Shown here piece by piece: positions 1 to 64,000 of a stretch of DNA of 64,000 bases. Location of the stretch: the NCBI GenBank assembly GCA_963662715.1, contig OY759724.1:1690662-1754661 (forward strand), in the 5' to 3' direction. The position numbers were made by a program, and so were the translations under genes. The notes beneath the pieces were generated by a model, which was given only the letters and a program-made list of their open reading frames with translations, was not told the origin of the DNA and searched no databases. This DNA comes from Candidatus Omnitrophota bacterium (lineage in GTDB: Bacteria > Omnitrophota > Gorgyraeia > Zapsychrales > JANLHA01). How positions within the stretch are numbered: the first letter of the stretch is position 1; each line of letters opens with the position of its first letter.

Positions 1-345
1 AAAAACATGTATCAGATGGCTTATCATGCCCTTGACCTCTTGAGTCAGAATGAGATGGCGGCGTTCGGCAGGCTGCTGGATGAATCCTGGCAGATTAAAA
101 GAAGTCTTTCTGACAGGATTTCAACGCCCTATGTCGATGATATGTACGCGGCTGCCCGAAAGGCCGGCGCGGTCGGAGGTAAATTGTTGGGTGCCGGCGG
201 AGGCGGATTTCTGCTGCTTTTTGTCCCTCCTCAACGCCAAAAAAAGGTCCGGGAGAGATTGAAGAAATCCCTCTTGATTCCTTTTAAATTTGAAGATTTG
301 GGTTCGCAAATTATTTTTTATCAGCCTTACAGCGGAAGAGTCTAG
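1..345 (+). CDS. GHMP-family sugar kinase, C-terminal fragment (HddA-like D-glycero-D-manno-heptose 7-phosphate kinase candidate); 5' end lies outside window
   Basis: GHMP kinase C-terminal glycine-rich motif LGAGGGGF; next gene 10 nt downstream is a sugar-1-P nucleotidyltransferase. Confidence 0.6.
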   Translation, partial: KNMYQMAYHALDLLSQNEMAAFGRLLDESWQIKRSLSDRISTPYVDDMYAAARKAGAVGGKLLGAGGGGFLLLFVPPQRQKKVRERLKKSLLIPFKFEDLGSQIIFYQPYSGRV

Positions 346-355
346 TCCGACCGTC

Positions 356-1111
356 ATGTCCGAATCATTGAATCGCGTGAGACATTTGGAAAAAATCGAT
401 GCCGTTATCTTGGCCGGCGGCTTAGGGACGAGATTGCGGTCCGTTGTCGGGCCTTCACAGAAGACAATGGCTTCGATCGGAGAGCGGCCTTTCTTAGACC
501 TACTTTTAGAGTATTTAAAAAAACAGCTCTTTTCACGTATTATCTTGTGCACGGGGTATCAGGCCGATGCGATTGAGCGTTATTACCGTAAGTCTTCCCC
601 GGGATTGGATATTGTCTTTTCCCGCGAAGAGAGCCCGCTGGGAACTGGGGGCGCCGTGAAAAAGGCGGAGGCTCTTATCCGCAGCGATCCTTTTTTTGTC
701 CTGAACGGAGATTCCTGGTGCGAAGTGGATTATAGGGCCTTGCTGGCTTTTCATCTGAAGGAGCAGGCCGTGGCCACTTTAACGTTGTCGCGGGTAAAAG
801 ACAGCAGGGATTTCGGCCGGGTTCTTCTTGGTAACGACGCGAGGGTTGTCCGCTTTCAGGAAAAATCCGGTCCGGCTGAACCTGAGGCCGCAAGAGCTTC
901 TGCTCCGGTGTATGTGAGTGCCGGGGTTTATTGTTTTGATAAAAACATATTTTCCCTGATGCCCCGGCAGGAATGTTTCTCCATAGAACGGGACCTGTTC
1001 CCTCATGTTCTGCAGCAGCGCGTCTACGGGTTTACGGATGCCGGAGATTTTATGGATATTGGTACCCCGGAAAGATATGAAGAGGCGAAAAGAAAATTAA
1101 CTGATAATTGA
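356..1111 (+). CDS. sugar-phosphate nucleotidyltransferase (HddC-like heptose-1-phosphate guanylyltransferase candidate)
   Basis: N-terminal AVILAGGLGTRLR nucleotidyltransferase motif; ORF-track start 290 overlaps upstream gene, trimmed to ATG 356 just after upstream stop. Confidence 0.65.
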   Translation: MSESLNRVRHLEKIDAVILAGGLGTRLRSVVGPSQKTMASIGERPFLDLLLEYLKKQLFSRIILCTGYQADAIERYYRKSSPGLDIVFSREESPLGTGGAVKKAEALIRSDPFFVLNGDSWCEVDYRALLAFHLKEQAVATLTLSRVKDSRDFGRVLLGNDARVVRFQEKSGPAEPEAARASAPVYVSAGVYCFDKNIFSLMPRQECFSIERDLFPHVLQQRVYGFTDAGDFMDIGTPERYEEAKRKLTDN

Positions 1112-1114
1112 AAT

Positions 1115-2335
1115 TTGCCGTTTAATCGTTTCGGTTTTTGCATAAGAAAGGCAGGGAGTATTTTGGACCCACAAAAAGAACAGAGCATTGAAGTTAAAAC
1201 CCAGTATAAAGTCCCGTTCGGCACAGTCTCTATCACGGAAGAGGCCAAGGCTCTCATTCATGAGGCCCTGGAAACAAAATTTGTCACCCGGGGAAAATAT
1301 GTGGCGGAATTCGAGAACCTGTTTGCCAAATTATTTAAAAATAAATTTGCCGTTGCGGTATCCAGCGGCACGGACGCGGACGCCATTTCTTTAGCGGCCT
1401 TATATGATTTCGGGGCGGAGCGGGGGGATGAAATTATTGTCCCGGCGCTGTCTTTTGTCGCGACCGGGAATTCTGTTTTGCAGGCGGGGTTCAAGCCTGT
1501 TTTTGTTGATATCAAAAAGGAAACATTGAATATTGATGTGGATAAGATTGAAGCTGCCATAACAGAACGGACCCGTGCTATCATGCCCGTTCACCTCATG
1601 GGCAAGCCGGCGGATATGGATCCGATCATGGCTATAGCGGAAAAACATCGCCTCTTTGTGATTGAAGACGCCGCCGAAGCCCACGGGGCAGAGTACCGGG
1701 GGCGACTGATCGGCACGATTGGGCAAATGGCGGCTTTCAGCCTTTATGCCGCCCATATCGTGACCTCGATTGAAGGCGGGATGATCGTCACAAATGATGA
1801 AAGAATCGCCGAAGCCCTGCGGTCTCTCCGGAATCACGGTATTGTCAATAAATTTGAATTCCGGCGTATCGGGTTTTCCGCTAAAATGAATGAAATCGAG
1901 GCTGCTGTGGGTATCGGGAATATTAAAATGTTTGATAATATCCTGGATACCAGAAGGCGTAATCTGCTTTACCTTATCGAGCATTTCAGGAAATTTGAAC
2001 CTTATTTTATAACTCTGAAAGAAGAGGAAGGCGAAAAGATCGGCCCGCACGCTTTTTCGATTATTCTGCGGGAGGGATGCAACTTTACTAAGGATGAGAT
2101 GGTTGCTTTTCTTGACGGGGAAGGCGTGGATTCCCGTAATTTGTTTTATTCGATGCCAACGCAATGTCCGAGTTATGCGTTTCTCGGTTATAAGCTGGGG
2201 GACTTCCCGGAAGCCGAGTATTGCGGCGAACATGGATTCCATATCGGAATTCATCAGGATATCGGGTTGCCGCAGCTGGATTACACCGTGGAAGCGATTG
2301 AGAAATTTTTGAATTCCAAAGGCATTTTTTGCTGA
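1115..2335 (+). CDS. DegT/DnrJ/EryC1/StrS-family PLP-dependent sugar aminotransferase
   Basis: Family-typical motifs (SSGTDA, AAEAHGA, FSxxxxK region); start uncertain (possible TTG near 1163). Confidence 0.7.
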   Translation: MPFNRFGFCIRKAGSILDPQKEQSIEVKTQYKVPFGTVSITEEAKALIHEALETKFVTRGKYVAEFENLFAKLFKNKFAVAVSSGTDADAISLAALYDFGAERGDEIIVPALSFVATGNSVLQAGFKPVFVDIKKETLNIDVDKIEAAITERTRAIMPVHLMGKPADMDPIMAIAEKHRLFVIEDAAEAHGAEYRGRLIGTIGQMAAFSLYAAHIVTSIEGGMIVTNDERIAEALRSLRNHGIVNKFEFRRIGFSAKMNEIEAAVGIGNIKMFDNILDTRRRNLLYLIEHFRKFEPYFITLKEEEGEKIGPHAFSIILREGCNFTKDEMVAFLDGEGVDSRNLFYSMPTQCPSYAFLGYKLGDFPEAEYCGEHGFHIGIHQDIGLPQLDYTVEAIEKFLNSKGIFC

Positions 2336-2370
2336 AATTTTTATCATCCTCCCTTACGGTACTACCTGTT

Positions 2371-3489
2371 ATGCGTATAGCCATAAACTGCCGGTCGTTT
2401 TTAAAAAAGAATGTGACGGGTATAGGCCGATATGCCTTAAACCTTGTGCAATCGCTGAGTGAGATTGACCGGGATAACGAATACTGGCTTTACGCCCCCA
2501 AAAAGGTCGTTGACCTGAAACGGCGTATCCCGCGTTTTCCGCAGAACAATTTTAAAATTAAGACAAATTATTTTAACCGCGGTCTTAATGATATTCTGCA
2601 GGGAGCGGAGCTGTACCATTCCCCTAGCCTGGATTTTGTCGACTTTACGGGGGGGAAAGTCGTTGTCACGGTGCATGATCTTATTTATAAAGTTTACCCC
2701 CAGGGGCATACACCGCAGACGTGTGAGATTTGCGAACGGCAGATGCAGGATATCGTTCGACGGGCCGATAAGATCATCTGCGTCTCGCAGACAACCAGCG
2801 GCGACCTGCAGAAATTTTTTCCCTTGGCACCGGATAAGATATCTGTCGTTTATCAAGGCGTCGATAAGAATGTTTTTTCCCCTTTGCTCCCCGAGCACCT
2901 GTCCCGGGCCCGGCGGGCTGTCTCGGAAAGAGGGGTGGACGGCCCTTTTTTGCTTTTTGTCGGCACATTGGAGCCCCGCAAAAATGTCTATGCTTTGCTC
3001 GAGGCCTTTGAAATGATAAAAGAAAAGAAAGCCTTTGACGGCCGGTTAGTGCTTATCGGCATGAAAGGCTGGATGGCGGAAAAGCTGAAAGAAATGCTGT
3101 CCCGCATGAAGGCCAGAGAAGACGTGCTGTTCCCGGGTTTTGTTTCGGATCAGGAATTGAGATGCTTTTATAACCTGGCAGAAGTTTTTATTTATCCTTC
3201 TTTTTATGAAGGATTCGGTTTCCCGGTGTTGGAGGCTTTCTGCTGCGGAGCGCCTGTTGTTACGTCCAATATCTCCGCCTGTGCTGAAGTGGCGGCTGAC
3301 GCTGCCGTGACGGTGGATCCGTCCTCTCCGGAAGATATCGCGGGGGCGATTATCAATCTTGTTAAGAACAGGGAGCAAAGAGATGTTCTGAAACAAAAAG
3401 CCCTGCGCCGGGCGGAAAATTTTTCTTTCCGTAAGACCGCTGCAGAAACCCTGGCTGTCTATCGTCATGTTTGCGCCGGGGACAGATAA
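2371..3489 (+). CDS. glycosyltransferase, GT-B fold (family 1/4)
   Basis: EGFGFPVLEAFCCGAPVVTSN motif typical of GT4; start trimmed to MRIAIN. Confidence 0.7.
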   Translation: MRIAINCRSFLKKNVTGIGRYALNLVQSLSEIDRDNEYWLYAPKKVVDLKRRIPRFPQNNFKIKTNYFNRGLNDILQGAELYHSPSLDFVDFTGGKVVVTVHDLIYKVYPQGHTPQTCEICERQMQDIVRRADKIICVSQTTSGDLQKFFPLAPDKISVVYQGVDKNVFSPLLPEHLSRARRAVSERGVDGPFLLFVGTLEPRKNVYALLEAFEMIKEKKAFDGRLVLIGMKGWMAEKLKEMLSRMKAREDVLFPGFVSDQELRCFYNLAEVFIYPSFYEGFGFPVLEAFCCGAPVVTSNISACAEVAADAAVTVDPSSPEDIAGAIINLVKNREQRDVLKQKALRRAENFSFRKTAAETLAVYRHVCAGDR

Positions 3490-3583
3490 ATGAACTTTTG
3501 TCCGGGGGCATTTGGCGGGGCCCCGGAGTAAAGTTGTTAAGATACAGAGGTTGTGACGCATCAAAAAAAGATAAAGGGGTCAA

Positions 3584-4426
3584 ATGAAAATCAGCGGATT
3601 TACGATTGCCAGAAATGCGGTGAAATTTCAATACCCGATTCTTGAGTCCATCCGGTCAGTTCTGCCTCTTTGTGATGAGATGGTCGTCAATGTGGGGGAT
3701 TCGGAGGACGCCACCCTAGAGCTTATTCAGTCCATAGGTGATCCCAAAATAAAAATATTGCGAAATACCTGGGATATGTCCTTAGGTAAAGAAGTTTTGT
3801 CCGTGCAGACGAATCTGGCCCTGCAGGCCTGCCAGGGGGACTGGGCGGTTTATCTGCAGTCCGATGAAGTTCTGCATGAAAAAGATTTGCCGGTATTGAA
3901 GAAGTGCATGGAGAAGTTTTTGTTCCAGGATGATGTTGACGCCTTGCGTTTTCGCTGGATGCATTTCTACGGAAGCTATCACAGGTACAGGATTGACCGG
4001 GGATGGTATCAGAAGCAGGACCGTATTATCCGGAATAATGGGCAGATTGAATCGTTCGGTGATGCTTATAGTTTCAGGCGGAAAGACGGCCAACCTTTGC
4101 GGCGCAGGAACACACGGTGCCTTCTCTATCATTACGGGTGGGTTCACTCCGAAGAAATCATGGCCCAAAGGAATAGTAATGCCAAAGAGATCGGGTATGC
4201 TTCTGCCAATCAGGCCGACGGGCCGGAGAAATATTCTTACGGAGATTTGAACCGTTTCCCGGCTTATTTCGGTTCGCATCCGGAGGTTATGAAAGAAAGA
4301 ATCGCCGCTCACCTGTTAAGCCGGGAAGACGGACAGGTGATCCGGCGAAAATACTGGTGGCATCCCATGAAGATGTTGAAAGTCCGGTATAAAACATTTA
4401 AGCGTTGCAAGACAAGAATAACTTGA
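3584..4426 (+). CDS. GT-A-like (family 2-like) glycosyltransferase, putative
   Basis: N-terminal ISGFTIARNA and YLQSDE (DxD-like) motifs; weaker call. Confidence 0.45.
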   Translation: MKISGFTIARNAVKFQYPILESIRSVLPLCDEMVVNVGDSEDATLELIQSIGDPKIKILRNTWDMSLGKEVLSVQTNLALQACQGDWAVYLQSDEVLHEKDLPVLKKCMEKFLFQDDVDALRFRWMHFYGSYHRYRIDRGWYQKQDRIIRNNGQIESFGDAYSFRRKDGQPLRRRNTRCLLYHYGWVHSEEIMAQRNSNAKEIGYASANQADGPEKYSYGDLNRFPAYFGSHPEVMKERIAAHLLSREDGQVIRRKYWWHPMKMLKVRYKTFKRCKTRIT

Positions 4427-5932
4427 ATGATCGTCCAATTTTATAATTATCCGTCTTTTCTGCGTCATCGTTTCTTATGGTTCAGCTTTTTCTTCTTTTT
4501 TGTTTTAGCGTTATTTTTCTCGGCGACAACCTCCCTTTATGCTCAGGGTGTTGCGGAGCCCTCCCGGGAAAATGAGGAACGGCCCGACAAACGAAATGCC
4601 CCTGCGGCAACCGCTCCCGGGACGTTTTTTACCTACCCGAAGGAAGACGGGACGGGAAAATATATCATCTCTACAGATGCTTTAAGGGAAGAGCTTTTTC
4701 TTAAGCGGAGCCAAGAGTCCGGCCGTTTGTCCCAGGAAGCCATGAAATTGATGCGGCAGCGTAAGATAGAAGAAGCCCGAAAGGTTTTGTGGAACGCCTT
4801 GGCGTTTGCCCCTAATAATTCTTTAGCTTATTCTTTGCTGGCACAGATTTATTTCTGGAAAGGTGAAGAGGACCAGGCCTTTCAAGTCCTGGAGCAGGCG
4901 GGGAGATACCTTGTTAAAGGAGACGTTGTTTACGGCTTTCTGGACCGGGCGTTGATTTTCTTCCAAAAGCAGCAAAAGGCGGATCCTCCGTATCCGTTAG
5001 TTTCCGTTGCGACGTTTAAAGATAATAAGCGGTGTGCGTTATCTTTTAACTTCGACGACGGCTCCAAGAGTGTTTATTCCGTGGTCCTGCCGATTTTCGA
5101 TAGGTTCGGATATAAGACCACAATTTTTATCAATCCTGGATGGACGACGGACACCCCCAGTAATCCTTATTACGGCAGTTGGGAGGAGTGGCGGGATGCC
5201 TATTCCCGCGGGCATGAAATCGGAAATCATTCGATGAACCACCGCTATCTAACGGATCTCCCGGAGGATATCTTTGCGGCGGAGATATCCGAAAGTTATA
5301 ATGCCATTGTAAAGAAAATCGGGAAAGCCCCACTCTCCTTTGCCTTCCCTTTTGACCAGTCCACCCCCGGGATGGTCGGAAAAGTTGCGGAGACTCATCA
5401 TGCCATCCGGGAAAGACAGTATTTAAAAAAAATACATGAGAACGTTTTTCTCCCGGTTTACGGAGGAGATAAATTCTCTTCTTCCGTGGGGCAAAAATTG
5501 ATCGACCTGGCTATTCTTAAACGTCTTTGGGTTGTGTCGGAATGTCATGCTGTTAAAACGGAAGAGGTCATGACATTCAAACCCATTACGATCGAATTCC
5601 TGGAAGATCATTTATCATATATCAAAGAACGGGAAGATAGGATTTGGGTTGATACTTTTGCCCAAACTTATTTATATCTCACGGAGAGACAGGCGAGCCG
5701 GATTAAGATATTGGAGCACCGGCCCGGCCGGGTCTTGTTTGTTTTGGATCATGGTTTAGATAAAAGCCTTTACAATGTCCCGCTGACGGTGATCGTCGAC
5801 GCTTCTCCGGATTATCCTGATGCCGTCACGGTCAGACAGGGCCGAACGTTGCTGCCGGCGGATATAAAAGGGAATCTTGTCCTTATTAACATTGTTCCTG
5901 CCCCTGTCCCGGTCCTGGTCCGCTGGAAATAG
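4427..5932 (+). CDS. secreted TPR-repeat protein fused to polysaccharide deacetylase (NodB/CE4) domain
   Basis: Hydrophobic N-terminus, TPR-like region, then CALSFNFDDG ... GHEIGNHSMNH NodB motifs. Confidence 0.6.
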   Translation: MIVQFYNYPSFLRHRFLWFSFFFFFVLALFFSATTSLYAQGVAEPSRENEERPDKRNAPAATAPGTFFTYPKEDGTGKYIISTDALREELFLKRSQESGRLSQEAMKLMRQRKIEEARKVLWNALAFAPNNSLAYSLLAQIYFWKGEEDQAFQVLEQAGRYLVKGDVVYGFLDRALIFFQKQQKADPPYPLVSVATFKDNKRCALSFNFDDGSKSVYSVVLPIFDRFGYKTTIFINPGWTTDTPSNPYYGSWEEWRDAYSRGHEIGNHSMNHRYLTDLPEDIFAAEISESYNAIVKKIGKAPLSFAFPFDQSTPGMVGKVAETHHAIRERQYLKKIHENVFLPVYGGDKFSSSVGQKLIDLAILKRLWVVSECHAVKTEEVMTFKPITIEFLEDHLSYIKEREDRIWVDTFAQTYLYLTERQASRIKILEHRPGRVLFVLDHGLDKSLYNVPLTVIVDASPDYPDAVTVRQGRTLLPADIKGNLVLINIVPAPVPVLVRWK

Positions 5933-6070
5933 CGGGTATGGCGTTCCCGATCTGGTGCGGATGTTGTTTAGCCGGATTCTCTGGAAATGATAAAAGCTGT
6001 TGAAAAAATATTTTCATTTTAGTAGGCTATTTATAATGACCTGTTAATTTTTTATGGCAAGGAGGGTACT

Positions 6071-6394
6071 ATGGCTCGCAGTGATGATGAGGTGAAGGGC
6101 ATTTTTTTGGAAATTCTCAAGCAGGCAGGGGTCACCCGCAGCATCAATGATGTGTATTACCGGGACGATTACCAGGATTACCGCGTGATTGTTGATGACG
6201 TTCACCGCTGTGAAATCAGGGAAAAACTGGTGGATGATTATTGCGAGTTTCATCATAAAGACACGTTTAATGAAATTTGCTATCTTATAGAGCATGCGGT
6301 GTTCGATGAAGAACTGGAGTTTGAAAGAAACCTTGTGAATGACGAGGGGAGTGACGGCATGATTACGGATGATAATAAATATGATTTTTTGTAA
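6071..6394 (+). CDS. hypothetical small acidic protein (107 aa)
   Basis: Strong SD GGCAAGGAGGG 6 nt upstream of ATG; no recognisable domain. Confidence 0.45.
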   Translation: MARSDDEVKGIFLEILKQAGVTRSINDVYYRDDYQDYRVIVDDVHRCEIREKLVDDYCEFHHKDTFNEICYLIEHAVFDEELEFERNLVNDEGSDGMITDDNKYDFL

Positions 6395-6431
6395 TAAGAC
6401 GATGTCCCGGTAACCACTATAAAAGAGCCTC

Positions 6432-6623
6432 ATGTCAAAAAAGAAGAAAAAAGTTATTTGGCATAAAAAACAGGGCAAATTTATCCCCTCATCGCTTCTT
6501 AAATCCCGGGATCCTTCTTCCTCCAACCCATCTTCCTGCCAGGACTCGGGGCAGGTTTCTCGAAAGATCGCTTTCAAAAAAAAGCTGACGGAACAGATCA
6601 AACGGGCAGCGAAGTCGGCGTAA
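6432..6623 (+). CDS. hypothetical small lysine-rich protein (63 aa), doubtful
   Basis: ORF only; N-terminal KKKKK; could be non-coding. Confidence 0.2.
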   Translation: MSKKKKKVIWHKKQGKFIPSSLLKSRDPSSSNPSSCQDSGQVSRKIAFKKKLTEQIKRAAKSA

Positions 6624-6632
6624 AATTTTCTA

Positions 6633-8126
6633 ATGAACAGATCCTTTTTAAAATATGGCGTATGGAGCTTATGCGTGGCCTCGGTTTTTTTGAATGTTTT
6701 GAGCCTTCATCCGGGGCATAACTGGGGAGGGGACTTTGCTCAATATATCCTGCATGCGCGTAATTTGGCGACGGGCCGGCCTTATTCTGCGGGTATTATG
6801 TTGGATAACCGGGTTCTTTTTCCTCCGGGCTTCCCGTGTCTGTTGATGCCGGTCATAAAAATATTCGGCCTCAATTTAAAGTTGATGAAGTTGTGGAATA
6901 TCCTTTTCTGGTATGGGGCTGTATGGCTTTTGTCCCGTTTCGTGACGGGGCAGTTCTCTAAAAGAATCTCGTCTTTATATGTTCTGCTGTTTTGTTTTAG
7001 CGCCTATTTTTTCTCTTTTAAACAGAATGTCCTCTCTGATGTCCCGTTTGTGTTTTTTGTTTTAGCAACGCTGGCGATGTTTTCCGAATATGAGAAGAAT
7101 ATCGGACGGCCTTTCCCCGGGAGACCGTCCTGGTTGACCCTGAGTCTGGCTGTGGCGTCTTTGTCGATAGCTTTTTGTCTGCGCGCCGCCGGGGTGGCTT
7201 TGGTTTTCGCCGTTATATATTATTTTATGGTCATCCGGAGGAGGATCAAACTCGCTGTTTTTCTCCTGGGCGTTTTCTCGGGGCTGTTTGTGTTTTTGAA
7301 TCTTACCGTCGGATCGGCCCCCGGAGACATTTTGATCCTGCTCGAACAGCCTCTTTCGGCTTTGGAGTCTATTGGGCAGAATTACCCCCTGATGATCAGA
7401 AGTCTCTGGGTTCTGTCTTTCCCTGTTCAGTCCAAGCTGTCTCTCGCTCTCTATCTGGGGGTTCTCCCGGCCCTGGATGTTTTGGCGCTTGTCTTTTATG
7501 TCGGGTTTTGTTGCTGTTTTGCGTATCGGTCTTTTGAAAAAAGACTTTCGCTGCCGGAGACTTTTTGTTTCTTTTATTTTCTGCTTCTTCTGATCGGTTC
7601 GGCATTTGCTAATACCCCAGGGGAGTTCGCCCGATTCGTTTTGCCGCTTTGGGGATTTTTTTTAATGGCCTTTATGAAAGGGCTGTTATGGATAGGAGAA
7701 AACCCCCGGGCATCCGTATTCCGGCGGGGGAGCATGAGCCGCTTCATTCAAGCTTGTTTGATTATGATGATCATCGCCAACATGGCCAACATTGTTGTCA
7801 CCTATCCGCACAAGGACGATGTCCTGTTTGAAAAGGAACAGCAGGAATTGTTCTCCTGGGTGAGGGGCCATTTGCGTCCGGAGGATCATTATATGTTCTG
7901 GCATCCCCGGACAATGGCGTTAATGACAGACCGCGTCGGAACCGACCGCTGGAATCATCCGTCGCAACAGGGACAGCTTGTTGAGAGGGTCCGCGACCTG
8001 GACATCCGTTATTTGATCCTTGACCGGGGAATAGACCGCGATCTTATTCTCTTGTTGGCTAAGGGATATCTTGACGCGGAACTTGTTTGGGAGAACCGGC
8101 AGTATCAAATTTTTGAAATTATGTGA
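6633..8126 (+). CDS. polytopic membrane glycosyltransferase (GT39/GT83 PMT/ArnT-like), putative
   Basis: About 10 predicted TM helices in N-terminal two thirds, soluble C-terminal domain; resembles ArnT/PMT-fold proteins. Confidence 0.45.
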   Translation: MNRSFLKYGVWSLCVASVFLNVLSLHPGHNWGGDFAQYILHARNLATGRPYSAGIMLDNRVLFPPGFPCLLMPVIKIFGLNLKLMKLWNILFWYGAVWLLSRFVTGQFSKRISSLYVLLFCFSAYFFSFKQNVLSDVPFVFFVLATLAMFSEYEKNIGRPFPGRPSWLTLSLAVASLSIAFCLRAAGVALVFAVIYYFMVIRRRIKLAVFLLGVFSGLFVFLNLTVGSAPGDILILLEQPLSALESIGQNYPLMIRSLWVLSFPVQSKLSLALYLGVLPALDVLALVFYVGFCCCFAYRSFEKRLSLPETFCFFYFLLLLIGSAFANTPGEFARFVLPLWGFFLMAFMKGLLWIGENPRASVFRRGSMSRFIQACLIMMIIANMANIVVTYPHKDDVLFEKEQQELFSWVRGHLRPEDHYMFWHPRTMALMTDRVGTDRWNHPSQQGQLVERVRDLDIRYLILDRGIDRDLILLLAKGYLDAELVWENRQYQIFEIM

Positions 8127-8219
8127 TACAATAAATATTCTGAAACGGAAAACAGCCCTTTGCAGCGGTTGGAAAAATTTTTTCTAATCTGAGAAACGAA
8201 AGGATCCGGGAAAATTTCT

Positions 8220-9122
8220 ATGGTCCATCAGCCACAGAACAGAGACGGAATCTCCTGGCGAGAGCGCGCTTATGAAATTATCTTCGGCACGGAAACAAAG
8301 GAAGGAAAAGCTTTTGATGTTTTTTTGTTATGGCTCATCCTGTCCAGTATTTTTGTCGTTATCCTGGAAAGCATGTCGGAACTGCGCGCTGTTTATGGGC
8401 CGATATTCAAAATTTTCGAATGGATCTTCACGCTGCTGTTTACGGCAGAATATCTCCTTCGCTTGCTGAGTATTAAAAAGCCTGTCTTATATGCGAGAAG
8501 TTTTTACGGGATCGTTGACCTGCTGGCCATTCTTCCTGCGTATCTCAGTCTTTTTGTCTCTGGCGCTCACTCGCTTTTAGTGATCCGGGCTTTGCGGCTG
8601 CTGCGTGTTTTCCGTATTTTTAAACTTGGCCGATATATTAAAGCGGGGCATTTGCTGTTAATTGCTTTAAAAGCCAGCAGAGCCAAAATTCTCGTGTTCC
8701 TGGGAGCTGTTTTAACTCTGGTTTTGCTGTTAGGAACGGCCATGTATCTTTTGGAGGGAGAAGAACATGGCTTTACGAGTATCCCTAAAAGCATGTATTG
8801 GGCCATTGTCACGTTAACGACCGTGGGCTATGGAGACATTGCCCCCAGGACGATCCTGGGCCAGATGCTCGCCTCTATTCTTATGGTTCTGGGGTATTCT
8901 ATTATTGCCGTGCCGACGGGATTTGTTTCCCTGGAAATGGCGGAAATGTCGCGGGCAGAAACAGAACATAGAGTCTGCGGCCACTGTTCTCTTAAAGGGC
9001 ATCAGCCGGACGCGGTCTTTTGCCGCAGGTGCGGCGAAAAATTAGGCGGAGGGACCTCTTCGCCGCGAGCAGACGAGGATCTTTCTGATAATACCCGGAA
9101 TGAGGCGGAACCTGAACCGTGA
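8220..9122 (+). CDS. voltage-gated potassium channel (6TM Kv-like) with C-terminal zinc-ribbon tail
   Basis: S4-like RALRLLRVFRIFKLGR, selectivity filter TTVGYGD, C-terminal CGHC...CRRCG. Confidence 0.75.
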   Translation: MVHQPQNRDGISWRERAYEIIFGTETKEGKAFDVFLLWLILSSIFVVILESMSELRAVYGPIFKIFEWIFTLLFTAEYLLRLLSIKKPVLYARSFYGIVDLLAILPAYLSLFVSGAHSLLVIRALRLLRVFRIFKLGRYIKAGHLLLIALKASRAKILVFLGAVLTLVLLLGTAMYLLEGEEHGFTSIPKSMYWAIVTLTTVGYGDIAPRTILGQMLASILMVLGYSIIAVPTGFVSLEMAEMSRAETEHRVCGHCSLKGHQPDAVFCRRCGEKLGGGTSSPRADEDLSDNTRNEAEPEP

Positions 9123-9736
9123 GTTTAAAACCGAAAATCACCGTTGAGAAAATCGCAGTTGTTGTTTTAATCCTTCTGCTGCTGGTCATCGCTTGGTTGA
9201 GATTCCGGCCGGCAAAATTCAAGCAGGACGTGACTGTCCCTTCCGAGCCCTGGCAGGAAAATATGGATGAAGGGGAGGTCTTTTATCACCTGGATTATGA
9301 GGTGACGCCGCTGGCTTCTTTTGAAATGGAAGGGCTTGTGCTGGGCGCTAAGCATTACAACTGGGGCCGTGCGGCCAAGCTTGTCCCCGTGGACTTGGCG
9401 CTCGGCTGGGGACCGATGTCAGACGGCCGTATTGTCAGTAAAATAGGCGTTCATCAGTATAACCGTTTTTATCATTGGTGGACCGACGGCCAGATAATCG
9501 ACCGGCGGGATGTTGAGACACACAGCGCCAATATGCACCTTATTCCGGCCGACGGAGCAATTGCTAAAAGGATCAAACGGGCTAAACGCGGCCAGGTTGT
9601 TTCCATTAAAGGGGCCCTCGTTAGCGTTAAAGGGGAGGACGGTTTTACCTGGACGTCGTCATTGACGCGGCAGGATATCGGGTTCGGGGCTTGCGAACTT
9701 ATCTGGGTGGAGGATTTTGCCGCCTGGAATCCCTGA
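9119..9736 (+). CDS. hypothetical membrane-anchored protein, translationally coupled to K channel
   Basis: GTG start overlapping channel stop (GTGA); single N-terminal TM helix. Confidence 0.5.
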   Translation: MSLKPKITVEKIAVVVLILLLLVIAWLRFRPAKFKQDVTVPSEPWQENMDEGEVFYHLDYEVTPLASFEMEGLVLGAKHYNWGRAAKLVPVDLALGWGPMSDGRIVSKIGVHQYNRFYHWWTDGQIIDRRDVETHSANMHLIPADGAIAKRIKRAKRGQVVSIKGALVSVKGEDGFTWTSSLTRQDIGFGACELIWVEDFAAWNP

Positions 9737-9750
9737 TGGTGGCGGGGATT

Positions 9751-11190
9751 TTATAAGGACGGGTGTCCTGTGCCCTGGTCAGAAAAATACAGTTTTGTGT
9801 TTTTCCACGCAGACTTGACATGGTTCACGAATTGTTCCCAGAGATAAGATTGCCACCGTTCTTTGAATTCCAGCTTTTGAACGAGATTGTCAAGGTTGTA
9901 TATCTCTTCGGATTTTATAAACCCGTTATTATAATAGCTCCGGATAAGCCCGTGTAGTTTCCCTGATTTAAATGTCCCTTCCTGGAGAACCGCGCCATCT
10001 TCATAATACATTTTGTAAGGCCCTTCAAGCTGCCCGTCTTTAAAAGTGAATTGGACTTTAGGGTCCCCTTTCGGGTAATATTCCCAAACCACCCCGACAA
10101 CCTTGTCTTCATTGAAAGTCTTAACATAATGAAGATATCCATCGGTATAATACTCCTTGACCACGCCCTGCAGAAGGTCTGTTTTGTATTCCCCTTCGCG
10201 TTTAAGAACTCCGGTAACATAATATTCTTTGAAGGGGCCTTCCAGGTGCCCGTTGACGTAAGAGGCCTCCCGTGTCAGTTGTCCTTTCTTGTGGTATTCC
10301 AGCATCAGCCCGTTCAGGATGCCCTGCTCATAATTCACGTAGAGTTTCAGTTTGCCATTAGGGTAGTAAAACTTCCTTTCTCCGTGAATTTTTTCGTTTA
10401 GAATTTTTGTCTCTTCTTTCAGGGCGAAATTTTTATGAAAAATTTTGTATCCCTTCAACTCGCCGTTATCATAAATCATCTGCATGTAAATTTGCCCTTT
10501 TTCATCAACAACCTTGGCATCACCCTGCAGGACATTTTTCTGATAATTATAATAGTCCGTATCGCCGCTGTGATAATACCTGTTCTCTGAGCCGGTTTTT
10601 TCCCCGTTTCTGTAGCGGACCTTAAGCTTGGGCGTGCCATCCGGAAAATATTCTATGTAGACGCCATTAAGGACGCCTTTGCTGTAAAAACTTTCGATTT
10701 GCAGTTTCCCGTTGTCATAATATTCTTTCATGCTGCCGAATTTTTCTCCGTTTTTATAGCTGGTTTCCATCTTGAGAAAACCATTTTCATAATATTCCTT
10801 GTAAAAACCATCCAGGACGCCGTACTTGTATTCAGCTAATAATATGATCTGGGTGTTGGGGGCCGACTTCTTCATTGTCCCGTGCAGGACATCGTTCATG
10901 TATTCCCGGGACTCTTTGATTTGTCCATTTTCATAGTATGTGTTAAATCTTCCGTGTTTTTTCCCTTCGGAATAGTGAGAGACGTTTTTAAGGTTCCCGT
11001 TTTCGTAGTATTCGACAAAACGGCTGTTTTTTTTGCCGTCGGTGTATTTCCCTCTTTTCCAGACTTCCCCGTTGTCGAAATACACCGTATACCAGCCGTT
11101 AGGGGGGGCTTTATCTTCTGCTTTGAGAGCGGACGGCCCTGAGAGAAGGAGGATTAAGAGGATTGTCCATTGAACGGTCTTGGGTTTCAT
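9751..11190 (-). CDS. secreted MORN-variant (YwqK-like) repeat protein
   Basis: Signal peptide followed by about 18 tandem approximately 23-aa repeats of form YYxNGxLK...Y.NGK.HG. Confidence 0.65.
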   Translation of the reverse strand: MKPKTVQWTILLILLLSGPSALKAEDKAPPNGWYTVYFDNGEVWKRGKYTDGKKNSRFVEYYENGNLKNVSHYSEGKKHGRFNTYYENGQIKESREYMNDVLHGTMKKSAPNTQIILLAEYKYGVLDGFYKEYYENGFLKMETSYKNGEKFGSMKEYYDNGKLQIESFYSKGVLNGVYIEYFPDGTPKLKVRYRNGEKTGSENRYYHSGDTDYYNYQKNVLQGDAKVVDEKGQIYMQMIYDNGELKGYKIFHKNFALKEETKILNEKIHGERKFYYPNGKLKLYVNYEQGILNGLMLEYHKKGQLTREASYVNGHLEGPFKEYYVTGVLKREGEYKTDLLQGVVKEYYTDGYLHYVKTFNEDKVVGVVWEYYPKGDPKVQFTFKDGQLEGPYKMYYEDGAVLQEGTFKSGKLHGLIRSYYNNGFIKSEEIYNLDNLVQKLEFKERWQSYLWEQFVNHVKSAWKNTKLYFSDQGTGHPSL

Positions 11191-11193
11191 GGT

Positions 11194-12735
11194 TTATTTT
11201 CCGAGTGATAACGGGCCGGCGGTTAAACTGTCCCCTTGGATATTGTCTGTCTTAAATTCTTTAAGCAGACGGTAGAATTCTTTATAATAGCGTTTGATAT
11301 GACGGAAATATTGGTAAATTAATGAAATTTTGGGCTCCAACGGTTCCAGCTCCAAGACGATTTCCTTCATGACCTCATCCTGACTCATGTCCAGAGTCTC
11401 CTTGAACTGGTCCTTCAGCATTTCATGAAACTGCCGGAAGATATTGCTTTCGCTGAAAGGCATCTGATTGAACGTGTCTTGAAAGTATTTATGGACATGT
11501 TCTTTCTTGGAAAGAGCCGATTGAATGCATTCTGATTCATAGTGCTTTTGAGTGATCAGCATGGCCCGCCGTTTCCGGGCCGGGGTGAGGAAATTGTCTA
11601 ATTGAGCGAACTGTTCTGAAATGATCTGCAGAAAGAATTTATAGGGAAACTGAGTAAACCCCACGATGCCTTGTTGTGTTTTTCCCCGCTGGAGTTTCAG
11701 CAGGACATTGTCCATTTGCGCGAACGAATCGGAAAATATCTGGTAGCTGGGAAGAATAAGCTCGCTGTACAGTTTGTCCCGGCCGGAGAAAGGGGCCAGT
11801 TCATAGGTTATGAGGGCTTTAAACTCTTTAAGGTTTAAAGAATATAATAAAGGCAATCCGACGGCCAGCACCCTTTGTTTAATCAGGCCGTTGAAAGTGT
11901 TCAGATTGCTTTTGCGGACGATAACTTTAGGTTCTGCGTGCAGGATCAGAGTCTCGGGCGCAGGTATGCGAAGCACGATGCAAATTTCGTTGATGATTTG
12001 TTTGAGCCTGGGGTTCGTTTCGAGATTAATCACCAGACCCGGCTGAATGGGGGGGTCAAGGACAAAGGTCGTGTGTATCGTTTGGGTCGTGATCAAGATG
12101 CATATGGTTTGAATCAAGATAATAAAAATCCATATCAGTTGAGGCATGTCCGGACTGTTCTGCGCTAATAAAAGGAGCCATAAGGCGAAGCAGAGAGGGG
12201 ATAATATGAAAATAATAAAGCTTAAATAAACCATGGGGAAAGAGAGGATCGAAAACAGGAAGAGGAACAGGGAGATTTTATGCGATGCACTTGGGTCGAC
12301 CAGGATCTCTTCCGTGTCGTGGCGGATGTTCATGTCATCGCTGGATGAAGACATGGCGATATAGAGTCCTAAAAAGGCCCCGATCGCCGTGACACAGAGC
12401 CGCATCATGCTTTCGGTGAGTTCCAGAAGTTCCTGAGTGTTGCGAAAGATATCGAAATATAAGATCGCCAGAAAAAGCAGGCTTATAAAAAAAGTCCCGG
12501 CCAGCATTTTCAGCCTCTTTTTAACAAAAAGAAGGCTTAGCCATATAGCCGGAACGATCGAAACGGCATCGACCAGAATAAACTCGACCCCTGGAATTTT
12601 TTCCACGCGTAACCAGCTGGTAAAGTTGTCCAGGGAATTGACGAAGAAAAGGTAGATCAAGGCAAAGATGCAGGCAGAGAACGAGAGAGAAAGAAAGTCC
12701 AAGAATGAAAGCTGTTTATTGGCTTGTGGATTCAT
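11194..12735 (-). CDS. hypothetical polytopic membrane protein with C-terminal soluble domain
   Basis: Multiple hydrophobic helices in N-terminal half; no confident family assignment. Confidence 0.45.
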   Translation of the reverse strand: MNPQANKQLSFLDFLSLSFSACIFALIYLFFVNSLDNFTSWLRVEKIPGVEFILVDAVSIVPAIWLSLLFVKKRLKMLAGTFFISLLFLAILYFDIFRNTQELLELTESMMRLCVTAIGAFLGLYIAMSSSSDDMNIRHDTEEILVDPSASHKISLFLFLFSILSFPMVYLSFIIFILSPLCFALWLLLLAQNSPDMPQLIWIFIILIQTICILITTQTIHTTFVLDPPIQPGLVINLETNPRLKQIINEICIVLRIPAPETLILHAEPKVIVRKSNLNTFNGLIKQRVLAVGLPLLYSLNLKEFKALITYELAPFSGRDKLYSELILPSYQIFSDSFAQMDNVLLKLQRGKTQQGIVGFTQFPYKFFLQIISEQFAQLDNFLTPARKRRAMLITQKHYESECIQSALSKKEHVHKYFQDTFNQMPFSESNIFRQFHEMLKDQFKETLDMSQDEVMKEIVLELEPLEPKISLIYQYFRHIKRYYKEFYRLLKEFKTDNIQGDSLTAGPLSLGK

Positions 12736-12995
12736 CGAAATATAAATCTCTGGGTTGCCAAGGAAGTAATTTCCCCAAAATGAAAAACGTTGTTATAATA
12801 GAATTTTCTTGAGAGCCGTTTCCTGCACATGCATCCGCAGGGGGGTAAGACTTCTCTATATTATACAATAATAATGCTATTATGTAATAGGGTTTATTAA
12901 AACTCTGGCATCATTAAATTTATATTATATCAGGAAGAGTTTTTTTCGCCGGTTTTCCCAGAAGGCGAAATGATTATTTTAAAAAAGGCTGCACC

Positions 12996-13775
12996 ATGAT
13001 GCTTGAAAAAGATATGATGAAAACTTCCGGAGCCCGGCTGTCCCGGACAGGCCAAAGGATTTCTTCTAAAATCGGCAAGGCGATAGGAGATTATCAGCTG
13101 ATTGAGGAAGGAGATAAAATTCTCGTGGCGGTTTCCGGGGGAAAAGACAGCCTGACGATGTTGCATTTGCTGAAGGCCAGACAGAACTGGTCTCCCGTGT
13201 ATTTTGAAATTAAAGTGGCGCATATCAAGCCTGACATGTCTTGCGGAACAGGATGCCCGGAGGCAGAGATGAAGAATCTCCTGGAGAGAATCGGCGTGCC
13301 TTTTTATTTGCGGGATATTCAGGTGTTGAATGATGAGCAGCGGACAAACTGTTTTTGGTGTTCCTGGAACAGACGCAAGGCTTTGTTTGAGTTGGCGGAG
13401 GAAGCCGGCTGTAATAAGATCGCTCTGGGCCATCATAAGGATGATATCATCGAGACAATTCTGCTGAATTTATTCTATAAGGGGGAGATATCGACTATGC
13501 AGCCCCGGCAGGTTATGTTTAAAGGACAATGTGTCCTTATCCGGCCGCTGTGCTACGTTGAGGAATATATGACACGCAAGTTCGCGCAGGAGAACGGGTT
13601 CCCTTCCCATCGCAGCGAATGTGCTTTCGGCCAGAACACCAAAAGGCAAAAGATGAAGCAGCTTATTCTTGATCTTCAGAAAGACACCCGGGGGACCAAT
13701 ATTAAGACAAATATTTTTAACAGTGTGGCCAGAGTGAATGCCGAATATATTTCGTTAAAGGAAGAAGATGCCTGA
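12996..13775 (+). CDS. ttcA: tRNA 2-thiocytidine(32) synthetase TtcA (PP-loop ATPase)
   Basis: SGGKDS PP-loop, ALGHHKDDIIETILLNLFY block matching TtcA, paired Cys motifs. Confidence 0.75.
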   Translation: MMLEKDMMKTSGARLSRTGQRISSKIGKAIGDYQLIEEGDKILVAVSGGKDSLTMLHLLKARQNWSPVYFEIKVAHIKPDMSCGTGCPEAEMKNLLERIGVPFYLRDIQVLNDEQRTNCFWCSWNRRKALFELAEEAGCNKIALGHHKDDIIETILLNLFYKGEISTMQPRQVMFKGQCVLIRPLCYVEEYMTRKFAQENGFPSHRSECAFGQNTKRQKMKQLILDLQKDTRGTNIKTNIFNSVARVNAEYISLKEEDA

Positions 13776-13849
13776 TGTGGCCGGCCGTGCGGTGTTTCAT
13801 GAGGATGTCTTCGTAAAATTTATTAATAATAACGATATAGGAGTTTTAG

Positions 13850-14911
13850 ATGAAAGCTCAAAAGGATCATTACGCGGTCATCCTGGCCGGCGGTTCCGGC
13901 ACCCGTTTCTGGCCGTTGAGCCGTCAGCAAAGGCCAAAACAATTTTTGAATATTGTCGACAGCCAGACATTATTTCAAAAGACGGTTGAAAGGGTCCGTC
14001 CGTTAATTCCCCCGGATCGTATTTATATCGTCACGGGATCGGGATACAAAAAAATGATCCGGCAGCAATGCCGGTCCTATAATATCCCCGGAGAGAATAT
14101 CCTTCTGGAACCCAGCGGAAAGAACACCGCCCCGGCTATTCTGTGGGCTGCGGCAACGCTTTTTCGCAGGAACCCTCATTCGGTTATGGCGGTTTTGCCG
14201 GCCGATCATTTAATCCTGAAGCCGCAGGCTTTCCGGAAGCATTTGAAAGAAGCTTTTCGTCTGGCGGACCGCCAGTACCTGGTGACGATGGGGATCGTCC
14301 CTCACCGCCCGGAAACAGGCTATGGATATATGAAGTGCCGGAAGGACAGTCGCAGCCGGCCGGTTCTCTGGCCGGTTGATAAGTTTGTCGAGAAGCCGGA
14401 TTTGCCCAAGGCCCGGCGTTATCTGAAAGAAAAGAAATATTTCTGGAACAGCGGCATTTTTATCTGGCGGACGGATAACATCCTGACGGAATATTCCGTT
14501 CATTTGCCGGAAGCCTATCATCTTTTGTTCAATAAATCAAACCGGCAGGTTCTGAAATCCTGGTCTGCTTTGCCGAACATTTCTGTTGATTATGCTATTC
14601 TGGAGAAAGCGGATCGCGTCGTATGTATCCCGGCCGCTGATATGGAATGGTCTGATTTGGGGAGCTGGGAAGCTCTTTTTGATGTTCTGCCCAAGGATAA
14701 AAACGGCAACCACAGCTCCGGGAACATTCTTCAGCTGGACTGCCGCAATACTTTTGTGCGCTCCGAGACCTGTCAGGTCGCGGCTATCGGCTTAGAGAAC
14801 ATTGCTGTGGTTGTTACCGGCGACGCTGTTCTTGTCTGCCGCACTCAGGATTCGCAGAAAGTCCGGACTGTCGTGGATATTCTTAAGAAGAAAAACCGAA
14901 AGATCGTTTGA
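13850..14911 (+). CDS. manC: mannose-1-phosphate guanylyltransferase (GMP domain only)
   Basis: AVILAGGSGTRFWPLSRQQRPKQFL matches ManC/CpsB N-terminus; no C-terminal PMI cupin. Confidence 0.7.
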   Translation: MKAQKDHYAVILAGGSGTRFWPLSRQQRPKQFLNIVDSQTLFQKTVERVRPLIPPDRIYIVTGSGYKKMIRQQCRSYNIPGENILLEPSGKNTAPAILWAAATLFRRNPHSVMAVLPADHLILKPQAFRKHLKEAFRLADRQYLVTMGIVPHRPETGYGYMKCRKDSRSRPVLWPVDKFVEKPDLPKARRYLKEKKYFWNSGIFIWRTDNILTEYSVHLPEAYHLLFNKSNRQVLKSWSALPNISVDYAILEKADRVVCIPAADMEWSDLGSWEALFDVLPKDKNGNHSSGNILQLDCRNTFVRSETCQVAAIGLENIAVVVTGDAVLVCRTQDSQKVRTVVDILKKKNRKIV

Positions 14912-14936
14912 CGGGAAGAACTGTTCAAGGCCGCAT

Positions 14937-16043
14937 ATGAAGACGTCCTCTGTGAAAAAAATATTAGTTGTTAATATCTTTGGCATTGGAGATGTGCTTT
15001 TTTCAACACCATTGTTAAGAGATATCAAGGAGACTTTCCCCCGTGTCCAGCTAACCTATTTGGCGAACCGCCGCGGCGCCGAGGTCTTGTCGCAGAATCC
15101 CTGTGTCAACCGCATATTGATTTACGAAAGAGATGAATTTTACGAAGTCTTTAAAAGATCAAAGATTTCTTATGTGCAGAAAATCCTGGAACTGGCACAG
15201 ACGATACGCAACGAACATTGTGATCTGGCTTTTGACCTGTCCCTGAACAGCGGTATGAATTTTTTGTTATGGTTCAGCGGAATCAGAGACATTGTCGGTT
15301 ATAATTACAAAAAGCGCGGATTTTTTCTCACGAAATCATTGCCTTTATCCGGTTTTGAAACTCAGCATGTTGTGGATTATTATCTTGACCTCGGAAAGGT
15401 GATCGGCTGCCAGGGGAAGGCCAGACGTCTGGAGATGCCCGTTGCGATTGAAGATATGAATTGGGTGGAAGGTTTTTTGCGCGACCATCAACTGAAAAAG
15501 AAAGATCGCGTCATTGCCTTTTTCCCGGGCGGGGGGGCCTCCTGGGGCAAAGATTCCGGTTATAAGCAATGGCCTGTTGAAAATTATGGAGCCCTGATAA
15601 ATAAAGTCATTGAAAAATTTTCTGCTAAGGTTATACTGTTGGGTGATTCAAAAGATCATGCTTTATGCCAGGAGATTCTCAGGCAGAAGCCTGCGTCCGT
15701 GATTGATGCCAGCGGCCAGGCGACATTGCTGCAAACGTGCGCGCTTTTAAGCCGGTGTGCTTTGGCTGTTATGAATGACGGTGGTCCGCTGCATATCGCG
15801 GTTGCGGCCCGGATACCCACGGTTTCCGTTTTCGGGCCGGTGAACGAAACCATTTACGGCCCTTATCCGGCAGAAGGCCACGCCGTGGCAACGACCGGCA
15901 TCATCTGCCGGCCGTGTTACCGTTATTTTCGCAGGGCGCAATGTTCCCATGTTCATTGTTTAAAGAAGATAAAGCTTGAGGATGTTTATCAGAAGGTTGA
16001 ACAATTTTTATCTCCCAAAACCGAGAAAGTCCACACGCGTTGA
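14937..16043 (+). CDS. glycosyltransferase family 9 (heptosyltransferase-like)
   Basis: KILVVNIFGIGDVLFSTPLL N-terminal GT9 signature; ORF-track start 14802 trimmed to ATG 14937. Confidence 0.65.
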   Translation: MKTSSVKKILVVNIFGIGDVLFSTPLLRDIKETFPRVQLTYLANRRGAEVLSQNPCVNRILIYERDEFYEVFKRSKISYVQKILELAQTIRNEHCDLAFDLSLNSGMNFLLWFSGIRDIVGYNYKKRGFFLTKSLPLSGFETQHVVDYYLDLGKVIGCQGKARRLEMPVAIEDMNWVEGFLRDHQLKKKDRVIAFFPGGGASWGKDSGYKQWPVENYGALINKVIEKFSAKVILLGDSKDHALCQEILRQKPASVIDASGQATLLQTCALLSRCALAVMNDGGPLHIAVAARIPTVSVFGPVNETIYGPYPAEGHAVATTGIICRPCYRYFRRAQCSHVHCLKKIKLEDVYQKVEQFLSPKTEKVHTR

Positions 16044-16091
16044 GTTAAACGCGTGACCGTAGACTCATTGCAAGAGAAAGGCAGGATATTC

Positions 16092-17192
16092 ATGAAGGTA
16101 CCGTTTATTGATTTTTCCGGACAATACGAAACGATTCAGGATGAAATTGATGTGAATTTAAAGGCCGTCTTTAAAAAAGGCAATTTTATTTTAGGCGAGG
16201 AGGAGAAGAATTTTGAAGCAGATTTTGCCGGATATTGCGAGGCTCAGTATGCCGTTGGCGTTAATTCCGGTACGGACGCTTTGTATTTAGCCATGGCCGC
16301 TTTAGGCGTTGATGCCGGGGATGAAGTTATCCTCCCGACGCACACGTTTATTGCCACGGCTCTGTGTATATCTTACACGGGGGCTACCCCGGTATTTGTT
16401 GATATAGAAGAAGATACGTATAATATGGACCCGGAAGCCTTGCAAAAAGCCATTACGGATAAAACCAAGGCGATCATTCCGGTTCATATCTACGGCCAAG
16501 CCGCCAACATGGACAAGATCAACGAAATTGCCCAGGCTAAGGGGATAAAGGTGGTGGAGGATGCCGCGCAGGCTCATGGGGCGCGTTATAAAGAAAAAAG
16601 AATCGGCTCTTTGGGGGACATCGCCTGTTTCAGTTTTTATCCGACCAAAAGTCTGGGGGCTTTCGGTGACGGGGGTATTGTTGTGACAGACAATGAAGAA
16701 TATTATAAAAAATTATTGATGCTGAGGGATTACGGGCGGGAAGGCCGGTATGAACATAAAGTTAAAGGCTATAATTCGCGTTTGGATACTGTGCAGGCTG
16801 TTATTTTGGCGGCTAAGCTTAAGCATTTAGATCAATGGAATCAAATGCGGAACACAGTGTCAGCGTATTATGCTGAATGCCTTAAAGATACAGCAGATGT
16901 TATTACTCCGGTTATCCTTCCGGACCGGACACATGTCTTCCAAACGTATGCCATAAGAGTCAAAAACCGGGATAAGGTCTTGGAAGAATTAAAACAGAGA
17001 GACGTGGGTGTTTTGATCCATTATCCGATTCCTGTACACCTTCAGGAAGCCTATGACGATGCAGGCTATAAAAAAGGCGATTTCCCTGTTGCCGAAAAAG
17101 TCGCGGACGAGATTCTGTCTTTACCCATGTTCCCGCATATGACAAAGGAGCAGGTGTCTTACGTATGCCAGTGTCTGAAAGACATTGTTTAA
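16092..17192 (+). CDS. DegT/DnrJ/EryC1/StrS-family PLP-dependent sugar aminotransferase (second copy)
   Basis: Paralogous to 1115..2335; start trimmed to MKVPFIDF. Confidence 0.7.
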   Translation: MKVPFIDFSGQYETIQDEIDVNLKAVFKKGNFILGEEEKNFEADFAGYCEAQYAVGVNSGTDALYLAMAALGVDAGDEVILPTHTFIATALCISYTGATPVFVDIEEDTYNMDPEALQKAITDKTKAIIPVHIYGQAANMDKINEIAQAKGIKVVEDAAQAHGARYKEKRIGSLGDIACFSFYPTKSLGAFGDGGIVVTDNEEYYKKLLMLRDYGREGRYEHKVKGYNSRLDTVQAVILAAKLKHLDQWNQMRNTVSAYYAECLKDTADVITPVILPDRTHVFQTYAIRVKNRDKVLEELKQRDVGVLIHYPIPVHLQEAYDDAGYKKGDFPVAEKVADEILSLPMFPHMTKEQVSYVCQCLKDIV

Positions 17193-17441
17193 AAGACTGG
17201 CCCGCGGGGCAAGAGCCGGCGATTTTCTGTAAAACTTTTTGTGTCAAAAACTAAGGCTATCGGGACGCCGGACAAAGAATTCCTGCCGTAAGAAAAGTGC
17301 CTTCCGGTTCGAGATAAATTCATTTTGACCCAAACCGTTTTTATTTTTTCTGTGTTTTAACGGTCTTCCCGTGTTTCAGTTCCGTCCTCAACCCCACTTT
17401 TTTCCCCTTCAGAAGATGCATTAAAAAAAACGCTATTTGCA

Positions 17442-17470
17442 TTGATTCTCATTCTTCCGTTTTGTATACT
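17442..17470 (+). promoter_or_regulatory. candidate sigma70 promoter (TTGATT, 17-nt spacer, TATACT)
   Basis: Hexamers 21 nt upstream of ATG 17491 at end of a 300-bp intergenic gap. Confidence 0.3.
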
Positions 17471-17490
17471 TATACAGTGATTTTGTCAAT

Positions 17491-18261
17491 ATGACGCCAA
17501 TTTCATTAACAGTTGTGATTCTTGCAAAAAATGAAGAGGAGTGCATTGGGGACTGCTGTGAAAGCGTATACCAATGGGCTGATGAAATTATCGTTATAGA
17601 TGATTTAAGCACGGATCGCACCGTTGAAATAGCTCAGGCCTATACTCCGCGGATTTTCACCCAGGCTATGCTGAATGAAGGACAGCACCGCAATTGGGCG
17701 TATTCTTTAGCCGCCAATGACTGGGTCTTAAGTTTGGACGCGGATGAAAGGGTTTCGGAAGATCTTAAGAAAGAAATCAGCGAAGTTTTAGCGAAGCCCG
17801 GGAAGGTTAAAGCCTGGTCCATACCCATCAGAACCTATATCGGTGATTATTGGGTAAAGTATTCCGGCTGGTATCCTGCGAGCAAATTAAGGCTTTTTGA
17901 GAAGAATTTTTTTCAATATGAAGAAGTTGAGGTGCATCCGAGAGCCTTTGTTGACGGCCCGACCGGGGAGCTTTCAAAAGATATTTTTCATAAAGGTTAT
18001 CCGGATTTTGAGCATTTTCTGGCAAGTTTGAACCGGCAAACCACGCTGGAAGCCAAGAAGTGGCTTCGTACAGGCGTTCATATGCCGTTAGGAAGGATGG
18101 TGCGCAGAACATTTGACCGCTTTTTGCGCTTGTACTTGCGAAAAAAAGGCTTTAAAGACGGATTTATGGGGTTTATGATTGCTTATTTTGCATCTCTTTA
18201 TCAAATAATGAGTTATGCAAAATATTGGGAAATGAAACGGTCAAGTAAGGAAAAAGTCTAA
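17491..18261 (+). CDS. glycosyltransferase family 2
   Basis: VVILAKNEE ... VIDDLSTD ... LSLDADE GT2 motifs. Confidence 0.65.
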   Translation: MTPISLTVVILAKNEEECIGDCCESVYQWADEIIVIDDLSTDRTVEIAQAYTPRIFTQAMLNEGQHRNWAYSLAANDWVLSLDADERVSEDLKKEISEVLAKPGKVKAWSIPIRTYIGDYWVKYSGWYPASKLRLFEKNFFQYEEVEVHPRAFVDGPTGELSKDIFHKGYPDFEHFLASLNRQTTLEAKKWLRTGVHMPLGRMVRRTFDRFLRLYLRKKGFKDGFMGFMIAYFASLYQIMSYAKYWEMKRSSKEKV

Positions 18262-18283
18262 AGCGAGAGGAAGTGAATGTTTC

Positions 18284-18928
18284 GTGGCAGGTAAAGAATT
18301 GAAAATTGTTTTTCTGGATCGAGATGGCGTTATTAACGTTTTTCCGGGACACGGAAAATATGTGACGAAAGTCAAGGATTTCCATTTTTTGCCCCGGGCC
18401 CTGGATGCTATGAGAATGCTTTCGGATGCCGGATATACCATCTTTGTCGTTTCCAATCAGGCCGGGGTGGGGCGCGGCGTTTTCACTCAAGACAAACTTA
18501 ACCGGATTACCCGCAAAATGTTAAAGGGCGTTGAAAAGGCCGGGGCCAGAATAAAGAAAGTCTATTATTGTACGCATAGACCGGATGCGGGGTGCAGCTG
18601 TCGCAAGCCGGATATCGGATCGGTTCGCCGGGCGCTTAAGTCCGTTGATAAAACCATGGATTCCGCAAGAAGAACATATTTTGTCGGAGACACCAAGCAG
18701 GATATTGAGACCGGCTATAATGCGGGTTGTAAGACAATCTTTGTCCTGTCCGGCCGTGAAAATCGCCGTTATATGAACGGATGGATTGTTAAGCCGGATT
18801 ATATCGTCAAAGATCTTTATGATGCGAGTAAAATTATTTGTGGCTTGAACGGGTTTCAAAAATCAACAAAAGTTTCAAAAAAAGCCTCCGCAATCCAAAA
18901 GAAAAGTAATACCCTGAAAAGGAAATAA
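18284..18928 (+). CDS. gmhB: D,D-heptose 1,7-bisphosphate phosphatase GmhB (HAD) with Lys-rich C-terminal tail
   Basis: FLDRDGVIN HAD motif I, CxHxxxxGCxC zinc motif (CTHRPDAGCSCRKP), GDTKQD motif; GTG start. Confidence 0.65.
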   Translation: MAGKELKIVFLDRDGVINVFPGHGKYVTKVKDFHFLPRALDAMRMLSDAGYTIFVVSNQAGVGRGVFTQDKLNRITRKMLKGVEKAGARIKKVYYCTHRPDAGCSCRKPDIGSVRRALKSVDKTMDSARRTYFVGDTKQDIETGYNAGCKTIFVLSGRENRRYMNGWIVKPDYIVKDLYDASKIICGLNGFQKSTKVSKKASAIQKKSNTLKRK

Positions 18929-18967
18929 CCTCTTTCCAAAATTATCAATAGGAATCCCCGGGGCCAT

Positions 18968-20056
18968 ATGAAAATTTTGGTGATTTATGCTACGGCTGGA
19001 GCAGGGCATCGAAAGGCTGCTGAGGCTATTGCTCAGGGTTTAGCCTGTTGTCCGGACCATCAGGTCCACCTGGTGGACGCCCTTGACTACACCAGCCGTC
19101 TTTATAAATTTGTATATACCCGGACTTATACATTTCTGATCAGCCGGGTTTCCTGGCTGTGGGGTTCCTTATTTTCTATCCTTGATTGGCGTCCTTTGCT
19201 CCCCTTTATCCGCGTTTTACGAAGGATTCAAAACACCGTTCATGCCGGAGCCTTGGCCCGGCTGTTTCTTCAAGAGCAATTTGACGCCATCGTCGCCACT
19301 CATTTTTTCCCCTGCGAAGTGGCGGCCTATTTAAAAAGAAAAGGAGCCATTGCCTCCCGTATAACCTGTGTGATCACGGATTTTGATGTTCATACGATCT
19401 GGTTGAGTGAAGGTGTCGCAACTTATACGGTGGCTTCGGACTGGACAAAGCGTAAAGTTAAAATGCTGGGGGTCAGAGAAGATATTATAGCTGTTACCGG
19501 CATCCCGACGGATTCAAAATTCTCTGAAGATAAAGACATCGGCCCTTTGAAAGCACGGTTAGGGTTAAAACAGGATGTCATGACTGTTCTGATCGCGACC
19601 GGTTCTTTTGGTATTGGCCCTATAGAAGAAATTATCAGCCGGTTGAAGAACCTGCAGCTTATCGTCGTTTGCGGGCATAATCAAGGATTATTTAAGAAAC
19701 TGAACCAGAACAAGAAAGAACTTGTTAAAGTCTGCGGTCTGGTCGACAATATGGATGAGTTGATGGCGGTCTCGGATATTATGGTCACTAAGCCAGGAGG
19801 GTTGTCCATATCCGAGGCCCTGGTGACAGGGCTGCCTCTCGTTTTCTTTAACGCTATCCCGGGACAAGAAGCAAACAATGTCAAAGTTCTTGATACTTAC
19901 GGTGTTGGGCATCTTTGTCCTCAGGTTGATCAGATTGCGCAAATCCTCAATCAGTTCCAAAAGCATCCCGAGACGATGCAGGCGGCCAAGACCCGGGCAC
20001 AGCTCTTGGCCAAACCAGAAGCCGTTAAAGACATCATAAACATTATTGCGGCATAA
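18968..20056 (+). CDS. GT28-family glycosyltransferase (MGDG synthase / UgtP / MurG-like)
   Basis: N-terminal ILVIYATAGAGH and C-terminal MVTKPGG...SEAL blocks typical of MGDG-synthase-like GT28. Confidence 0.6.
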   Translation: MKILVIYATAGAGHRKAAEAIAQGLACCPDHQVHLVDALDYTSRLYKFVYTRTYTFLISRVSWLWGSLFSILDWRPLLPFIRVLRRIQNTVHAGALARLFLQEQFDAIVATHFFPCEVAAYLKRKGAIASRITCVITDFDVHTIWLSEGVATYTVASDWTKRKVKMLGVREDIIAVTGIPTDSKFSEDKDIGPLKARLGLKQDVMTVLIATGSFGIGPIEEIISRLKNLQLIVVCGHNQGLFKKLNQNKKELVKVCGLVDNMDELMAVSDIMVTKPGGLSISEALVTGLPLVFFNAIPGQEANNVKVLDTYGVGHLCPQVDQIAQILNQFQKHPETMQAAKTRAQLLAKPEAVKDIINIIAA

Positions 20057-20291
20057 AAAATTTCCTGCCGGTTTCCTCTCTTTTTATTTTTGTGTTAACA
20101 GGTTTTTAGGATGGGTAAGGTTTTTGTTTTATTTGGCTCCGGTTTGTATTAAAATCTCTAAATGATACAGTTATAGTAATATTAAGAAACACAGGGAATC
20201 CTTCCGTTGAATCCGGTGTTTGTTCCTGTGCGCCGGGAAGCGGGAGGAAGTATTTCCGGCAGAGTTTTAATGATTTTTTACAGGGTAGGAT

Positions 20292-22139
20292 ATGCATCAG
20301 AATATCGCTGAAATTGTTGTTCCTTTGCCCGTGGCCGGGCCGTTTGATTATCTTATAAAGGATGAGATGCGGGGCCGTGTTATGGTCGGACAAAGGGTTT
20401 ATGTGCCGTTTGGACACCGGTATGTTATCGGTTTTGTCATCGGACTTAAAGCACGCGGTACGCCCCGAAAGTTAAAGCCTGTTCATTCGCTTCTGGATCT
20501 TGAACCTACGTTTAATGACCCGGCCTTGTCTTTGGCTAAAGAATTCGCAAAATTATACGGATGTCAGCTTGGAGAGGCCCTTGATGCCAGTTTGCCGGCA
20601 GCGTTGCGAAAGAAAACAATAACTCAGCGTCCGCTTCAAAACATACAGGTTGAAAGAGGCGGGGAAAAGTGCCGTTCAACCCTGTGTCAAAGTTTCCTTG
20701 ACCAGGAAGGGCGGGGCTGGATTGTTGAACGTATGGCGCTGATTCGTAAAGCCGGACAGGGAGTTCTTGTCCTCGTCCCGGAAACGGCCCGTATTCAAGG
20801 CATGAAAACGTTTCTGGAAAAGGAATTCAAGGAGGAAATTCTGCTGTTGGACCGCCGTTCAACAGCTAAAAAAGAATTGGAGGCGTGGAGCCGGATTAAA
20901 GATGGCCGGAATAATTTCGTCATAGGGACCCGGTCAGCCGTTTTTGCTCCTGTCAGGGATTTGGGCCTTATTGTCATGATGGATGAGGAGCACCGGGCGT
21001 ATAAACAGGAACAGTCCCCTTTTTACCATGCCAGGGATATCGCTCAAATGCGGGCCCGTCTGGAACAAACAGAGCTTGTTTTTTTCACCCCGGCCCCTTC
21101 TTCTGAGATTATGTATCAGGTCAGGAACAAGACCTGCGAAAGAGTTGTTTTCCCGCCGTCTTTTCAGGCGGACATGCGGACAATTGATTTGTCGAATTAT
21201 AAGCCCAACAGGAAAACCATTATTTCTTTCCCTCTGCAAAATTATATTCACGAAATATTGCAGAATAAAGGCCGGGTGCTGCTTTATTTAAACCGGCGGG
21301 GGTTCAGTCTGGCCACCCGGTGTCATCAGTGCGGCCATGCGATGCGGTGTCAAAGGTGCGATGTTGTTTTGTCCTATCTGTTCTCTAAAAAGAAGCTGAT
21401 CTGTTCTTTATGCGGCTGGTCGACGGCTCTTCCGGAACGCTGTCCGCAATGCCAAAGCAAGTATCTGCGTTCCTGGGGGATCGGGGATGAGAAAGTCGAG
21501 AGTGAATGCGCCAGGATTTTCCCGGCAGCCAAAGTTTTGCGTGTCGACCGGGATATGAGCCAGCTGTCCCGGGGGGCGGATATCGTCGTGGCCACTCAGG
21601 CGGTATGGCGCACTCTTGATGAAAAGATGTTTGATTTGATAGCTGTTTTGGATTTTGATGCGGAAATCCACCGTCCGGATTTCCGCAGTGAGCAACAAGC
21701 CTTTGCTCTTCTCCTGCGCTTGCGGAAATGTGCCCGGCAGCGGCTCGTCGTGCAGACGTATCATCCGGACCATAAGGCTCTTCAGGCTGTCTCTAAAGAC
21801 AAGGACGAATTGTTTTATAAGCAGGAGTTGAAACAGCGGCAGGAATCGGGATTGCCCCCGTACAAACATTTGATCGAGATCACATTCCGCGGGCCGCGGG
21901 AAGATGCTGTGCAGGCACAGATTTTCAGTCTTTATGAGGAATTGCAGAAAGTCAATAAGCAGAATGTTGAAATTATGGAGCCGCAACCGGATTTTCATCC
22001 CAAATTGCGTGATCAGTACCGATTTATTATAATGCTTAAAAGCAGCTCGGTTAAAAAAGGCCATGCCCTGATTCAGCAGGCTCAGAAATCTCTAAGAAGG
22101 CGTAAAGACCTTATCATGACTGTTCAGGTTGATCCTTAA
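20292..22139 (+). CDS. priA: primosomal protein N' (PriA) homolog with degenerate Walker A
   Basis: N-terminal 3'-DNA-binding domain, DEEH motif II, four CxxC zinc-finger pairs; Walker A position reads QEGRGWIV instead of GxGKT. Confidence 0.7.
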   Translation: MHQNIAEIVVPLPVAGPFDYLIKDEMRGRVMVGQRVYVPFGHRYVIGFVIGLKARGTPRKLKPVHSLLDLEPTFNDPALSLAKEFAKLYGCQLGEALDASLPAALRKKTITQRPLQNIQVERGGEKCRSTLCQSFLDQEGRGWIVERMALIRKAGQGVLVLVPETARIQGMKTFLEKEFKEEILLLDRRSTAKKELEAWSRIKDGRNNFVIGTRSAVFAPVRDLGLIVMMDEEHRAYKQEQSPFYHARDIAQMRARLEQTELVFFTPAPSSEIMYQVRNKTCERVVFPPSFQADMRTIDLSNYKPNRKTIISFPLQNYIHEILQNKGRVLLYLNRRGFSLATRCHQCGHAMRCQRCDVVLSYLFSKKKLICSLCGWSTALPERCPQCQSKYLRSWGIGDEKVESECARIFPAAKVLRVDRDMSQLSRGADIVVATQAVWRTLDEKMFDLIAVLDFDAEIHRPDFRSEQQAFALLLRLRKCARQRLVVQTYHPDHKALQAVSKDKDELFYKQELKQRQESGLPPYKHLIEITFRGPREDAVQAQIFSLYEELQKVNKQNVEIMEPQPDFHPKLRDQYRFIIMLKSSSVKKGHALIQQAQKSLRRRKDLIMTVQVDP

Positions 22140-22234
22140 AGCCTCTGACGCGGAAGGGCGGTGTCGCCCTGTTCGGTGATGCCGGGCATAACACAGACGG
22201 AACATAATATTTAAATTTGTACAAAGCAGGGAAT

Positions 22235-23158
22235 ATGAAGATTGTTTTTTTTGGCAGTGATGATTTTGCCGTTACGAATTTGGAGCAGCTTGTGCTTTCG
22301 GGACGGGAGATTGCCGCTTGTGTCACCCCTCCGGACAAGGCCAGGGGCCGGGGGATGCACACGCAGGCCTCTGAGGTCAAACAATGTGCCCGGCAGCACC
22401 GTATCCCCGTTTTTCAGCCGGAAGATATCAGCCAGAAGAGTTTTCTGGAGGATATTGCTTCATTGCGGAGCGACCTTTTTGTCGTCATTGCTTACGGGAA
22501 AATCCTTTCAAATGAACTTCTGGCCATCCCGCGGTTGTTTTCCGTAAATGTGCACGCATCCCTGCTGCCCCGTTATCGCGGTGCGGCTCCGGTCAATTGG
22601 GCCCTGATCCGGGGGGAGCAGGAGACAGGAGTTTCTGTTATTAAAATGAATCCTCAATTGGATGCCGGAGACATATTATCCCAGGCCCGTTTGAAGGTTG
22701 AAGATGCCGACACGGCTGTTTCTCTGCGGGCTAAATTGGCCCGTTTGGGTGCGGATTTGCTGAATCAAACAGTGGCCGATATTCAGGCCGGGCATGTTCA
22801 GGCTATTCCCCAAGATAAAAGTCAGGTGACGTTTGCTCCCAAGCTGACAAAAGATTTGGGGCTGATCCATTGGCAGGATTCCGCGTTTAAGATCCACAAC
22901 ATGGTCCGCGGCTTACAGCCATGGCCTTCTGCCTATACATTCTATAAAGATAAATTGTTGAAGATTCTGGAAACAGAAATCGTCGGTTCCTTCGGGGGAG
23001 TCCCCGGGACAATCGTGGAAATTCTGCCTTCGGGTTTTGTCCTGCAGACAGGGGACAAAAGCCTCCTGGTGAAGAAAGTCCATTTGGCGTCCGCAAAGGC
23101 CATGCCGGCCAAAGATTTTATTCTGGGACATCGGCTTGCTGTCGGGATGACATTCTGA
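22235..23158 (+). CDS. fmt: methionyl-tRNA formyltransferase
   Basis: MKIVFFGSDDFAV ... SLLPRYRGAAPVNWALI formyltransferase motifs. Confidence 0.8.
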   Translation: MKIVFFGSDDFAVTNLEQLVLSGREIAACVTPPDKARGRGMHTQASEVKQCARQHRIPVFQPEDISQKSFLEDIASLRSDLFVVIAYGKILSNELLAIPRLFSVNVHASLLPRYRGAAPVNWALIRGEQETGVSVIKMNPQLDAGDILSQARLKVEDADTAVSLRAKLARLGADLLNQTVADIQAGHVQAIPQDKSQVTFAPKLTKDLGLIHWQDSAFKIHNMVRGLQPWPSAYTFYKDKLLKILETEIVGSFGGVPGTIVEILPSGFVLQTGDKSLLVKKVHLASAKAMPAKDFILGHRLAVGMTF

Positions 23159-23215
23159 TGCCCGCCAAGGAAAGACTTTGGGAGAGATGGATCCCCCGGC
23201 TTTTTTTCTAATGCC

Positions 23216-26200
23216 ATGATCGTTTTTTTTATCGGAACAATATGTATTTCCGCCGGGTTGGGCACGATTGCCTGGCTTATGTGGAAGGAAAAAAGGATAG
23301 AAGACTCTATCCGCAAGAAAAACGCCCCGGTCTATAATCAGCCTGTCACAACCTCGGAGCTTTTGGACCGGATAGGTTTGCGCCGTGAGCCGCTACCGTC
23401 CCCGAATTCCCCCAAGGCTTCCCCGGGAGAAGAGTCGCTGGACGTTTTTTCCGCTTTAGATGATACGAATAAAGAAGATATCAACAAGGCTCTGGAACTT
23501 TCAATCCAACATGATGATTTAACGAAAGAACACCGCCATATGCAGGAGCATCATGAGAGGCTGCAGGCGTTGATTGTTGATAAGAAACGTATTTTAAAGA
23601 ACACGCGCAGAGCTCTGCGCAGCGAACGCCGGTATATTCAGGAGTTTGACCATATGCGGGACCGTTTGAATCATAAGATCGAAACAGCGAAGGAAGAGCG
23701 CCGGATGATTCAAAATAATCTTAAAGAAAAACAGGCTTCAGGCCGGGCTTTTCTGACGCGTGTCAATAATTTGGAACAAAGAATTAAAGAGCTGGAGACC
23801 TCTTTCCGGGAAAAGGAGCTGGCCATCAAGGATAGTATGATAACAGTCCAGAAAGACCAGAAGCGGGCTGCTGAAATAAAAGAGAAGATACAGGAAAGAG
23901 AAAAGACCGTTCAGGAAAAAAGCGATAAATTGCTGGATTTGATCGGCCGGATAAAAAAGAGAGGCGATACGGCCATGGAATATGTCCGGCAGCAGATCGG
24001 TATTGATATCCGGATATGGGAGGAAGAACTCTTGGCGCCGCCGGTCGTCGAAATTCCTGAGCCGGAAGAGAAAATGGTCCCGGCCGGGGAAGCTGCCGGT
24101 GAAGGCCTGGAAGCCGAACAACCTCTTGAAGAGGGCGTTGAGGCGGCCGCTCAGGAAGCCGTCCCCGTTGCCGGGGAGGCCCAGCCTGTGCCAGAAGAAC
24201 GGGGAGGGGATGCTGTCCTGGCTGATGTCCGGAACATCGGGATTATCGCTCATATCGATGCCGGTAAAACGACGACCACGGAAAGAGTCCTTTATTATAC
24301 CGGGGTCATTCATAAAATGGGGACGGTCGATCAGGGTAATGCGACAATGGACTGGATGGCCCAGGAGCAGGAACGGGGGATTACGATCACATCGGCCAAT
24401 ACCACATGTTTTTGGAAAGGCAAGAAAGTGAACATCATCGACACTCCCGGACACGTTGATTTTACGGTTGAGGTAGAGCGTTCCCTGAAGGTTCTTGACG
24501 GGGCGGTTGTTGTGCTGTGCGCCACAAGCGGCGTGCAGTCTCAGACAGAGACGGTATGGCGGCAGGCCGACCGGTATCATGTCCCGAGGATATTTTTTAT
24601 TAATAAAATTGACCGTATGGGTGCGGACTTTTTCCGGGTGCTTGAACAGATTGAAGACCGTATCGGAGCTAATGTGGCGGCCGTCCAGATCCCTGACGGC
24701 ACGGAAGACCAGTTTAAAGGCATTGTGGATGTGATCCATCAGAAGTATATCCATTACCTTGATGACGAAGGAATGAAGTTCGAGGAACAGGACATCCCGG
24801 AACCCCTGAAAGCGAAAAGCCAGGAGGTGCGCAAGATCCTGTTGGAAAGATTGTCCACGTGTGATGACGATATCATGGAAAAAATGCTGGCAGAACAGGA
24901 AATCTCCGCAGAAGACATTGTCCCTGCGATCCGGCGCGCTGTTGTTAAAAACGCCTTTTTCCCCGCTTTGGTCGGAACAGCCCTGCGCAACCGCGGGGTG
25001 CAGAAAGTCCTCGATGCCATTGTGGATTACCTGCCTTCGCCGTTGGAGGTTCCTCCGGTGTCCGGGACACGGCCCAGGACAGAGGAAACCCTTGAACGGC
25101 ATCCTTCGGTCGCGGAACCTCTTAGCGCGTTGGTTTTTAAGATTGCCTCCGATCCTTATGTCGGGAAGTTGTTCTATACCCGGATTTATTCCGGAATCAT
25201 TGAATCCGGAGGCACGGTTTACAACTCATCCTCAGGCAAGCGGGAGCGCGTTGCGAAGATCGTTGTGATGCATGCCAATAAGCAGGAAATTGTCCCGCGC
25301 GCCGGTGCCGGGGAGATCGTCGCTTTAGTCGGCCTTAAGACAACGAAATCCGGTGATACGCTGTGCGCTGAGAACCAACCCATCCTCTTGGAAAGTATTG
25401 AATCTCCGGAGCCGGTTATCTCAATGGCCATTGAACCGCAAACCAAGGCGGACCAGGATAAGATGGGGCTTATTTTAAGGAAATTCCTCGATGAAGACCC
25501 GTCATTGAGGATGTCCTATGATCATGAGACCGGCCAGACACTCCTGTCCGGGATGGGGGAACTGCATTTGGAGATTATTATCGACCGTATGAAACGGGAA
25601 CATAACCTAGAGACGAATATCGGACGTCCGCAGGTCGCTTACCGGGAGACGATTAAAGAGAAAGTGGAGAAAATCGAGGGCAAATTTATTTCCCAGACAG
25701 GCGGTCGCGGGCAATACGGGCATTGTGTTATTGAAATGGAACCCAGTGAAAAACCGGGAGACGGAATTAAATTTATCGATAAAATCAAAGGGGGCGTCAT
25801 CCCGCGCGAATATATCCCTTCCGTTGAGAAAGGCATCAATGCCGGTTCGGAAAGCGGTATTCTGGCCGGGTATCCGGTCACGGACTTTACTGTGACTCTC
25901 GTTGACGGGTCTTTTCATGAGGTTGATTCGAGTGACATTGCTTTTCAGCTCGCGGCCAAGGCCGCCCTTAAAGAAGGGCTGAGGCGCGGAAAATCCGTAT
26001 TCCTTGAACCGATCATGAAGCTGGAATGTGCCGTCCCGGAAGAATTCATGGGAGCGGTGATCGGGGATTTAAACAGCCGCCGGGCTAAAATTATTAATAT
26101 GGGCGTGCAGGGAAAGTTAAAGACGGCTTTGTGTGAAGTCCCCTTATCAGAAATGTTTAATTATGCCAATGCCCTGCGTTCTTTAACTCAAGGGCGGGCG

Positions 26201-26308
26201 TCTTTCTCCATGGAGCCCTGTTTTTATGCGGAAGTTCCCTATCATATTTCTGAAAAAATAAAAGCGGAGAGGGAAGAATTGATGAAGAAAAAGGAAGATG
26301 GGAAATAG
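23216..26308 (+). CDS. elongation factor G homolog with 335-aa N-terminal extension (TM helix, coiled coil, acidic Pro/Ala/Glu linker)
   Basis: Uninterrupted 1030-codon ORF; residues about 336-1030 are complete EF-G ([33 protein letters not shown] domain IV tip); N-terminus starts with hydrophobic helix then K/E/R-rich heptad-like sequence. Confidence 0.7.
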
Positions 26309-26397
26309 GCCGCCCGTTCAAAAGCGCTTAAAGCCGTCTTTTTTTTCTTCGGACGCCTTTGTCGCGGAAAAAAAATTTTCGCAATCCTATTTTTTAT

Positions 26398-26425
26398 TTG
26401 CATCCCATTCCCTTTGTGATATAAT
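26398..26425 (+). promoter_or_regulatory. candidate sigma70 promoter (TTGCAT, 16-nt spacer, TATAAT) with about 160-nt leader
   Basis: Consensus-like hexamers upstream of galT-like gene pair. Confidence 0.3.
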
Positions 26426-26588
26426 TCGTTAACTTTTCATAAAGGCATGACTTGCGAACCGACGGAATTAAGGAAGCGGGCACATTCTGGAACATGTTTC
26501 GTCGCTGAGAGAAACGGGTCGGTCGTTTGCTGAAAATATCAGCCCCCTGAGCAAATTTTATTAACTGGTATTTAAGGGTGTTTTATTT

Positions 26589-27608
26589 ATGCCAGAATTT
26601 CGTAAAGATCCCGTAATTGGCCGTTGGGTGATTATTGCGACGGAACGGGCCAGACGCCCGGGAACGATTATTGATCCTCAGCGCGTCGATAAAAAAGACT
26701 CTCAAGAGTGTCCTTTCTGCCATAACCAAGAGCCGGAGATATACACCGTCCCCAATAAAGACCCTCAAGCCTCCAGCCCCTGGAGTGTTAAGGTGACTCC
26801 CAGCGGGACTCCGTTATTAAAAATGTCGCCTCAGTTCAAACGCCGGGGCCACGGACTTTATGATGTCATTAATGATTACGGAGTGCATGAGGTCGTGATA
26901 GAAACTCCGGATCATATCGCGAATATGGCTGATTTGAGTGAAAAGCAGATCGCGTATGTGATGAATACCTATGTCTACCGTTTTAAGGAGTTAAGCCAGA
27001 ACAAAAATTTTCTTTATGTGATTGCCTATAAGAATTACGGCTGGGCCGCAGGCAGCCGTAATATCGGACATTCCCGTTCCCAAATTATCGCTTCCTCTGT
27101 GAATCCTTTGGCTGTGAAAGAACAAATGTCCCGGGCTAAAAAGTATTTTGATTATCATGACCGGTGTTTGTTCTGTGACCTGATCCGTCAGGAAAAAAAT
27201 GACAGGAAGCGGGTTGTGACCGAGTCGGAGCATTTTATCGCTATTACACCCTTTGCCCCCAGGTTTTCCTTTGAAATATGGATCCTTCCCAAAGAGCATC
27301 ATTGTGATTTTGTGCATGGCGTGGCGGGCAAGGAACTCGATTTAGCCAGAATTCTCAAAGATACGTTAACGCGGTTGAAAATCGGGCTGGCGGATCCGTC
27401 CTACAATTATGTTATTCAAACGGCGCCGTTCCGCAGTCAGGAGCGGGGGGCCCGCTGGCCGACCATTGAAGAGGATTATCATTGGCATATTGAAGTTATG
27501 CCCCGTTTAACCCGGGTGGCCGGATTTGAGAAAGGCTCCGGATTTTATATTTGTTCTATCCCCCCCGAACACACGGCGGAATTTTTAAGGGAGGTAGAGT
27601 TGTCATGA
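26589..27608 (+). CDS. GalT-like hexose-1-phosphate uridylyltransferase paralog 1 (HIT branch III), catalytic HxH degenerate (GHSRSQ)
   Basis: RKDPVIGRWVIIA N-terminus, CxxC zinc motif, but HPHGQ-equivalent reads HSRSQ. Confidence 0.65.
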   Translation: MPEFRKDPVIGRWVIIATERARRPGTIIDPQRVDKKDSQECPFCHNQEPEIYTVPNKDPQASSPWSVKVTPSGTPLLKMSPQFKRRGHGLYDVINDYGVHEVVIETPDHIANMADLSEKQIAYVMNTYVYRFKELSQNKNFLYVIAYKNYGWAAGSRNIGHSRSQIIASSVNPLAVKEQMSRAKKYFDYHDRCLFCDLIRQEKNDRKRVVTESEHFIAITPFAPRFSFEIWILPKEHHCDFVHGVAGKELDLARILKDTLTRLKIGLADPSYNYVIQTAPFRSQERGARWPTIEEDYHWHIEVMPRLTRVAGFEKGSGFYICSIPPEHTAEFLREVELS

Positions 27609-28612
27609 GTGAATTACGCCGTGATCCTATTATCGGCCGGTGGGCGATCGTTGCGGATAAAGAAGAATCCTGGGGACCGGATAATTACGATAAGGAAGTT
27701 CACGAACGTAAACATAAGGCCATCTGTCAGTTTTGTCCCGGCCGGGAGAAACAAACACCTCCGGAAGTTGACGCCATCCGGCCGCAGGGATCGGCTCCGA
27801 ATAAACCGGATTGGATAGCGCGGGCCGTCTCCAATAAATTTCCTGCTTTGCGTATTGAAGGTAATTTGGACAAACGTGCGGACGGTATTTATGATGTGTC
27901 TAACGGTGTGGGGGCGCATGAAGTTCTTATTGAAACGCCGGATCATGACCGGGATTTGGCGGATTTGTCCGTCGATGAGATTGTGAATGTTATCCGTCTG
28001 GCCCAAAGCCGGTCTATAAGTCTTGCCAAAGACCGGAGATTCAAGTATATTATGCTCTTCAAGAATTACGGGCAGTCCGCAGGAACGTCCATTGAGCATG
28101 CCCACAGTCAAATTATTGCTTTGCCCCTGGTGCCCCGTTATGTCCTGGAGGAGCTGGAAGGTTCTTTGAACTATTTTAAATTCCGGGGTCGCTGCATCTA
28201 TTGTGATATTATTGCCCAGGAACAGCAGGAGCAGGAAAGAATCATTTTGGATAACGAGGCGTTTATTTCTTTCTGTCCCTATGTCCCGAGATATCCTTTC
28301 GAGTGCTGGATCCTGCCGAAAGAACATTCCTCGGATTTTTGCTATCTGTCGGATCATGACCGCCATCAACTGGCGTTGACCTTGCAGGACGTGTTAAAGC
28401 GGATAAAAACGACTTTAAAAGATCCGTCTTATAATTTTTATTTGCATGTTCCCCCGGTCAATTACAAGGAGTCACAGAGTTACCACTGGCATATTGAAAT
28501 TGTTCCGCAGTTAAGCCGGGTCGCAGGTTTTGAATGGGGGACGGGGTTTTATATCGTCCGTACGGAACCCGGGGTCGCGGCTGAAACACTACGCAATTAT
28601 TCTCCGGAATAG
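27606..28612 (+). CDS. GalT-like hexose-1-phosphate uridylyltransferase paralog 2, catalytic motif intact (HAHSQ)
   Basis: ATGA overlap with paralog 1; RRDPIIGRWAIVA, CQFC, EHAHSQIIA. Confidence 0.65.
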
Positions 28613-28656
28613 GTCTTTGAGGTAAAACAAGAGAAAAAAATGAGTATAATTATTAA

Positions 28657-29673
<1,017 letters not shown>

Positions 29674-29706
29674 GATTTAAGTCTGATCATTAGGTGTTTT
29701 ATTGAA

Positions 29707-29732
29707 GGGGCGGATGATTCCGCCCCTTTTTT
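29707..29732 (+). terminator. Rho-independent terminator after gap
   Basis: GGGGCGG-atgatt-CCGCCCC hairpin followed by TTTTTT. Confidence 0.6.
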
Positions 29733-29774
29733 ATGGGTTTTTAAAAAGTCATCATCATTGACGCATATTTTTTC

Positions 29775-29803
29775 TTGTCAATCTTTCTCCCTGCCGGTAG
29801 AAT
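29775..29803 (+). promoter_or_regulatory. candidate sigma70 promoter (TTGTCA, 17-nt spacer, TAGAAT)
   Basis: Hexamers 60 nt upstream of HisKA-only gene. Confidence 0.3.
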
Positions 29804-29863
29804 AAAATCGCTTTAAAGATTGTTGTTAAGTTTTACCATGTTGGGGAAACACCTGCGTAGAAC

Positions 29864-30205
29864 ATGTTATTCGAGGAAATGGACGTTATTATGGGAACCC
29901 CGGAACATTTTGAAAATGAAAACAGGCGGTTAAAGCAGCTGGTGGCGGATTTAAAGGAGGAAATTGAAAGACAGCAAGAGGACCTAGAAAAAGTTGACCG
30001 GTTAAAGGGGGAGTTTGTCGACATGGCGGCTCACGATTTGCGAACGCCGGTCACGGTTATCAAGGAAAGTCTGGCTCAACTGCAGGACAGATTGTTCGGC
30101 GATTTGAACCCGGGGCAGGAGCATTTGCTTGAACTGGCTTTGCTGAATACCGAAAGGCTTGCGGATTGTATCAATCAATATATCTCATCGGCAAAGGAAA
30201 GATGA
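29864..30205 (+). CDS. stand-alone HisKA (dimerisation/phospho-acceptor) domain protein, no HATPase_c
   Basis: H-box MAAHDLRTP; 113 aa, no TM, no ATP-binding domain. Confidence 0.55.
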   Translation: MLFEEMDVIMGTPEHFENENRRLKQLVADLKEEIERQQEDLEKVDRLKGEFVDMAAHDLRTPVTVIKESLAQLQDRLFGDLNPGQEHLLELALLNTERLADCINQYISSAKER

Positions 30206-30250
30206 ACGGGTCTTGTTGGGGAGGGAGAAAACAAAAAGGGGGAAAGGAAA

Positions 30251-30613
30251 ATGGCACATAAACTATTGCTGATTGATGATGAGTCTGATATATTAAAAAT
30301 TCTTAAACTGCGATTGGAAGCCAATGATTATGCTGTCATCACGGCGGAGGACGGGGAGGCCGGGATGCAGGCTCTGCAGGCTGAGCGCCCGGACCTGGTC
30401 GTTTTGGATGTGATGATGCCCAGGATGGACGGATTTACGTTTGTCTCTGAACTCAAAAAGATGCAGGAGTTCCGGCATATTCCCGTCATCATGTTGACGG
30501 CAAAAGAAATGATGGCTGATTTGTTGCGTCTGGAAGGGGTCAGCGATTACATCATTAAACCGTTTCAGGCGGAGCAGGTCTTAGCGGCGATTAAGAAAAA
30601 TTTGCCGGAATAA
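30251..30613 (+). CDS. single-domain response regulator (CheY-like receiver)
   Basis: LLIDDE ... VLDVMMP ... K-P receiver motifs. Confidence 0.75.
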   Translation: MAHKLLLIDDESDILKILKLRLEANDYAVITAEDGEAGMQALQAERPDLVVLDVMMPRMDGFTFVSELKKMQEFRHIPVIMLTAKEMMADLLRLEGVSDYIIKPFQAEQVLAAIKKNLPE

Positions 30614-30714
30614 GCAACCCGGAATACGAGCCCCCGGCTCTTTTATCCCCGGAATGGCGGACGGGAACCCCATTTAATATTACTTTAAATTCAGATAAAT
30701 TAAGGAGAGAATGG

Positions 30715-31242
30715 ATGAGTCAGCAGCCGGCCAAAACGACGAGCCCTTATACCGTTGTCAAATTTTCCAAGATACACAATAAAGGGGTTTATGCTAAAAA
30801 ATTTATCCCTGCGGAGACCAGAATCATTGAATATGTCGGGGAGCGGATCACGAAAGCCGAATCGCAACGCCGGGCCGATATCCCCCTGGAGAAGCATAAA
30901 AGAAATAAAAAGCACGGAGCGGTATATATCTTTGAGCTGAACAAAAGACATGATATTGACGGGAATGTCCCTTATAACACGGCCCGTTTTATCAATCATT
31001 CCTGCGACCCCAATTGTGAGACAGAAATCGCCCGTGGCCATATTTGGATTACCTCTTTCAAGGATATTCAGCCCGGAGAGGAAATAACATATAATTATGG
31101 GTATGATTATGATGATTATGAGGAGCATTTATGCAACTGCGGCACGAAACGCTGTGTCGGTTTTATCCTGGATGAAAAACATTGGCCTAAATTAAAAAGG
31201 AAATTGCGCCGTCAGAAACAGGCTTTGGCCGGCGTGACTTGA
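30715..31242 (+). CDS. SET-domain protein (lysine methyltransferase-like) with post-SET Cys cluster
   Basis: RFINHSCDPNC, EITYNYGYDY and CNCGTKRC motifs. Confidence 0.7.
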   Translation: MSQQPAKTTSPYTVVKFSKIHNKGVYAKKFIPAETRIIEYVGERITKAESQRRADIPLEKHKRNKKHGAVYIFELNKRHDIDGNVPYNTARFINHSCDPNCETEIARGHIWITSFKDIQPGEEITYNYGYDYDDYEEHLCNCGTKRCVGFILDEKHWPKLKRKLRRQKQALAGVT

Positions 31243-31265
31243 AAAAATCTCAATCCACGTGTTGA

Positions 31266-31790
31266 ATGCGAAAGCTGTCCCATCAAGAAATTGTTTCCCG
31301 CCAGCAGGAGCGGATGAAGGCGCCTCCGATTCCCCTAACAGTTGTTTTGAATGATATCCGCAGCCTTTATAATGTCGGCACCATTTTCCGTACGGCTGAC
31401 GGCGCGGGTGTGGAGAAAATCTGGCTTTGCGGCATTACCGGCTGCCCTCCGCAGTCCCAGATCAGCAAGATCGCTTTGGGGGCGGAGGACCGTATCCCCT
31501 GGGAATACCATTCCGACGTTTATTCGGTTGTGCAGCAGCTGAAAAAAGACGGTTATCAAATTGTGCTTTTGGAGCAAATGGATCAAAGCGAGGAGTATCA
31601 CGCGTACCGGCCTGACGGTCCGGTGGCTTTGGTTGTCGGGAATGAAATAGCAGGGGTGGATGCGTCCTTGATTCAGCTCTGCGATGCCGCGATTGAAGTG
31701 CATATGGCGGGGATTAAGAATTCCCTGAACGTCGGGGTCGCTTTTGGGGTGGCGGCTTACCATATTTCTTCCAAACTGAAAAATAGTTGA
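31266..31790 (+). CDS. SpoU/TrmH-family (SPOUT) RNA 2'-O-methyltransferase
   Basis: NVGTIFRTADGAG, VVGNEIAGV, SLNVGVAFGVAAY motifs; true start may be internal Met. Confidence 0.65.
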   Translation: MRKLSHQEIVSRQQERMKAPPIPLTVVLNDIRSLYNVGTIFRTADGAGVEKIWLCGITGCPPQSQISKIALGAEDRIPWEYHSDVYSVVQQLKKDGYQIVLLEQMDQSEEYHAYRPDGPVALVVGNEIAGVDASLIQLCDAAIEVHMAGIKNSLNVGVAFGVAAYHISSKLKNS

Positions 31791-31801
31791 CAAGTTAATT
31801 A

Positions 31802-32308
31802 TTGTATTGTAAACTTTCTGATAGGGGGGCGGTCGTGGATTATTTAAAATCATTTGGAATAGACACAAACAAAAAAGCTTATCAGGAAGAGATTGTCTAC
31901 AGTACGGCTTTGCTTTATAACCTGTTAAGCGGGGCTATAAGCGATTATTTGAGGCAATATCAATTAACAATAGGGAAGTTTAATGTGCTGATGACCCTGC
32001 GTCATCAGGCCGGCCCGGAAGGGATAAGGCAGGTTGAAATGAGCAAGCACCTGATCGTAACGCCGGCCAATATGACCAAAATGGTGGATAAATTAGAGGA
32101 AGAAGGCCTGGCCATCCGCAGTGCCTTGCCGGGAGACAGGCGGGTCAATATTATCCGGATTACTTCAAAAGGATCAGAATTGCTGGATGATTTGTGGCCG
32201 GGATTTGTAGAAACTTTACAGAAGTTAACAAAGGCTTTGTCCGGGCAGGAGCAGGAAAGGTTGGCCAAGACTTTTCGTAAATGGATTTCAGTGCTGGAGC
32301 CGAAATAA
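31802..32308 (+). CDS. MarR-family transcriptional regulator
   Basis: Winged-helix segment LTIGKFNVLMTL...RITSKGSELL; start uncertain. Confidence 0.55.
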   Translation: MYCKLSDRGAVVDYLKSFGIDTNKKAYQEEIVYSTALLYNLLSGAISDYLRQYQLTIGKFNVLMTLRHQAGPEGIRQVEMSKHLIVTPANMTKMVDKLEEEGLAIRSALPGDRRVNIIRITSKGSELLDDLWPGFVETLQKLTKALSGQEQERLAKTFRKWISVLEPK

Positions 32309-32666
32309 AAAATTTTTTTGTCAAAAGTTAACCGATTGAATATGTACTGGTAATCTGATATGACGCAAAAAACATGTGAAAATATGATCATTGCCGGCAC
32401 TCCATATTTATCAGGGAGGAGAGACGATTGCGGCATAAAAAAGAATAACAGGAAAAAAGCCAATATATTTCAACGATTTGTTTTGATGCGGAAGAGATCC
32501 CGGTATAATAACTTGGCTGGCCTTAAGGCGTTTTGTCCGGCATCCCAGAAAACAAGCCGGAAAATCATGCCGGTCCCGGGGCACAATCAAACGGTATCCC
32601 GGTCAAGGAGAAGCAACTCAGGTGTCTGTGTCTTTTCCCCGGGATACAAAAATAAGGGAGGCGACC

Positions 32667-35600
32667 ATGATTAAACAAGGATATAGGAAAAGCGGGTTTT
32701 ACGCACTGATTATCACGCAATTCTTAGGTGCTTTTAATGACAATGCCTTTAAACTGGTGATCGCCTTTATTGCTGTCGATCAATTCGTTCAGCAGCAAAG
32801 CGGAGCCCTTTACTTATCCCTCTCCGGAATGGTCTTTGTTCTGCCCTTTTTGCTGTTTTCCACCTTTGCCGGCTATCTGGCCGACCGGTTCAGTAAACAG
32901 CATGTCATTATCGCGACAAAAATCCTGGAACTTTTTATTATGCTGCTAGGGTTCTGGGCCCTTTTAAGCGGCGGGTTCTTGGGCTTATTAACCGTGCTGT
33001 TTTTTATGGGCCTGCAGAGCGCTTTGTTCAGCCCTTCCAAATATGGCATTCTTCCGGAAATATTAAAAGATGAGAAACTTTCCGAAGGGAACGGTCTTAT
33101 TCAGCTCTGGACCTACGCCGCTATTATCCTTGGACAAGCCGGCGGCGGTTATCTGATTCACATAACACAGCCTCACGTCTACAAAGCGGCGTATGCTTTT
33201 ATAGCCTGTTCTGTCTTAGGCCTTATCGGCAGCTTCTTTGTCTGCCGTGTCCCGGCCTCTGGCACGCAAAGGTCTTTTGAGAGGAATGTTTATAAAGAAA
33301 TGATCACCAATATTAAACTCGTGAGAACGTACCAGCCGATATTCCTCTCGATCCTGGGGTTGTTGTTTTTCGGTTTTCTCAGTTCCCTGTTCCATCTGAA
33401 TATCCTGCTTTATGCCCGCAAGATTATGGGGATCGGCCATATGGATACAAGCATTTTGCTGATCGTTCTGGCCGTGGGTATAGGCGGCGGCAGCATGCTG
33501 GCCGGAAAATTGTCTGACCGGAAAATAGAGCTTGGGCTTGTGCCTTTCGGATCGATCGGGTTGGTCGTTTTTTCCATTATGCTGGGATTTGTTCATCATT
33601 CTTATCTTCTGGTTGCCGTGACGTTATTTCTTTTGGGCTTGTCCAGCGGTTTCTATATCATCCCTTTAAACACTTTGATCCAGCGGGAAAGCCCGGTTGA
33701 CCGCCGCGGGCAGTTTCTGGCAACAAACAATTTCCTGTCATTCTCGGCGATACTGGCCGGCTCGTTTGCCGTTTATCTGTTCCGTGATCTTCTGCATTTT
33801 AATGCCGCGGATATTTTTGTCGTTGCCGGACTCATTACAGCCTGCGGGGCCGTTTATATCTGCTGGCTGCTTCCTTACGCTCTGGTCCGTTTTGTTATTT
33901 TGATATTGACGCACACGCTTTACCGGATACGTGTTATTCACAGAGAGAACGTCCCGGAACAGGGCGGGGCCCTGCTTGTCAGCAATCATGTGTCCCTGGT
34001 TGACGCTTTAGTCATCCTTGTTTCGATTCAGCGGCCGGTCCGTTTTTTGATCGGCCGGGCCTGTTATAAAACGAAATGGGTAAATCCTTTTTTCCGCCTG
34101 GCGAAAGGCATTCCCATCTCCAGCGATGACGGGCCGAAAGAGCAGCTGAAATCCTTGCGGATTGCCAGGGACGCCGTAAAAAACGGGGAACTGGTGTGCA
34201 TTTTTGCCGAGGGACAATTAACCCGCACCGGGAATATCTTGAAATTCAACAAGGGGCTGGAATATATCATGCAGGGTATGGACTGCCCGGTCGTCCCGGT
34301 GCATCTGGACAGGATTTGGGGAAGCATTTTCAGCTTTGAAGGGGGAAGGTATTATTATAAGATTCCCAAGATTATCCCTTACCCGCTCACAATCACTTTC
34401 GGGGAGCCGATGCCCGCCCGTTCATCGGCTTTTGCGATACGGAACCGTGTTAAGGAATTGGGGGCAGAGGCATTCTCTTACCGTCTTGAGGAGCGTTGGA
34501 CACTCGCGGAAGCGTTTTGGCGTGAGGCGCGCTATCATCCTCAGCAGCTTTGCATGGGAGACTCCTCCGGGAGGAAAATGACTTACGGCCAGACACTTGT
34601 TGCGGCCGTAGCCCTGGCCGACAGGCTGAAAGAACTCCTGGCGCAGGAACGTTTCGTCGGGGTGCTTATCCCGCCGTCCGTGGGGGGCGCTTTAACAAAC
34701 ATTGCGCTTTCCATGTTAAGGAAAGTCCCGGTCAACATGAACTACACCTCTTCTCCGGAGGCCCTGCGTTCCATGTCGGAGCAGTGCGGGATGAAATGTA
34801 TTATTGCATCAAAAAAACTCCTGGAGAAGACCGGGCTGGAACCCCCGGGACAGACGGTTTTCATTGAAGATGTTTTTGCTTCGATTCGTTTGAAGCATAA
34901 AATACAGGCGGCGTTTAAGTCCATCATTTATCCGCATTGGATATCCTTCGGGCTTACCTTCGGGCGGAGGACATCCCGCTCTATAGATGACCTGGCCACG
35001 GTGATGTTCACCAGCGGCAGCACCGGGGAACCCAAGGGCGTTATGCTGTCGCATGCCAATGTGACAAGCAATCTGGAAGGATTGTACCAGGTTTTTAATG
35101 TCAACAGCCGCGACGTGGTTTTGGGCGTCCTGCCTTTTTTCCATTCTTTTGGCTTCACGGCGACACTCTGGTTCCCGCTTATCAGCGGTATGAGTGTCGT
35201 TTTTCACAGCAACCCTTTAGACGCCAAGATGGTGGGCCGTCTCGCAGAAAAGCACCGGGCCACGATATTGATGAGCACCCCGACGTTTCTCAACACGTAT
35301 GTCCGGCGTTGTGAGCCGGAAGCCTTCTCAACTTTAAGGCTTGTTGTTGTGGGGGCCGAGAAGCTAAAGGCGAGTATTGCCGAAGCTTTTTCAGACAAGT
35401 TCCGTATAGACGCCATGGAGGGGTACGGCTGCACTGAATTGTCCCCGGTCGTCTCTTTAAATCTTCCCGACTACCGCGACAAGGGGCCGGTTCAGAAGGC
35501 TCATAAACCCGGAACGATCGGCATGCCTCTTCCGGGGGTGGCCGTGAAAATTGTTGACCAGGATACCGGACAGCCCAAAGGGCCTGATGAGGAGGGCCTT

Positions 35601-36074
35601 TTGCTGGTCAAGGGGGCGAATATTATGAAAGGTTACTTGAACCGGCCCGAGAAAACGGCGGAAGTTGTGCAGGACGGGTGGTACGTAACCGGGGATATCG
35701 CCAGACTGGATGAAGACGGTTTTATCACGATTACTGACCGTCTGAGCCGTTTCAGCAAGATTGGCGGGGAGATGGTCCCTCATATTAAAATAGAAGAGCA
35801 TCTTCACAAAATACTGGATTCAGAGGAGCCGGTGTGTGTCGTGACAGCCGTGCCGGATAAGAAGAAAGGGGAACGGCTCATTGTTTTGCACAAGAAGCCG
35901 TTCAATGTTGAAACGGTGCTGGAACAACTGCAGACAACTGATCTTCCGAAACTTTGGATACCCGATAGAGAGGCCTTCTTCCCTCTGGAAGAGTTCCCGT
36001 TGTTGGGATCAGGGAAATTGGATATCGGGGCTGTTAAACGTACGGCTTTGGCTTTGGCCGGAGAAACGGTTTGA
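32667..36074 (+). CDS. aas: LplT (MFS lysophospholipid transporter) / PlsC-type acyltransferase / acyl-ACP synthetase (Aas) fusion
   Basis: N-terminal 12-TM MFS, HX4D acyltransferase motif NHVSLVDALV, C-terminal AMP-binding (TSGSTGEPKGV); start trimmed to MIKQGYRK. Confidence 0.75.
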   Translation: MIKQGYRKSGFYALIITQFLGAFNDNAFKLVIAFIAVDQFVQQQSGALYLSLSGMVFVLPFLLFSTFAGYLADRFSKQHVIIATKILELFIMLLGFWALLSGGFLGLLTVLFFMGLQSALFSPSKYGILPEILKDEKLSEGNGLIQLWTYAAIILGQAGGGYLIHITQPHVYKAAYAFIACSVLGLIGSFFVCRVPASGTQRSFERNVYKEMITNIKLVRTYQPIFLSILGLLFFGFLSSLFHLNILLYARKIMGIGHMDTSILLIVLAVGIGGGSMLAGKLSDRKIELGLVPFGSIGLVVFSIMLGFVHHSYLLVAVTLFLLGLSSGFYIIPLNTLIQRESPVDRRGQFLATNNFLSFSAILAGSFAVYLFRDLLHFNAADIFVVAGLITACGAVYICWLLPYALVRFVILILTHTLYRIRVIHRENVPEQGGALLVSNHVSLVDALVILVSIQRPVRFLIGRACYKTKWVNPFFRLAKGIPISSDDGPKEQLKSLRIARDAVKNGELVCIFAEGQLTRTGNILKFNKGLEYIMQGMDCPVVPVHLDRIWGSIFSFEGGRYYYKIPKIIPYPLTITFGEPMPARSSAFAIRNRVKELGAEAFSYRLEERWTLAEAFWREARYHPQQLCMGDSSGRKMTYGQTLVAAVALADRLKELLAQERFVGVLIPPSVGGALTNIALSMLRKVPVNMNYTSSPEALRSMSEQCGMKCIIASKKLLEKTGLEPPGQTVFIEDVFASIRLKHKIQAAFKSIIYPHWISFGLTFGRRTSRSIDDLATVMFTSGSTGEPKGVMLSHANVTSNLEGLYQVFNVNSRDVVLGVLPFFHSFGFTATLWFPLISGMSVVFHSNPLDAKMVGRLAEKHRATILMSTPTFLNTYVRRCEPEAFSTLRLVVVGAEKLKASIAEAFSDKFRIDAMEGYGCTELSPVVSLNLPDYRDKGPVQKAHKPGTIGMPLPGVAVKIVDQDTGQPKGPDEEGLLLVKGANIMKGYLNRPEKTAEVVQDGWYVTGDIARLDEDGFITITDRLSRFSKIGGEMVPHIKIEEHLHKILDSEEPVCVVTAVPDKKKGERLIVLHKKPFNVETVLEQLQTTDLPKLWIPDREAFFPLEEFPLLGSGKLDIGAVKRTALALAGETV

Positions 36075-36178
36075 GCGGACGGGAGGCGAGGCCGTGGAAG
36101 GCGCCGTGTTCCGGACGATCCCCGGTTTTAAGTCAGGACGGAAAACGTCATCTAATACTCTGAGAGGCAGGAAAACAT

Positions 36179-36949
36179 ATGAAGATAAAGAAGCCTGAAA
36201 AATGTATAACAATTGCCAGGGACGGACAGGAAGTTCATTTTGACCATTACCGGTTCGGCCACAAGAAGGTCATTGTCATAGCGCACGGCTTTTTCAACAG
36301 CAAGTCTTCCGTCCTGTTAAAGGAGCTGGGAGCCGCTCATTGTGACCAGTATGATGTTGTTCTCCTGGATTTCCGCGGGCACGGGGAAAGTAAGGGGCTT
36401 TTTTTCTGGACGACCAAAGAACCGATGGATCTGGAAGCTGTTTTGCAGTATGTTGCCCCGCTGTATGAACGCGTGGGCCTGATAGGATTTTCTCTGGGAG
36501 GGGCGATCAGCCTGATTGTTTCGGCACGGACAGATCTTGTGCACAGCTTGATTTCCGTCAGTGCTCCCACAGAATTCGAACGGATCGATTACCGGTTTTG
36601 GGAACTGGATATGGAGACAGACATTATTTATAACCTGGTCGGCGACGGACGCTTCGGCAAGGGCGTCAGGCCCGGCCCGTTCTGGCTGAAAAAGGAGAAA
36701 CCCATTCATGTTGTCCCTCGAATAAAAGTTCCGGTGTTCTATATGCATGGCGAGGCCGACTGGCTGATCAAGCCCTGGCATGCCCAGGAATTGTACGACA
36801 AAACCGTTTCTTACAAAAATTTGATGATGATCAAAGACGGCCCTCACGCCGAATATTTAATCATGAAAAACCGGGGCGAGACGGTTCAGGCCATTAAGAC
36901 CTGGTGGCAGGAAACGCTGGTCTCCGACAAGAGGGAGGAGTTTTTATGA
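36179..36949 (+). CDS. alpha/beta-hydrolase fold protein
   Basis: GFSLGG nucleophile elbow, C-terminal HGEAD...DGPH. Confidence 0.6.
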   Translation: MKIKKPEKCITIARDGQEVHFDHYRFGHKKVIVIAHGFFNSKSSVLLKELGAAHCDQYDVVLLDFRGHGESKGLFFWTTKEPMDLEAVLQYVAPLYERVGLIGFSLGGAISLIVSARTDLVHSLISVSAPTEFERIDYRFWELDMETDIIYNLVGDGRFGKGVRPGPFWLKKEKPIHVVPRIKVPVFYMHGEADWLIKPWHAQELYDKTVSYKNLMMIKDGPHAEYLIMKNRGETVQAIKTWWQETLVSDKREEFL

Positions 36950-37698
36950 AATCCTGGATGATGACTCTCGGGCAGATATGTTTTACCCTTTTTATGTATG
37001 TCATGGGAGCCCTTTTTTTCGGCATGGCCCTTATGCCGGGTTTGGCTTTTATATTCCAGGTTTGGAGCGCGTCCCTGTCCCTGCCGATCCTGGCCCGGAC
37101 ATTCTGTCTCGGGGTATCTTTGGCCTTGGCGTACTTTCTTTTCGGCTTAACCCTGATCCTGTTAGTCGGATTATTCCGCTGGCTGTTCCGTCTGCGTCTG
37201 ACGGAAGGGAATTACCCGATATTCTCTTTGCCGGCGCTGAGATGGGCTTTTATCAGCTCCCTTTACCTGATGATTAATTTCACGTTTATTGATTTTATTC
37301 TTTTGACCCCTTTTGCCAATCTTCTTTTCCGTTTGCTGGGCGCCAAGCTGGGGAAAAATGTTCAGTTCAATTCTAAGTTCGTTTTTGACGCGACTCTCCT
37401 GGAAATAGGGGATAATACGGTCATCGGAGGCGGGGCTATTATTATCGGGCATATCGTTGAGCGGGGTCTTCTGAGATTGAAAAAAGTCAAGATCGGGCGG
37501 AACGTCACCATCGGTTCTCACGCTACGATTATGCCGGGCTGTGAAATCGGAGACGGAGCGATGATCGGGGCCAGTGCCGTTCTCCTGAAGGATACCCAGG
37601 TCGGCCGAAGAGAAATTTGGTTCGGGATTCCGGCGGAACAGATGAGACGGAACAGCCTGCCGCAAACGCCCGGAAAAGATGAGGCGGGAGCCCCCTGA
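36946..37698 (+). CDS. membrane-anchored hexapeptide-repeat (LbH) acyltransferase
   Basis: ATGA overlap with hydrolase; 3-4 TM helices then IGDNTVIGGGAIIIGH...IGRNVTIGSHATIMPG hexapeptide repeats. Confidence 0.55.
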   Translation: MKSWMMTLGQICFTLFMYVMGALFFGMALMPGLAFIFQVWSASLSLPILARTFCLGVSLALAYFLFGLTLILLVGLFRWLFRLRLTEGNYPIFSLPALRWAFISSLYLMINFTFIDFILLTPFANLLFRLLGAKLGKNVQFNSKFVFDATLLEIGDNTVIGGGAIIIGHIVERGLLRLKKVKIGRNVTIGSHATIMPGCEIGDGAMIGASAVLLKDTQVGRREIWFGIPAEQMRRNSLPQTPGKDEAGAP

Positions 37699-37706
37699 CC
37701 CCGGGG

Positions 37707-37955
37707 TTACTGTTTTAATAAATCTTTTATCTTCTGGCAGGTGTCGTGGGGCAGATTCTGGCCCTTGAGCTGGTCGCTGTCGTTGAAATCCGGGTAATGG
37801 CTGAAAATTTTTTTTAAGGCCGTAATCTGCCTGCGGTAATAGCAGCAGGTCAGGCACACCCGCAGATGCAAATGGACGAGCAGCCGTTTATAGAGCGGCA
37901 GGGAATGATCCAGCCCTTCTGAAATGAGTTTTGATGTTTCTTTGCAAGATAACAT
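37707..37955 (-). CDS. zinc-finger (zf-HC2) anti-sigma factor
   Basis: HLHLRVCLTCC HxxxCxxC motif; trimmed to internal Met 23 nt downstream of sigma-factor stop. Confidence 0.55.
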   Translation of the reverse strand: MLSCKETSKLISEGLDHSLPLYKRLLVHLHLRVCLTCCYYRRQITALKKIFSHYPDFNDSDQLKGQNLPHDTCQKIKDLLKQ

Positions 37956-37977
37956 GAACAGGCACTCCGTTTTTCTG

Positions 37978-38631
37978 CTATTTAGTCGGCCGCCTTTTCT
38001 TTTCCTTACGGGCGCCGGGCCGTTCTCCTTCAAACCAGTTTGCCTCAAGACAGGCCCGAAGCTGTGTCCGGGTCCGGTGCATAATAACCCACAAGTTCGT
38101 CGAAGTGATTTTAAGGATTTTGCAGATTAGATCACTGGACATCTGTTCGATTTCCCGCAGTAAAAATGCGTCTTGATTGATTCTCGGTAATTTTTGCAGG
38201 CAGGATCTCAGAACATCCCAGAACTCTTTGCTTTCCAGGACTTCATCAGGATTCGGCGTCCACGGGGCCGGGAACTGTTTGGGTTTGCCGACCACATCAA
38301 AGAAGCTGTTGACCGTTTCTTCGTTTTCATGAATGTCTGACACGGGTTTTTCCCGGTAAGAGTGACGGATATGATCGATAATTTTATGCTTCAGGATGCC
38401 GACCAGCCAGGTGCGTTCCGAGGATTTCCCGGCAAAGTTGTCTTTGGATTTCAGCGCCGCCAGAAATGTCTCCTGCACCAGGTTCTCTGCTTCATCGGGA
38501 TTTCGCAGACGGCCCAAGGCATAGCGGTAAAGATATGTCCCGTAGAGGTCGACCCATTGGGCCGGGTCAGAAAGTTTATTTTCCGGGGAAGGCATATGAC
38601 ATGTATCCTGATTTAGTTTATAGATTAACAA
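37978..38631 (-). CDS. ECF (RpoE-like) sigma-70 family sigma factor
   Basis: Region 2 (YLYRYALGRLRNPDEAENLVQETFL) and region 4 HTH; start may be internal Met. Confidence 0.7.
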   Translation of the reverse strand: MLIYKLNQDTCHMPSPENKLSDPAQWVDLYGTYLYRYALGRLRNPDEAENLVQETFLAALKSKDNFAGKSSERTWLVGILKHKIIDHIRHSYREKPVSDIHENEETVNSFFDVVGKPKQFPAPWTPNPDEVLESKEFWDVLRSCLQKLPRINQDAFLLREIEQMSSDLICKILKITSTNLWVIMHRTRTQLRACLEANWFEGERPGARKEKKRRPTK

Positions 38632-38869
38632 AATCTAAAAATCAAAGCAATAGAATTTTCCGTTTCATGCAGCAATCCGTTTTGTCCGAGAGGATATTTC
38701 CACTTATCGGGGGAGTTGTCCGGCTCCGTTCGGATAGGTTTTCAAGCTGCCTATTATCCAGCCTATTATTTAACAAAACATAGTTTTGCGGAAAATTAGT
38801 TTTAGATTGTCTCCTTTTATATTAATATATTAAAATCACGTTTATCATTACTGAAAGGAGTTTCTTGGC

Positions 38870-39382
38870 ATGGGAGATAAAATAAAGATTGTCATGCTTG
38901 ATGATGAAAAAGATTTGACTATGATTACGAAATCCAATTTGGAATTTAGCGGAAAGTTTGATGTCGTCACATTGAATGACCCGTTGAAAATAGAAGAAAC
39001 GGTCATCCAGGAAAAACCGGACGTGATTCTTCTGGATGTTGTTATGCCTCAGCGGAAAGGGAATGAGATCGCCCTGGCATTGAAATCAAACCCGCAGACG
39101 AAGGATGTCCCGATTGTTATGGTCTCTGGCCGGGGAGAAATGGTTTATCACAAAAAGAAGGATGCGTTTAAATGGGAGCCGAACAGAAAGGTTGTTGCCG
39201 AGCGGGGTGATCTGCCGGAAGGGCGGAGCGCGGAATCGCTCAGCGAAGCTTACGGCGTGGATGATTATGTCGCCAAGCCTTTTTCCACCCAAGTGCTTAT
39301 GGATGTTATTGAAAATGTCTTGGCTGAGAGAAACAGCGGCAAGGAAGGCAATGAAGACGACGGTGGGGCTTCGGATTCCTGA
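38870..39382 (+). CDS. single-domain response regulator with about 45-aa insertion
   Basis: IVMLDDE ... ILLDVVMP receiver motifs; long insert before terminal K-P. Confidence 0.65.
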   Translation: MGDKIKIVMLDDEKDLTMITKSNLEFSGKFDVVTLNDPLKIEETVIQEKPDVILLDVVMPQRKGNEIALALKSNPQTKDVPIVMVSGRGEMVYHKKKDAFKWEPNRKVVAERGDLPEGRSAESLSEAYGVDDYVAKPFSTQVLMDVIENVLAERNSGKEGNEDDGGASDS

Positions 39383-39423
39383 CGGGCAGGCTCCTTCGGG
39401 GGCGAAAAACGGATTATAAAATT

Positions 39424-40314
39424 ATGGATTTCCAGGGGACAGTGGCTTTATTGGGGACAGGATTGCTGGGGGCAGCCTTGGCTGAAAGATTGCTCGAAAG
39501 AAAGCAACCTTTGGTCGTTTATAACAGAACTCCGGAAAAACTGTCTGCTTTGAAAAATTTGGGGGCGGAATCCTTTGAGACTCCGCAGGAGGCCATCCGG
39601 CGGGCGTCTGTTATTATTTTAATGTTAAGCGACAGCCGGGCCATTGAGGAGGTCCTTTTCCCTGACGGCTTTAAGAATTTTTCCGGGAAAACATTCATTC
39701 AGATGGGGACAATTGCTCCGGCTGAAAGCCAGCGTCTCCTGTCCCGGATTCAAAGCCTGAACGGTGAGTATTTTGAATGTCCTGTCCTGGGCAGTATCCC
39801 GGAGGCCAGGTCCGGGAATTTAATCCTTATGGCCGGGGCGTCTGAGGAACAGTTCTTGCGGTGGAGGGATTTTCTGTCCTGTTTTGGTCCCCGTCCGAGA
39901 CGGGTCGGTGCGGTCGGGCAGGCTGCGGCTATGAAACTGGCGCTGAACCAGCTTATTGCCGCCCTCGTATGCTCGTTTTCTGTATCCCTCGGTATTGTTG
40001 AAAAAAGGAGCATAGATGTTCAGCAGTTTATGGATGTGTTGCGGGAGAGTGCCTTGTACGCCAAGATGTTTGACAAAAAACTGCCCCGGATGCTTAAGAG
40101 AAATTTTGTTCAGCCCAATTTCCCCGTTAAACATCTTCTTAAGGATGTTCTTTTGATCCTGGATGAGATCGATAAAAATCAAATTTCGCCACTGCAAACA
40201 GCGGGCGTAAAAGGTATAATTGAAGAGGCTTTGCAGGAAGGGTTGGCGGAACAAGACTATTCGGCTGTTTTTAATGTCATCTGTCCGCGGACAGATTCGG
40301 GAGACAGGCCCTGA
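39424..40314 (+). CDS. NAD(P)-dependent beta-hydroxyacid dehydrogenase family oxidoreductase
   Basis: N-terminal VALLGTGLLGAALA Rossmann motif, 6PGDH-like C-terminal. Confidence 0.65.
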   Translation: MDFQGTVALLGTGLLGAALAERLLERKQPLVVYNRTPEKLSALKNLGAESFETPQEAIRRASVIILMLSDSRAIEEVLFPDGFKNFSGKTFIQMGTIAPAESQRLLSRIQSLNGEYFECPVLGSIPEARSGNLILMAGASEEQFLRWRDFLSCFGPRPRRVGAVGQAAAMKLALNQLIAALVCSFSVSLGIVEKRSIDVQQFMDVLRESALYAKMFDKKLPRMLKRNFVQPNFPVKHLLKDVLLILDEIDKNQISPLQTAGVKGIIEEALQEGLAEQDYSAVFNVICPRTDSGDRP

Positions 40315-40315
40315 T

Positions 40316-41629
40316 ATGTTCTTAAAATCAAAACATTATCACATTAAAGGAGCTGTTTTGGAAAAAGGTCAACGTGTGCAGGGTATAAGAGTGGTGGCGG
40401 GGCTTCTTGTTATTTCAAACCTCCTTGTCCTTGTTTTTCACTATATACTTCCCCATTTTTTTCAGCAGCAGATTTTTGAGGCGTTTATCCCTTTTATCTC
40501 CACTCTGGCCGTTTTCCCGTTTGATTTTTATCAATCTTACCTTGTCCAGCAATGGGGCGCTCAGGTGGGCTGGATACTGGTGATACTCCTTTGCGCCTGG
40601 GGGATTCTTATCCATAAACAGTGGGCCCGCATGACTCTGATCGTGCTGGGAATTATCCATTGTATTATCCTCGCTTTCATTGTCATCATGAAGCTGAACC
40701 AGTGGTATGTGATTATGCTGCAGTATTGTTTCCGTCTTTATTTCAACCTGGTGGCTATCGGGTCTTATATCGGATTTTTGACCATGTATGAAGTCCGGAG
40801 CCAATTCGTTTCAGACCCGTTTTTTGACAAGGTGAATTTTTTGTTCAGGAAATTGTTCTGGAGGAACACCCCGATCGCCAGCGCCAGAGGTTATTACAAC
40901 TTGGGGTTGGCTTATCGGCGGTTAGAACGCTTTTCGGATGCTTTGCATTTCCTGGGGAGAGCCGTTGCCGAAGAACCGCGCAACGCGCATTTCCATTTTG
41001 AGCTGGGCCAGACACATTTTTTGCTGAGACATTGGCAGGAAGCCGTCGAGTCTTTTCAGAAAGCCGCGGCGTGTGATGTTGTTTTTCTCCCGGCGTATAT
41101 TTTCCTGGGACGCGCCTTTCTTAATCAAGGCTGTGCGCAAGAGGCGGTCGCGGCGTTTTTGAAGGCCTCTCACGTGAGAAACGAAGACGGTGAAATATAT
41201 TATTACCTGGGAGTGGCCTATCAGCAGGGGGCGAACATGACAGAAGCCGAAGACGCTTTCCGGGAAGCGGTTCAGAAGGGCTTTCAATCCGTGGACAATT
41301 ATTACCGTCTGGGGCAGGTGCTTTTCCATCATCTGGAAAAATATCATGAGGCCGAAAGCGCGTTGCTGAAAGCCGTGCAGGTTGATAAGAATCATACGGA
41401 AGCCCATTTCCTTTTAGGGTTAACGGCTATTAAGCTGTTGAAATATAAAGAAGCTATCCGTTCCTTTAAGAACACCCTTTCGCTAAGCCCTGAGCATAAC
41501 CAGGCTCATTACCAGCTCGGTTTTTCTTACGCGATGATCGAAGACTTTGATTCGGCCCGCCGGGAATATTCTTACTTGCTGTCCGCGGATAAGGATTTAG
41601 CCGAAACTTTAAAACTGGTGTTGAAGTGA
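40316..41629 (+). CDS. membrane protein with C-terminal TPR repeats
   Basis: Several TM helices then multiple TPR-like 34-mers (YYNLGLAY..., YYYLGVAYQ..., HFLLGLT...). Confidence 0.55.
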   Translation: MFLKSKHYHIKGAVLEKGQRVQGIRVVAGLLVISNLLVLVFHYILPHFFQQQIFEAFIPFISTLAVFPFDFYQSYLVQQWGAQVGWILVILLCAWGILIHKQWARMTLIVLGIIHCIILAFIVIMKLNQWYVIMLQYCFRLYFNLVAIGSYIGFLTMYEVRSQFVSDPFFDKVNFLFRKLFWRNTPIASARGYYNLGLAYRRLERFSDALHFLGRAVAEEPRNAHFHFELGQTHFLLRHWQEAVESFQKAAACDVVFLPAYIFLGRAFLNQGCAQEAVAAFLKASHVRNEDGEIYYYLGVAYQQGANMTEAEDAFREAVQKGFQSVDNYYRLGQVLFHHLEKYHEAESALLKAVQVDKNHTEAHFLLGLTAIKLLKYKEAIRSFKNTLSLSPEHNQAHYQLGFSYAMIEDFDSARREYSYLLSADKDLAETLKLVLK

Positions 41630-41639
41630 TTCAAGACAT

Positions 41640-42665
41640 ATGAAGAAGATACTGCTTATCGGCCTGGCCGTCCTGGCGGCCGTTTTGGCGCATGATGTTC
41701 TTGGCGCCGAGACCACACATCCCGGGGACACCCGCCGTCACCGGGCACAGGCTGTAAATGCCTCTGCTCTTTCTGCCGCCCCGGCGCCTCGCCCTGACGC
41801 TGACGGGACCTCGCAGAATCAATCACCGGCGTTCCCCGAAGAGATAGAATCCGCGGATTTGATGAAATTAATCCCTCTTCATCAAATCAAGACAGCCCCG
41901 GGGCCGTATGACTGGCTGGCCACGCACCCGGAACCCGGCCAGGATTTTGATGATTACATCTCGTCGAGTCCCGTATCGCCGGACGCTGAGAGGAAATGTA
42001 TCTATATCGTTCTGTTGGGGGATTTTGACTCTGTCAGAAAAACGATCATTGAAAAGACAGCGAGGTTTATCCAGGCGTATTATACATTGCCCGTCAGATT
42101 CCTGCCGCCGATACCCATGTCTGTTATCCCCCCGGAAGCCAGGCGAGTGCATCCGCAGACCCGGGATAAGCAGATCCTGACAACGTACGTTCTGGAATCC
42201 TTGTTAAAGCCCCTTGCCCCGGAAGACGCCTTTTGTCTGATTGCCTTTACCTCCTCGGATTTATGGCCGGGAGAGGGCTGGAACTTTGTTTTCGGACAGG
42301 CGTCCTTGCCCGACAGGTTAGGGGTCTGGTCTGTTTACCGTAACGGCGACCCTCACGAAAGCGATGAGATGTACCGCTTATGTCTTTTGCGGAGCATCAA
42401 AACGGGGGTGCATGAAATCGGGCATATGTTTTCCATGCATCATTGCATATATTTTGAATGTAATATGAACGGGAGCAATCACCGGCAAGAAAGTGACAGC
42501 CGGCCCGTCTGGCTGTGTCCTGTTTGCTTAAGAAAATTGCTCTGGGCGGTTCATGAAAATCCGGTTGAACGTTATAAAAATCTTGTTGAAATTTGTGAGG
42601 AATTCGGGTTAATGGCTGAGAAAAAATTTTTTGAAAGGTCCATTGAACTTTTGACGAGCCCCTGA
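41640..42665 (+). CDS. secreted archaemetzincin-like zinc metallopeptidase (M54-like)
   Basis: Signal peptide; HEIGHMFSMHHCIYFECNM...CPVC matches HExxHxxGx3Cx4CxM...CxxC archaemetzincin signature. Confidence 0.6.
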   Translation: MKKILLIGLAVLAAVLAHDVLGAETTHPGDTRRHRAQAVNASALSAAPAPRPDADGTSQNQSPAFPEEIESADLMKLIPLHQIKTAPGPYDWLATHPEPGQDFDDYISSSPVSPDAERKCIYIVLLGDFDSVRKTIIEKTARFIQAYYTLPVRFLPPIPMSVIPPEARRVHPQTRDKQILTTYVLESLLKPLAPEDAFCLIAFTSSDLWPGEGWNFVFGQASLPDRLGVWSVYRNGDPHESDEMYRLCLLRSIKTGVHEIGHMFSMHHCIYFECNMNGSNHRQESDSRPVWLCPVCLRKLLWAVHENPVERYKNLVEICEEFGLMAEKKFFERSIELLTSP

Positions 42666-42878
42666 ATGAATTTCGTTTTTGCGGGACAGAAGAAAAGGTT
42701 TGCCGGGATTGTTCAGGCAACGGAAAAATTTGAGATAACAGGATAAGATTGCAACATGTTGTTATACAAGTATTTATGTTTTATACGCAAGAAACGCTAA
42801 ACACTATTTTGCTGAAGAGATATATTGTGCTATAATTTATATAAACAGGATTCTTTAAATATAAAGGATGATCTTTCC

Positions 42879-43757
42879 ATGCTGCACCGCCTAAACCGTA
42901 ACAATGCCCAATCAATGATAGAGTATGTCACTGTGGCGACGCTGGTTATGATTGGTATCTTAGTTATGGGTCCTTATGTCACCCGTTCCATTAATGCCTT
43001 TTTTAAAAATATTGAAGATGATGTGGATGATGCTTTTAAGGAAGAGATGACGCAGGGTGATCCGAGCGTAGAGCTTCCTGACTGTTATTGCACGAACTTA
43101 GTGGACCAGGCGTGCGGGGGCGGGGGCTGTAACAGCCGGCAGATGTGGTTAAGAAGAGACTGCTATCCTCTGGGCTGTGAAATTGCTTATCAAGCCGCAA
43201 ATCCGGGCTGGATTTATGAAGATTGCGAATACCGCGACTATTGCTGTACGAACTGGGCGGAAACCGGTCTTTGCGGCGTTAATGCGACTGTCCCGGGCGC
43301 ATGCCCGAATGGAGAAATGGAATATGAACATTATTGCGGGGCGGCAAATACCCGGACCGTTGTGTGCCAGAGCACGTGTCAGGGGCAGGTGGGCTGTCCG
43401 GCGCCGCCGCATCCGCTGTGTATATTTTTCTGTACAGACACGGCAGGAAATGAAGTCACTCCTGCGATGCTGCCTTTCGCATCGTATTGTACAGATGATA
43501 CAACAGACTTGCCCGGTAATCTGGTCGTAACCTTTGTGCCAAACGGAGCCTGTACTGACCCGCTTAAATGTGAAGCGGAATGTTATTCGGGGTTTGTCCC
43601 GGCGGCAACCTGGGGGTGCACATGCCCGCCCCATTCACATGCGGTCGGTAATCACTGTGTTTGTGACCCGGGATATTTCTTCCGTGATGGGTGTAATTCG
43701 GATGAATGCTTGCAGGACGGCTGCCCGGCCGGCCGGTGCTACGGCATCCTGTTCTAG
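42879..43757 (+). CDS. Flp/TadE-like class III leader fused to about 240-aa cysteine-rich (about 38 Cys) domain
   Basis: N-terminal NAQSMIEYVTVATLVMIGIL resembles Flp prepilin motif; remainder extremely Cys-rich; start trimmed to MLHRLNR with AAAGGA RBS. Confidence 0.5.
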   Translation: MLHRLNRNNAQSMIEYVTVATLVMIGILVMGPYVTRSINAFFKNIEDDVDDAFKEEMTQGDPSVELPDCYCTNLVDQACGGGGCNSRQMWLRRDCYPLGCEIAYQAANPGWIYEDCEYRDYCCTNWAETGLCGVNATVPGACPNGEMEYEHYCGAANTRTVVCQSTCQGQVGCPAPPHPLCIFFCTDTAGNEVTPAMLPFASYCTDDTTDLPGNLVVTFVPNGACTDPLKCEAECYSGFVPAATWGCTCPPHSHAVGNHCVCDPGYFFRDGCNSDECLQDGCPAGRCYGILF

Positions 43758-43921
43758 TCTTTAAAAGACCTGTCTTTTCCCTTCCTGTTTTTAAACCTTT
43801 TTAAATTGAATCATTTTAACGGAAGAAATTTTTTATTGTGTTCGTTTATACATTACGTTATGATGAAACGGATTTATGAATATAAAGTTTTATGCCGACA
43901 AAAGCTTAAAGAATATCTTCT

Positions 43922-44599
43922 GTGAATTTTATGTACCAGGAATATATTGATAAATTTTTTGAGAAGTATCCCAAATACCGGCCGCTTTTTGAGAAAGCCA
44001 AAGAAGAGAAATATTCCATTCTGTTGGGATTCCTGATTCTGCTGGCGATTATCCCCATATTTTGCTCGTCCGGCAAACCCCGCATATATTATAACGAAAC
44101 TTTTGGTTATCAAATCCTCATCCCGCCTCAATGGCGGGACAAGCTCTCTGCTGATAAACGTGTCCTCACCTTAAAGAAGCGTCAGAGAAGGAGTTTGGGA
44201 AAGGCGGAGATAAAAGTCCACGTTGATGTGGGGAACCCTTACGGGACAAAACCTTTTGATTATGCTTATTACGGTCTTCTGCCCCGGGTAAAATATATGT
44301 ATGCAAAGAAGGGGCGTAAAGAATTTACGATCCGCGATTATCCGTACACGAAAATATTCAGCGGTAAAGAATGGGGGGTTTTGGCTTTTACCCTTGATTA
44401 TAAAGATCTGTATGTCATGTATGTCACTCAAAAAGGTGACTTTGTTTTTGTCTTTACTTTAATCACTTCCGGAGTAAAACAAAAAGAAGCTGAGGCCGAT
44501 TTCCAGGGCATTGTCCGTTCAGTCTTGATTGAGCGCAGGGAACGGGTCAATGTTTTTACCGACCCTGAGGCTGATGTCCTTTTTTCGCATCCTTTATAA
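43922..44599 (+). CDS. hypothetical membrane-anchored protein
   Basis: ORF with single TM helix; no known domain. Confidence 0.4.
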   Translation: MNFMYQEYIDKFFEKYPKYRPLFEKAKEEKYSILLGFLILLAIIPIFCSSGKPRIYYNETFGYQILIPPQWRDKLSADKRVLTLKKRQRRSLGKAEIKVHVDVGNPYGTKPFDYAYYGLLPRVKYMYAKKGRKEFTIRDYPYTKIFSGKEWGVLAFTLDYKDLYVMYVTQKGDFVFVFTLITSGVKQKEAEADFQGIVRSVLIERRERVNVFTDPEADVLFSHPL

Positions 44600-44624
44600 T
44601 TAAAAGCCGGTTTTTTAAAAAGAA

Positions 44625-44663
44625 AGCATCCCGTTCGTTCATTGGACGGGATGCTTTTCTTCT
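44625..44663. terminator. bidirectional Rho-independent terminator between convergent genes
   Basis: Perfect 10-bp stem AGCATCCCGT/ACGGGATGCT flanked by A-run upstream and TTTCTTCT downstream. Confidence 0.55.
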
Positions 44664-44701
44664 GTATGGGTTGAAATGAAGGCCCCCAGCTCAAGGCTTT
44701 C

Positions 44702-45280
44702 CTATATCCAGTCTTCCTGCCGGCGCAAATTTTCCCTGATGTCTTTTCTCCCGACCCGGCGGTCTTTCCTGAACTGCTGCCGTTGTTGTTTCTGGGACTT
44801 GCGGTGATCCTGTAAAAGGCTTCTTGCTTCTTCCTCAGTCATGTTAGGGGTGTAGGCGATTTGATTCAGGACGGACAAATTCTCCTGATGCTGCTGTTCC
44901 TGGAAGCGTTTCCTTCCCTGATAACGCGCTTCCACAGAGTTCAGGATATTCTGTTTTTCCTCTTCGTTTAAATTGTCATTGTCAGCCAACCTCTCCGTCA
45001 ATGCCACTTTGGCTTTTTGATGAACCGTTTCAAAAAAAGCAACATTTTCTGCGTATTGTGCTTGCCGGTGCCGGCTCATGGCCTTTGCCTTTTCCTGTAC
45101 GCTTAGTTCCCGGATGCTTTCCCGGAAAGCTTCATTTTCTGTCTTTTGCTGTCTGAAATGCGCTTTAATTTTTTCTTTCCCTCTGTGCCGCGGTCCTTTA
45201 TGACATCCGGGTTCGGCAAAACTATTCACCGGGACAAGACCCAGGCCGAGACATATTATAAGCGTTATAATATTTTTCAT
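44702..45280 (-). CDS. hypothetical secreted Gln/Arg/Glu-rich protein
   Basis: Signal peptide MKNIITLIICLGLGLVPVNSFA; low-complexity charged sequence. Confidence 0.5.
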   Translation of the reverse strand: MKNIITLIICLGLGLVPVNSFAEPGCHKGPRHRGKEKIKAHFRQQKTENEAFRESIRELSVQEKAKAMSRHRQAQYAENVAFFETVHQKAKVALTERLADNDNLNEEEKQNILNSVEARYQGRKRFQEQQHQENLSVLNQIAYTPNMTEEEARSLLQDHRKSQKQQRQQFRKDRRVGRKDIRENLRRQEDWI

Positions 45281-45629
45281 GATGATCTCCTTTCTTGTTA
45301 CGGGACATGTCCTATCCTGTGTTTACTCATTCAAACACTCCGGAGACTTAAAAGTTCCGGTTTTTTTGAAAATAATGCGTGAGCCGCTTCCGGATACGCG
45401 TTTTGAAAAAAAAGGCCGTTTCTCCCGGACAGGAGGAGCCGGCATATTGACAAATAATTATATTAATTATAGTATTGCCGTAGCAGTAAATTTCAGGACG
45501 TGCTTTGCCTGATCGGCAAAGAAAATTTTTTCAATATTCTGCGCCAGGCGGTTCATCGGGCCGGGACCGATTGTTCGGATAAAGCCAAGGCGTTCCGCCG
45601 CCCGCATAAAATTTACACTTGTTCCGGGT

Positions 45630-46421
45630 ATGAATAAAAACAGACCAACAACACCGCCGCCCGTTGTGCTGACTCCGGCGTCTTTCCGCTTTTACGGTGA
45701 GCTGAATGATTTTCTCCCCCGGGACAGGAAACACCGGACGTTCGAATATGTGGTGAAAGGCCGTCCGGCGGTCAAGGACACATTAGAAGCTTTAGGGATC
45801 CCGCATACAGAGGTGGACGTCATTCTGGTGCGCCGGAAATCCGTTCGTTTTCATTATCAGCTGAAGCACGGTGACCGTTTCGCCGTTTACCCGGCCGGTT
45901 TCTCGGTTAAAGTTTCCCCTTTGCATCATCTTCGGCCCAAGCCGCCCCGCAAAGCGCGTTTTGTTATTGATTCCCATTTAGGCAAACTGGCCAGACATCT
46001 GCGGCTGCTGGGATTTGACTGTGTTTATGAAAAAGTCTTTCCCGACAGCCGGATTGCCGGTATTGCGCAGAAAGAAAAACGGATTGTTTTAACCCGGGAT
46101 ATCGGCCTGCTGAAAAACAAGATCATCAGCGAGGGGTTGTGGGTCCGTTCGGACGACCCTTTACGTCAGCTTAAGGAAGTGCTACGTAAATATAACCTTG
46201 CTCCCCGGATCAAACCGTTCCGTTTGTGCCTGGAATGCAACGGCCGTATTCAGAGAGTGGCTAAAAGCCGGGTTCTTGACCGGCTGCCGGATAAGGTGCG
46301 TAACTATTATTCGCGTTTTTACATGTGCCGGTCCTGCCGTAAAATCTACTGGCAGGGCTCCCATTACGAAAAGCTGGCCAAACTCGTTGAGAAAATAAAA
46401 AAGATCCGGCCCCGCCGTTAA
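45630..46421 (+). CDS. Mut7-C RNase-domain protein (DUF82) with N-terminal ubiquitin-like domain and C-terminal zinc ribbon
   Basis: FRFYGELNDFLP N-terminus, PIN-like core, CLECN...CRSC. Confidence 0.6.
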   Translation: MNKNRPTTPPPVVLTPASFRFYGELNDFLPRDRKHRTFEYVVKGRPAVKDTLEALGIPHTEVDVILVRRKSVRFHYQLKHGDRFAVYPAGFSVKVSPLHHLRPKPPRKARFVIDSHLGKLARHLRLLGFDCVYEKVFPDSRIAGIAQKEKRIVLTRDIGLLKNKIISEGLWVRSDDPLRQLKEVLRKYNLAPRIKPFRLCLECNGRIQRVAKSRVLDRLPDKVRNYYSRFYMCRSCRKIYWQGSHYEKLAKLVEKIKKIRPRR

Positions 46422-46490
46422 GGGCCCCCCGGGACTGTCCTTTTTTTTCATGAGTTGTGGACCTGCGATTGTTGAGATATAATACGCCCT

Positions 46491-49400
46491 ATGACATCAT
46501 GTCCTTCCCATATTTTCCGTTTCCCGGAAGTCCGCGTCGTAGAAGCCTCCGCAGGGTCGGGCAAAACCTATGCCTTGGCCAAACGCTATATCCAGCTTGT
46601 TTTTTCGCAGCCGCTGCATCAGCAGAACACGCCCATGCGTCATGTCCTGGCCATCACTTTCACCAATAAAGCGGCTTTTGAAATGAAACGCCGCATCCTG
46701 GATTTTCTGAAGAAGATGGCTTTGGGAGATCTTTCGGCTGTCGAGGAAGAAACGATCCTCAAGCCCCTGGGGCTTTCTGCCGGCCAGGCGCAGGAGAAAG
46801 CCTTTGCCATCATGGAGATGCTTGTGCATCAGTACAATTATTTCCAGGTCCAGACGATTGACAGTTTCATCAATGCCCTGCTCTCCGGCTGCGCTTTTAA
46901 AATCGGGCTGTCGGCCAACTTTAAGATTAAAACCAATGCGCTGGAGTACCTCGAATACGGCCTTGATCAGATGATGGACCGGGCTTTACGGGACGCGGAG
47001 ACAAAGAAAGTCTTTGAAAAATTTCTGCACCAGTACCTTTTCCTCGAGAACAAGCCGAACTGGTTCGCGAAAAAAGACATGCTGGCTCTTTTATACGGCC
47101 TTTATCAGCAGGGCAATATCTACGGCCAGACGTTTCAAAGTTATCCGATCGAGGACAAGGCTCTCCTGGAGCAGAAGATGCATATCCTGGCATTAATGCG
47201 GGAACTGAAAAGCGCCGCCGCCGAAGCCCTGGACGGGCGGTTTGTTAAAAGCCTTGATAAATTTTTAAGCCAGTATCAGGCGGCTTTTGACGTAGACCGG
47301 GTTTCTGATTATTTCGCCCGGGAAGATCTCCCGGTGAAAAAAAAGGCCGATGCCCCCCGCCGGGCCGATACGCTGTGGCAGGATATCCGCAAACAGCTTA
47401 AGACATTATGCGAAGAAGAAGCTTTAACGGTCTTTGACCCGTATATTGAAATATTTCACGAGCTGTCCCGGGAGTTTGAACAGAAAGCCAAAAAAGATGA
47501 CCTGCTGTTTTTGGAAGAGCTCAACAAAAAAGCGAAAGCCTTGTTTGATGAAGGCGCGGTTACGGTGGAAGAGCTTTATTACCGCCTGGCCACACGGTTT
47601 CATCATTATCTTATGGACGAATTTCAGGACACGAGCCTGCTGCAGTGGGAGAACCTGCAGATGATGGTTGAAGAGGCTTTGTCCACGGGCGGGTCCTTGT
47701 TTTACGTGGGGGACAAGAAACAGGCGATTTACGGCTTCCGCGGCGGGGAAATGAAGCTGTTTGACAGCATCCAGCAGCAGTTCCGCAGTTTTAACGTCTG
47801 CCGGGAACAGCTCGGCCGGAATTTCCGCAGCCAGAAAGCCATCGTGGAATTCAATAATACGGTCTTTTCCCCCGCCAATCTGCGCCGGTTTATTGAAGCG
47901 AAACAGGCTTTTGAACAGGAAAAAAAGAAAAAGGACCCGGTGGTTTTTTCAGAAAACGATTTTCAGGCTTTGGACAATATTTTTTATTCCAGCCGTCAGG
48001 CCCATCTTCCTCAACATGACGGAGGGGTTGTGCAGGTTGAAGTCATTGAGAATGAACGGAAGGAAGATAGGGACGAGCTGGTCCGTCTGCGGGTTCTGGC
48101 TTTTATCTTTGAGGCGCAAAAACGGTTCCGGCTGAAGGACATCGCCTTACTGACCAGAAGCAACGACGAAATCGAACTTTTAACCCGCTGGCTGATGGAA
48201 GAGGGGATCAGCGTTCAGTCCGAACGCACAATGAACATCCGGGAAAACCCGGTTGTCCGGGACCTGACCGCTTTGCTGGAGTTTTTAAACTCCCCCATTG
48301 ATAACTGCGCCTTCGCGCGGTTTATTCTAGGGGGTGTTTTTACCTCGGCCAGCGGTGTCAGCAAAGAGGAGATCCAGCGGTATTTGCTGGGGCTCCGGGT
48401 GAAAATAACGACAGAAAAAGATTTTTATATTTACCGGGATTTCCGTGTCGCACATCAGGAGCTTTGGGAGTCCCTGCTTGACGATTTTTTCCGGCAGGTC
48501 GGCCTGTATCCGCTGTACGAATTGATGATCAGCATCCTGAAACGTTTTGATGTCTTTGCCCGCTTCCCGGAACACCAGGGCTTTGTTATGCGTTTCCTCG
48601 AACTGATCAAGGAGCAGGAAGAGGACCATACCGATGTCGCCTCTTTTCTGGAAAGTTTTGAGAACCTGCAGAATGAAAAGCTGTACGTGCATATGACGGA
48701 TTCGGACGCGGTCAAAATTTTAACGATTCACAAATCCAAGGGCCTGGAGTTCCCGGTCGTGATCATCCCGTTTCTGGGCATGCGTATCAAAGTCGGCGCC
48801 GGAGGCGGGGTGGGCCAGTTAAGCTATATCCTGGATTTTCAAGAGCAGAGGCTGCAGCTGATGCGCATTAAGGAGAAATATTTGAAGTTCTCCGGACAGC
48901 TGCGGGAGATATGGCGGGATGAATATATCCGTTCTTTTTTTTACGAACTGAACAGCATGTACGTGGCCCTGACCCGGGCTTCGGAGGAACTGTATGTGCT
49001 GGTTCCGCACAAGACGGGAAACAGTTTTAATCCGGCCCGGTTTCTTATCCCGGAGGAATGTTTTCAGATGGGAACGGTTTCCGGCCGGGGGTATCAGGAG
49101 CCGGAGGAGGCTCCGCGCTTTTTTCTGCCGCCGCCGGTTTATCATGACTGGCTGGCCTATCTGAAAGAAGAGTTCCTGGCCGGGGATAAGGTTTTTCACC
49201 GGCAGGCGGTTTTACGGGGGGATCTCCTGCACGCTATTCTGTCGTTTGTCGGGAACCTTCGGGATGCGGAGCCGCAGGATATGATCGACGACGCCTATAA
49301 GCAGGCGGCGGCTTTTTACCCGCAGTTGAAAGATAAGGGAGAGTATAAAGACATCATTTACAAATTTATACAGCAAGAAGATATTAAGCCGTTTTTCTTT

Positions 49401-49649
49401 GTCGGCGATGGGGACGTTTTTCAGGAATGGGAAGCGGTGAACCCGTGGGGGCAGACGCGCCGGTTTGACCGGATGATTGTCCGGCCGGAGGATATCTGGA
49501 TTGCCGATTTTAAAAGTGCGAGGGACAGCAAAGCGGATTATGCCCAGCAGATGCAGGAGTACATGCTGATGGCCCGGGAGATCTTCCCGAAGAAAGACAT
49601 CCGGGGTTTTTTGCTGTATCTTGATACGGGCGAGGCGGAGGAGGTGTGA
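46491..49649 (+). CDS. addA: UvrD-family helicase with C-terminal PD-(D/E)xK nuclease (AddA/RexA-like)
   Basis: Walker A ASAGSGKT, helicase motifs, C-terminal DFKS...nuclease motif. Confidence 0.7.
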   Translation: MTSCPSHIFRFPEVRVVEASAGSGKTYALAKRYIQLVFSQPLHQQNTPMRHVLAITFTNKAAFEMKRRILDFLKKMALGDLSAVEEETILKPLGLSAGQAQEKAFAIMEMLVHQYNYFQVQTIDSFINALLSGCAFKIGLSANFKIKTNALEYLEYGLDQMMDRALRDAETKKVFEKFLHQYLFLENKPNWFAKKDMLALLYGLYQQGNIYGQTFQSYPIEDKALLEQKMHILALMRELKSAAAEALDGRFVKSLDKFLSQYQAAFDVDRVSDYFAREDLPVKKKADAPRRADTLWQDIRKQLKTLCEEEALTVFDPYIEIFHELSREFEQKAKKDDLLFLEELNKKAKALFDEGAVTVEELYYRLATRFHHYLMDEFQDTSLLQWENLQMMVEEALSTGGSLFYVGDKKQAIYGFRGGEMKLFDSIQQQFRSFNVCREQLGRNFRSQKAIVEFNNTVFSPANLRRFIEAKQAFEQEKKKKDPVVFSENDFQALDNIFYSSRQAHLPQHDGGVVQVEVIENERKEDRDELVRLRVLAFIFEAQKRFRLKDIALLTRSNDEIELLTRWLMEEGISVQSERTMNIRENPVVRDLTALLEFLNSPIDNCAFARFILGGVFTSASGVSKEEIQRYLLGLRVKITTEKDFYIYRDFRVAHQELWESLLDDFFRQVGLYPLYELMISILKRFDVFARFPEHQGFVMRFLELIKEQEEDHTDVASFLESFENLQNEKLYVHMTDSDAVKILTIHKSKGLEFPVVIIPFLGMRIKVGAGGGVGQLSYILDFQEQRLQLMRIKEKYLKFSGQLREIWRDEYIRSFFYELNSMYVALTRASEELYVLVPHKTGNSFNPARFLIPEECFQMGTVSGRGYQEPEEAPRFFLPPPVYHDWLAYLKEEFLAGDKVFHRQAVLRGDLLHAILSFVGNLRDAEPQDMIDDAYKQAAAFYPQLKDKGEYKDIIYKFIQQEDIKPFFFVGDGDVFQEWEAVNPWGQTRRFDRMIVRPEDIWIADFKSARDSKADYAQQMQEYMLMAREIFPKKDIRGFLLYLDTGEAEEV

Positions 49650-49736
49650 CGTGTTCATAAAAAGACCGCGGGCCGAGACGGCCGGCGGACAGTGCTTCTT
49701 CCTGCGCAGCCAGCCTTTTAGCGTGAACAAATTGCC

Positions 49737-52544
49737 ATGATAGATGAAAAGCAAAAAAATGTTGTGACGTTTTCTTTCTGTGAGCCGTTTCTCGGTAACT
49801 TGACCCGGCTGATGGATGAGGAATATATAAGCCGGGGGAAAGATCTTAGACGGCTGGCCATTGTTTTCGGAGGCAAGCGGCCGGAGTTATTTTTAAAGCG
49901 CCAGCTGGCGGAAAAAATCGGGCGTTCTTTTGCCCCGCCCCGGTTTTTTACGATAGATCATTTCACCGCCTATATCATTCAAAAAGATCAGGTCATTCAG
50001 CGGGGAGCGGATCTTGATCAGTGTTATGAGCTTTACCAGCTGGCCAAACGGCTGGCCCCGGATATCTTAAAAACGCGGGCCACCTTTGCGCAGTTCCTGC
50101 CCTGGAGCCGGGAGATTCTGCATTTTATCGAACAGCTGGACCTGGAGCTTATGGACAATCAGGAGTTAAGGCACGTGAAAGCCCATGCGGAGATCGGATA
50201 CGATGTCCCGGACAGTATCAACCGTTTGCTGCAGAGCGTTGCTCTCCTCCGGGAGGCGTATCATCGGGTGATGATGCAGAAAAGCCTTTATTCCCGCGGT
50301 TTTCAGTATTTTCAGGCCGCGGAACGGATTTCCCGGACAGCATTCCCGGAGTTCGATGAGATATGGTTCTGCAATGTGTTTTATTTTAACCGGGCCGAGG
50401 AAAAAATCATGAAAGACCTTTGCGGCCGCGGGCAAGCGCGCCTTGTTGTGCAGGGGGATGAACGGAAATGGCCGGTGTTTCAAAGAATGACCGGAGCTTT
50501 TGACTGCCCTGTGCGTGAAGGCGAAGTCCCCCCGACGCCGCAGTTTGACCTGAACCTTTACTGCGGTTTTGACCTGCATTCCCAGATCGGCCTTGTCCGG
50601 GATATCCTTAAGAAAATCGAACGGCCGGATCAGGCCGTCGTCGTGCTGCCGGAAGCAGACCATATGATCCCGTTGCTGTCAGAGATAGCTTTTCATTTGA
50701 AGGATTTTAATGTGTCTATGGGATATCCTCTTAAACGGAGTTCCCTGTACGCGCTGTTCCGGCAGGTGTTTCAGGCACAGCTTTCCCGGAAGGACGCGCG
50801 GTATTACACCAGAGACTACCTTAAGGTCCTCAAGCACCCGCTGGTGAAGAATTTAAGGCTATCCGGCCCGCCGGCCGTAAGCCGGGTGCTGGTTCATAAA
50901 ATCGAGGAGATCCTCACCGGACAGCAGGAAACGCCTCTGTCCGGAATGCTGTTTATTTCCCTTGAGGCATTGTCGTCCTGTGACGAGCTGTTTCAGCTGA
51001 CCCGGACCACTCTGCAGGGGATGGGAATGGAAACGACGAGAGAAGACCTGAAGGGCCTGCTTAAGTCTATTCATGAACATATGTTTGCTTTGTGGGAAAC
51101 AGCCGGCAGCTTCCGCAGTTTTGCTTCTGTGCTGGAGACCTTTCTGGATTTGCTTGTACAGTCAAGCGCCCTGACCCATTATCCGCTGAACCTGAAAATT
51201 ACCGATAAGATGTTTGATATCAAGGATGAAATTATGCAGGCGGTGTTCTGCGAAGATCCTTTCGCGGCGGAAGACATTTTTAGAATATTCTCCGACAAGA
51301 TCGAGCGGTCCATCGTTGCTTTTTCCGGCTCGCCGTTAAAAGGACTGCAGATATTAGGGCTGTTCGAGACCCGGGCGCTTAATTTTAAGCAGGTGATCGT
51401 CATGGATGTCAACGAAGGCGTTCTGCCGCACGTGAATCTTTATGAACCGCTTATTCCCCGGGAAGTGATGATCAGCCTGAACCTCGACCGGCTTGAACAG
51501 GAAGAGGAGATCCAGCGTTATCAGTTTATGCGGCTGATTTCCTCGGCCGAGACCGTACATTTGGTTTATCAGGAAAGCCGGGACAGGGAGCGCAGCCGGT
51601 TTGTGGAAGAACTTATCTGGGAAGAAGAAAAGCGCACCCGGAAACGGGACAGCGTGCCTATCCTGCGGCCGAGTTTCAAGGTGGAGGCTTTTGCGGACCA
51701 GGAAGAGGTCGTTAAAACCCCGGAGATGATAGCGCTTCTGCGGAGTTTGTCGTATTCGGCCTCCAGCATCAACACCTATCTGCGCAATCCCATGGATTTT
51801 TATTTTAATTATGTCCTGGGCCTGCGGGAAAAGGAAGACCTGCTGGATGAGCCGGAAAACCGTCAGGTCGGAACTTTTGTGCATGCCCTGCTGGAGAAGA
51901 CTTTTAAAAAATTTATCGGCCAACAACCGAAACTTGACCAGCATTTTCAGCGGTATTTTCAGAACGTGTTCGAAGAAATTTTCGAATCCACCTTTGCCCG
52001 GTCCATGAAGGCGGACGCGTTTCTGCTGAAAACGGTGCTGGAAACGCGTCTGGGATTATTCCTGCAGAACGAGCAGGAAAACCCGGACCGCCGGGTTAAG
52101 GAAATCCTCTTTATTGAGAAACGGTTCGCGGACCAGCTGGCGTTACCCTGCGGGTCTTTTCCGTTTGTCTGCCGGGTCGACCGGGTCGACCGCCTGGAGG
52201 ACGGGCGGGTGATGATTCTGGATTATAAGACAGGAAGCGCCGACCCGATGCCGAAAGGGGTTGATGTCATCGAGCGCATGAGTTTGTCGCGGCAGACAAT
52301 CCTGGAAAACGTGCGCTCTTTTCAGCTGCCCCTGTATTTTTATTATCTGCAAAAATATTTCCCGGAAGATTCCCTGAATGCCGCGTTCTATAATCTCCGG
52401 ACGCTTGACCTGGCTTACTTTATCCGCCGTAACGACACGGATGATTATGAACGGATTAACCGGGTTTTCCTCAACGCCCTGGATTATATTATGGCGGAAA
52501 TTTTAAACCCGGATATCCCTTTTGTGAACGACCCGTTATCTTGA
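49737..52544 (+). CDS. addB: AddB/RexB-like helicase-nuclease partner subunit
   Basis: Adjacent to addA-like gene; C-terminal RVDRVDR...ILDYKTG PD-(D/E)xK motif; no obvious C-terminal Fe-S cysteines. Confidence 0.6.
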   Translation: MIDEKQKNVVTFSFCEPFLGNLTRLMDEEYISRGKDLRRLAIVFGGKRPELFLKRQLAEKIGRSFAPPRFFTIDHFTAYIIQKDQVIQRGADLDQCYELYQLAKRLAPDILKTRATFAQFLPWSREILHFIEQLDLELMDNQELRHVKAHAEIGYDVPDSINRLLQSVALLREAYHRVMMQKSLYSRGFQYFQAAERISRTAFPEFDEIWFCNVFYFNRAEEKIMKDLCGRGQARLVVQGDERKWPVFQRMTGAFDCPVREGEVPPTPQFDLNLYCGFDLHSQIGLVRDILKKIERPDQAVVVLPEADHMIPLLSEIAFHLKDFNVSMGYPLKRSSLYALFRQVFQAQLSRKDARYYTRDYLKVLKHPLVKNLRLSGPPAVSRVLVHKIEEILTGQQETPLSGMLFISLEALSSCDELFQLTRTTLQGMGMETTREDLKGLLKSIHEHMFALWETAGSFRSFASVLETFLDLLVQSSALTHYPLNLKITDKMFDIKDEIMQAVFCEDPFAAEDIFRIFSDKIERSIVAFSGSPLKGLQILGLFETRALNFKQVIVMDVNEGVLPHVNLYEPLIPREVMISLNLDRLEQEEEIQRYQFMRLISSAETVHLVYQESRDRERSRFVEELIWEEEKRTRKRDSVPILRPSFKVEAFADQEEVVKTPEMIALLRSLSYSASSINTYLRNPMDFYFNYVLGLREKEDLLDEPENRQVGTFVHALLEKTFKKFIGQQPKLDQHFQRYFQNVFEEIFESTFARSMKADAFLLKTVLETRLGLFLQNEQENPDRRVKEILFIEKRFADQLALPCGSFPFVCRVDRVDRLEDGRVMILDYKTGSADPMPKGVDVIERMSLSRQTILENVRSFQLPLYFYYLQKYFPEDSLNAAFYNLRTLDLAYFIRRNDTDDYERINRVFLNALDYIMAEILNPDIPFVNDPLS

Positions 52545-52712
52545 GTTCAATACAGGCCGCCGTTGACTTTATGGCATCAAGTACGTGTTTAAACAACCCC
52601 GGCAACGCTCCGCTATCCTGTTTGATGGCGCGGGGCGGCCGCGGAACTGCGCGCGTGATTTGCTGCCACAAGGACACGGCTCCATTAAAAGTTTTTTTAT
52701 AAAAGCCTATCC

Positions 52713-54515
52713 ATGTCTGTGAAAGAAAAGACGACTCTGTTTTTGATTTTTGCCCTGGCCTTGGGTCTGCGGCTGGGATATACAGTCTTTTTAAGACAGC
52801 ATTATCCTTTTTATAATAACCCCAGTTCCGATGTGTATTATTATCAGCAATGGGCTGACAGCATCGCCCGGGGGGACTGGTCCGCCGTGACACGGCTGCA
52901 GGGCCTGCCGCTGTATCCGTTAACCTTAGCCCTTCTGAAACGTTTGACCCTGAATCACGCGGGCCTGATCCGTTTTCTGCATCTTCTGCTGGGCTCTTTA
53001 AATTGTGTTCTGGTTTATTTTATAGGCAGGGCCTTATTCACGAAAAGGGTGGCCGGGCTGGCCGCCGGGCTTACGGCTGTCAACCTTCCTCTGATATATT
53101 ATGACTGGCTGATGATGCCGGTGCCGTTCATTATAGCCCTTTCCCTGCTCCTTGTTCTTGCGCTGGTGCAGGAGGAAAAAATATCCCGGAAACGGGAATG
53201 GTTTATGGTAGGGCTGCTGGCCGGCTGGCTCGTCTTGGGGGACGGGAAGGTCTTTTTGTTCTTGATATTGCTGTGTCTGTCTGTCCTGTGCGGCCGTTCG
53301 TGGGCTAAAAAGAAAGAACAGCTTCTGCGGCTGGGGCCGGTGTTTTTGGGTGTCGCGGTGATCCTCGGGGCGCTGACCTTGTATTATAAACGTACAAGCG
53401 GGGAATGGGTTTTCATCTCCTCCAAAAGCGGGTTCAGTTTTTACGCAGGAAATCATCAGCAGGCGCAGGGATATTACGTGCATCCGCTTTCGCTGCGGGC
53501 CAGCCACCATGCCCAGGATGAAGACCAGAAAAGGATCGCCGAACAAAATATGAAGCGGCCGCTTAAGCAGACGGAAGTTTCGCAATACTGGACACGTTTG
53601 GCTTTTAAGTATATCCAGGAGAACCCGCTGGATTATCTTGTCCTGTTAGGAAAGAAATGCCGGTTGTTTTTCACGGACACGGAAAAGGCGCATGACCTGG
53701 ATTTGCTTATGCAGAAACAATGGGTGCGGCGCTGGGATATCAATCCTTTCGCGGTCTTGTTTCCCCTGGCTTTGTGGGGGATGTTTCTGGCTCTGCGTTC
53801 CCGGGAAAGAACTCTACCGCTTGTATTACTGGTTGTCAGCCAGTGGCTTTTTACCTTAATATATTATCTTACCAGCCGCCACCGTGTCAGTATTTACCCG
53901 GCGCTGTTTTTGTTCCAGGCGTTCGCGCTGGACTGTTTTGTCCGGGACATTTATAGAAGACAGTATAAGAACCTCACCGTACCTGCCGGTTTCTTTCTCC
54001 TGTATCTCTTTTTATTCCCTCCGCAGAAAGAAGATCCCCGTTACCTGGATTACCTTTATTCGCTTAAGATGGGCCAGAAGCATGAGCTGCTTAAAGAATA
54101 CCCGGAAGCCCGGCAATTTTATTCGCGGGCAGTACGCCTTCATCCGCAGAATGCCGATGCGTGGTTCAGCCTGGGCAATGTGTGTTTACTGGACCGGCAA
54201 TATGCCCAGGCGCAACGGTATTATTGGCGAGCGCTGAAAATAAATGCTTTGCATACGGATGCGCTTTATAACCTTGGATTTGCCTATGAGAAGGATGCAA
54301 AACCTGAGAAGGCCAGGCAATGCTACGCCGTTATCCTGCAGACGGACCCGGAAAGCGTGGATGTTCATTACCGGATAGCGCAGGTGCTTCAACAGCAAGG
54401 GCAGTGTGCAGCAGCGCTCCGGCATATGAAAATTGTGGTCCGGGCCAGGCCCGACATGCGGCCGGAGTTCACGGAAATGCTGCAGAATTGCAATGGGATA
54501 GGAGGGGAGGAATAG
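52713..54515 (+). CDS. membrane GT39/PMT-like glycosyltransferase with C-terminal TPR repeats
   Basis: Multiple TM helices, then TPR 34-mers (FYSRAVRLHPQNADAWFSLGNV..., YYWRALKINALHTDALYNLGFAY...). Confidence 0.55.
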   Translation: MSVKEKTTLFLIFALALGLRLGYTVFLRQHYPFYNNPSSDVYYYQQWADSIARGDWSAVTRLQGLPLYPLTLALLKRLTLNHAGLIRFLHLLLGSLNCVLVYFIGRALFTKRVAGLAAGLTAVNLPLIYYDWLMMPVPFIIALSLLLVLALVQEEKISRKREWFMVGLLAGWLVLGDGKVFLFLILLCLSVLCGRSWAKKKEQLLRLGPVFLGVAVILGALTLYYKRTSGEWVFISSKSGFSFYAGNHQQAQGYYVHPLSLRASHHAQDEDQKRIAEQNMKRPLKQTEVSQYWTRLAFKYIQENPLDYLVLLGKKCRLFFTDTEKAHDLDLLMQKQWVRRWDINPFAVLFPLALWGMFLALRSRERTLPLVLLVVSQWLFTLIYYLTSRHRVSIYPALFLFQAFALDCFVRDIYRRQYKNLTVPAGFFLLYLFLFPPQKEDPRYLDYLYSLKMGQKHELLKEYPEARQFYSRAVRLHPQNADAWFSLGNVCLLDRQYAQAQRYYWRALKINALHTDALYNLGFAYEKDAKPEKARQCYAVILQTDPESVDVHYRIAQVLQQQGQCAAALRHMKIVVRARPDMRPEFTEMLQNCNGIGGEE

Positions 54516-54517
54516 GA

Positions 54518-54555
54518 GTGTTAAGGGTATTAAGAGTATTAAGGGTATTAAGGGG
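54518..54555. repeat. tandem 9-mer repeat GTATTAAGG x4
   Basis: gtgttaagggtattaagagtattaagggtattaagggg immediately after stop of 52713..54515. Confidence 0.6.
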
Positions 54556-54579
54556 AGCCTGGATACTTTCCTGATTTAT

Positions 54580-54629
54580 ACCCCGATATTATACGACCTG
54601 CCATTTAACGGATAATAAAGGGGAAATGC
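54580..54629. repeat. 50-bp direct repeat, copy 1 (with 54905..54955)
   Basis: ttatacgacctgccatttaacggataataaaggggaaatgcgactttctt, about 80% identical to copy 2; shared ATGCGACTT core also at about 54737. Confidence 0.5.
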
Positions 54630-54904
54630 GACTTTCTTAGATGGAAATTGGGTATTATTCTGAAAAATTTAATATTTTTAGTCAAAGATGGCATGACTCA
54701 TTAAGTATTTTTCAGATCATTGGGTATACCCTAATAAATAATTCATGCGACTTATTACTTTTTTTGGGAAATAGATAAGAAAATGTCGAAAAATGTCAGT
54801 CTTTGGCCCAATCCAGCCATTGACAAAGAGGAGGATAAGGGCTAATAATAAATAATATTCAGCTTTTAAATTAGCAGAAAATGCTTTTTTAGCAAAATTC
54901 TAAT

Positions 54905-54955
54905 GTTATACGACGTCCCAATTAACAGTATAAATAGGGGCAAATGCGACTTTGT
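54905..54955. repeat. 50-bp direct repeat, copy 2
   Basis: ttatacgacgtcccaattaacagtataaataggggcaaatgcgactttgtt. Confidence 0.5.
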
Positions 54956-55061
54956 TCCAGTAAAGCTGGCGCGAAAACAAGCATTTTTCAAATAAAATAA
55001 GGTATAATGAAAAAAACACACCAAGGAAAGAGAACGAAATCCCCACTCCTCGGTCACGACG

Positions 55062-55068
55062 TAGAATA
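55062..55068 (+). other. attI-like or remnant attC core site GTTATGA marking left boundary of cassette array
   Basis: Exact reverse complement of the TCATAAC inverse core of attC1 (55406-55412). Confidence 0.4.
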
Positions 55069-55087
55069 ATTGTTATGAGGTAAGAAG

Positions 55088-55399
55088 ATGAAATACAGAA
55101 TAGATTTTACAGGAATACCGTGGGAAGAACCAATTAAAGGCCTAAGGTTCAAAGCTACTGTTCAGGATGGGACAAGGATCCGCCTTGCTGAATTTTCAAA
55201 AGATTTTATAGAGGCAGAGTGGTGCCTGAAAGGGCATACAGGATATCTGCTGGAAGGAAGTGTGGAAATTGATTTTAATGGAGAAAAAATTATTTTTAAT
55301 CAAGGAGATGGTATTTATATCCCTCCTGGAGAACAATCTAAACATAAAACGAAGGTTCTTTCGGACAAAGCTGTCGCAATATTGATAGAAAAAATATAA
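55088..55399 (+). CDS. cassette 1: small cupin-domain protein
   Basis: 103 aa, cupin_2-like beta-barrel motifs (GHTGYLLEG...IYIPPGE); RBS GAGGTAAG. Confidence 0.6.
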   Translation: MKYRIDFTGIPWEEPIKGLRFKATVQDGTRIRLAEFSKDFIEAEWCLKGHTGYLLEGSVEIDFNGEKIIFNQGDGIYIPPGEQSKHKTKVLSDKAVAILIEKI

Positions 55400-55405
55400 A
55401 TAGAC

Positions 55406-55484
55406 TCATAACAAGTCACTTCATCGTCCCCGCCTCGCCACTGTTGCGGCTACGGCAGGGGACGATGAGTTCCTTGCGTTAGCT
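55406..55484 (+). repeat. attC-like site 1 (R'' TCATAAC ... R' GTTAGCT)
   Basis: 79-bp imperfect palindrome AACAAGTCACTtCATCGTCCCC...GGGGACGATGAGTTCCTTGCGTT. Confidence 0.6.
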
Positions 55485-55494
55485 CTCAAAATAG

Positions 55495-55974
55495 ATGAGA
55501 AAATATCAACTTCCAAAATTTTTAGAACGAATGGTTGATCAAAAAGACTATGAAAAATGGTTACGCAGAAAAGCTGTAGCCCATGTTCGCCGCGATAGAA
55601 ACCGAGGATATAAATTAGCTACGAATGAAATATACAAGATTGCTATTCACAAAGCAGTATGTGAATCTGAAGGAAAAGATGCATACACAGAAGAAAGATT
55701 AGATTGGTCATTAATTAGTAAATATGATAACGAACAATCAAAAAAATATGGTAGGAAATACAAAAAACAATTTGCTTTATTGCCTTCTGTTGATCATGTG
55801 GGAGATGGAAAAGGAACAGCAAATTTCAAGATTTGTTCATGGCGTACCAATGATTCCAAGAACGATCTGTCTTACGTTGAGTTTTTAGGATTATGTAAAA
55901 AGGTTATAGCAGCAGCTAACAAGTCACTCCAGCGGGGCCTTTCGGCACCTTCGGCAGCCTCAAGACCCCGCTGA
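55495..55974 (+). CDS. cassette 2: hypothetical protein with degenerate HNH-like motif; ORF terminates inside attC2
   Basis: SVDHVGDGKGTANFKICSWRTNDSKND resembles His-Me finger (DH...N...C..N..K) with one Cys lost. Confidence 0.35.
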   Translation: MRKYQLPKFLERMVDQKDYEKWLRRKAVAHVRRDRNRGYKLATNEIYKIAIHKAVCESEGKDAYTEERLDWSLISKYDNEQSKKYGRKYKKQFALLPSVDHVGDGKGTANFKICSWRTNDSKNDLSYVEFLGLCKKVIAAANKSLQRGLSAPSAASRPR

Positions 55975-55990
55975 GTTCCTTGCGTTCGCC
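55914..55990 (+). repeat. attC-like site 2 (R'' AGCTAAC ... R' GTTCGCC)
   Basis: R'' is reverse complement of attC1 R'; CACTcCAGCGGGG...CCCCGCTGAGTTCCTTGCGTT. Confidence 0.6.
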
Positions 55991-56023
55991 AGTAGAAGAT
56001 CGAAACAACCATAAGGAGGAAAC

Positions 56024-57046
56024 ATGTTCGGTATACGCTTCATCAAGGTTGAACCTACGGAATTCGTACTCCAGTTCAAGCGGGGCAAGGTCGTGCGCGA
56101 GGGGGCGGGCATCTCTTTCTTCTACTTCGCGCCCACGACGTCGCTTGTCCGCATCCCAATCGGCAGCGTGGACGTACCGTTCATCTTCGAGGAAGTCACC
56201 GCCGACTTTCAGGAGGTGACGGTTCAGGGGCAATTGACCTACCGAGTCGCAGAGGCGAAGAAGCTATCCCAGCTCATGAACTTCACGCTGGCGCCGAACG
56301 GGCGGGAGTATGCGTCCGACGATCCTAAGAAACTTCCCCAGCGGCTCATCAATCACGCTCAGGTTCTGACTCGCGCATCTCTGAAATCCCTGCGCCTTAA
56401 GGAGGCGTTGGGCCAATCGGACGCGCTTGTGGCCTCGCTACGCGAGGGACTCCAGTCTGCGGAAGCGATCGCTTCACTCGGCATTGAAATCCTAGGACTC
56501 TCCATCTTGGCCATCAAACCGACGCCCGAGACTTCCCGCGCACTGGAAGCAGAGGCACGTGAGCAGGTTCTTCGTGAGGCCGACGAAGCCGTATATTCGC
56601 GCCGCAACGCTGCGGTCGAGCAGGAACGGGGTATCAAGGAAAACGAACTCAACACCGAGATTGCCGTCGAAAACAAGAAGCGGCAGATCAAGGAAGCCCA
56701 GATGGATGCCGAGAAATCCGTCCAGCAGAAGAAGCGAGAGATCAGAGAAGCGGAGATGGCTGCCAAGATTGCGATAGAGGAGAAGAACAAGGATCTTGTG
56801 GCTCTCTCCACGGCCAATGCCCGCGAGGAAGCAGACGCGAAGGCATACGCCATCGCTGCGGTGATGAAGGCATTATCGGAGACCGATCCGAAGACCCTAC
56901 AGGCTCTCACAAGCGTGGGCATGGAGCCGGGACAACTGGTCGCACTGGCCTTCAAGGAACTTGCGGAAAGCGCTGACAAGATCGGCCAACTGAACGTGTC
57001 GCCGGAGTTGCTCCGCGAACTCCTCCATCGAGATTCTATCAAGTGA
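56024..57046 (+). CDS. cassette 3 gene A: SPFH/band-7 (flotillin/prohibitin-like) domain protein with long C-terminal coiled coil
   Basis: N-terminal SPFH core then Ala/Glu/Lys-rich heptads; strong SD AAGGAGGAAAC; GC-rich relative to neighbours. Confidence 0.75.
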   Translation: MFGIRFIKVEPTEFVLQFKRGKVVREGAGISFFYFAPTTSLVRIPIGSVDVPFIFEEVTADFQEVTVQGQLTYRVAEAKKLSQLMNFTLAPNGREYASDDPKKLPQRLINHAQVLTRASLKSLRLKEALGQSDALVASLREGLQSAEAIASLGIEILGLSILAIKPTPETSRALEAEAREQVLREADEAVYSRRNAAVEQERGIKENELNTEIAVENKKRQIKEAQMDAEKSVQQKKREIREAEMAAKIAIEEKNKDLVALSTANAREEADAKAYAIAAVMKALSETDPKTLQALTSVGMEPGQLVALAFKELAESADKIGQLNVSPELLRELLHRDSIK

Positions 57047-57984
57047 CAGAAAGACGGACAGAGAACAAGATTGTGATTGTCGTCAGGCGAACGCGCCTCG
57101 ACGACCTGATCGCTCGGTTCAACACCGAGGACCAAGCACGGTTCTATGTTGAGCATTTAGGATCAGACTTCTCCGACTATCAGGCAGAACATCGGGTGTA
57201 CAAGCAGGTTGTTCGTGATGCCGAGAACACCCTTTCCCGTCATGGGCGAGTGCAAGTTATCGACCGAGCATTTGTTCCGAATTTTATTTTCGGATCAAAG
57301 GACACAGTCGTTGCCATCGGTCAGGATGGTCTGGTTGCAAATGTTCTCAAGTATCTCGACGGGCAGCTACTCCTTGGTGTCAATCCCGATGTCAAGAGAT
57401 GGGAAGGCGTTCTGTTGCCCTTCACGGTGGCTGACCTGGACTCGGTCATGCCGGAGGTCTTTGCGCGCAAACGACCCGTAGCCGAGGTGACGATGGCGGA
57501 AGTTAGGCTCAACACAGGCGAGACTCTGTGTGCGGTCAATGACCTTTTCATCGGTCCACGCACGCACACTTCAGCGCGTTACTTGATTCGAGTCGGGGAG
57601 AAGATGGAGAACCATTCGTCAAGTGGGATCATCGTGTCGACGGGTCTCGGATCAACCGGCTGGTTGCGAAGCATCATGGCTGGAGCGACAGGAGTTACCT
57701 CTGTTCTGTCGGGCAGACCACTGAAAATCAACGAGAGAAGGGCCGTTGCGTGGGATGCCAACTATCTCTACTTCTCGGTGCGGGAGCCATGGCCGAGCAA
57801 GACTTCTGGAGCGGAGATTACCTTCGGCAAGGTAACCTCCACCACGCCGCTCATTCTTGTCTCACAGATGCCGGAGAACGGCGTTATCTTCAGCGACGGG
57901 ATTGAGACAGATTTCTTGCAGTTCAACTCAGGCACGGAAGCCACTATCACAATGGCCGAAAGGAAAGGGCATCTTGTAACGTGA
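57043..57984 (+). CDS. cassette 3 gene B: NAD-kinase-fold (NadK/DAGK_cat-like) protein
   Basis: GTG start overlapping SPFH stop (GTGA); KIVIVVRR, AIGQDGL (GGDG-like), NDLFIG (NE-like), STGLGSTGW (GSTAYS-like) motifs. Confidence 0.6.
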   Translation: MTERRTENKIVIVVRRTRLDDLIARFNTEDQARFYVEHLGSDFSDYQAEHRVYKQVVRDAENTLSRHGRVQVIDRAFVPNFIFGSKDTVVAIGQDGLVANVLKYLDGQLLLGVNPDVKRWEGVLLPFTVADLDSVMPEVFARKRPVAEVTMAEVRLNTGETLCAVNDLFIGPRTHTSARYLIRVGEKMENHSSSGIIVSTGLGSTGWLRSIMAGATGVTSVLSGRPLKINERRAVAWDANYLYFSVREPWPSKTSGAEITFGKVTSTTPLILVSQMPENGVIFSDGIETDFLQFNSGTEATITMAERKGHLVT

Positions 57985-57997
57985 GAAGATGGAGCAT

Positions 57998-58075
57998 GGC
58001 GAACAACAGCTTGGACCACTACGTTTCACACCGCGCGGACGCAGCGTGAAACGAGGGTCAAGCTGGACGTTATGT
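57998..58075 (+). repeat. attC-like site 3, different sequence family (R'' GGCGAAC ... R' GTTATGT)
   Basis: R'' complements attC2 R' GTTCGCC; internal stems CAGCTTG/CAAGCTG and GTTTCAC/GTGAAAC. Confidence 0.55.
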
Positions 58076-58091
58076 CTTAAAGGAAGAATAA

Positions 58092-58607
58092 ATGTCGAGA
58101 TCAAAGTCTGATATAGCTAACAGTGCAATAAGAATATTTTTGCAAGATGTTGGTAGATTTTATGACCAAGCCAGGGGTTTTGACCCCTTTATTCCAAAGA
58201 AAAATCAAAAAGAAGAACTATTGTCTTATTTTGAAAGTCAATGTTGCTTTTGCGGCTCTGAAATTAATCAGAAGTCTTTCTCACTGGATCATTTAATACC
58301 CTTGAATAAAGCTTCTTTAGGTCTTCATGCTTGGGGAAACGTGGTCCCTTGTTGTAGGGACTGCAATAATGAAAAGCAACAAAAACCTTGGCAAAATTTT
58401 ATGAAATTAAAGTGTAGGGGCTCAGAATATAAGAAAAGAAGATCTCGAATTGAAAATTTTATAAAAATAAAAAAATATGATCCAAACCTTAATTTACATG
58501 AATATGCAGATAATTTATATGAAGATGTTGGTGAGGTAGCTACAACACTTATTAAACTTCGGTATAAACAAGCGGAAGACGGCATTAAAAACTTATTAGG
58601 AAAATAA
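58092..58607 (+). CDS. cassette 4: HNH endonuclease
   Basis: CCFCGSEI ... SLDHLIPLNKASLGLHAWGNVVPCCRDCNNEKQ canonical HNH; RBS AAAGGAAG. Confidence 0.7.
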   Translation: MSRSKSDIANSAIRIFLQDVGRFYDQARGFDPFIPKKNQKEELLSYFESQCCFCGSEINQKSFSLDHLIPLNKASLGLHAWGNVVPCCRDCNNEKQQKPWQNFMKLKCRGSEYKKRRSRIENFIKIKKYDPNLNLHEYADNLYEDVGEVATTLIKLRYKQAEDGIKNLLGK

Positions 58608-58612
58608 ATACA

Positions 58613-64000: not shown

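Follow-up and report, generated by a model that had tools for sequence, protein, structure and literature searches.

Bacterial elongation factors are generally regarded as freely diffusing cytoplasmic proteins. Among bacterial proteins of tethered layout, E. coli ZipA possesses an N-terminal transmembrane (TM) segment in the N-out/C-in orientation, a charged region and a long Pro-rich linker, which precede its cytoplasmic FtsZ-binding domain. At the ER, kinectin (KTN1), an N-terminally anchored coiled-coil protein, recruits eEF1-delta, and its disruption lowers membrane-protein expression (PMC12768868). It brings the eEF1-delta/eEF1B complex to the membrane, aiding local protein synthesis, and both kinectin and p180/RRBP1 combine an N-terminal membrane anchor with a very long cytoplasmic coiled coil (PMC12768868; PMC3326322).

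Within the EF-G family, location in the str operon is a hallmark of the original fusA copy (PMC3150367), and extra copies of the EFG I type are known from outside that operon, such as EF-G1A/1B of P. aeruginosa and gcEFG2 (PMC3150367, PMC3832671, PMC4342817). The same superfamily holds paralogs with specialised ribosomal roles, viz., EF-G2/EFG II, spdEFG1/2, mitochondrial EF-G1/EF-G2(RRF2) and Tet(M)/Tet(O). We found no mention of a membrane anchor, a coiled coil or an N-terminal extension for EF-G1A/1B, gcEFG2 or the P. putida ‘EF-G 2’ (6n0i). The words ‘transmembrane’, ‘coiled’ and ‘membrane’ do not occur in the EF-G surveys PMC3150367 and PMC4342817, nor does ‘extension’ in the former or ‘N-terminal extension’ in the latter. 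Likewise, we found no published description of an anchor-stalk-linker layout for a bacterial translation elongation factor.

Here, we describe such a layout in a gene from a 64,000-nucleotide stretch of Omnitrophota DNA (henceforth the window). Like canonical EF-G (fusA, EFG I), its product has five domains, G' among them, a full set of GTPase motifs and the tip of domain IV; it differs in carrying a 334-aa region of predicted anchor, stalk and linker, in lying outside the str operon and in coexisting, in this family, with a canonical copy. On balance, we lean towards its being an active second EF-G confined near the membrane, where it would serve ribosomes making membrane and secreted proteins.

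The long-form EF-G gene and its genomic context

The gene, which encodes anchor, stalk, linker and EF-G in one polypeptide of 1030 aa, lies at 23216..26308 on the forward strand, with its stop codon at 26306-26308. The ORF listing returns the same uninterrupted 1030-codon frame with an ATG start that the initial annotation had described; this ATG, at 23216, is the first possible start downstream of an in-frame stop, in a stop-to-stop frame beginning at 23159. Promoter, terminator, Rfam and tRNA scans yielded nothing relevant.

The upstream neighbour, at a spacing of 57 nt, is fmt (methionyl-tRNA formyltransferase; 22217..23158, forward strand; TIGR00460 at 280 bits against a cut-off of 201.5), and the local gene order is priA-fmt-[long EF-G]-galT-galT-gap. 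The adjacency to fmt recurs in two other members (L002 and L001) and is absent from the more distant L004 and L005. Since these distant members sit in unrelated neighbourhoods, the position directly downstream of fmt, correctly noted in the initial annotation, has no functional weight: a link to initiation is ruled out by the loss of synteny, and the adjacency is lineage-specific rather than part of a conserved system. In the loci compared, no conserved operon partner (Sec, YidC, SRP or RRF) ties the long EF-G to membrane-protein synthesis.

An EFG I-type core constrained like the housekeeping copy

The C-terminal region (24218..26305, forward strand; residues 335-1030) is a five-domain EF-G core of the EFG I type by Pfam and TIGR00484. 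It scores 988.1 bits with the EF-G equivalog model TIGR00484, against a cut-off of 659.4, with residues 335-1020 covering model positions 7-690 of 691. All Pfam domains occur in order on the forward strand: the G domain with G' (GTP_EFTU; 24224-25039, residues 337-608), domain II (EF-G_D2; 25118-25369, residues 635-718), domain III (EFG_III; 25406-25624, residues 731-803), domain IV (EFG_IV; 25628-25990, residues 805-925) and domain V (EFG_C; 26000-26257, residues 929-1014). The complete EF-G that had been recognised from the motifs AHIDAGKT and GGRGQYGHC, both present, is therefore real. The G1-G4 motifs are intact, including the P-loop AHxDxGKT, the switch II DTPGH with its catalytic His and NKxD, as is the domain IV tip loop GGRGQYGH. 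The core matches classical EF-G structures in the PDB at about 820 bits, and Foldseek aligns the AF2 model with EF-G crystal structures at a TM-score of up to 0.91 (target-normalised). It is 48-55% identical to the EF-Gs of T. thermophilus, E. coli and S. aureus, and on average 69% identical to the canonical EF-Gs of related Omnitrophota.

Two assignments to specialised relatives were rejected. The models for EF-G2/EFG II score well below their cut-offs (NF009377, 529 against 890; NF058620, 467 against 1000), and the T. thermophilus EF-G2 structure (1wdt) matches at 408 bits, as against about 820 for classical EF-G. Tetracycline ribosomal protection is similarly discounted, with NF012153 at 413 against 775 and the Tet(M)/(Q)/(O) models far below their cut-offs. 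The diverged-paralog structures taken together score 408, 549 and 477 bits against the same figure of about 820 for classical EF-G; compared with such paralogs, the specialisation of the long form would reside in the appended anchor and not in a diverged core. The long form resembles EF-G1A/1B, gcEFG2 and the P. putida ‘EF-G 2’ in being a second, close EF-G off the str operon with a standard fold.

The window gene lies outside the str operon (rpsL-rpsG-fusA-tuf), and the str operon of a close relative holds a separate 700-aa EF-G; hence, we regard it as an extra EFG I-type paralog and not as fusA. The coexistence of the two forms is directly visible on one 305,891-bp contig, which bears both P0003, a close homologue of the long form, and the canonical 700-aa P0027 in the order rpsG-fusA-tuf-rpsJ. 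This supplies the second, canonical fusA whose existence the initial annotation had left to be checked. A neighbour-joining tree of EF-G cores sets 31 long forms apart from 89 canonical forms and, at the level of core sequences, shows the long forms to be a monophyletic paralog clade. In this lineage, long and canonical copies have derived motifs in common that are missing in the EF-G of another Omnitrophota lineage, and the duplication appears to have been internal to Omnitrophota.

Across 25 long forms, the GTPase motifs and the domain IV tip are invariant, and their consensus is identical to that of the canonical sister clade. Mean identity among EF-G cores is 0.74 within the long clade versus 0.73 within the canonical clade; the long cores of P0003 and P0002 are 92% identical, and their canonical partners 89%. 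By these measures, the long-form core is as constrained as the housekeeping copy. The core alignment contains no diagnostic columns separating long from canonical cores of the kind that translocation-only or recycling-only sub-functionalisation would leave, so the core itself points to no specialised role. The domain IV tip reads GHC in the long form and mostly GHV in the sister canonical clade, and GHC is also found in many other phyla.

This constraint bears on an alternative in which the EF-G domain would chiefly be a high-affinity handle, keeping idle or hibernating ribosomes at the membrane instead of driving elongation, in the manner of the membrane-anchored, ribosome-binding YqjD/ElaB/YgaM of E. 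coli. An anchor, a long stalk and a ribosome-binding domain would suit such a tether equally well; one PDB entry (9pyc) has both EF-G and the hibernation factor RaiA bound to E. coli ribosomes, membrane proteins anchored by a C-tail have been documented to bind and inactivate ribosomes (bioRxiv 10.1101/2024.08.16.608256), and a low ribosome content has been reported in free-living Omnitrophota cells (PMC10066038). However, a mere handle needs neither GTPase motifs nor a catalytic His nor a domain IV tip, all of which are conserved as tightly as in the housekeeping copy, and we consider ribosome parking unlikely. A catalytically active EF-G near the membrane is the reading that we carry forward.

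The N-terminal extension is conserved and very probably translated

The extension is kept, with the same start and free of stops or frameshifts, in at least 25 full-length homologues of 989-1185 aa, which are 52-80% identical and have the same five-part anatomy. They come from independent assemblies (ENA, JGI, NCBI and Logan), and an open, colinear frame in so many independently assembled homologues bears out the earlier judgement that its chance origin is negligible. Word-indexed searches with the extension only, or with its alignment, retrieve P0001 alone; the family emerged from a full-length query combined with an exhaustive profile search. The extension is 57% identical to that of P0001 over 269 aa with one gap, and the start MI(I/V)FFIGT is identical in L001. 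Relative to synonymous sites, too, the extension is conserved: its pN is about 0.28, whereas pS is saturated at about 0.8, and the TM and juxtamembrane part has a dN/dS of 0.13-0.17. These comparisons show an extension that is both conserved and under constraint, and make its translation very probable.

All homologues with source names are Omnitrophota MAGs. A genome-collection scan with ‘GGRGQYGHC’, a tip that is not clade-specific, served as a negative control and as the source of one outgroup Omnitrophota EF-G: the extension was found in none of the 94 EF-G ORFs that it returned (Firmicutes, Gammaproteobacteria, CPR and others). The apparent taxonomic restriction is thus based on the source names of about six members and on this control of 94 genes, mostly from other phyla. 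The organisms with the long EF-G are all uncultivated.

Some public annotations begin the gene later, as in P0006 (757 aa, from MWEEELL) and P0039 (745 aa). Together with the lack of an obvious Shine-Dalgarno sequence before the ATG, they would be in keeping with an artefact, in which the extension is untranslated or a mis-assembled join and the product starts near residue 335. Against this stand the single open frame kept in at least 25 independent assemblies, the purifying selection, the conserved heptad register and TM start, and the homology of the extension to genuine free-standing proteins (see below). The internal start at Met286 (MVPAGEA), which the initial annotation had entertained as an alternative, is not supported, as this Met varies even among the closest homologues. 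A variant of the same idea has the hydrophobic N-terminus removed as a signal peptide and the protein exported. However, with a length of about 22 residues and no positive n-region, this segment is unlike a Sec signal peptide; moreover, there is no obvious use outside the cell for an enzyme that depends on GTP and on ribosomes. We consider either version of this account extremely improbable. Public annotations often shorten long-form genes to a normal-looking EF-G, so that the architecture goes unseen and analyses of single-copy markers in Omnitrophota can be confused.

Predicted anchor, stalk and linker

The extension opens with an N-terminal TM anchor (23216..23284, forward strand; residues 1-23), predicted from hydropathy, the K/R pattern and AF2 to be N-out/C-in. 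The Kyte-Doolittle 19-residue mean reaches 2.14 here, the maximum of the protein, in agreement with the TM helix proposed in the initial annotation, and lies between 2.1 and 3.2 at the extreme N-terminus of all 25 family members. AF2 places a helix at residues 2-36, and G14 is nearly invariant in the family alignment. Save for two members with likely mis-called starts, none of the 25 has a K or R before the helix, and each has one to eight in the 15 residues after it (five in the window protein). Hydropathy and the positive-inside rule hence predict a single-pass N-out/C-in anchor with the EF-G in the cytoplasm. A lipoprotein was rejected as an alternative, as Cys10 is not conserved and the residues preceding it form no lipobox in the sequence and alignment.

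The anchor is followed by a basic juxtamembrane stretch (KEKR...) with the motif T-x-x-E-L-L-x-R-(I/L/V)-G-L (23285..23380, forward strand; residues 24-55). The consensus ‘EKK ... TxxxLLxRxGL’ holds across fused members, and the motif also occurs in the free-standing relatives; AF2 models a short helix at 46-52 with low confidence. A variable, Pro-rich, disordered spacer (23381..23470, forward strand; residues 56-85) comes next, differing in length and sequence across the alignment and modelled at a pLDDT of 32-44 with no secondary structure.

The heptad coiled-coil stalk (23471..24031, forward strand; residues 86-272) was delineated from AF2 and from sequence periodicity. In the AF2 monomer model it is one continuous helix from residue 86 to 248, about 24 nm long at a pLDDT of about 80-89, with short helices at 251-261 and 265-272 after it. 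The heptads reported earlier are real, and the region measures about 165-190 aa instead of the approximately 200 aa first given. The power at a 3.5-residue periodicity of conserved hydrophobic positions is 384, versus 29±18 in shuffled sequences, with none of 2000 shuffles reaching 384, and hydrophobic spacings of 3, 4 and 7 dominate. No Pro occurs in the coiled-coil region of the window protein, and the only indel inside it among 25 sequences is of seven residues, i.e., one heptad. In the family alignment, E187 is invariant and L134 and L186 nearly so. Searches against the PDB and Pfam gave generic coiled-coil matches and no specific one. The stalk is probably a parallel oligomer.

Between stalk and core lies an acidic, Pro/Ala/Glu-rich disordered linker (24044..24217, forward strand; residues 277-334). 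The acidic linker of about 60 aa in the initial annotation corresponds to 57 aa (278-334) with a net charge of -14, containing 15 E, 11 A and 7 P; AF2 models it at a pLDDT of about 28-38. Across the family, its length ranges from about 50 to 150 aa and its composition is kept. A long, protease-accessible, disordered segment immediately before an otherwise ordinary EF-G, whose core is indistinguishable from the canonical enzyme, could be read as the release point of a sequestered reserve: an anchored pool would be kept from bulk ribosomes until signal-triggered cleavage of the linker frees soluble EF-G. However, the family alignment shows no conserved cleavage motif in the linker, the sequence and length of which vary freely, there is no protease gene conserved near the long EF-G in the loci compared, and a coiled coil of conserved length and 24 nm extent is unnecessary for simple sequestration. 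We judge this very unlikely and prefer an anchored, working EF-G. With the conservation of, and selection on, the extension and the separate canonical fusA in the genome of a close homologue, the initial proposal of a membrane-tethered EF-G paralog is supported, the tether itself being a prediction.

A free-standing family related to the extension

The extension is not a one-off addition: by profile and motif comparisons, it is homologous to a family of free-standing, membrane-anchored coiled-coil proteins, uncharacterised and uncovered here. The extension profile recovers 98 representatives at E<1e-30, mostly complete free-standing proteins with no EF-G. A module profile, built from fused members including the window protein, scores 275 bits (E=1.5e-83) with the window extension and 156 bits (E=3e-47) with the free-standing L005:11675-13660, which it matches end to end over HMM positions 1-246. 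N-terminal helix, EKK stretch and ‘LLxRxGL’ motif are common to the free-standing proteins and the extension, as is a coiled coil of approximately 170-180 residues without gaps; in related genomes, the free-standing and fused modules are 24% identical. Where the source organism can be judged, the free-standing family belongs to Omnitrophota.

Where the fusions have EF-G, the free forms end in a Pro/Glu/Lys/Ser-rich tail of 100-400 aa. At least 69 of 147 free forms carry the tail motif ‘hxLxPDI(L/F)’, as do none of 25 fusions; its absence marks the window protein as derived by fusion and as distinct from the free-standing type. A cyclophilin-type PPIase is encoded immediately downstream of the free forms, in a conserved neighbourhood that includes the PPIase and XdhC. 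In a neighbour-joining tree of the module, the fused modules fall into three pure groups, which are dispersed between free-standing ones on long, star-like branches; what points to a single origin of the fusion is the monophyly of the EF-G cores.

In many genomes the module occurs by itself, ending in another tail, bearing a short motif of its own and lying in a separate conserved neighbourhood (PPIase, XdhC), which makes it conceivable that it is primarily a membrane scaffold with another role, in the envelope or in division, to which EF-G was attached as a lineage-specific add-on that moonlights or merely adds bulk. Yet, throughout a deep clade, constraint on the fused core is as strong as that on the housekeeping copy, which argues that its EF-G function is used; we regard the scaffold account as distinctly improbable.

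A putative membrane-confined elongation factor

We therefore return to the membrane-confined, active EF-G. A housekeeping EF-G (EFG I) may have been duplicated and then joined to a pre-existing module of anchor, motif and coiled coil. The N-terminal helix would insert N-out, with all downstream parts in the cytoplasm; the coiled coil would provide a stalk of about 24 nm, from which the 57-residue acidic, disordered linker would carry a fully competent EF-G. Motif conservation and a constraint equal to that of the housekeeping copy suggest that the core functions as an ordinary ribosome-dependent GTPase, which would act in translocation and/or RRF-dependent recycling. From the lengths of stalk and linker, we estimate that its activity would be confined to a shell of about 25-45 nm under the membrane, and it would therefore serve ribosomes making membrane and secreted proteins. 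That fusion to the N-terminus of EF-G is tolerated is indicated by L9-EF-G chimeras on the ribosome in the PDB (4wpo). The long EF-G pairs a seemingly untouched catalytic core with a predicted stalk of conserved length.

In its layout, the long EF-G parallels ZipA. The likeness, with homology compared by Pfam, is one of architecture only; ZipA has no long heptad stalk and its globular domain binds FtsZ, where the long form has EF-G. In function, the long EF-G may find an analogue in kinectin, by which eEF1-delta is anchored to the ER. We detected no sequence relationship to kinectin or p180 with Pfam and the PDB, and the two arrangements differ in that kinectin recruits a nucleotide-exchange factor non-covalently, whereas in the long EF-G a translocase is joined to the tether in a single chain. 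A more speculative extension, which we hold to be rather unlikely, is that the whole module family is a bacterial counterpart of kinectin/p180, a platform dedicated to organising translation at the cell membrane, in which free members would recruit EF-G, ribosomes or a folding factor non-covalently via ‘LxPDI(L/F)’ and the long EF-G would be a hard-wired version.

We have found no record of an earlier bacterial elongation factor with its own membrane anchor, and the long EF-G, if its build does keep it at the membrane, would be the first. It would make testable the question of whether bacteria give membrane-bound ribosomes their own pool of an elongation or recycling factor, as eukaryotes do at the ER by means of kinectin. 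Were the wider platform reading also true, these mostly ultra-small bacteria would spatially partition their elongation machinery.

The EF-G core

The gene at 23216..26308 (+) encodes a protein of 1030 aa from an ATG that is the first start codon past the upstream in-frame stop. The complete C-terminal EF-G predicted by the initial annotation was borne out: residues 335-1030 contain the Pfam domains of EF-G, complete and in order, and score 988 bits on TIGR00484, the NCBIfam EF-G equivalog (cut-off 659). Residues 1-334, hereafter the extension, matched no curated family in Pfam or NCBIfam, and gave generic coiled-coil noise, far under the cut-offs, against the SMC, Rad50 and FPP models.

In the core alignment, no column separates the extension-bearing (long) from the canonical (~700-aa) forms at ≥90% in each clade. 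Long and canonical forms agree in their G1-G4 motifs, in the DTPGH histidine and in the GGRGQYGH tip of domain IV; the next position holds Cys in the long forms and mostly Val in the canonical ones. Cores of the long clade share a mean identity of 0.74 and those of the canonical clade 0.73, and the mean across the two clades is 0.69; in matched genome pairs, long cores are 92% and canonical cores 89% identical. Compared with solved structures, the core reaches ~820 bits with the best-matching classical EF-Gs, 408 with EF-G2 and, for the mitochondrial factors, 549 with EF-G1 and 477 with RRF2; superposition of the AF2 model on crystal structures of EF-G gives TM-scores, normalised to the target, of up to 0.91. 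These motifs, clade identities, structure scores and superpositions together indicate that the core is of the EFG I type, with constraint of housekeeping grade. Attachment at the N-terminus is reportedly compatible with ribosome binding, from work on an L9-EF-G chimera. Ribosome complexes of this chimera, with the fusion at the EF-G N-terminus, are available as PDB 4wpo.

The extension is a conserved coding region

Used by itself as the query, the extension retrieved a single partial protein (57% identity along 269 residues, interrupted by one gap of one residue) that comes from an Omnitrophota MAG. The DNA of this protein has the start MIIFFIGTMCIVVGLGTIAWFMW, as in the window, immediately past the end of fmt. 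The full-length query yielded dozens of matches, which are 989-1185 aa long and 52-80% identical, and all source-named full-length homologues are from Candidatus Omnitrophota or Omnitrophica. All 25 aligned full-length members have the same parts in identical order: an extreme N-terminal hydrophobic helix in which G14 is nearly invariant, a charged stretch of the EKK type, the juxtamembrane motif ‘T..ELL.R.GL’, a variable spacer, a coiled coil in which E187 is invariant and L134 and L186 nearly so, a linker that is acidic or Pro-rich and varies in length, and the highly conserved EF-G. Comparison of the window gene with two relatives, in which synonymous sites are saturated (pS ~0.8), gave a pN of ~0.28 for the extension, marking it as constrained, a dN/dS of 0.13-0.17 for the transmembrane and juxtamembrane part, and a pN of 0.06 for the EF-G core. 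The alternative that translation begins at an internal Met close to the G domain finds no support, as this Met is not conserved even in the closest homologues. The conserved order of parts, a pN well under pS and the lack of conservation of the internal Met thus argue, at the level of sequence, that the extension is coding and under purifying selection.

In some public entries, the protein is shorter only because the gene caller picked a later start. Public long-form entries often start internally or end at contig ends (P0006, P0039, P0001, P0014 and P0024); for example, P0006 (757 aa) starts with MWEEELL inside the stalk, and P0039 has 745 aa. Such truncated entries lack the anchor and the stalk, and are named simply ‘elongation factor G’.

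A predicted membrane anchor and coiled-coil stalk

The AF2 model, built from the 25-sequence alignment (mean pLDDT 72), has a helix at residues 2-36, a short helix on the conserved motif (46-52), a disordered segment (54-85), a single continuous helix at 86-248 (pLDDT ~80-89), short helices at 251-261 and 265-272, a disordered linker at 277-330 (pLDDT ~30) and the EF-G fold at 335-1030. A rise of ~0.15 nm per residue gives this helix of 163 residues an expected length of ~24 nm. Its conserved hydrophobic positions show a 3.5-residue periodicity (power 384 vs 29±18 for shuffled positions, with 0 of 2000 shuffles equalling it) and predominant spacings of 3, 4 and 7; further, the sole internal indel of the coiled coil across the 25 sequences, whose modules are 15-60% identical, is of exactly seven residues. 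These features identify the helix as a genuine heptad coiled coil and set it apart from a charged single helix. The K/E/R-rich helical region of the initial annotation is thus present, as are its hydrophobic N-terminus, where the 19-residue Kyte-Doolittle mean of 2.14 is the maximum of the protein, and its acidic linker (57 residues with a net charge of -14 and many P, A and E).

The hydrophobic helix lies at the very N-terminus in 25/25 members; none has K/R before it, barring two with probably mis-called starts, and all have 1-8 K/R within the 15 residues after it. By the positive-inside rule, this pattern predicts an N-out/C-in anchor that would leave the stalk, linker and EF-G on the cytoplasmic side. 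The segment does not resemble a Sec signal peptide, given the absence of a positive n-region and a hydrophobic stretch of ~22 residues, nor that of a lipoprotein, the Cys not being conserved.

An additional EF-G, probably from a duplication within the phylum

A neighbour-joining tree of 120 EF-G cores resolves into two clean clades, one with all extension-bearing proteins and two with late-called starts, and the other with every ~700-aa protein. A related 305,891-bp ENA contig (L002) carries two EF-G genes ~93 kb apart: the long P0003, in the order MGDG-synthase-like, priA, fmt, long EF-G, galT-like, galT-like, gap, which matches the window, and the canonical P0027 (700 aa) in rpsG-fusA-tuf-rpsJ. 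Hence, the long form is an additional EF-G, its coexistence with a canonical fusA being directly seen on one contig. Of the membrane-tethered paralog originally proposed, the paralogy accordingly stands on the core tree and the P0003/P0027 pair, and the tether is a prediction.

Both copies of this lineage have HKMGTVDxGNATMDW in switch I and ATSGVQxQTETVWR after switch II; the str-operon EF-G of another Omnitrophota lineage (L061:236-2335, -) has the classical bacterial KLGEVHDGTATMDW and GVGGVEPQSETVWR instead. These shared derived motifs suggest that the EF-G gene was duplicated inside the phylum, with gene conversion as another possible source. They are unusual features of this lineage's housekeeping EF-G (P0027 and the other canonical copies).

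Genomic context

The genes upstream of the long EF-G are priA and fmt. The adjacency to fmt recorded by the initial annotation holds in the window, in L002 and in the locus of P0001 (L001); distant members have unrelated genes there, with one long form lying between DJ-1/PfpI and MMPL genes and another between xanthine-dehydrogenase-type genes and an IspD-like gene. Among these five loci, no partner gene is kept beside the long EF-G.

Directly downstream in the window are two tandem galactose-1-phosphate uridylyltransferase-like paralogs (26589-27608 and 27551-28612, both +) with GalP_UDP_transf, DUF4931/DUF4921 and HIT-like domains, a pair also seen in L002; the listed ORFs overlap by 58 nt and the second probably begins at a later codon. 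At 32622-36074 (+), a 1150-aa fusion of an MFS transporter, an acyltransferase and an AMP-binding (acyl-activating) enzyme, likened to the Aas-type lysophospholipid recycling fusions, is likewise kept in L002. A 350-aa IS110-family transposase (Pfam DEDD_Tnp_IS110 and Transposase_20) occurs twice, ~3 kb apart, at 58791-59840 (-) and 61960-63009 (-); the copies are 99% identical (349/350 residues) and lie at the low-GC end of the window (0.39-0.43 vs ~0.48 elsewhere). No tRNA, rRNA or any Rfam family reached threshold within the 64 kb. Nearly all large ORFs are on the + strand and GC skew is steadily positive, which is consistent with one replichore.

Free-standing relatives of the module

An exhaustive search of 1.84 billion representatives with a profile of the module (the extension without its linker) recovered 98 matches with E<1e-30 and 223 with E<1e-10, almost all of them 200-675 aa long. 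The library is clustered at 50% identity, and full-length fusions probably stand behind canonical EF-G representatives. None of the 148 retrieved matches has a P-loop; one, P0137, is a long EF-G cut short after ‘…RNIGIIAH’. The N-terminal part of the free forms matches the EF-G extension in its helix, EKK stretch, ‘LLxRxGL’ motif and coiled coil. After it comes a long tail rich in Pro/Glu/Lys/Ser; the recurrent ‘hxLxPDI(L/F)’ motif of this tail was found in 69 or more of the 147 free forms and in 0/25 fusions. No Pfam model matches this family (300-675 aa; P0122-P0269).

Several free forms are complete genes inside contigs, e.g., L005:11675-13660 (661 aa, matching the module profile end to end, E=3e-47), L006:10001-12028 and L007:2474-3670. 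In L005, the long EF-G is followed by an IspD-like gene on the opposite strand and then the 661-aa free form, placing both in one genome with ~650 bp between them. A cyclophilin-type PPIase lies directly downstream of the free form in three loci, and the conserved wider surroundings include IspD-like (-), XdhC, DUF134 (-), PocR/GAF, a sigma-54 activator and a histidine kinase. Free form P0176 probably shares a 3,360,633-bp contig with P0026, a canonical EF-G closely related to P0027, as the longest contig given for each has this length.

In related genomes, fused and free modules are ~24% identical and colinear. Given these free-standing relatives, the long EF-G looks like a pre-existing membrane-anchored coiled-coil module fused to an EF-G duplicate. 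The tree of the modules lacks the resolution to count fusion events; the monophyly of the EF-G cores suggests that fusion occurred once.

A proposed tethered translation factor

Sequence comparisons establish the protein as real, conserved, intact and a paralog. Its membrane location, oligomeric state, activity and purpose we infer, and the most economical scheme is as follows. The helix would anchor the protein in the cytoplasmic membrane, and a coiled coil of conserved length, probably oligomeric, would reach ~24 nm into the cytoplasm. The acidic linker would serve as a flexible leash, non-sticky toward RNA, allowing the EF-G to act normally on ribosomes within reach, ~25-45 nm from the membrane by our estimate from stalk and linker lengths. 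Translocase and/or recycling activity may thereby be enriched for ribosomes making membrane and secretory proteins. Kinectin offers a eukaryotic parallel in logic: this ER protein with an N-terminal anchor and a long coiled coil recruits eEF1-delta, and disruption of the interaction lowers membrane-protein expression (PMC12768868). The main rival reading, that the EF-G domain is a handle parking ribosomes at the membrane, has a precedent in the E. coli YqjD/ElaB/YgaM family, which does so (bioRxiv 10.1101/2024.08.16.608256); however, the full retention of the catalytic motifs makes a purely passive handle less likely.

The two main surveys of EF-G and translational-GTPase paralogs (PMC3150367, PMC4342817) say nothing of transmembrane segments, coiled coils or membrane association; ‘extension’ is absent from the former and ‘N-terminal extension’ from the latter. 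Neither of two large Omnitrophota genome papers describes a membrane-tethered EF-G: PMC10066038 does not mention EF-G, and a 2026 preprint (bioRxiv 10.64898/2026.06.07.730766) discusses it only as hypervariable-region cargo. Further full-text searches yielded nothing relevant, though literature elsewhere may differ. We therefore classify the long EF-G as an ordinary enzyme in a conserved, predicted membrane-tethered architecture for which we found no earlier description, and whose tether has a newly noticed family of free-standing relatives.

Follow-up and report, generated by a model that had tools for sequence, protein, structure and literature searches.

The GalT-fold gene pair and its surroundings

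The locus lies in a 64-kb stretch of DNA from an Omnitrophota genome of ~3.36 Mb (referred to as the window) and consists of two tandem genes on the forward strand, copy 1 (339 aa) and copy 2 (335 aa), whose features are collected in Table 1. Homology places the start of copy 2 at the ATG at 27605 (MSELRRDP...) instead of the TTG at 27551 that is used in the list of open reading frames, and with this start the stop codon of copy 1 and the start codon of copy 2 overlap. The first-pass annotation had described the genes as translationally coupled tandem paralogs; the tandem order and the overlap stand, and the overlap has the geometry that would be expected for translational coupling.

The same annotation had pointed to a 160-nt leader with a near-consensus promoter upstream of the pair. 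The promoter-like site is present, ~164 nt upstream of the copy 1 ATG, but such sites are as frequent in shuffled sequence as they are in this region (4.1 +/- 2.2 expected, 6 found), and we do not regard it as a special feature. The leader had no match in Rfam at E <= 1, and its folding energy was like that of shuffled sequences (z = 0.44). Both elements are moreover specific to this genome, where an EF-G-like gene is inserted between fmt and copy 1; in its relatives fmt abuts copy 1, and the intergenic region that would hold the promoter and leader is therefore absent. On these grounds the idea of a riboswitch or structured leader was dropped. A search of the window for glgA, glgC, GH57, pgm, pgk and tpiA found none of these genes, and returned a weak NTP-transferase match at positions 641-1102; for a genome of this size, such an absence says little.

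Table 1. Positions of the genes and motifs discussed in the text, numbered from the first nucleotide of the window.
Feature	Position	Strand	Remarks
Sigma-70-like promoter match	26397..26425	+	TTTGCA-17-TATAAT, TG upstream of -10; scores 10/12
5' leader, ~160 nt	26426..26588	+	no recognisable RNA element (Rfam and folding tests)
Copy 1	26589..27608	+	GalT-fold paralogue without nucleophile, proposed non-catalytic arm donor
Copy 1 N-terminal arm, residues 1-24	26589..26660	+	MPEFRKDPVIGRWVIIATERARRP; R20 and R23, equivalent to E. coli R28/R31
Copy 1 S72-G73-T74	26802..26810	+	replaces nucleotide-pocket motif (N-K-F in copy 2 and single-copy homologues)
Copy 1 H161-S-R163-S-Q165 (NIGHSRSQ)	27069..27083	+	Zn-ligand His kept, nucleophile His replaced by Arg
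Copy 1-specific insertion ERGARWPT, 8 residues (285-292)	27441..27464	+	conserved Trp290, Thr292
Copy 1 C-terminal AGFEKGSGFY	27519..27548	+	equivalent to E. coli K311-Q323 hexose-binding region
Shine-Dalgarno-like sequence for copy 2	27587..27595	+	AAGGGAGGT; within the 3' end of copy 1
ATGA overlap	27605..27608	+	copy 1 stop TGA 27606-27608, copy 2 start ATG 27605-27607
Copy 2	27605..28612	+	GalT-fold paralogue with full same-chain catalytic residues, proposed catalytic subunit
Copy 2 E21-S-W-G24	27665..27676	+	Arg lost at both sites (E. coli R28, R31)
Copy 2 N77-K78-F79	27833..27841	+	nucleotide pocket, retained; N, K/R and F each 120/120
Copy 2 H165-A-H167-S-Q169 (SIEHAHSQ)	28097..28111	+	catalytic motif, retained
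gap (glyceraldehyde-3-phosphate dehydrogenase)	28675..29673	+	conserved downstream neighbour; Pfam Gp_dh_N, Gp_dh_C

Aligned along their full length, copies 1 and 2 show 40% identity (E 1e-88), and both pass the Pfam gathering scores for GalP_UDP_transf (PF01087) and GalP_UDP_tr_C (PF02744) and the TIGR00209 cut-off of 102.1 bits (108.4 and 119.5 bits). Their scores of 118.4 and 140 bits against the NCBIfam equivalog for Leloir GalT (NF008724) fall far under its cut-off of 448, and galK, galE and galM were found neither in the window neighbourhood nor in 80 related loci. We therefore rejected a Leloir GalT function for the pair, although public annotation names both genes "galactose-1-phosphate uridylyltransferase" or "DUF4931". 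The best solved relative of both copies is At5g18200 of Arabidopsis (full length, E 1e-59 and 3e-62, about 34-40% identity); E. coli GalT is a much weaker match (E 1e-21 to 1e-24). In Foldseek comparisons, the predicted model of copy 1 matched GalT-fold structures with TM scores of 0.65-0.81, its six best matches all being At5g18200 chains (0.72-0.81). The class I GalT-like assignment thus holds for the fold, with the nearest characterised relative being an ADP-glucose phosphorylase and not a Leloir uridylyltransferase: At5g18200 was shown to have this activity (McCoy 2006, in the passage of PMC6329318 that cites it).

At5g18200 (PDB 1Z84, 1ZWJ, 2H39) has in common with both copies the two half-domain HIT fold, the G-x-E-x-x-x-P-E loop after the CxxC, the CxxC...H...H Zn site and a second Cys/His metal site. 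Both metal sites are intact in both copies. The Zn ligands (C41, C44, H109 and H161 in copy 1, all invariant among its orthologues; C41, C44, H114 and H165 in copy 2) align to C52, C55, H115 and H164 of E. coli GalT.

Residues lost and kept in each copy

We compared 120 copy-1-type and 120 copy-2-type clusters, with the motif columns of homologues mapped by mafft --add --keeplength; the window proteins served as reference for reading the C-terminal columns and that of E. coli N77, in a set of 241 aligned sequences. Leloir GalT works by a ping-pong mechanism in which His166 of the E. coli enzyme, or His186 of the human one, is the nucleophile; the HxH motif begins with a His that binds Zn. The nucleophile column, which holds His166 in E. 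coli GalT and His186 in At5g18200, holds R163 in copy 1, and there is no other His in the loop. The alignment of this column to E. coli GalT and At5g18200 is unambiguous, and the catalytic His is lost, not shifted. The loss of the His-x-His motif from the first copy only (HSRSQ, versus HAHSQ in copy 2), which the first-pass annotation had noticed, was thereby confirmed. Copy 1 therefore belongs to the fold but would not be an enzyme of the family's mechanism. The change is not a chance one, because Arg163 is present in 117/120 copy-1-type clusters and the gene pair in 30 independent genomes; where orthologues depart from it they have His, Cys, Ser or Leu (His in two GTDB genomes and Cys in one).

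Other parts of the catalytic pocket are also missing from copy 1. The motif that is N77-D78-F79 in E. coli is not only replaced but variable among copy 1 orthologues (S/N, G/I, T/N/K/A), the loop preceding the HSRSQ motif varies in sequence and length, and the Ser161 loop is lost, with Arg or Lys at that position in 74/120 clusters. Equivalents of N153, G159 and Q168 are retained. R20 and R23 of the N-terminal arm, which are invariant in the orthologue alignment, are each present in all 120 clusters, as are (120/120 each) the G, F, E, G, G and F of the C-terminal AGFEKGSGFY. Despite this invariance, the arm and the GFE loop have pLDDT < 50 in the monomer model of copy 1. The copy 1-specific insertion is likewise conserved (W290 in 107, T292 in 114 and the nearby D296 in 119 of the 120 clusters) and is found in none of the copy-2 clusters. 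With a mean column identity of 64% and 71 invariant positions that include both metal sites, and with a mean pairwise identity of 58.3%, compared with 56.1% for copy 2 in the same genomes, the alignments indicate that copy 1 is under purifying selection. A decaying, functionless duplicate or incipient pseudogene, which the loss of the nucleophile and nucleotide-pocket residues might have suggested, is effectively refuted by this conservation, by the intact open reading frame in more than 120 clusters and 30 genomes, and by the keeping of a lineage-specific insertion.

Copy 2 shows the opposite pattern. Its nucleophile His, in the same column as His186 of At5g18200, and its Gln are each present in 120/120 clusters, Ser or Thr at position 161 (S162 here) is retained in about 120/120, and its C-terminal GFEWGTGFY loop is conserved almost as well as that of copy 1. 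Arg is found at neither arm position in any of the 120 clusters, nor are both Arg found in any of 29 GTDB partner genes, and the catalytic paralogue thus appears itself to be incomplete at the sequence level. The position of E. coli R28 is taken by Asp or Glu in 69/120 close relatives, but in only 7/30 GTDB pairs.

Thirty true pairs in GTDB genomes showed the reciprocal pattern as well. In all 30 Omnitrophota loci whose flanks could be read on both sides, copy 1 precedes copy 2 on a shared strand, and three further loci have the pair as well, so the paired arrangement for which the annotation had proposed a search does recur in related genomes; judged from these loci, a live/dead pair is kept across the phylum Omnitrophota. 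The distance from the copy 1 stop to the copy 2 start is between -8 and +4 nt in 20/30 pairs. The two copies form separate clades with congruent internal branching, and their pairwise divergences are correlated (r = 0.85). The gap gene lies downstream of the pair in 29 loci, often followed by pgk and tpiA.

In other phyla there is a single gene, in most cases complete and often beside glgA. The full set of residues (RR-NK[FY]-[ST]-HxHxQ) is present in 41 of 50 single-gene loci (which include four Omnitrophota genes cut off by contig ends), as well as in E. coli GalT and At5g18200, and the two arm arginines are kept in 98% and 91% of aligned single-copy homologues. Two loci are exceptions: a Zixibacteria protein (L035/P0244) has kept HxH and lacks the arm arginines, with no partner gene within 4 kb, and a copy-1-like gene (L087) has no adjacent copy 2 on its contig.

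Natural fusions were also found. In P0242 (599 aa), which is encoded at the syntenic locus upstream of gap-pgk-tpiA, a copy-1-like part is joined to a copy-2-like part. The former has kept the arm (ERAKRP) and the C-terminal half, whereas the N-terminal half has eroded together with its CxxC and HxR motifs, so that the copy 1 pocket would be dispensable in at least one lineage; the latter begins after the arm and is catalytically complete at the sequence level. The middle domain of P0242 had no coverage in the alignment built for it. A second fusion, P0316, was found on three contigs and joins an HPHSQ domain without arm arginines to an HPTWQ domain. A phosphoglucomutase gene lies near both the P0242 and the P0316 loci.

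A proposed heterodimer and competing explanations

GalT-family proteins are normally homodimers, and in human GALT strand beta4 of one subunit is paired with beta1-beta2 from its partner (PMC5081055). Arg48 (E. coli R28) and Arg57 are described there as coming "from the opposite chain" beside Gln188, and the C-terminal hexose-binding residues K334-Q346 are on the other chain than Gln188 and Asn173 (PMC5081055). A second paper (PMC11816840) says nothing about the arm arginines. Since the human arm reaches the active site of the other subunit, a 1:1 heterodimer of copies with these reciprocal losses would have one complete and one dead site. We consider it probable that copies 1 and 2 are the subunits of a nucleotidyltransferase or phosphorylase of the GalT fold that is an obligate heterodimer and has a single working active site.

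Each site of such a dimer would take its nucleophile His, Zn-site His, Gln and nucleotide pocket from one chain (in cis), and its N-terminal arm with two arginines and C-terminal hexose-binding loop from the other (in trans). After the duplication, copy 2 would have kept N77-K78-F79, S162, H165, H167 and Q169 and lost the arm arginines (E21, G24), and copy 1 would have kept R20, R23 and the GFExGxGFY loop and lost the nucleophile (R163), the pocket (S72-G73-T74) and the Ser161 loop. A dimer of copy 1 with copy 2 would then have one complete site (copy 2 in cis, copy 1 in trans) and one dead site, and in either homodimer something essential would be missing. The ATGA overlap would favour equimolar co-synthesis of the two subunits. 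The assignment of cis and trans residues in the copies follows the residue pattern itself and what PMC5081055 describes for human GALT, and we infer from these a physical complex in which R20 and R23 would act in trans. The obligate heterodimer had been suggested in the first-pass annotation, and is strengthened by the reciprocal loss of cis and arm residues and by the natural fusion of the two genes.

The most likely reaction of this heterodimer would be a ping-pong nucleotidyl transfer with a covalent NMP-His167, acting on an NDP-glucose/glucose-1-phosphate pair. ADP-glucose + Pi <-> ADP + Glc-1-P, as catalysed by At5g18200, is the leading candidate, with a likely role at the junction of glycogen metabolism and glycolysis. 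We infer both the substrate and the direction of flux, the substrate from homology (~34% identity to At5g18200) and gene neighbourhood. Besides fmt, gap, pgk, tpiA and glgA, the recurrent neighbours identified by Pfam or sequence are priA, def, MGDG synthase, glgC, GH57, cysS and an aminotransferase; single-copy homologues adjoin glgA in 10 loci, with GH57 genes or glgC near others.

Several observations do not fit easily with an obligate heterodimer. The GFEWGTGFY loop of copy 2 would serve only the dead site and is conserved nonetheless, and the two exceptional loci each have one kind of gene with no neighbour of the other kind. In addition, Arg163 is so nearly invariant that it would seem to have a positive role and not to mark a simple loss; the basic heterodimer model leaves this unexplained.

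A heterodimer in which the dead site has been repurposed would account for some of these points, and we regard it as possible, though a good deal less likely than a dead site without function. In that case copy 1 would have a regulatory function in addition to its part as a structural donor, with its pocket binding a phosphorylated effector or latching the subunits together and so regulating the live site. It is specifically Arg that occupies the nucleophile position, often together with a basic residue at the Ser161 position, and the N153, G159 and Q168 equivalents, the copy 1 insertion and the hexose loop of copy 2 that faces this site in trans are all conserved; the Asp or Glu at the R28 position of copy 2 would also permit a salt bridge to Arg163 in the close relatives. 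That acidic residue is however rare among the GTDB pairs, the His and Cys variants of copy 1 do exist, the N-terminal half of the copy 1 part of P0242 has eroded, pocket included, and no ligand can be named from sequence. Arg163, the basic loop residue, the Trp insertion and the facing hexose loop together mean that the dead site could be an allosteric sensor for a phosphorylated metabolite (Glc-1-P, Glc-6-P, triose phosphate or Pi), a suggestion that we make just as tentatively. If it were true, the heterodimer would act as a regulated valve linking glycogen/ADP-glucose to the gap-pgk-tpiA module of glycolysis, and the single-copy relatives that lie beside or are fused to GlgA would mark a widespread, uncharacterised and GlgC-free route for making or recycling ADP-glucose.

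We think it improbable that the genes encode two separate homodimers, with copy 2 self-sufficient and copy 1 an independent binding or sensor protein, or an enzyme of other chemistry, that merely shares the operon. In both proteins the fold and the metal sites are complete, homodimers are usual in this family (PMC5081055), and the exceptional Zixibacteria and L087 loci show each kind of gene standing without the other beside it. This explanation nevertheless accounts neither for the loss of arm arginines from the catalytic copy, when nearly all single-copy homologues and the E. coli, plant and human proteins keep them, nor for their retention in every cluster of the dead copy. Nor would it explain the fusion proteins P0242 and P0316, the geometry of the gene overlap, or why the copies co-occur so strictly and have diverged in a correlated way.

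It is more doubtful still that copy 1 is catalytic by some other mechanism, for example a single-displacement transfer or hydrolysis in which Arg163 stabilises the transition state, possibly on a non-nucleotide phosphate ester or anhydride. Arg163, Ser164, Gln165, the Zn site and the arm arginines are strongly conserved, and copy 1 as a whole slightly more so than copy 2, as such an activity might require. We are not aware, however, of any enzyme in the HIT superfamily that can do without the nucleophilic His, and a nucleotide-binding motif that is gone and variable among orthologues, a loop of changing sequence and length before the catalytic motif, the replacement of Arg163 by other residues in some orthologues and the full erosion of the pocket in P0242 all argue against it.

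Comparison with known systems

The proposed heterodimer departs from its relatives in where the residues lie. At5g18200 is the product of a single gene, in which each subunit has both R41/R44 and the catalytic His and so contributes to two equivalent sites, whereas here the arginine pair and the nucleophile are split between two paralogues; its ADP-glucose activity is, for the bacterial proteins, a candidate suggested by homology and neighbourhood. E. coli GalT (PDB 1HXP/1HXQ/1GUP) and human GALT (5IN3) have the same fold, with sites built across the dimer interface, and the R28/R31 arm and C-terminal hexose loop of Leloir GalT have clear equivalents in the copies, but the genomic setting differs: the neighbours here are fmt and gap-pgk-tpiA and, in other phyla, glgA, GH57 and glgC.

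Heterodimers with a dead paralogue are already known as a kind. Firmicutes GlgC/GlgD and the small and large subunits of the plant enzyme are ADP-glucose pyrophosphorylases in which an inactive paralogous subunit modulates the active one. GlgC/GlgD resembles the present pair in having adjacent genes for a catalytic and a non-catalytic paralogue and in belonging to ADP-glucose and glycogen metabolism. It differs in its fold (nucleotidyltransferase plus left-handed beta-helix), its reaction (ATP + Glc-1-P -> ADP-Glc + PPi) and its active sites, which are not built at the interface in the manner of GalT.

In the prozyme systems of trypanosomatids, DHSc/DHSp (PMC3663545) and AdoMetDC/prozyme (PMC5201418), a dead paralogue is needed, or is proposed to be needed, by an impaired catalytic paralogue, an account that matches the reciprocal degeneration of copies 1 and 2. 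At the sequence level the present pair has a conserved inactive paralogue, strict co-occurrence and an incomplete catalytic paralogue, as prozymes do. Prozymes have unrelated folds and pathways and are found in eukaryotic parasites, whereas copies 1 and 2 are bacterial, their genes overlap in one operon and are fused in one lineage; prozymes are also biochemically proven, and the present case is drawn from sequence.

The GalT-fold variant would be new: if the proposal is correct, it would be, in the literature searched and to our knowledge, the first obligate heterodimer with a dead paralogue in the HIT superfamily. It would also show, in an unusually clear natural case, how complementary losses can turn a symmetric homodimer with shared sites into an asymmetric heterodimer, with intermediate stages still extant (a copy 1 that still has His, a lineage with fused genes, and a fusion whose dead subunit has lost its useless half to erosion). 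Because the genes are publicly annotated as galactose-1-phosphate uridylyltransferase or DUF4931, a Leloir pathway would be wrongly assigned to Omnitrophota in metabolic reconstructions. The bacterial branch to which the pair belongs appears large and uncharacterised, with 1486 representative clusters at E < 1e-30, and includes GlgA::GalT-like fusions (P0312, 19 cluster members) and a GH57::GalT-like fusion (P0269). Together with the gene neighbourhoods, these fusions tie the branch to glycogen and ADP-glucose metabolism, a link that is directly testable.

A tandem GalT-fold pair with a lost nucleophile

The two overlapping GalT-like genes of the window, copy 1 (upstream) and copy 2 (downstream), meet in an ATGA in which the copy 1 TGA (27606-27608) overlaps the copy 2 ATG (27605-27607), with AAGGGAGGT placed 10 nt 5' of that ATG. 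The two products are 40% identical over their full length (E 1e-88), and each is recognised by the Pfam models for the N- and C-terminal GalT domains; a search for a third GalT-like homologue in the 64-kb window found none. The first-pass annotation had claimed a tandem, translationally coupled GalT-like pair in which the nucleophile His is replaced by Arg in the upstream copy only. The ORFs, their overlap and both Pfam domains bear out the pair, and the motifs read in the sequences, NIGHSRSQ in copy 1 and SIEHAHSQ in copy 2, confirm the replacement. Alignment with E. coli GalT and the Arabidopsis ADP-glucose phosphorylase At5g18200, the check proposed there, placed copy 1 R163 exactly in the nucleophile column (E. 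coli H166, At H186) and H161 in the Zn-ligand column, with no alternative His near R163. Because R163 fills the nucleophile column and no other His lies close by, the nucleophile has been lost rather than shifted, and the reading in which the His has moved is ruled out.

At5g18200 was the best solved match for both copies, over the full length (E 1e-59 and 3e-62), and matches to E. coli and human GalT were much weaker (E 1e-14 to 1e-24). According to PMC6329318, which cites McCoy 2006, At5g18200 acts as an ADP-glucose phosphorylase, not as a GalT. Leloir GalT identity is ruled out by the equivalog model for that enzyme, on which the copies scored 118 and 140 bits, both below the cut-off of 448. 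The AlphaFold model of copy 1 (mean pLDDT 73.6, pTM 0.78) matched At5g18200 chains first (TM 0.72-0.81) and other GalT structures next, and both Cys/His metal sites are invariant across copy 1 orthologues. Sequence and motif place copy 2 in the At5g18200 branch of the GalT fold family; copy 1 shares the fold but not the catalytic feature by which the family is defined.

Coordinates of the features discussed, in the window or on fetched related loci (L-numbers)
Feature	Location	Positions	Strand	Description
EF-G-like ORF	window	23216-26308	+	1030 aa; complete EF-G (GTP_EFTU, D2, III, IV, C) = residues 337-1014
Promoter match	window	26397-26425	+	TTTGCA-17-TATAAT with TG; ~164 nt 5' of copy 1 ATG
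Copy 1 ORF	window	26589-27608	+	339 aa
Copy 2 ORF	window	27605-28612	+	335 aa counted from homologue-supported ATG
Coiled-coil / HisKA-like ORF	window	29864-30613	+	small
P0312 fusion gene	L089	2361-4805		814 aa
P0316 fusion gene	L090	6001-8910		969 aa
P0316 fusion gene	L091	5118-8027		969 aa
GalT-like gene	L035	3971-5023		Zixibacteria SM23_73_3
Copy-1-like gene	L087	1704-2708		right after fmt

Distribution of the pair and reciprocal loss of conserved residues

One genome per GTDB species was scanned and 80 loci were fetched, of which 30 carried two GalT-like genes, four stopped at a contig edge and the remaining 46 had a single gene (in Acidobacteriota, Nitrospirota, Zixibacteria, WOR-3, Desulfobacterota, Binatia and others). 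The two-gene loci all came from Omnitrophota-type MAGs, some of which carry the record label 'uncultured Planctomycetes', and they show the paired arrangement that the first-pass annotation had suggested looking for, with the copy-1 type preceding the copy-2 type on a single strand and the copy 1 stop lying -8 to +4 nt from the copy 2 start in 20 of the 30. A search with copy 1 gave 120 clusters at at least 55% identity, assigned to Omnitrophica/Omnitrophota wherever named, and nearly all have H-x-R-S-Q. In a neighbour-joining tree the copy-1 types (33) and copy-2 types (31) were each monophyletic with congruent internal groupings, the deep nodes being too poorly resolved to decide strict sisterhood of the two clades. 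Divergence of the two copies was correlated over genome pairs (r = 0.85). That copy 1 is a decaying gene is ruled out by its conservation, which is slightly above that of copy 2 (mean identity 58.3% vs 56.1%). The live/dead pair is a real, conserved feature, ancient and phylum-wide in Omnitrophota.

We aligned 33 copy-1 types, 33 copy-2 types, 46 single-copy homologues from other phyla (singles), E. coli GalT and At5g18200, and sought columns that were conserved among the singles and lost from one copy only. Besides the nucleophile, the nucleotide-pocket motif is gone from copy 1 (N-K-F-P-A to S-[I/G]-x-P-x; S72-G73-T74 in the window, N77-D78-F79 in E. coli), and so is the Ser161 loop, which is one residue longer and has Arg, Lys or Asn in place of Ser. 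The only two strongly conserved residues lost from copy 2 are the arginines at E. coli R28 and R31 (At R41, R44), which lie in the N-terminal arm of the fold (R20 and R23 in copy 1) and are replaced by E21 and G24 in copy 2 of the window. This reciprocal pattern was seen in 30 of 30 true gene pairs, and the full residue set was present at 41 of 50 single-gene loci (the four contig-edge genes counted in), with which a second alignment agrees. At two loci (L013 and L023) the copy 1 His is still present, with its pocket and the copy 2 arginines already absent; the division of labour is therefore older than the His-to-Arg change. The single-copy genes of two Nitrospirota loci (L031 and L034) keep HxHxQ and have Asn77 changed to Ser, R31 to Lys/Thr and Ser161 to Val/Ile; they may represent a subfamily that acts on another substrate.

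Residues at active-site columns in copy-1 and copy-2 clusters
Column	Copy-1 type	Copy-2 type
R28 equivalent	Arg 120/120	Arg 0/120
R31 equivalent	Arg 120/120	Arg 0/120
Nucleophile	Arg 117/120	His 120/120
Gln168 equivalent	109/120	120/120
Ser/Thr161 equivalent	lost	120/120
N, K/R, F pocket motif	lost	120/120 each

A probable heterodimer with one composite site

Human GALT is an obligate dimer in which both subunits build each active site; strands beta1-beta2 pair with beta4 across the two chains, and Gln188 has as neighbours Arg48 (the E. coli R28 equivalent) and Arg57 'from the opposite chain' (PMC5081055). The hexose-1-phosphate there meets K334-Q346 of one chain and Gln188 and Asn173 of the other, and UDP-glucose is contacted by E. 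coli R28, R31, G159 and S161 (PMC5081055). If this geometry applies, a copy 1:copy 2 dimer would have two unequal sites. One would be complete, with His167, the pocket and Ser162 supplied by copy 2 and R20/R23 and the C-terminal loop by copy 1, and the other would have lost both its cis residues (those on the nucleophile-bearing chain) and its trans residues (those given by the other chain). Two copy 2 chains together would leave both sites without the arginines, and two copy 1 chains would provide neither nucleophile nor nucleotide pocket. We consider a heterodimer with a single composite site probable, the trans placement of the copy 1 arm residues being drawn by analogy from a homologue. 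The copy 1 arm (residues 1-34) and GFE loop (309-319) are invariant in sequence and have the lowest confidence in the monomer model, which would lend the heterodimer weak additional support. By analogy, the pair resembles the GlgC/GlgD system. As a system it is like trypanosomatid deoxyhypusine synthase and AdoMetDC, which are dead-paralogue heterodimers (PMC3663545, PMC5201418). No description of such a pair, in either the HIT/GalT family or Omnitrophota, turned up in our literature search.

When 1.84 billion representatives were searched exhaustively and without a profile, 6280 matched at E <= 0.001 (1486 at E <= 1e-30), among them natural fusions. P0242 (599 aa), encoded in syntenic position 5' of gap-pgk-tpiA-secG in an NCBI genome, aligns end to end with copy 1 over residues 1-288, keeping the arm (MSELRKDPACRRWVIIAVERAKRP) and the C-terminal half, and is eroded in the N-terminal half of this part, without CxxC, H109 or HxR. 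A Ser/Lys-rich linker then leads to a match to copy 2 residues 35-330 (46% identity) that is without the arm and has NKF and HPHTQ. Scaffold aside, the dead part of P0242 keeps what the composite-site model requires it to donate. P0316, found on three contigs beside genes for phosphoglucomutase and a 451-aa sugar-1-P nucleotidyltransferase, has an HPHSQ domain without arm arginines followed by an HPTWQ domain without a nucleophile, and appears to be an independent case of live/dead pairing, fused into one protein with the domain order reversed. Other representatives have H replaced by Y, I, V, L, C or S, or are Arg-less HxH variants; degeneration of a partner may thus have happened repeatedly. 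A transcript of the euglenid Eutreptiella gymnastica (P0245, 871 aa) encodes a single chain with a tandem of GalT-like domains, both apparently complete (HAHSQ and HPHSQ), which looks like a covalently linked pseudo-homodimer.

Judged across the clusters, conservation of Arg163 is too strong for mere loss. The Ser161 position is R or K in 74 of 120 copy-1 clusters, copy 1 has a conserved 8-residue insertion containing Trp, and the hexose loop, which would point at the dead site, is retained in copy 2. For these reasons the dead site may have kept some binding capacity, or it may act as a latch. The copy 2 R28 position is Asp/Glu in 69 of 120 close relatives but in only 7 of 30 GTDB pairs. The dead-site pocket is dispensable in P0242, which counts against a universal role.

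Two cases fit the heterodimer model poorly. The L035 gene and the representative P0244, which are sister to the copy-1 clade, keep H-x-H-x-Q, have the loop insertion and lack the arm arginines and the NKF motif; no partner for the L035 gene was found within +/- 4 kb, and the model leaves this type unexplained unless a partner lies elsewhere in the genome. The L087 gene keeps the arm arginines and has H-x-S at the motif, with no copy 2 on its 9.9-kb contig; the genes that follow it run the other way.

Gene neighbourhood, likely reaction and promoter region

Among singles in other phyla, glgA (glycogen synthase) lies immediately 3' at 10 loci, two GH57 genes lie 5' at three loci, and one single gene sits beside glgC-glgA. 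P0312, whose cluster has 19 members from independent assemblies, Coprothermobacterota among them, is glycogen (starch) synthase GlgA fused to a complete GalT-like domain with RR and HPHSQ, and is Rosetta-stone evidence that this branch works with GlgA; a comparable GH57::GalT-like fusion is P0269 (875 aa). Together with the At5g18200 homology, these contexts and fusions suggest that the enzyme interconverts NDP-glucose and Glc-1-P in connection with glycogen. ADP-glucose + Pi <-> ADP + Glc-1-P would be the likeliest candidate reaction, with even chances that this specific substrate assignment is correct.

The Omnitrophota context is priA-(def)-fmt-copy 1-copy 2-gap-(pgk-tpiA), with fmt directly 5' of copy 1 in relatives. 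In the window fmt and copy 1 are separated by an inserted EF-G-like gene, which creates a 280-nt intergenic region, and pgk and tpiA, which follow gap in many relatives, were not found in the 64 kb. The first-pass annotation had described a 160-nt leader with a near-consensus promoter; the promoter match is present, but such matches were not enriched relative to shuffled sequence, and the leader had no Rfam match and no special structure. Leader and promoter are taken to be an ordinary, genome-specific promoter region. The N-terminal extension of the EF-G-like protein (~330 aa) has a hydrophobic TM-like start, a long, charged coiled-coil-like stretch and a Glu/Ala/Pro-rich linker, and the protein may be a membrane-tethered EF-G paralogue. 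Downstream of the pair, gap is followed by the small coiled-coil / HisKA-like ORF and a response-regulator receiver gene.

Follow-up and report, generated by a model that had tools for sequence, protein, structure and literature searches.

Gene organization in the window

The DNA analyzed here (the window) is a 64-kb stretch of a 3,360,633-bp contig from a Candidatus Omnitrophota bacterium. The gene under study, its neighbors, and the putative transcription signals are as follows.

40220..41629, + strand: TPR-repeat membrane protein gene, start codon uncertain, with 10 bp between its end and the M54 gene; a conserved neighbor
41640..42665, + strand: archaemetzincin-like gene (Peptidase_M54, Pfam PF07998), product with a signal-peptide-like N terminus; the upstream neighbor
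42828..42836, + strand: promoter-like extended −10 element (TGcTATAAT), 42 nt 5′ of the start codon, read from the sequence by consensus match only
42879..43757, + strand: complete gene, including the stop codon, of a modular Flp-type pilin-like protein of 292 aa (from the ORF, homologs, and dN/dS)
43922..44599, + strand: downstream gene of a hypothetical membrane-anchored protein of 225 aa
44622-44658: strong terminator-like hairpin 3′ of the 43922-44599 gene

The pilin-like gene is the single long ORF on the + strand in this region. It starts at the first in-frame ATG (42879), which all homologs use as the start, and ends with the stop codon at 43755-43757. A Shine-Dalgarno-like AAGGA lies about 11 nt 5′ of the ATG, and a consensus promoter scan gave a promoter-like site also at 42798-42826. 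No RNA element was found by Rfam within the 64-kb window. The gene is under purifying selection, with dN/dS values of 0.06-0.11 for the window gene and three orthologs (pairs with estimable dS). The predicted mature protein consists of 282 aa (30.5 kDa).

An earlier note on this DNA had proposed an ORF at 42879-43757, and the ORF is real, lies on the + strand, and encodes 292 aa. The N terminus that the note quoted, MLHRLNRNNA|QSMIEYVTVATLVMIGILVMGPYV, agrees with the sequence, and the CxC, CC, and CxxxC spacings that it described are present. Its observations of the leader, of these spacings, and of a secreted archaemetzincin-like protease directly upstream hold, but its count of about 38 cysteines does not, the number being 29.

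The product of the upstream gene (41640-42665) matches PF07998 with 44 bits against a cut-off of 24.4, which together with the signal-peptide-like N terminus supports its assignment as a secreted archaemetzincin-like protease. Its score against the NCBIfam archmetzin model is 85.6 bits, under the cut-off of 145. The translation contains HEIGHMFSMHH and a downstream CxxxC...CPVC, as the M54 motif (HExxHxxGxxH plus Cys4) demands. It is uncertain whether this M54 gene is part of the pilin system.

The conservation of this arrangement should be noted. The adjacency of the M54 and pilin-like genes is kept in the homologous loci L001-L006, L034-35, and L030, and the full TPR-M54-pilin order is kept in orthologs of 65-68% identity and in a 44% relative (L030), but is absent in another 44% relative (L033, protein P0006). 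The M54 adjacency is also absent in the distant relatives L009-L016 and L036-L048, of which the flanks were fetched. A hypothetical protein of 220-230 aa, comparable in size to the downstream product in the window and like it without a Pfam match, is encoded 3′ of the homolog in L001 and L032.

No other pilin-like gene and no secretion ATPase, Tad, or T4P gene is found in the 64-kb window. The A24 prepilin-peptidase motif GxGD[VIAL]K occurs neither in the window nor in any fetched locus. In searches with the TadZ-CpaF fusion and with P0142, a Chloroflexi-type tandem CpaF, no protein of the source genome is among the best 120 of about 8,000 matches listed.

N-terminal pilin module

The protein is divided into the following segments on the basis of alignment, profile searches, and structure prediction.

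42879..42908, + strand: predicted leader peptide, aa 1-10 (MLHRLNRNNA), ending at a predicted prepilin-peptidase cut A10/Q11 with 42909 as the first mature codon (from the hhalign register)
42909..43031, + strand: Flp-like pilin module, aa 11-51, with Q+1, E+5, Y+6, a hydrophobic α1, and YV.RSINA.FK (from HMM, hhalign, and AlphaFold)
43032..43082, + strand: acidic linker, aa 52-68 (34% mean pairwise identity, pLDDT 56-65)
43083..43628, + strand: conserved cysteine-rich core, aa 69-250, with 23 cysteines (from the alignment, pLDDT 85-96, and the domain-only HMM)
43629..43754, + strand: variable cysteine-rich C-terminal tail, aa 251-292, with 6 cysteines (26% mean pairwise identity, low pLDDT)

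The N terminus reads NNA|QSMIEY followed by VTVATLVMIGILVMG, in which E15 and Y16 occupy positions +5 and +6. The features that mark an Flp leader, namely a small residue before the cut, the xxxxE-Y pattern, and about 20 hydrophobic residues, are all found here. The residue at −1 is Ala in the window protein, whereas that of canonical Flp pilins is Gly; across the family, this position is occupied by A, G, or S. The hydrophobic stretch spans 19 residues with a mean Kyte-Doolittle value of 2.0. Glu+5 is present in every homolog with an intact N terminus.

The same leader is borne by Omnitrophota proteins of 47-60 aa, which share the pattern [KR][KN][AG]|QS[IM]IEY...Y.RS.NA..K. An HMM of these short pilins, built from 11 Omnitrophota sequences of 47-60 aa only, one of them from a Pfam-confirmed Tad cluster, matches residues 7-51 of the window protein with 44.8 bits (E 2.9e-13, 1,168 window ORFs), and no second match was obtained among these ORFs. 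When the Omnitrophota N-terminal modules were aligned by hhalign with annotated Flp pilins, represented by two Phyllobacterium plasmid genes annotated as 'Flp family type IVb pilin', the probability was 92.6% (E 4.6e-7, 42 columns). In the register against G|ATAIEY, A10 falls on the cleavage-site Gly (−1), E15 on Glu+5, and Y16 on Tyr+6. The alignment reaches the C terminus of the Flp pilin. Since it spans the entire pilin, residues ~10-51 are considered to correspond to a whole Flp pilin and not to a mere signal peptide. The class of the leader proposed in the earlier note is therefore backed by homology, through both the short-pilin HMM and hhalign, and not by the motif alone.

Among Pfam families, Flp_Fap (PF04964) is the best for the isolated N terminus, with 14.9 bits (E 0.024) against a gathering cut-off of 32.2 that is not reached, and the full-length protein has no Flp_Fap match. 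Among 6 short pilins tested, 3 likewise have Flp_Fap as their top family, and a long relative (L015) scores 23.3 bits against it. The N_methyl motif (IPR012902/PF07963) gave no match at E≤1 or E≤10, and the residue at +1 is Gln. Neither PF07811 nor PF13400 is matched at E≤1, so that the description of the leader as 'TadE-like' is unsupported. A sequence profile search of the PDB with the pilin module returned nothing meaningful.

The long forms, but not the short pilins, share a conserved Gly-Pro pair at +21/+22 of the mature protein. The mean pairwise identity is 50% in the helix module, 34% in the linker, and 28% in the cysteine-rich core with cysteines excluded. The identity of the helix thus exceeds that of the non-cysteine positions of the head, which favors specific contacts of the helix over a generic membrane anchor.

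Cysteine-rich head

All 29 cysteines of the protein lie within residues 69-287 (29 in 224 residues, 13%). Cysteine amounts to 9.9% of the protein, compared with 1.55% in the window ORFs of at least 150 aa (binomial P ~5e-15). In the alignment of 19 homologs, 18 cysteines are invariant or nearly so, and all of these are located in the core (aa 69-250). The C-terminal tail is replaced or extended by other modules in relatives. The spacings between cysteines are irregular, with few CxxC pairs. Since the count of 29 in the mature protein is odd, one cysteine or more would have to lack a partner or serve as a ligand. The orthologs have a 30th cysteine, which sits in the leader.

The structure prediction that the earlier note had suggested was performed with AlphaFold2. 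A model from 5 sequences was unusable (pLDDT 50.6) and was superseded by one from 19 homologs, with a mean pLDDT of 81.9. In this model, a helix at residues 8-54 is followed by a low-confidence linker and then by a β-rich head, predicted with pLDDT 85-96 from about residue 70 to residue 260. The low-pLDDT linker (residues 52-68) leading into a confidently predicted head corresponds to the organization by which modular pilins are defined, i.e., a globular module joined by a linker. The fusion of the leader to a large cysteine-rich domain of extracytoplasmic type is supported.

The full-length protein matches no family in Pfam at E≤1 or in NCBIfam. In Foldseek searches, the head scored at best E 0.63 (TM≤0.24) against the PDB and E 0.014 (TM 0.12) against BFVD; a sequence profile search of the PDB with the whole family gave no match at E≤1. 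The EGF- or metallothionein-like knots that had been suggested find no counterpart in these Pfam, NCBIfam, and PDB comparisons. As modeled, the head is a confidently predicted cysteine-dense domain without a family or a detectable likeness to a solved structure.

Relatives and their distribution

Homologs, which the earlier note had proposed to look for, were found in small number. A word-indexed search of 5.8 billion proteins gave five relatives, and an exhaustive phmmer search of 1.84 billion cluster representatives with the cysteine-rich part alone gave 24 clusters. The family is rare. Pattern scans of genome and metagenome collections added further, more distant members. Most of the relatives fetched at full length have a pilin-like leader followed by a cysteine-rich domain that begins at about residue 50-90. 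Nearly all records that name an organism are Omnitrophota MAGs or SAGs. Other labels are 'uncultured Planctomycetales' (several) and Candidatus Zapsychrus exili (one), and two short-pilin loci are labeled Dehalococcoidia and 'bacterium'. The family as observed here is essentially confined to Omnitrophota. No paper on this family was found in the literature on cysteine-rich Omnitrophota proteins or on modular pilins.

A domain-only HMM of the head, which matched none of 820 composition-matched shuffles, recognizes the heads of the following relatives.

L007: E 9e-13
L013: E 2.5e-11
L045: E 2.3e-10
L009: E 1.4e-8
L036: E 1e-7
L014: E 9e-7
L011: E 3e-6

In L016, L043, L047, and L048, the pilin module is common, and the cysteine-rich modules are unmatched by this HMM; these four therefore provide no evidence on the function of the head. 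Among the relatives, other modules accompany the head or stand in its place. Several longer ones carry a recognizable module: Laminin_G_3, a ConA-like lectin domain (PF13385), in L009; the phage tail-fiber adhesin Gp38 in P0011; Gly_rich_2 in L045; and PT-HINT in L016.

Pilus-gene context of the relatives

Genes of the short pilins are clustered, with 3-9 pilin-like genes per array. In loci with sufficient flank, the array follows the gene of a TadZ-CpaF fusion ATPase of ~720 aa, a family annotated as TadA/CpaF in the source records. The cluster in L025 is a Tad system according to Pfam. It encodes RcpC/CpaB, a secretin with T2SS-T3SS_pil_N, a ParA-like TadZ fused to a T2SSE (CpaF) ATPase, a TadG-like protein with PF13400, and two proteins with a single T2SSF domain of the TadB/TadC type. 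A cysteine-rich TadE-like protein in the Tad operon of L025 (13020-14441) was considered as a relative of the head and was rejected, since hhalign aligns only the leader region, with 20% probability.

The cysteine-rich forms are placed differently. At all loci, they are the sole pilin-like gene and never lie within pilin arrays. In L014 and L036, both with homologous heads, the gene is divergent to an adjoining pilM-pilN-pilO-pilP-pilQ cluster, an arrangement of this subfamily that is also found in L010, L038, L040, and L044. In L009, again with a homologous head, the gene directly follows genes for an N_methyl pseudopilin, T2SSK, a PilM-PilN fusion, and a TPR protein. In L016 and L043, which share the pilin module only, it is immediately 5′ of a Tad cluster (CpaB, secretin, and TadZ-CpaF). 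Genes of the long forms are either orphans or neighbors of Tad or T4a (pilMNOPQ) machinery.

Comparison with known pilins

Flp pilins are usually seen as minimal one-helix subunits. Like the Flp/Fap pilins (PF04964), the window protein has a short basic leader, a small residue at −1, Glu+5, Tyr+6, and a hydrophobic helix, and closely related short paralogs are arrayed behind TadZ-CpaF in several relatives, with one such cluster confirmed as Tad by Pfam. Unlike these pilins, of which the mature forms have about 40-80 aa and one helix, the mature window protein has 282 aa and a cysteine-rich head of ~225 residues. It also differs in Ala at −1, Gln at +1, and Gly-Pro at +21/+22, in its score below the Pfam gathering threshold, and in the lack of a tad locus in the 64-kb window.

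The presumed role of TadE, TadF, and TadG is that of minor or tip pilins. These proteins resemble the window protein as larger pilin-like proteins with an Flp-like processing site, and the Omnitrophota Tad operons do hold TadE-like proteins, of which the one at L025 13020-14441 has 30 cysteines. The window protein is, however, without PF07811 or PF13400 at E≤1, and its gene is outside any tad operon. A further likeness is found with archaeal proteins bearing class III signal peptides (PF04021; QxSxExxxL), which share Gln+1, A/G/S at −1, and Glu+5 and in which the leader can precede a large extracellular domain, as in the window protein. In contrast to these, the window protein is bacterial (Omnitrophota), has no PF04021 match, and shows homology over the whole Flp pilin.

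Type IV pilins onto which additional modules are grafted are established for the T4a class, with Streptococcus sanguinis PilB (a vWA module) and PilC (a lectin module) and ETEC CofB as examples; lectin modules are common among them, and a location at the pilus tip has been proposed (PMC8179133). The survey that described them was keyed on IPR012902, a motif of T4a type only (PMC8179133). The window protein is built on the same plan, i.e., a pilin module as the carrier, a short linker, and a bulky module, with the tip as the expected location, and its relatives carry Laminin_G_3 (PF13385), which is frequent in modular pilins. The carrier is clearly different. The known modular pilins use the T4a N-methylation motif (IPR012902) and a full αβ-pilin fold, whereas the window protein uses a minimal Flp helix without N_methyl, and its grafted module is without a known family.

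Proposed function and alternatives

The best-supported reading of these sequences is that the gene encodes a putative Flp-class modular pilin with a previously undescribed head domain. We consider it probable that this is a modular Flp-type (Tad-class) pilin, encoded by an orphan gene, which acts as a minor or tip subunit presenting an adhesin-like head. The protein would then be composed of three parts, namely a basic leader of 10 residues, the Flp module (residues 11-51), and the acidic linker with a cysteine-rich globular head of ~225-230 residues. This reading rests on the homology of the pilin module, on the architecture of a helix plus a globular head, on the conserved cysteines, and on relatives that lie near pilus genes or carry modules of adhesin type. 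Hydrophobic α1 would put the protein into the inner membrane, and prepilin peptidase would cut the leader off between A10 and Q11. The Flp helix, with its conserved Glu+5, could then dock into a type IV filament, of which the Tad or T4a assembly machine would be encoded at another locus of the genome. The head is too large to pack as a repeating subunit, and therefore a location at the tip or sparse incorporation is most likely. There, a head probably stabilized by disulfide bonds would be displayed as a ligand-binding (adhesin) module.

The earlier note had interpreted the gene as an adhesin tip or pseudopilin, which fits the genomic context and the accessory modules of the relatives. From its interpretation, the Flp-class leader and the cysteine-rich fusion are retained, while the likenesses to TadE and to EGF or metallothionein are dropped.

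Several observations stand against the protein being a pilin subunit of this kind. The residue at −1 is Ala, Flp_Fap is below its cut-off, the cysteine-rich forms are solitary, and the number of cysteines (29) is odd. In this subfamily, the genes kept directly adjacent are those of the TPR protein and the M54 protease instead of pilus genes. The 64-kb window contains no Tad, T4P, or prepilin-peptidase gene, and Tad is reported to be mostly missing from some Omnitrophota classes (PMC10066038).

Part of this evidence would suit a membrane-anchored periplasmic protein, in which the Flp-derived segment stays on as an uncleaved type II signal anchor and the cysteine-rich domain works with the M54 and TPR proteins, e.g., as a substrate, an inhibitor, or a partner. 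Such a protein would account for the TPR-M54-Cys-rich order kept down to 44% identity, for the lack of pilus genes in the 64-kb window, for the solitary cysteine-rich forms, and for Ala in place of Gly at −1, and the 19-residue hydrophobic stretch (Kyte-Doolittle 2.0) could be a transmembrane helix. We nevertheless judge it unlikely, as Glu+5, Tyr+6, and YV.RSINA are conserved far beyond the needs of a simple anchor. The M54 adjacency is, moreover, missing in P0006 (L033), L009-L016, and L036-L048, and other subfamilies adjoin pilMNOPQ or Tad genes, with lectin or Gp38 modules typical of surface display. Processing by prepilin peptidase without entry into a filament, giving a surface or envelope protein exported via a pilin-like pathway, is a still weaker candidate and appears quite improbable. 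Here the models would be the archaeal class III 'bindosome' substrate-binding proteins or the cargo of a T2SS-type pseudopilus. The established precedent for bindosomes is archaeal, not bacterial, and genes for a bindosome-like assembly were not observed. The alignment of the module also extends over a whole Flp pilin, up to the C-terminal part, and not over a signal peptide alone, although the leader does resemble the archaeal class III motif in Q at +1 and A/G/S at −1, and one operon pilin weakly matched PF04021 (Class_IIIsignal, E 0.051). The solitary gene and the position of L009 in a T2SS-like (T2SSK) cluster are compatible with such export.

The chemistry of the head can also be read differently. 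Instead of a disulfide-stabilized adhesin, the cysteine-rich domain could bind metal or serve in redox chemistry (as a metallothionein-like, zinc-ribbon-like, or Fe-S module), and its role would be to sequester metals or to transfer electrons. Many Omnitrophota are presumed anaerobes, in which extensive disulfides are less obvious, and cysteine makes up 13% of the domain, with an odd count of 29 in the mature protein. However, no metal-binding family of Pfam or NCBIfam is matched, the predicted fold is β-rich, confident, and unlike that of metallothioneins, and CxxC pairs are few among the irregularly spaced cysteines. By its predicted topology, the domain is extracytoplasmic, and the relatives pair it with modules of adhesin type. 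A metal or redox role is accordingly held to be very improbable, and a pilin with an adhesin-like head is preferred.

To our knowledge, the origin of the binding specificity of Tad pili is poorly understood. If the window protein is an Flp module with a head of 225 residues, subunits of the Tad class would be functionalized in the same way as the modular pilins of the T4a class. Omnitrophota encode Tad and T4a systems, and these have been associated with predation or with dependence on a host; with no isolate available, the symbiotic or predatory lifestyle is deduced largely from the Tad and T4P genes (PMC10066038). The window protein would, if the pilin assignment is right, be a concrete candidate for the molecule by which these bacteria attach to a host or prey.

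The variety of modules among the relatives leads to a broader and only tentative proposal, that in Omnitrophota the minimal Flp helix serves universally to carry interchangeable surface heads. We would rate this generalization as possible but doubtful. The heads that it would cover among the proteins seen here are the new cysteine-rich fold, ConA-like lectins, Gp38-like tips, and PT-HINT. If it holds, receptor-binding proteins at the pilus tip would let these ultra-small and putatively predatory or parasitic bacteria recognize hosts or prey, much as tail fibers do for phages, and more than one kind of type IV filament machine would be able to use subunits of the Flp class. As for the last of these heads, PT-HINT is the kind of domain that precedes toxin domains.

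Genes upstream of the cysteine-rich pilin

Two genes precede the cysteine-rich pilin gene (42879-43757, + strand) in the window:

40220-41629, + strand, multi-TM TPR protein
41640-42665, + strand, archaemetzincin-like (M54) protease

The two genes are translationally close, being separated by a gap of 10 bp. The N-terminus of the M54 protease resembles a signal peptide, and the protein also contains a low-complexity spacer of approximately 100 residues. Archaemetzincins are generally considered to be cytoplasmic. The adjacency of the TPR-M54 pair to the cysteine-rich pilin is kept down to 44% identity, as found in the relative locus L030.

Relatives in other loci

In the relative locus L011 (92-6487), a cysteine-rich pilin of 541 aa is located directly 3' of fmt, two similar ORFs, GAPDH, and an extra 177-aa ORF. 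The two similar ORFs share the N-terminal motif MPE.RKDPV.GRWVIIATERARRPG. Since the same set of upstream genes is found at 22-30 kb of the window (22217-29673), the 541-aa protein may be a positional orthologue without an adjacent TPR-M54 pair.

The gene for P0006, another 44% relative, adjoins an HxsD-like gene and several radical-SAM genes (L033, 11188-15784), and this neighbourhood looks like a peptide-maturation cluster. Fragmented genes are seen on the L033 contig, which makes frameshift errors likely there. In the Candidatus Zapsychrus exili MAG (L007, 528-2627), two neighbouring ORFs each match the profile of the cysteine-rich head, with E-values of 9e-13 and 3e-6. A stop or frameshift apparently splits off the leader, and either tandem duplication or an error in the assembly may account for the ORF pair.

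Cysteine-rich pilin-like proteins of the Tad loci

The Tad operon of the Omnitrophota locus L025 includes, after a TadE-like gene, a gene for a pilin-like protein (13020-14441), with counterparts in L069, L076, and L077; across these loci the protein has 426-491 aa and 26-42 cysteines. The cysteine-rich part of the L025 copy, the one compared, has no homology to the head of the window's cysteine-rich pilin, so the protein appears to represent a second, independent cysteine-rich pilin-like family.

In L016, a gene directly upstream of a Tad cluster (10007-11416) encodes a protein in which a Flp-like leader is combined with a cysteine-rich region of 51 Cys and with a pretoxin HINT domain (PF07591, 73.8 bits). 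Toxin domains usually come after PT-HINT domains; in this protein, just approximately 45 residues are C-terminal of the domain.

In the Omnitrophota Tad secretins (L025, 3044-4690; L016, 13337-15022), the Secretin and T2SS-T3SS_pil_N domains are joined to a TonB_C domain (PF03544) at the C-terminus. The Omnitrophota TadZ (ParA/MinD-like) and CpaF (T2SSE) form a single fusion protein of approximately 720 aa (L025, 4694-6850). This fusion is very common, with 7,999 database matches at E<=1e-20 (approximately 8,000 clusters).

Other elements in the window

An EF-G-like protein of 1030 aa is encoded at 23216-26308 (+ strand). Residues 337-1014 hold all the EF-G domains, and the N-terminal extension of approximately 330 residues opens with a hydrophobic stretch that resembles a TM segment.

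An IS110-family element is present in two near-identical copies (58603-59935 and 61772-63105), which are 99% alike across a 300-nt stretch and have one transposase gene each:

58788-59840, - strand, DEDD transposase, 350 aa
61957-63009, - strand, DEDD transposase, 350 aa

Additional short repeats are located at approximately 60553-60732 and 63130-63749.

Follow-up and report, generated by a model that had tools for sequence, protein, structure and literature searches.

A two-gene integron cassette from a Candidatus Omnitrophota bacterium, coding for an SPFH protein and an NAD-kinase-fold protein, looks like an NAD-metabolism module

The window analysed here, a stretch of 64,000 nucleotides, carries an integron gene cassette with two overlapping genes that encode an SPFH protein (ORF A) and a protein with the NAD-kinase fold (ORF B). 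The two genes form a fixed unit with obligate pairing, which recurs in thousands of bacteria, and the pair looks like an NAD-metabolism module and not a phage-defence system. It probably corresponds to the nrtX-nrtY operon of the NrtR regulon. On balance, we favour the reading in which the cassette is a copy of a widespread module, an ADP-ribose-inducible accessory NAD(H) kinase on an SPFH scaffold, whose regulator has been left behind.

Structure of the cassette

The following features were identified, all on the forward strand:

55919..55989, +, attC of the preceding cassette, forming the left boundary, with the crossover between G and TT at 55984/55985
55985..58069, +, integron gene cassette of 2,085 bp with two genes, its boundaries taken from the attC cores
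56014..56019, +, Shine-Dalgarno sequence AGGAGG of ORF A, read from the sequence and ending 4 nt before the ATG
56024..57046, +, ORF A (nrtX-like), SPFH/Band_7 protein of 340 aa, ATG start
57043..57046, +, GTGA overlap of the ORF A stop (TGA, 57044-57046) and the ORF B start (GTG, 57043-57045)
57043..57984, +, ORF B (nrtY-like), NADK2/C5orf33-type NAD-kinase-fold protein of 313 aa, GTG start
58003..58076, +, own attC of the SPFH-kinase cassette, with the crossover between G and TT at 58069/58070

The bottom strand of the left attC folds into a bulged hairpin (-19 kcal/mol, z -3.5), and this site belongs to the attC repeat family of the array, with an exact GAGTTCCTTGCGTT at 55973-55986. The array motif GAGTTCNTTGCGTT is present in six copies, all located within 55.4-63.8 kb, a count that was reached in none of 100 shuffles. 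The attC of the SPFH-kinase cassette itself diverges from the consensus attC of the array and falls outside the GAGTTCNTTGCGTT family; its bottom strand forms a long bulged hairpin (-24 kcal/mol, z -6.8), and none of 200 shuffles was as stable. The unit thus has a 3' attC, is compact and promoterless, and sits within an attC array, as an integron cassette does. The start at 55985 given by the initial annotation was retained, while the end it gave, 58075, lies 6 nt beyond 58069, an immaterial difference. The leader between the cassette boundary and the ATG of ORF A is 38 nt long, which is too short for a promoter of its own, and no NrtR operator-like palindrome occurs in it.

The GC content of the cassette is 0.557, compared with 0.369 and 0.344 for the flanking cassettes and 0.482 for the remaining window. 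Together with an attC unlike those of its neighbours, this bears out the foreign composition that the initial annotation had ascribed to the cassette. Homology to an independent metagenomic copy (86.8% nucleotide identity) runs from 55983 to 57988. In loci L090 and L091 only the 2-kb module is held in common, and an attC-like inverted repeat is absent. Around the 20 closest loci the flanking sequences are unrelated, which rules out a cassette common to close relatives.

A neighbouring cassette encodes an HNH nuclease with weak PtuB-like matches, and the gene located immediately upstream of the array codes for a TPR/PMT_2 protein. No integron integrase was recognised in the window, where the protein-family scan covered the ORFs of ~52.7-59.8 kb. 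The array continues past the window end; the integrase may be located beyond 64000, or the array may represent an integrase-less attC cluster.

The SPFH protein and the NAD-kinase-fold protein

ORF A matches the Pfam family Band_7 (E 5.5e-17, 62.8 bits, with a cutoff of 23.6), its SPFH domain occupying about residues 8-189. In the AF2 model, built for the monomer only (pLDDT 70.8), the tail is a single 118-residue helix (168-285) followed by short C-terminal helices. Both the Band_7 match and the long helix agree with the SPFH protein with a coiled-coil tail that had been recognised at the outset. The Foldseek matches of ORF A comprise stomatin, HflK/C, prohibitin, erlin, flotillin, QmcA and the major vault protein, with a probability of 1.00 for stomatin, HflK/C and prohibitin. 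ORF A contains no N-terminal hydrophobic segment that could serve as a membrane anchor, and its homologues are alike in this respect; the sole hydrophobic 19-mer (residues 146-164, KD19 >1.6) is a core beta-strand of the model. The length of the modelled helix would be compatible with assembly into a ring or cage.

The GTG start of ORF B is supported by the homologues, which align from residue 1-3. The two-domain NAD-kinase fold is confirmed, and the top 50 Foldseek matches are all NAD(H) kinases. The motifs GQDGL, NDL and STGLGSTGW, in which the NadK catalytic fold had originally been read, are invariant across the family. The key residues are G93-Q-D95-G, containing the catalytic Asp, G112-V-N-P-D, N166-D167, S194 and T205-G-W207. 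The family profile matches NADK2 at E 2.6e-15 and classical NadK at about 2e-3; on this profile comparison, the ORF B family is closer to NADK2 than to the classical NAD kinases. D95 aligns with D161, the catalytic Asp of the GGDG motif of NADK2. The counterpart of the diphosphate-binding K76 in the alignment is R16, but the residue that is invariant in the family is the adjacent R15. G93-Q94-D95-G96 is likewise invariant, so that the second Gly of GGDG is replaced by Gln throughout. N166-D167 and S194...T200-G-x-G-x-T205-G-W207 show no or almost no variation and align with NE and SSG...GSKAW of NADK2. The residues S194, T205 and W207, invariant in 50 sequences, match the signature Ser306/Lys317/Trp319 of C5orf33; in proteins of this type Ser/(Lys,Ser,Thr,Arg)/Trp replace Asp189/Thr200/Tyr202 of PpnK (Ohashi 2012). 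The family consensus QP(V/L)IGVNPDP resembles motif 1 of C5orf33, PX-GXN(T/S)DP, from which it differs by Pro in place of Thr/Ser, and the window copy of this stretch reads QLLLGVNPDV.

ORF B matches no Pfam family, including NAD_kinase, at E<=0.01, and it scores below the NCBIfam NAD kinase equivalog cutoffs (best 23.7 bits vs 304), while one of its relatives matches PF01513 at 23.9 bits, just under the cutoff of 25.5. Of the two profile checks proposed in the initial annotation, Band_7 is therefore above its cutoff in ORF A, but the NAD_kinase cutoff is missed by ORF B. ORF B is not a housekeeping nadK.

Conservation of the pair and its association with NrtR

The GTGA overlap between the stop codon of ORF A and the start codon of ORF B indicates translational coupling of the two genes, as first proposed. 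The SPFH gene is located directly upstream of the kinase gene in 77 of 80 genome loci from more than ten phyla, 79 of which could be assessed, and the same pairing in 77 of 80 other genomes excludes chance adjacency. The exceptions are a locus in which the gene upstream of the kinase does not encode an SPFH protein (L074) and a locus with a deletion (L042). According to positions extrapolated from tblastn coordinates, 64 of 79 loci have overlapping or directly adjoining genes, with a median of -4 nt. The identities of the SPFH and kinase proteins co-vary (r = 0.89), one natural SPFH::kinase fusion is known (P0394), and even a member at only 34% identity has a divergent SPFH gene upstream (hhalign probability 97%). 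Clustering of 841 neighbouring ORFs revealed no third universal gene. Clustered at 50% identity, the kinase family comprises at least 293 clusters with a threshold of E<=1e-30 and 2,124 with E<=1e-3. The module is patchy in its distribution and highly similar across phyla, indicating horizontal transfer, and it is also found on conjugative and mobilisable plasmids.

The only recurrent neighbours of the pair are NAD/ADP-ribose genes, chiefly that of the repressor NrtR. NrtR adjoins the pair in 16 of 84 loci, and also in L085, L087 and L088; NadM-Nudix is adjacent in three of the 84 loci and PncB in five. NUDIX and NrtR_WHD are the commonest families among 274 neighbours, which include two ADP-ribosylglycohydrolases; NfeD is not among the most frequent ones. 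The fusion gene belongs to an operon with the order NrtR - ADP-ribosylglycohydrolase - x - fusion. NrtR and the SPFH-kinase pair are divergently oriented in Proteus, Acinetobacter, Rhizobium and L087. The ten closest relatives, 72-84% identical to ORF B, have no NAD-related neighbour, one distant member is located between tig, der and groES/EL, and none of NrtR, NadM and PncB is encoded in the window.

The core of the NrtR operator is GT-N7-AC, and ADP-ribose releases NrtR from DNA, as reported in the regulon study (Rodionov et al. 2008, PMC2330246). The Proteus and the Acinetobacter intergenic region each contain three TGTC-N5-GACA sites with this core (background 0.27 per kb), two operator-like TTATTGT-N7-ACAATAA sites are found in L087, and two TCGTC-N5-GACGA sites are located upstream of the Streptomyces pair. 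These repeated, lineage-specific palindromes were read directly, and generic scanning and shuffling were not relied on: a scan for 21-bp palindromes with the GT-N7-AC core upstream of all SPFH genes returned the Proteus site only, and a strict 21-bp palindrome shuffling test of five intergenic regions was not significant by itself.

Table 1 of the regulon study lists 'Proteus mirabilis nrtR<#>nrtX-nrtY' (Rodionov et al. 2008, NAR 36:2047, PMC2330246), a two-gene operon divergent from nrtR, exactly as in our Proteus mirabilis locus (L082). For Streptomyces, nrtX-nrtY is given as a locus by itself that has a site of its own, and the two palindromes ahead of the Streptomyces pair agree with this. 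In the regulon study nrtX-nrtY is a predicted NrtR-regulated operon with no function assigned, and the main text of the paper gives neither protein families nor locus tags nor a function for the two genes; the correspondence with the SPFH-kinase pair is therefore argued from the gene order in one named species and from the operator-like sites. Thus, the description of the pair as an undescribed system has to be amended, since the Proteus mirabilis layout matches that of nrtR and nrtX-nrtY, but it stands insofar as the function is still unassigned. The alternative outcome considered in the initial annotation, a housekeeping operon conserved in non-mobile contexts, comes near to the data in the conservation of the operon but does not fully agree with them, since the kinase is no bona fide nadK and the operon has no assigned function.

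Proposed function, alternatives and comparison with known systems

ORF B (NrtY) would be an NAD(H) kinase of the NADK2/C5orf33 type with an accessory role. It is predicted to phosphorylate NAD(H) at the 2'-OH, with ATP (or polyphosphate) as the donor, giving NADP(H), and Asp95 of the GQDG motif would be the catalytic residue. By analogy with every structurally solved SPFH protein, ORF A (NrtX) probably forms a large ring or cage through its long helix, and this assembly is predicted to bind, position or gate the kinase, while translational coupling would provide the two proteins in a fixed proportion. The native operon would be repressed by NrtR and switched on upon accumulation of ADP-ribose. 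Because ADP-ribose is a breakdown product of NAD, the module would adjust the NAD/NADP pool while NAD is being consumed. Unlike nrtX-nrtY, the window copy is an integron cassette with neither NrtR nor its operator, apparently captured in this promoterless form, and its expression would therefore depend on read-through in the array. Several points speak against the accessory kinase: the scores of ORF B under the Pfam NAD_kinase and NCBIfam thresholds, the Gln that replaces the second Gly of GGDG in the whole family, the adjacency of NrtR in only about one fifth of the loci, the lack of nearby NAD genes in the ten closest relatives and in the window itself, and the non-significant result of the strict palindrome test.

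An unlikely alternative retains the module and its control by NrtR, with the kinase acting on ADP-ribose, NaAD or another ADP-ribosyl compound instead of NAD(H); disposal or recycling of ADP-ribose would then be the task of the module, and no NADP would be made. The signal of the regulon is ADP-ribose, and both ADP-ribose pyrophosphatase domains (NadM-Nudix) and ADP-ribosylglycohydrolases are found among the recurrent neighbours. The family-wide Gln in GQDG could, judging from the sequence, mean that the donor or the acceptor has changed, and together with the Asp to Ser replacement at the acceptor site it leaves room for an altered specificity. A classical nadK is also expected in genomes that contain the pair.

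A more elaborate version of the accessory kinase, which we consider quite unlikely, is a module in which NrtX forms a soluble cage similar to a vault, with the NADK2-type kinase housed or gated by it. This module would be induced by ADP-ribose and would convert or shield pyridine nucleotides during NAD+ destruction, to which NADase toxins, defence systems or heavy ADP-ribosylation, for instance, might give rise.

In the anti-phage or abortive infection role suggested by the initial annotation, the SPFH protein would act as the sensor of infection or of damage to the membrane, and NAD+ would be depleted or converted by its kinase-fold partner. NAD is a known battleground in defence, ADP-ribose induction would fit a response to NADase activity, and the location in an integron cassette beside that of the HNH nuclease with its PtuB-like matches, the indications of horizontal transfer and the presence on plasmids could be accommodated as well. 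However, neither protein matches any PADLOC-DB v2 family at E<=0.01, in line with the original statement that the pairing is no named defence or toxin system, and about 5 of 142 immediate neighbours at 84 loci (about 4%) match PADLOC at E<=1e-10, a count that is a crude test taken without a genome-wide background. A tblastn search of 50,697 phage genomes detected no copy of the pair, and PHROG gave no match either; a phage origin of the module was rejected on the same results. The neighbourhoods consist of NAD salvage or ordinary core genes, and the enzyme retains the active site of a biosynthetic kinase. The literature search returned no paper linking SPFH with NAD kinase, with NrtR or with the pairing, and nothing pertinent on SPFH in combination with anti-phage activity; a single paper that mentions both band 7 and NAD kinase has no bearing on the pair. 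With few defence neighbours, no phage copies and NAD/ADP-ribose genes as the only recurrent neighbours, the anti-phage role is very unlikely. That ORF B is a kinase of lipids (DAG, sphingosine or YegS type) acting on an SPFH-organised membrane microdomain is hardly credible.

The role of SPFH proteins is an old open question, and an anchor-less member tied to one soluble enzyme by gene overlap, co-evolution and one fusion would represent a simple client-scaffold pair. The vault-like cage, if it exists, would be without precedent among SPFH assemblies in having a defined cytosolic enzymatic client, and the family would represent the prokaryotic stock behind mitochondrial NADK2 and plant NADK3. 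By sequence, the ORF B family is specifically related to mitochondrial NADK2, the origin of which was not found to be discussed in the NADK2 literature searched. NAD kinase is described in the literature as the sole NADP-making enzyme, and bacteria are said to use a single NADK. The accessory kinase, if true, would assign a function to the only members of the NrtR regulon still lacking one. The cassette is also a warning for defence screens: a two-gene cassette that is foreign and GC-rich and has a link to NAD need not encode a defence system.

NAD-centred anti-phage systems, such as Thoeris and the SIR2/TIR NADases, also handle NAD and are often located on mobile DNA, but their effectors cleave NAD, whereas ORF B has a kinase active site and the pair shows neither a match to defence models nor an association with defence islands. 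With the classical NadK/PpnK (EC 2.7.1.23) ORF B shares the two-domain fold and the order of motifs. It is only 19-21% identical to NADK2/C5orf33 (and plant NADK3), has GQDG instead of the GGDG of NADK2, and consists of 313 aa compared with 391-398 aa in the solved NADK2 chains, which have extra segments, including the metazoan dimerisation insert; unlike NADK2, it comes from bacteria, where an SPFH gene is its obligate partner.

The best structural matches of ORF A are the cage-forming SPFH proteins (HflK/C, stomatin, prohibitin, flotillin, erlin and QmcA-YbbJ), in which the SPFH domain is followed by a long helix, as in ORF A. However, ORF A lacks the N-terminal transmembrane segment or hairpin of stomatin, HflK/C, flotillin and prohibitin. 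A dedicated operon partner is also known from stomatin-NfeD operons, but the partner of ORF A is an NAD-kinase-fold enzyme, neither NfeD nor a protease. The match to the major vault protein (Foldseek E about 1e-5, with vault entries bound to ADP-ribose or PARP4 among the hits) is weak and local, with a TM of about 0.3 on the query, and that protein has many extra repeat domains; nevertheless, its shoulder and cap-helix combine a soluble SPFH-like domain with a long cage-building helix, the same arrangement as in ORF A.

The gene pair and its integron cassette

ORF A, encoding an SPFH/Band_7 protein, and ORF B, encoding a NAD-kinase-fold protein, share one attC-bounded cassette of an array:

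52713-55087: TPR/PMT_2 glycosyltransferase-like gene (600 aa), then start of the attC array
55088-55399: preceding cassette, DHCW-type cupin (103 aa)
55495-55974: preceding cassette, orphan protein (159 aa)
55985-58069: integron cassette with ORFs A and B
56024-57046, plus strand: ORF A (340 aa)
57043-57984, plus strand: ORF B (313 aa, GTG start)
58092-58607: next cassette, HNH endonuclease (171 aa)
58613-59872: IS110-family element 1 (transposase ORF 58788-59840, minus strand)
61782-63041: IS110-family element 2 (transposase ORF 61957-63009, minus strand)

The stop codon of ORF A and the start codon of ORF B overlap in the shared sequence GTGA. A strong AGGAGG lies 4 nt upstream of the ATG of ORF A, and no comparable ribosome-binding site precedes ORF B, which fits translational coupling of the two genes. 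The left boundary of the cassette is the attC of the preceding one, a member of the array repeat family whose core, GAGTTCNTTGCGTT, occurs in six copies, all within 55.4-63.8 kb, a count reached in none of 100 shuffles. The right boundary is an attC unlike the left one, forming a long bulged hairpin (folding z -6.8). The GC content of the cassette is 0.557, against 0.369 and 0.344 in the neighbouring cassettes and 0.482 in the rest of the window. All checkable details of the pair in the initial annotation were borne out.

The array starts immediately after the 600-aa glycosyltransferase-like gene. No integron integrase was recognised in the window, where the ORFs of about 52.7-59.8 kb were scanned against protein families; this could be an attC cluster lacking an integrase, or an integrase may be encoded past position 64000. 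A short GTATTAAGG-like tandem repeat (about four copies) is present at 54517-54555, and the gene of the 159-aa orphan protein extends at its 3' end into its own attC. The HNH endonuclease has weak matches to PtuB (Septu/retron) and PDC-M01B (E 1e-7 to 1e-8), and the attC of its cassette is interrupted by the first IS110-family copy. The two IS110-family elements are 98.9% identical, and both are inserted within an attC, between TAACAA and TCACTxCAGCGGG, which is the target preference of the IS1111-attC subgroup.

The kinase and its SPFH partner

ORF B matches no Pfam family at E 0.01, and its NAD-kinase matches in NCBIfam are faint. All of the 50 best Foldseek matches of its confident structure model (pLDDT 85.2, pTM 0.81) are NAD(H) kinases, and a profile of ten family members scores E 2.6e-15 with NADK2 versus about 2e-3 with classical NadK. 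The motifs G-Q-D95-G-L-V-A-N, N166 and S194...T-G-x-G-x-T205-G-W207 are invariant in the family (34-86% identity), and closer members additionally share an unvarying GVNPD stretch and D167. D95 aligns with D161 of NADK2, the D161N mutant of which is nearly inactive. The signature Ser306/Lys317/Trp319, which sets C5orf33/NADK2 apart from classical kinases (Asp/Thr/Tyr), corresponds to Ser194, Thr205 and Trp207 of ORF B, and the GVNPDP of the family resembles 'motif 1' of C5orf33/NADK2. By its fold matches, profile score and conserved residues, ORF B is a kinase-fold protein of the NADK2 type with an intact active site. The characterised members of the nearest branch are NAD(H) kinases, namely NADK2, using ATP or polyphosphate, and plant NADK3, acting on NADH.

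ORF A belongs to Band_7 (Pfam, E 5.5e-17), and in its AlphaFold model (pLDDT 70.8) the SPFH domain leads into one uninterrupted 118-residue helix. Its structural matches (Foldseek) are the cage-forming stomatin, HflK/C, prohibitin, erlin, flotillin and QmcA. Unlike these membrane proteins, ORF A has no N-terminal hydrophobic anchor, the SPFH domain beginning at the protein start. The major vault protein is a weaker match, including vault entries solved with bound ADP-ribose or PARP4; beside the ADP-ribose theme of the NrtR regulon discussed below, this is a mere curiosity.

Conservation of the pair and its link to NrtR

Relatives of ORF B number at least 8,000 at the 90% clustering level, and at 50% clustering 2,124 (E<=1e-3) or 293 (E<=1e-30) representatives; the closest among the matches listed share 74-86% identity and include two organism-named relatives from different phyla. 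Eighty loci were sampled from contigs of a one-genome-per-species collection, covering Verrucomicrobiota, Planctomycetota, Chloroflexi, Cyanobacteria, Bacteroidota, Gamma-, Beta- and Deltaproteobacteria, Nitrospirota, Bacillota, Spirochaetes and others. In 77 of them the gene directly before the kinase gene encodes an SPFH homologue; the other three are a contig end (unassessable), a deletion and an unrelated gene (Thiomargarita). In 64 of 79 loci the kinase gene overlaps or abuts its upstream partner (median spacing -4 nt, extrapolated from alignments), and the divergence of the two genes from the window copies correlates (r = 0.89). A 34%-identical kinase relative, in core-genome surroundings (tig, der, groES/EL) and divergent from NrtR, still has a diverged SPFH gene upstream (hhalign probability 97%). 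The two proteins are fused in a single metagenomic chain of 574 aa (P0394, locus L085, 4001-5725), encoded in an operon after NrtR, an ADP-ribosylglycohydrolase and a 213-aa protein that matches no family.

No third gene is universally conserved among the neighbours. The flanks are mixed, their 142 proteins spanning 213 Pfam families. The commonest neighbour families are NUDIX (15/274) and the NrtR winged-helix domain (12/274), with two ADP-ribosylglycohydrolases among the 274. A similarity search across 84 loci found NrtR at 16, PncB (nicotinate phosphoribosyltransferase) at five, NadM-Nudix (bifunctional NMN adenylyltransferase/ADP-ribose pyrophosphatase) at three, and at nine a SAM-methyltransferase protein of 700-830 aa, in clostridial operons NrtR-(PncB)-MTase-SPFH-kinase. 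The last is a third recurrent partner in Bacillota. It ends in a class I SAM-methyltransferase domain (NCBIfam PRK06922, E about 1e-261) and is encoded upstream of the pair in the same operon, often with NrtR and PncB further upstream (L021 2496-4970, L027 2853-4967, L029, L032, L041, L045, L049 and L073).

The divergent arrangement of NUDIX/NrtR and SPFH-kinase genes occurs on plasmids or chromids of Rhizobium etli, Acinetobacter lwoffii and Proteus mirabilis. The kinase gene adjoins tetR-tet(J) in P. mirabilis (L082 5939-7849) and tetR(H)-tet(H) in A. lwoffii (L084 6951-8868). Its 3' fragments (about 28-48% of the length; H55-H60) are found on several small plasmids of Actinobacillus, Psychrobacter, Wohlfahrtiimonas and Proteus vulgaris, and may be leftovers of tet(H)/tet(J) unit mobilisation. 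On a Streptomyces linear plasmid (L083 2162-3820) the pair (kinase 35% identical) follows a von Willebrand factor A/YfbK_C protein.

Rodionov et al. 2008 (PMC2330246) reconstructed the NrtR regulons and listed an operon nrtX-nrtY. It runs divergently to nrtR in Proteus mirabilis, Kineococcus and Frankia, while Streptomyces and Hahella have it at separate sites; the NrtR site has a GT-N7-AC core, and ADP-ribose frees NrtR from DNA (PMC2330246). In P. mirabilis the NrtR-like gene beside the homologues has a single divergent two-gene operon, SPFH-kinase, and the intergenic region contains three TGTC-N5-GACA sites with this core, as does that of Acinetobacter (background 0.27 per kb). Two TCGTC-N5-GACGA palindromes with GT-N7-AC precede the pair in Streptomyces, where NrtR is not adjacent, in agreement with the published table, and two TTATTGT-N7-ACAATAA palindromes precede a distant pair (L087). 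From the P. mirabilis layout, the operator-like sites and the Streptomyces arrangement we infer that the pair is nrtX-nrtY. A literature search found no mention of SPFH together with NAD kinase or with NrtR.

Proposed role, mobility and relation to known systems

The module, conserved and co-translated, joins an SPFH protein that lacks an anchor to a NADK2-type kinase whose catalytic site is intact, and it is recurrently linked to NrtR, the ADP-ribose-sensing repressor of NAD metabolism. By analogy with NADK2 and plant NADK3, the kinase would phosphorylate NAD(H) to NADP(H); the SPFH protein may oligomerise via its long helix and hold or gate the kinase, and the operon would be derepressed upon NAD breakdown to ADP-ribose. 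We lean slightly towards this accessory role as a whole. A different nucleotide substrate for the same module, such as ADP-ribose, appears unlikely. NrtR control is lost in the window copy: since the 38-nt cassette leader contains no palindrome and NrtR, NadM and PncB are absent from the 64 kb, transcription must come from the array.

Mobility of the module is real, as evidenced by high cross-phylum identity, conjugative plasmids, the window cassette and a second, independent metagenomic copy of the 2-kb module in an unrelated context (L090 4908-6913, L091 344-2349; 86.8% nucleotide identity). The homology of this copy to the window runs from 55983, the left crossover point, to 4 nt past the kinase stop codon and therefore does not include the attC of the window cassette; no attC-like inverted repeat was found in L090 or L091. 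Mobility by itself is no sign of defence. The initial annotation had proposed an undescribed, possibly anti-phage system, but neither protein matches any PADLOC model, the 142 immediate neighbours yield only about five such matches (mad2 three times, a type I methylase, a type IIG enzyme and a PD-T4-6 kinase), and there is no copy in the phage collection and no PHROGs family; these results speak against it. ORF B resembles a biosynthetic kinase and not a NAD-cleaving effector. A conflict-related role, such as NAD buffering against NADases, is very unlikely.

Both proteins fall in known superfamilies, and the operon was apparently already listed in 2008 with its protein families unnamed. New are a putative bacterial kinase of the NADK2 type, its fixed partnership with an anchor-less SPFH protein, and the integron cassette as a further vehicle of the pair. 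The pair is a manageable system for studying what SPFH proteins do, and it supplies a candidate relative, from prokaryotes, for the mitochondrial enzyme NADK2.
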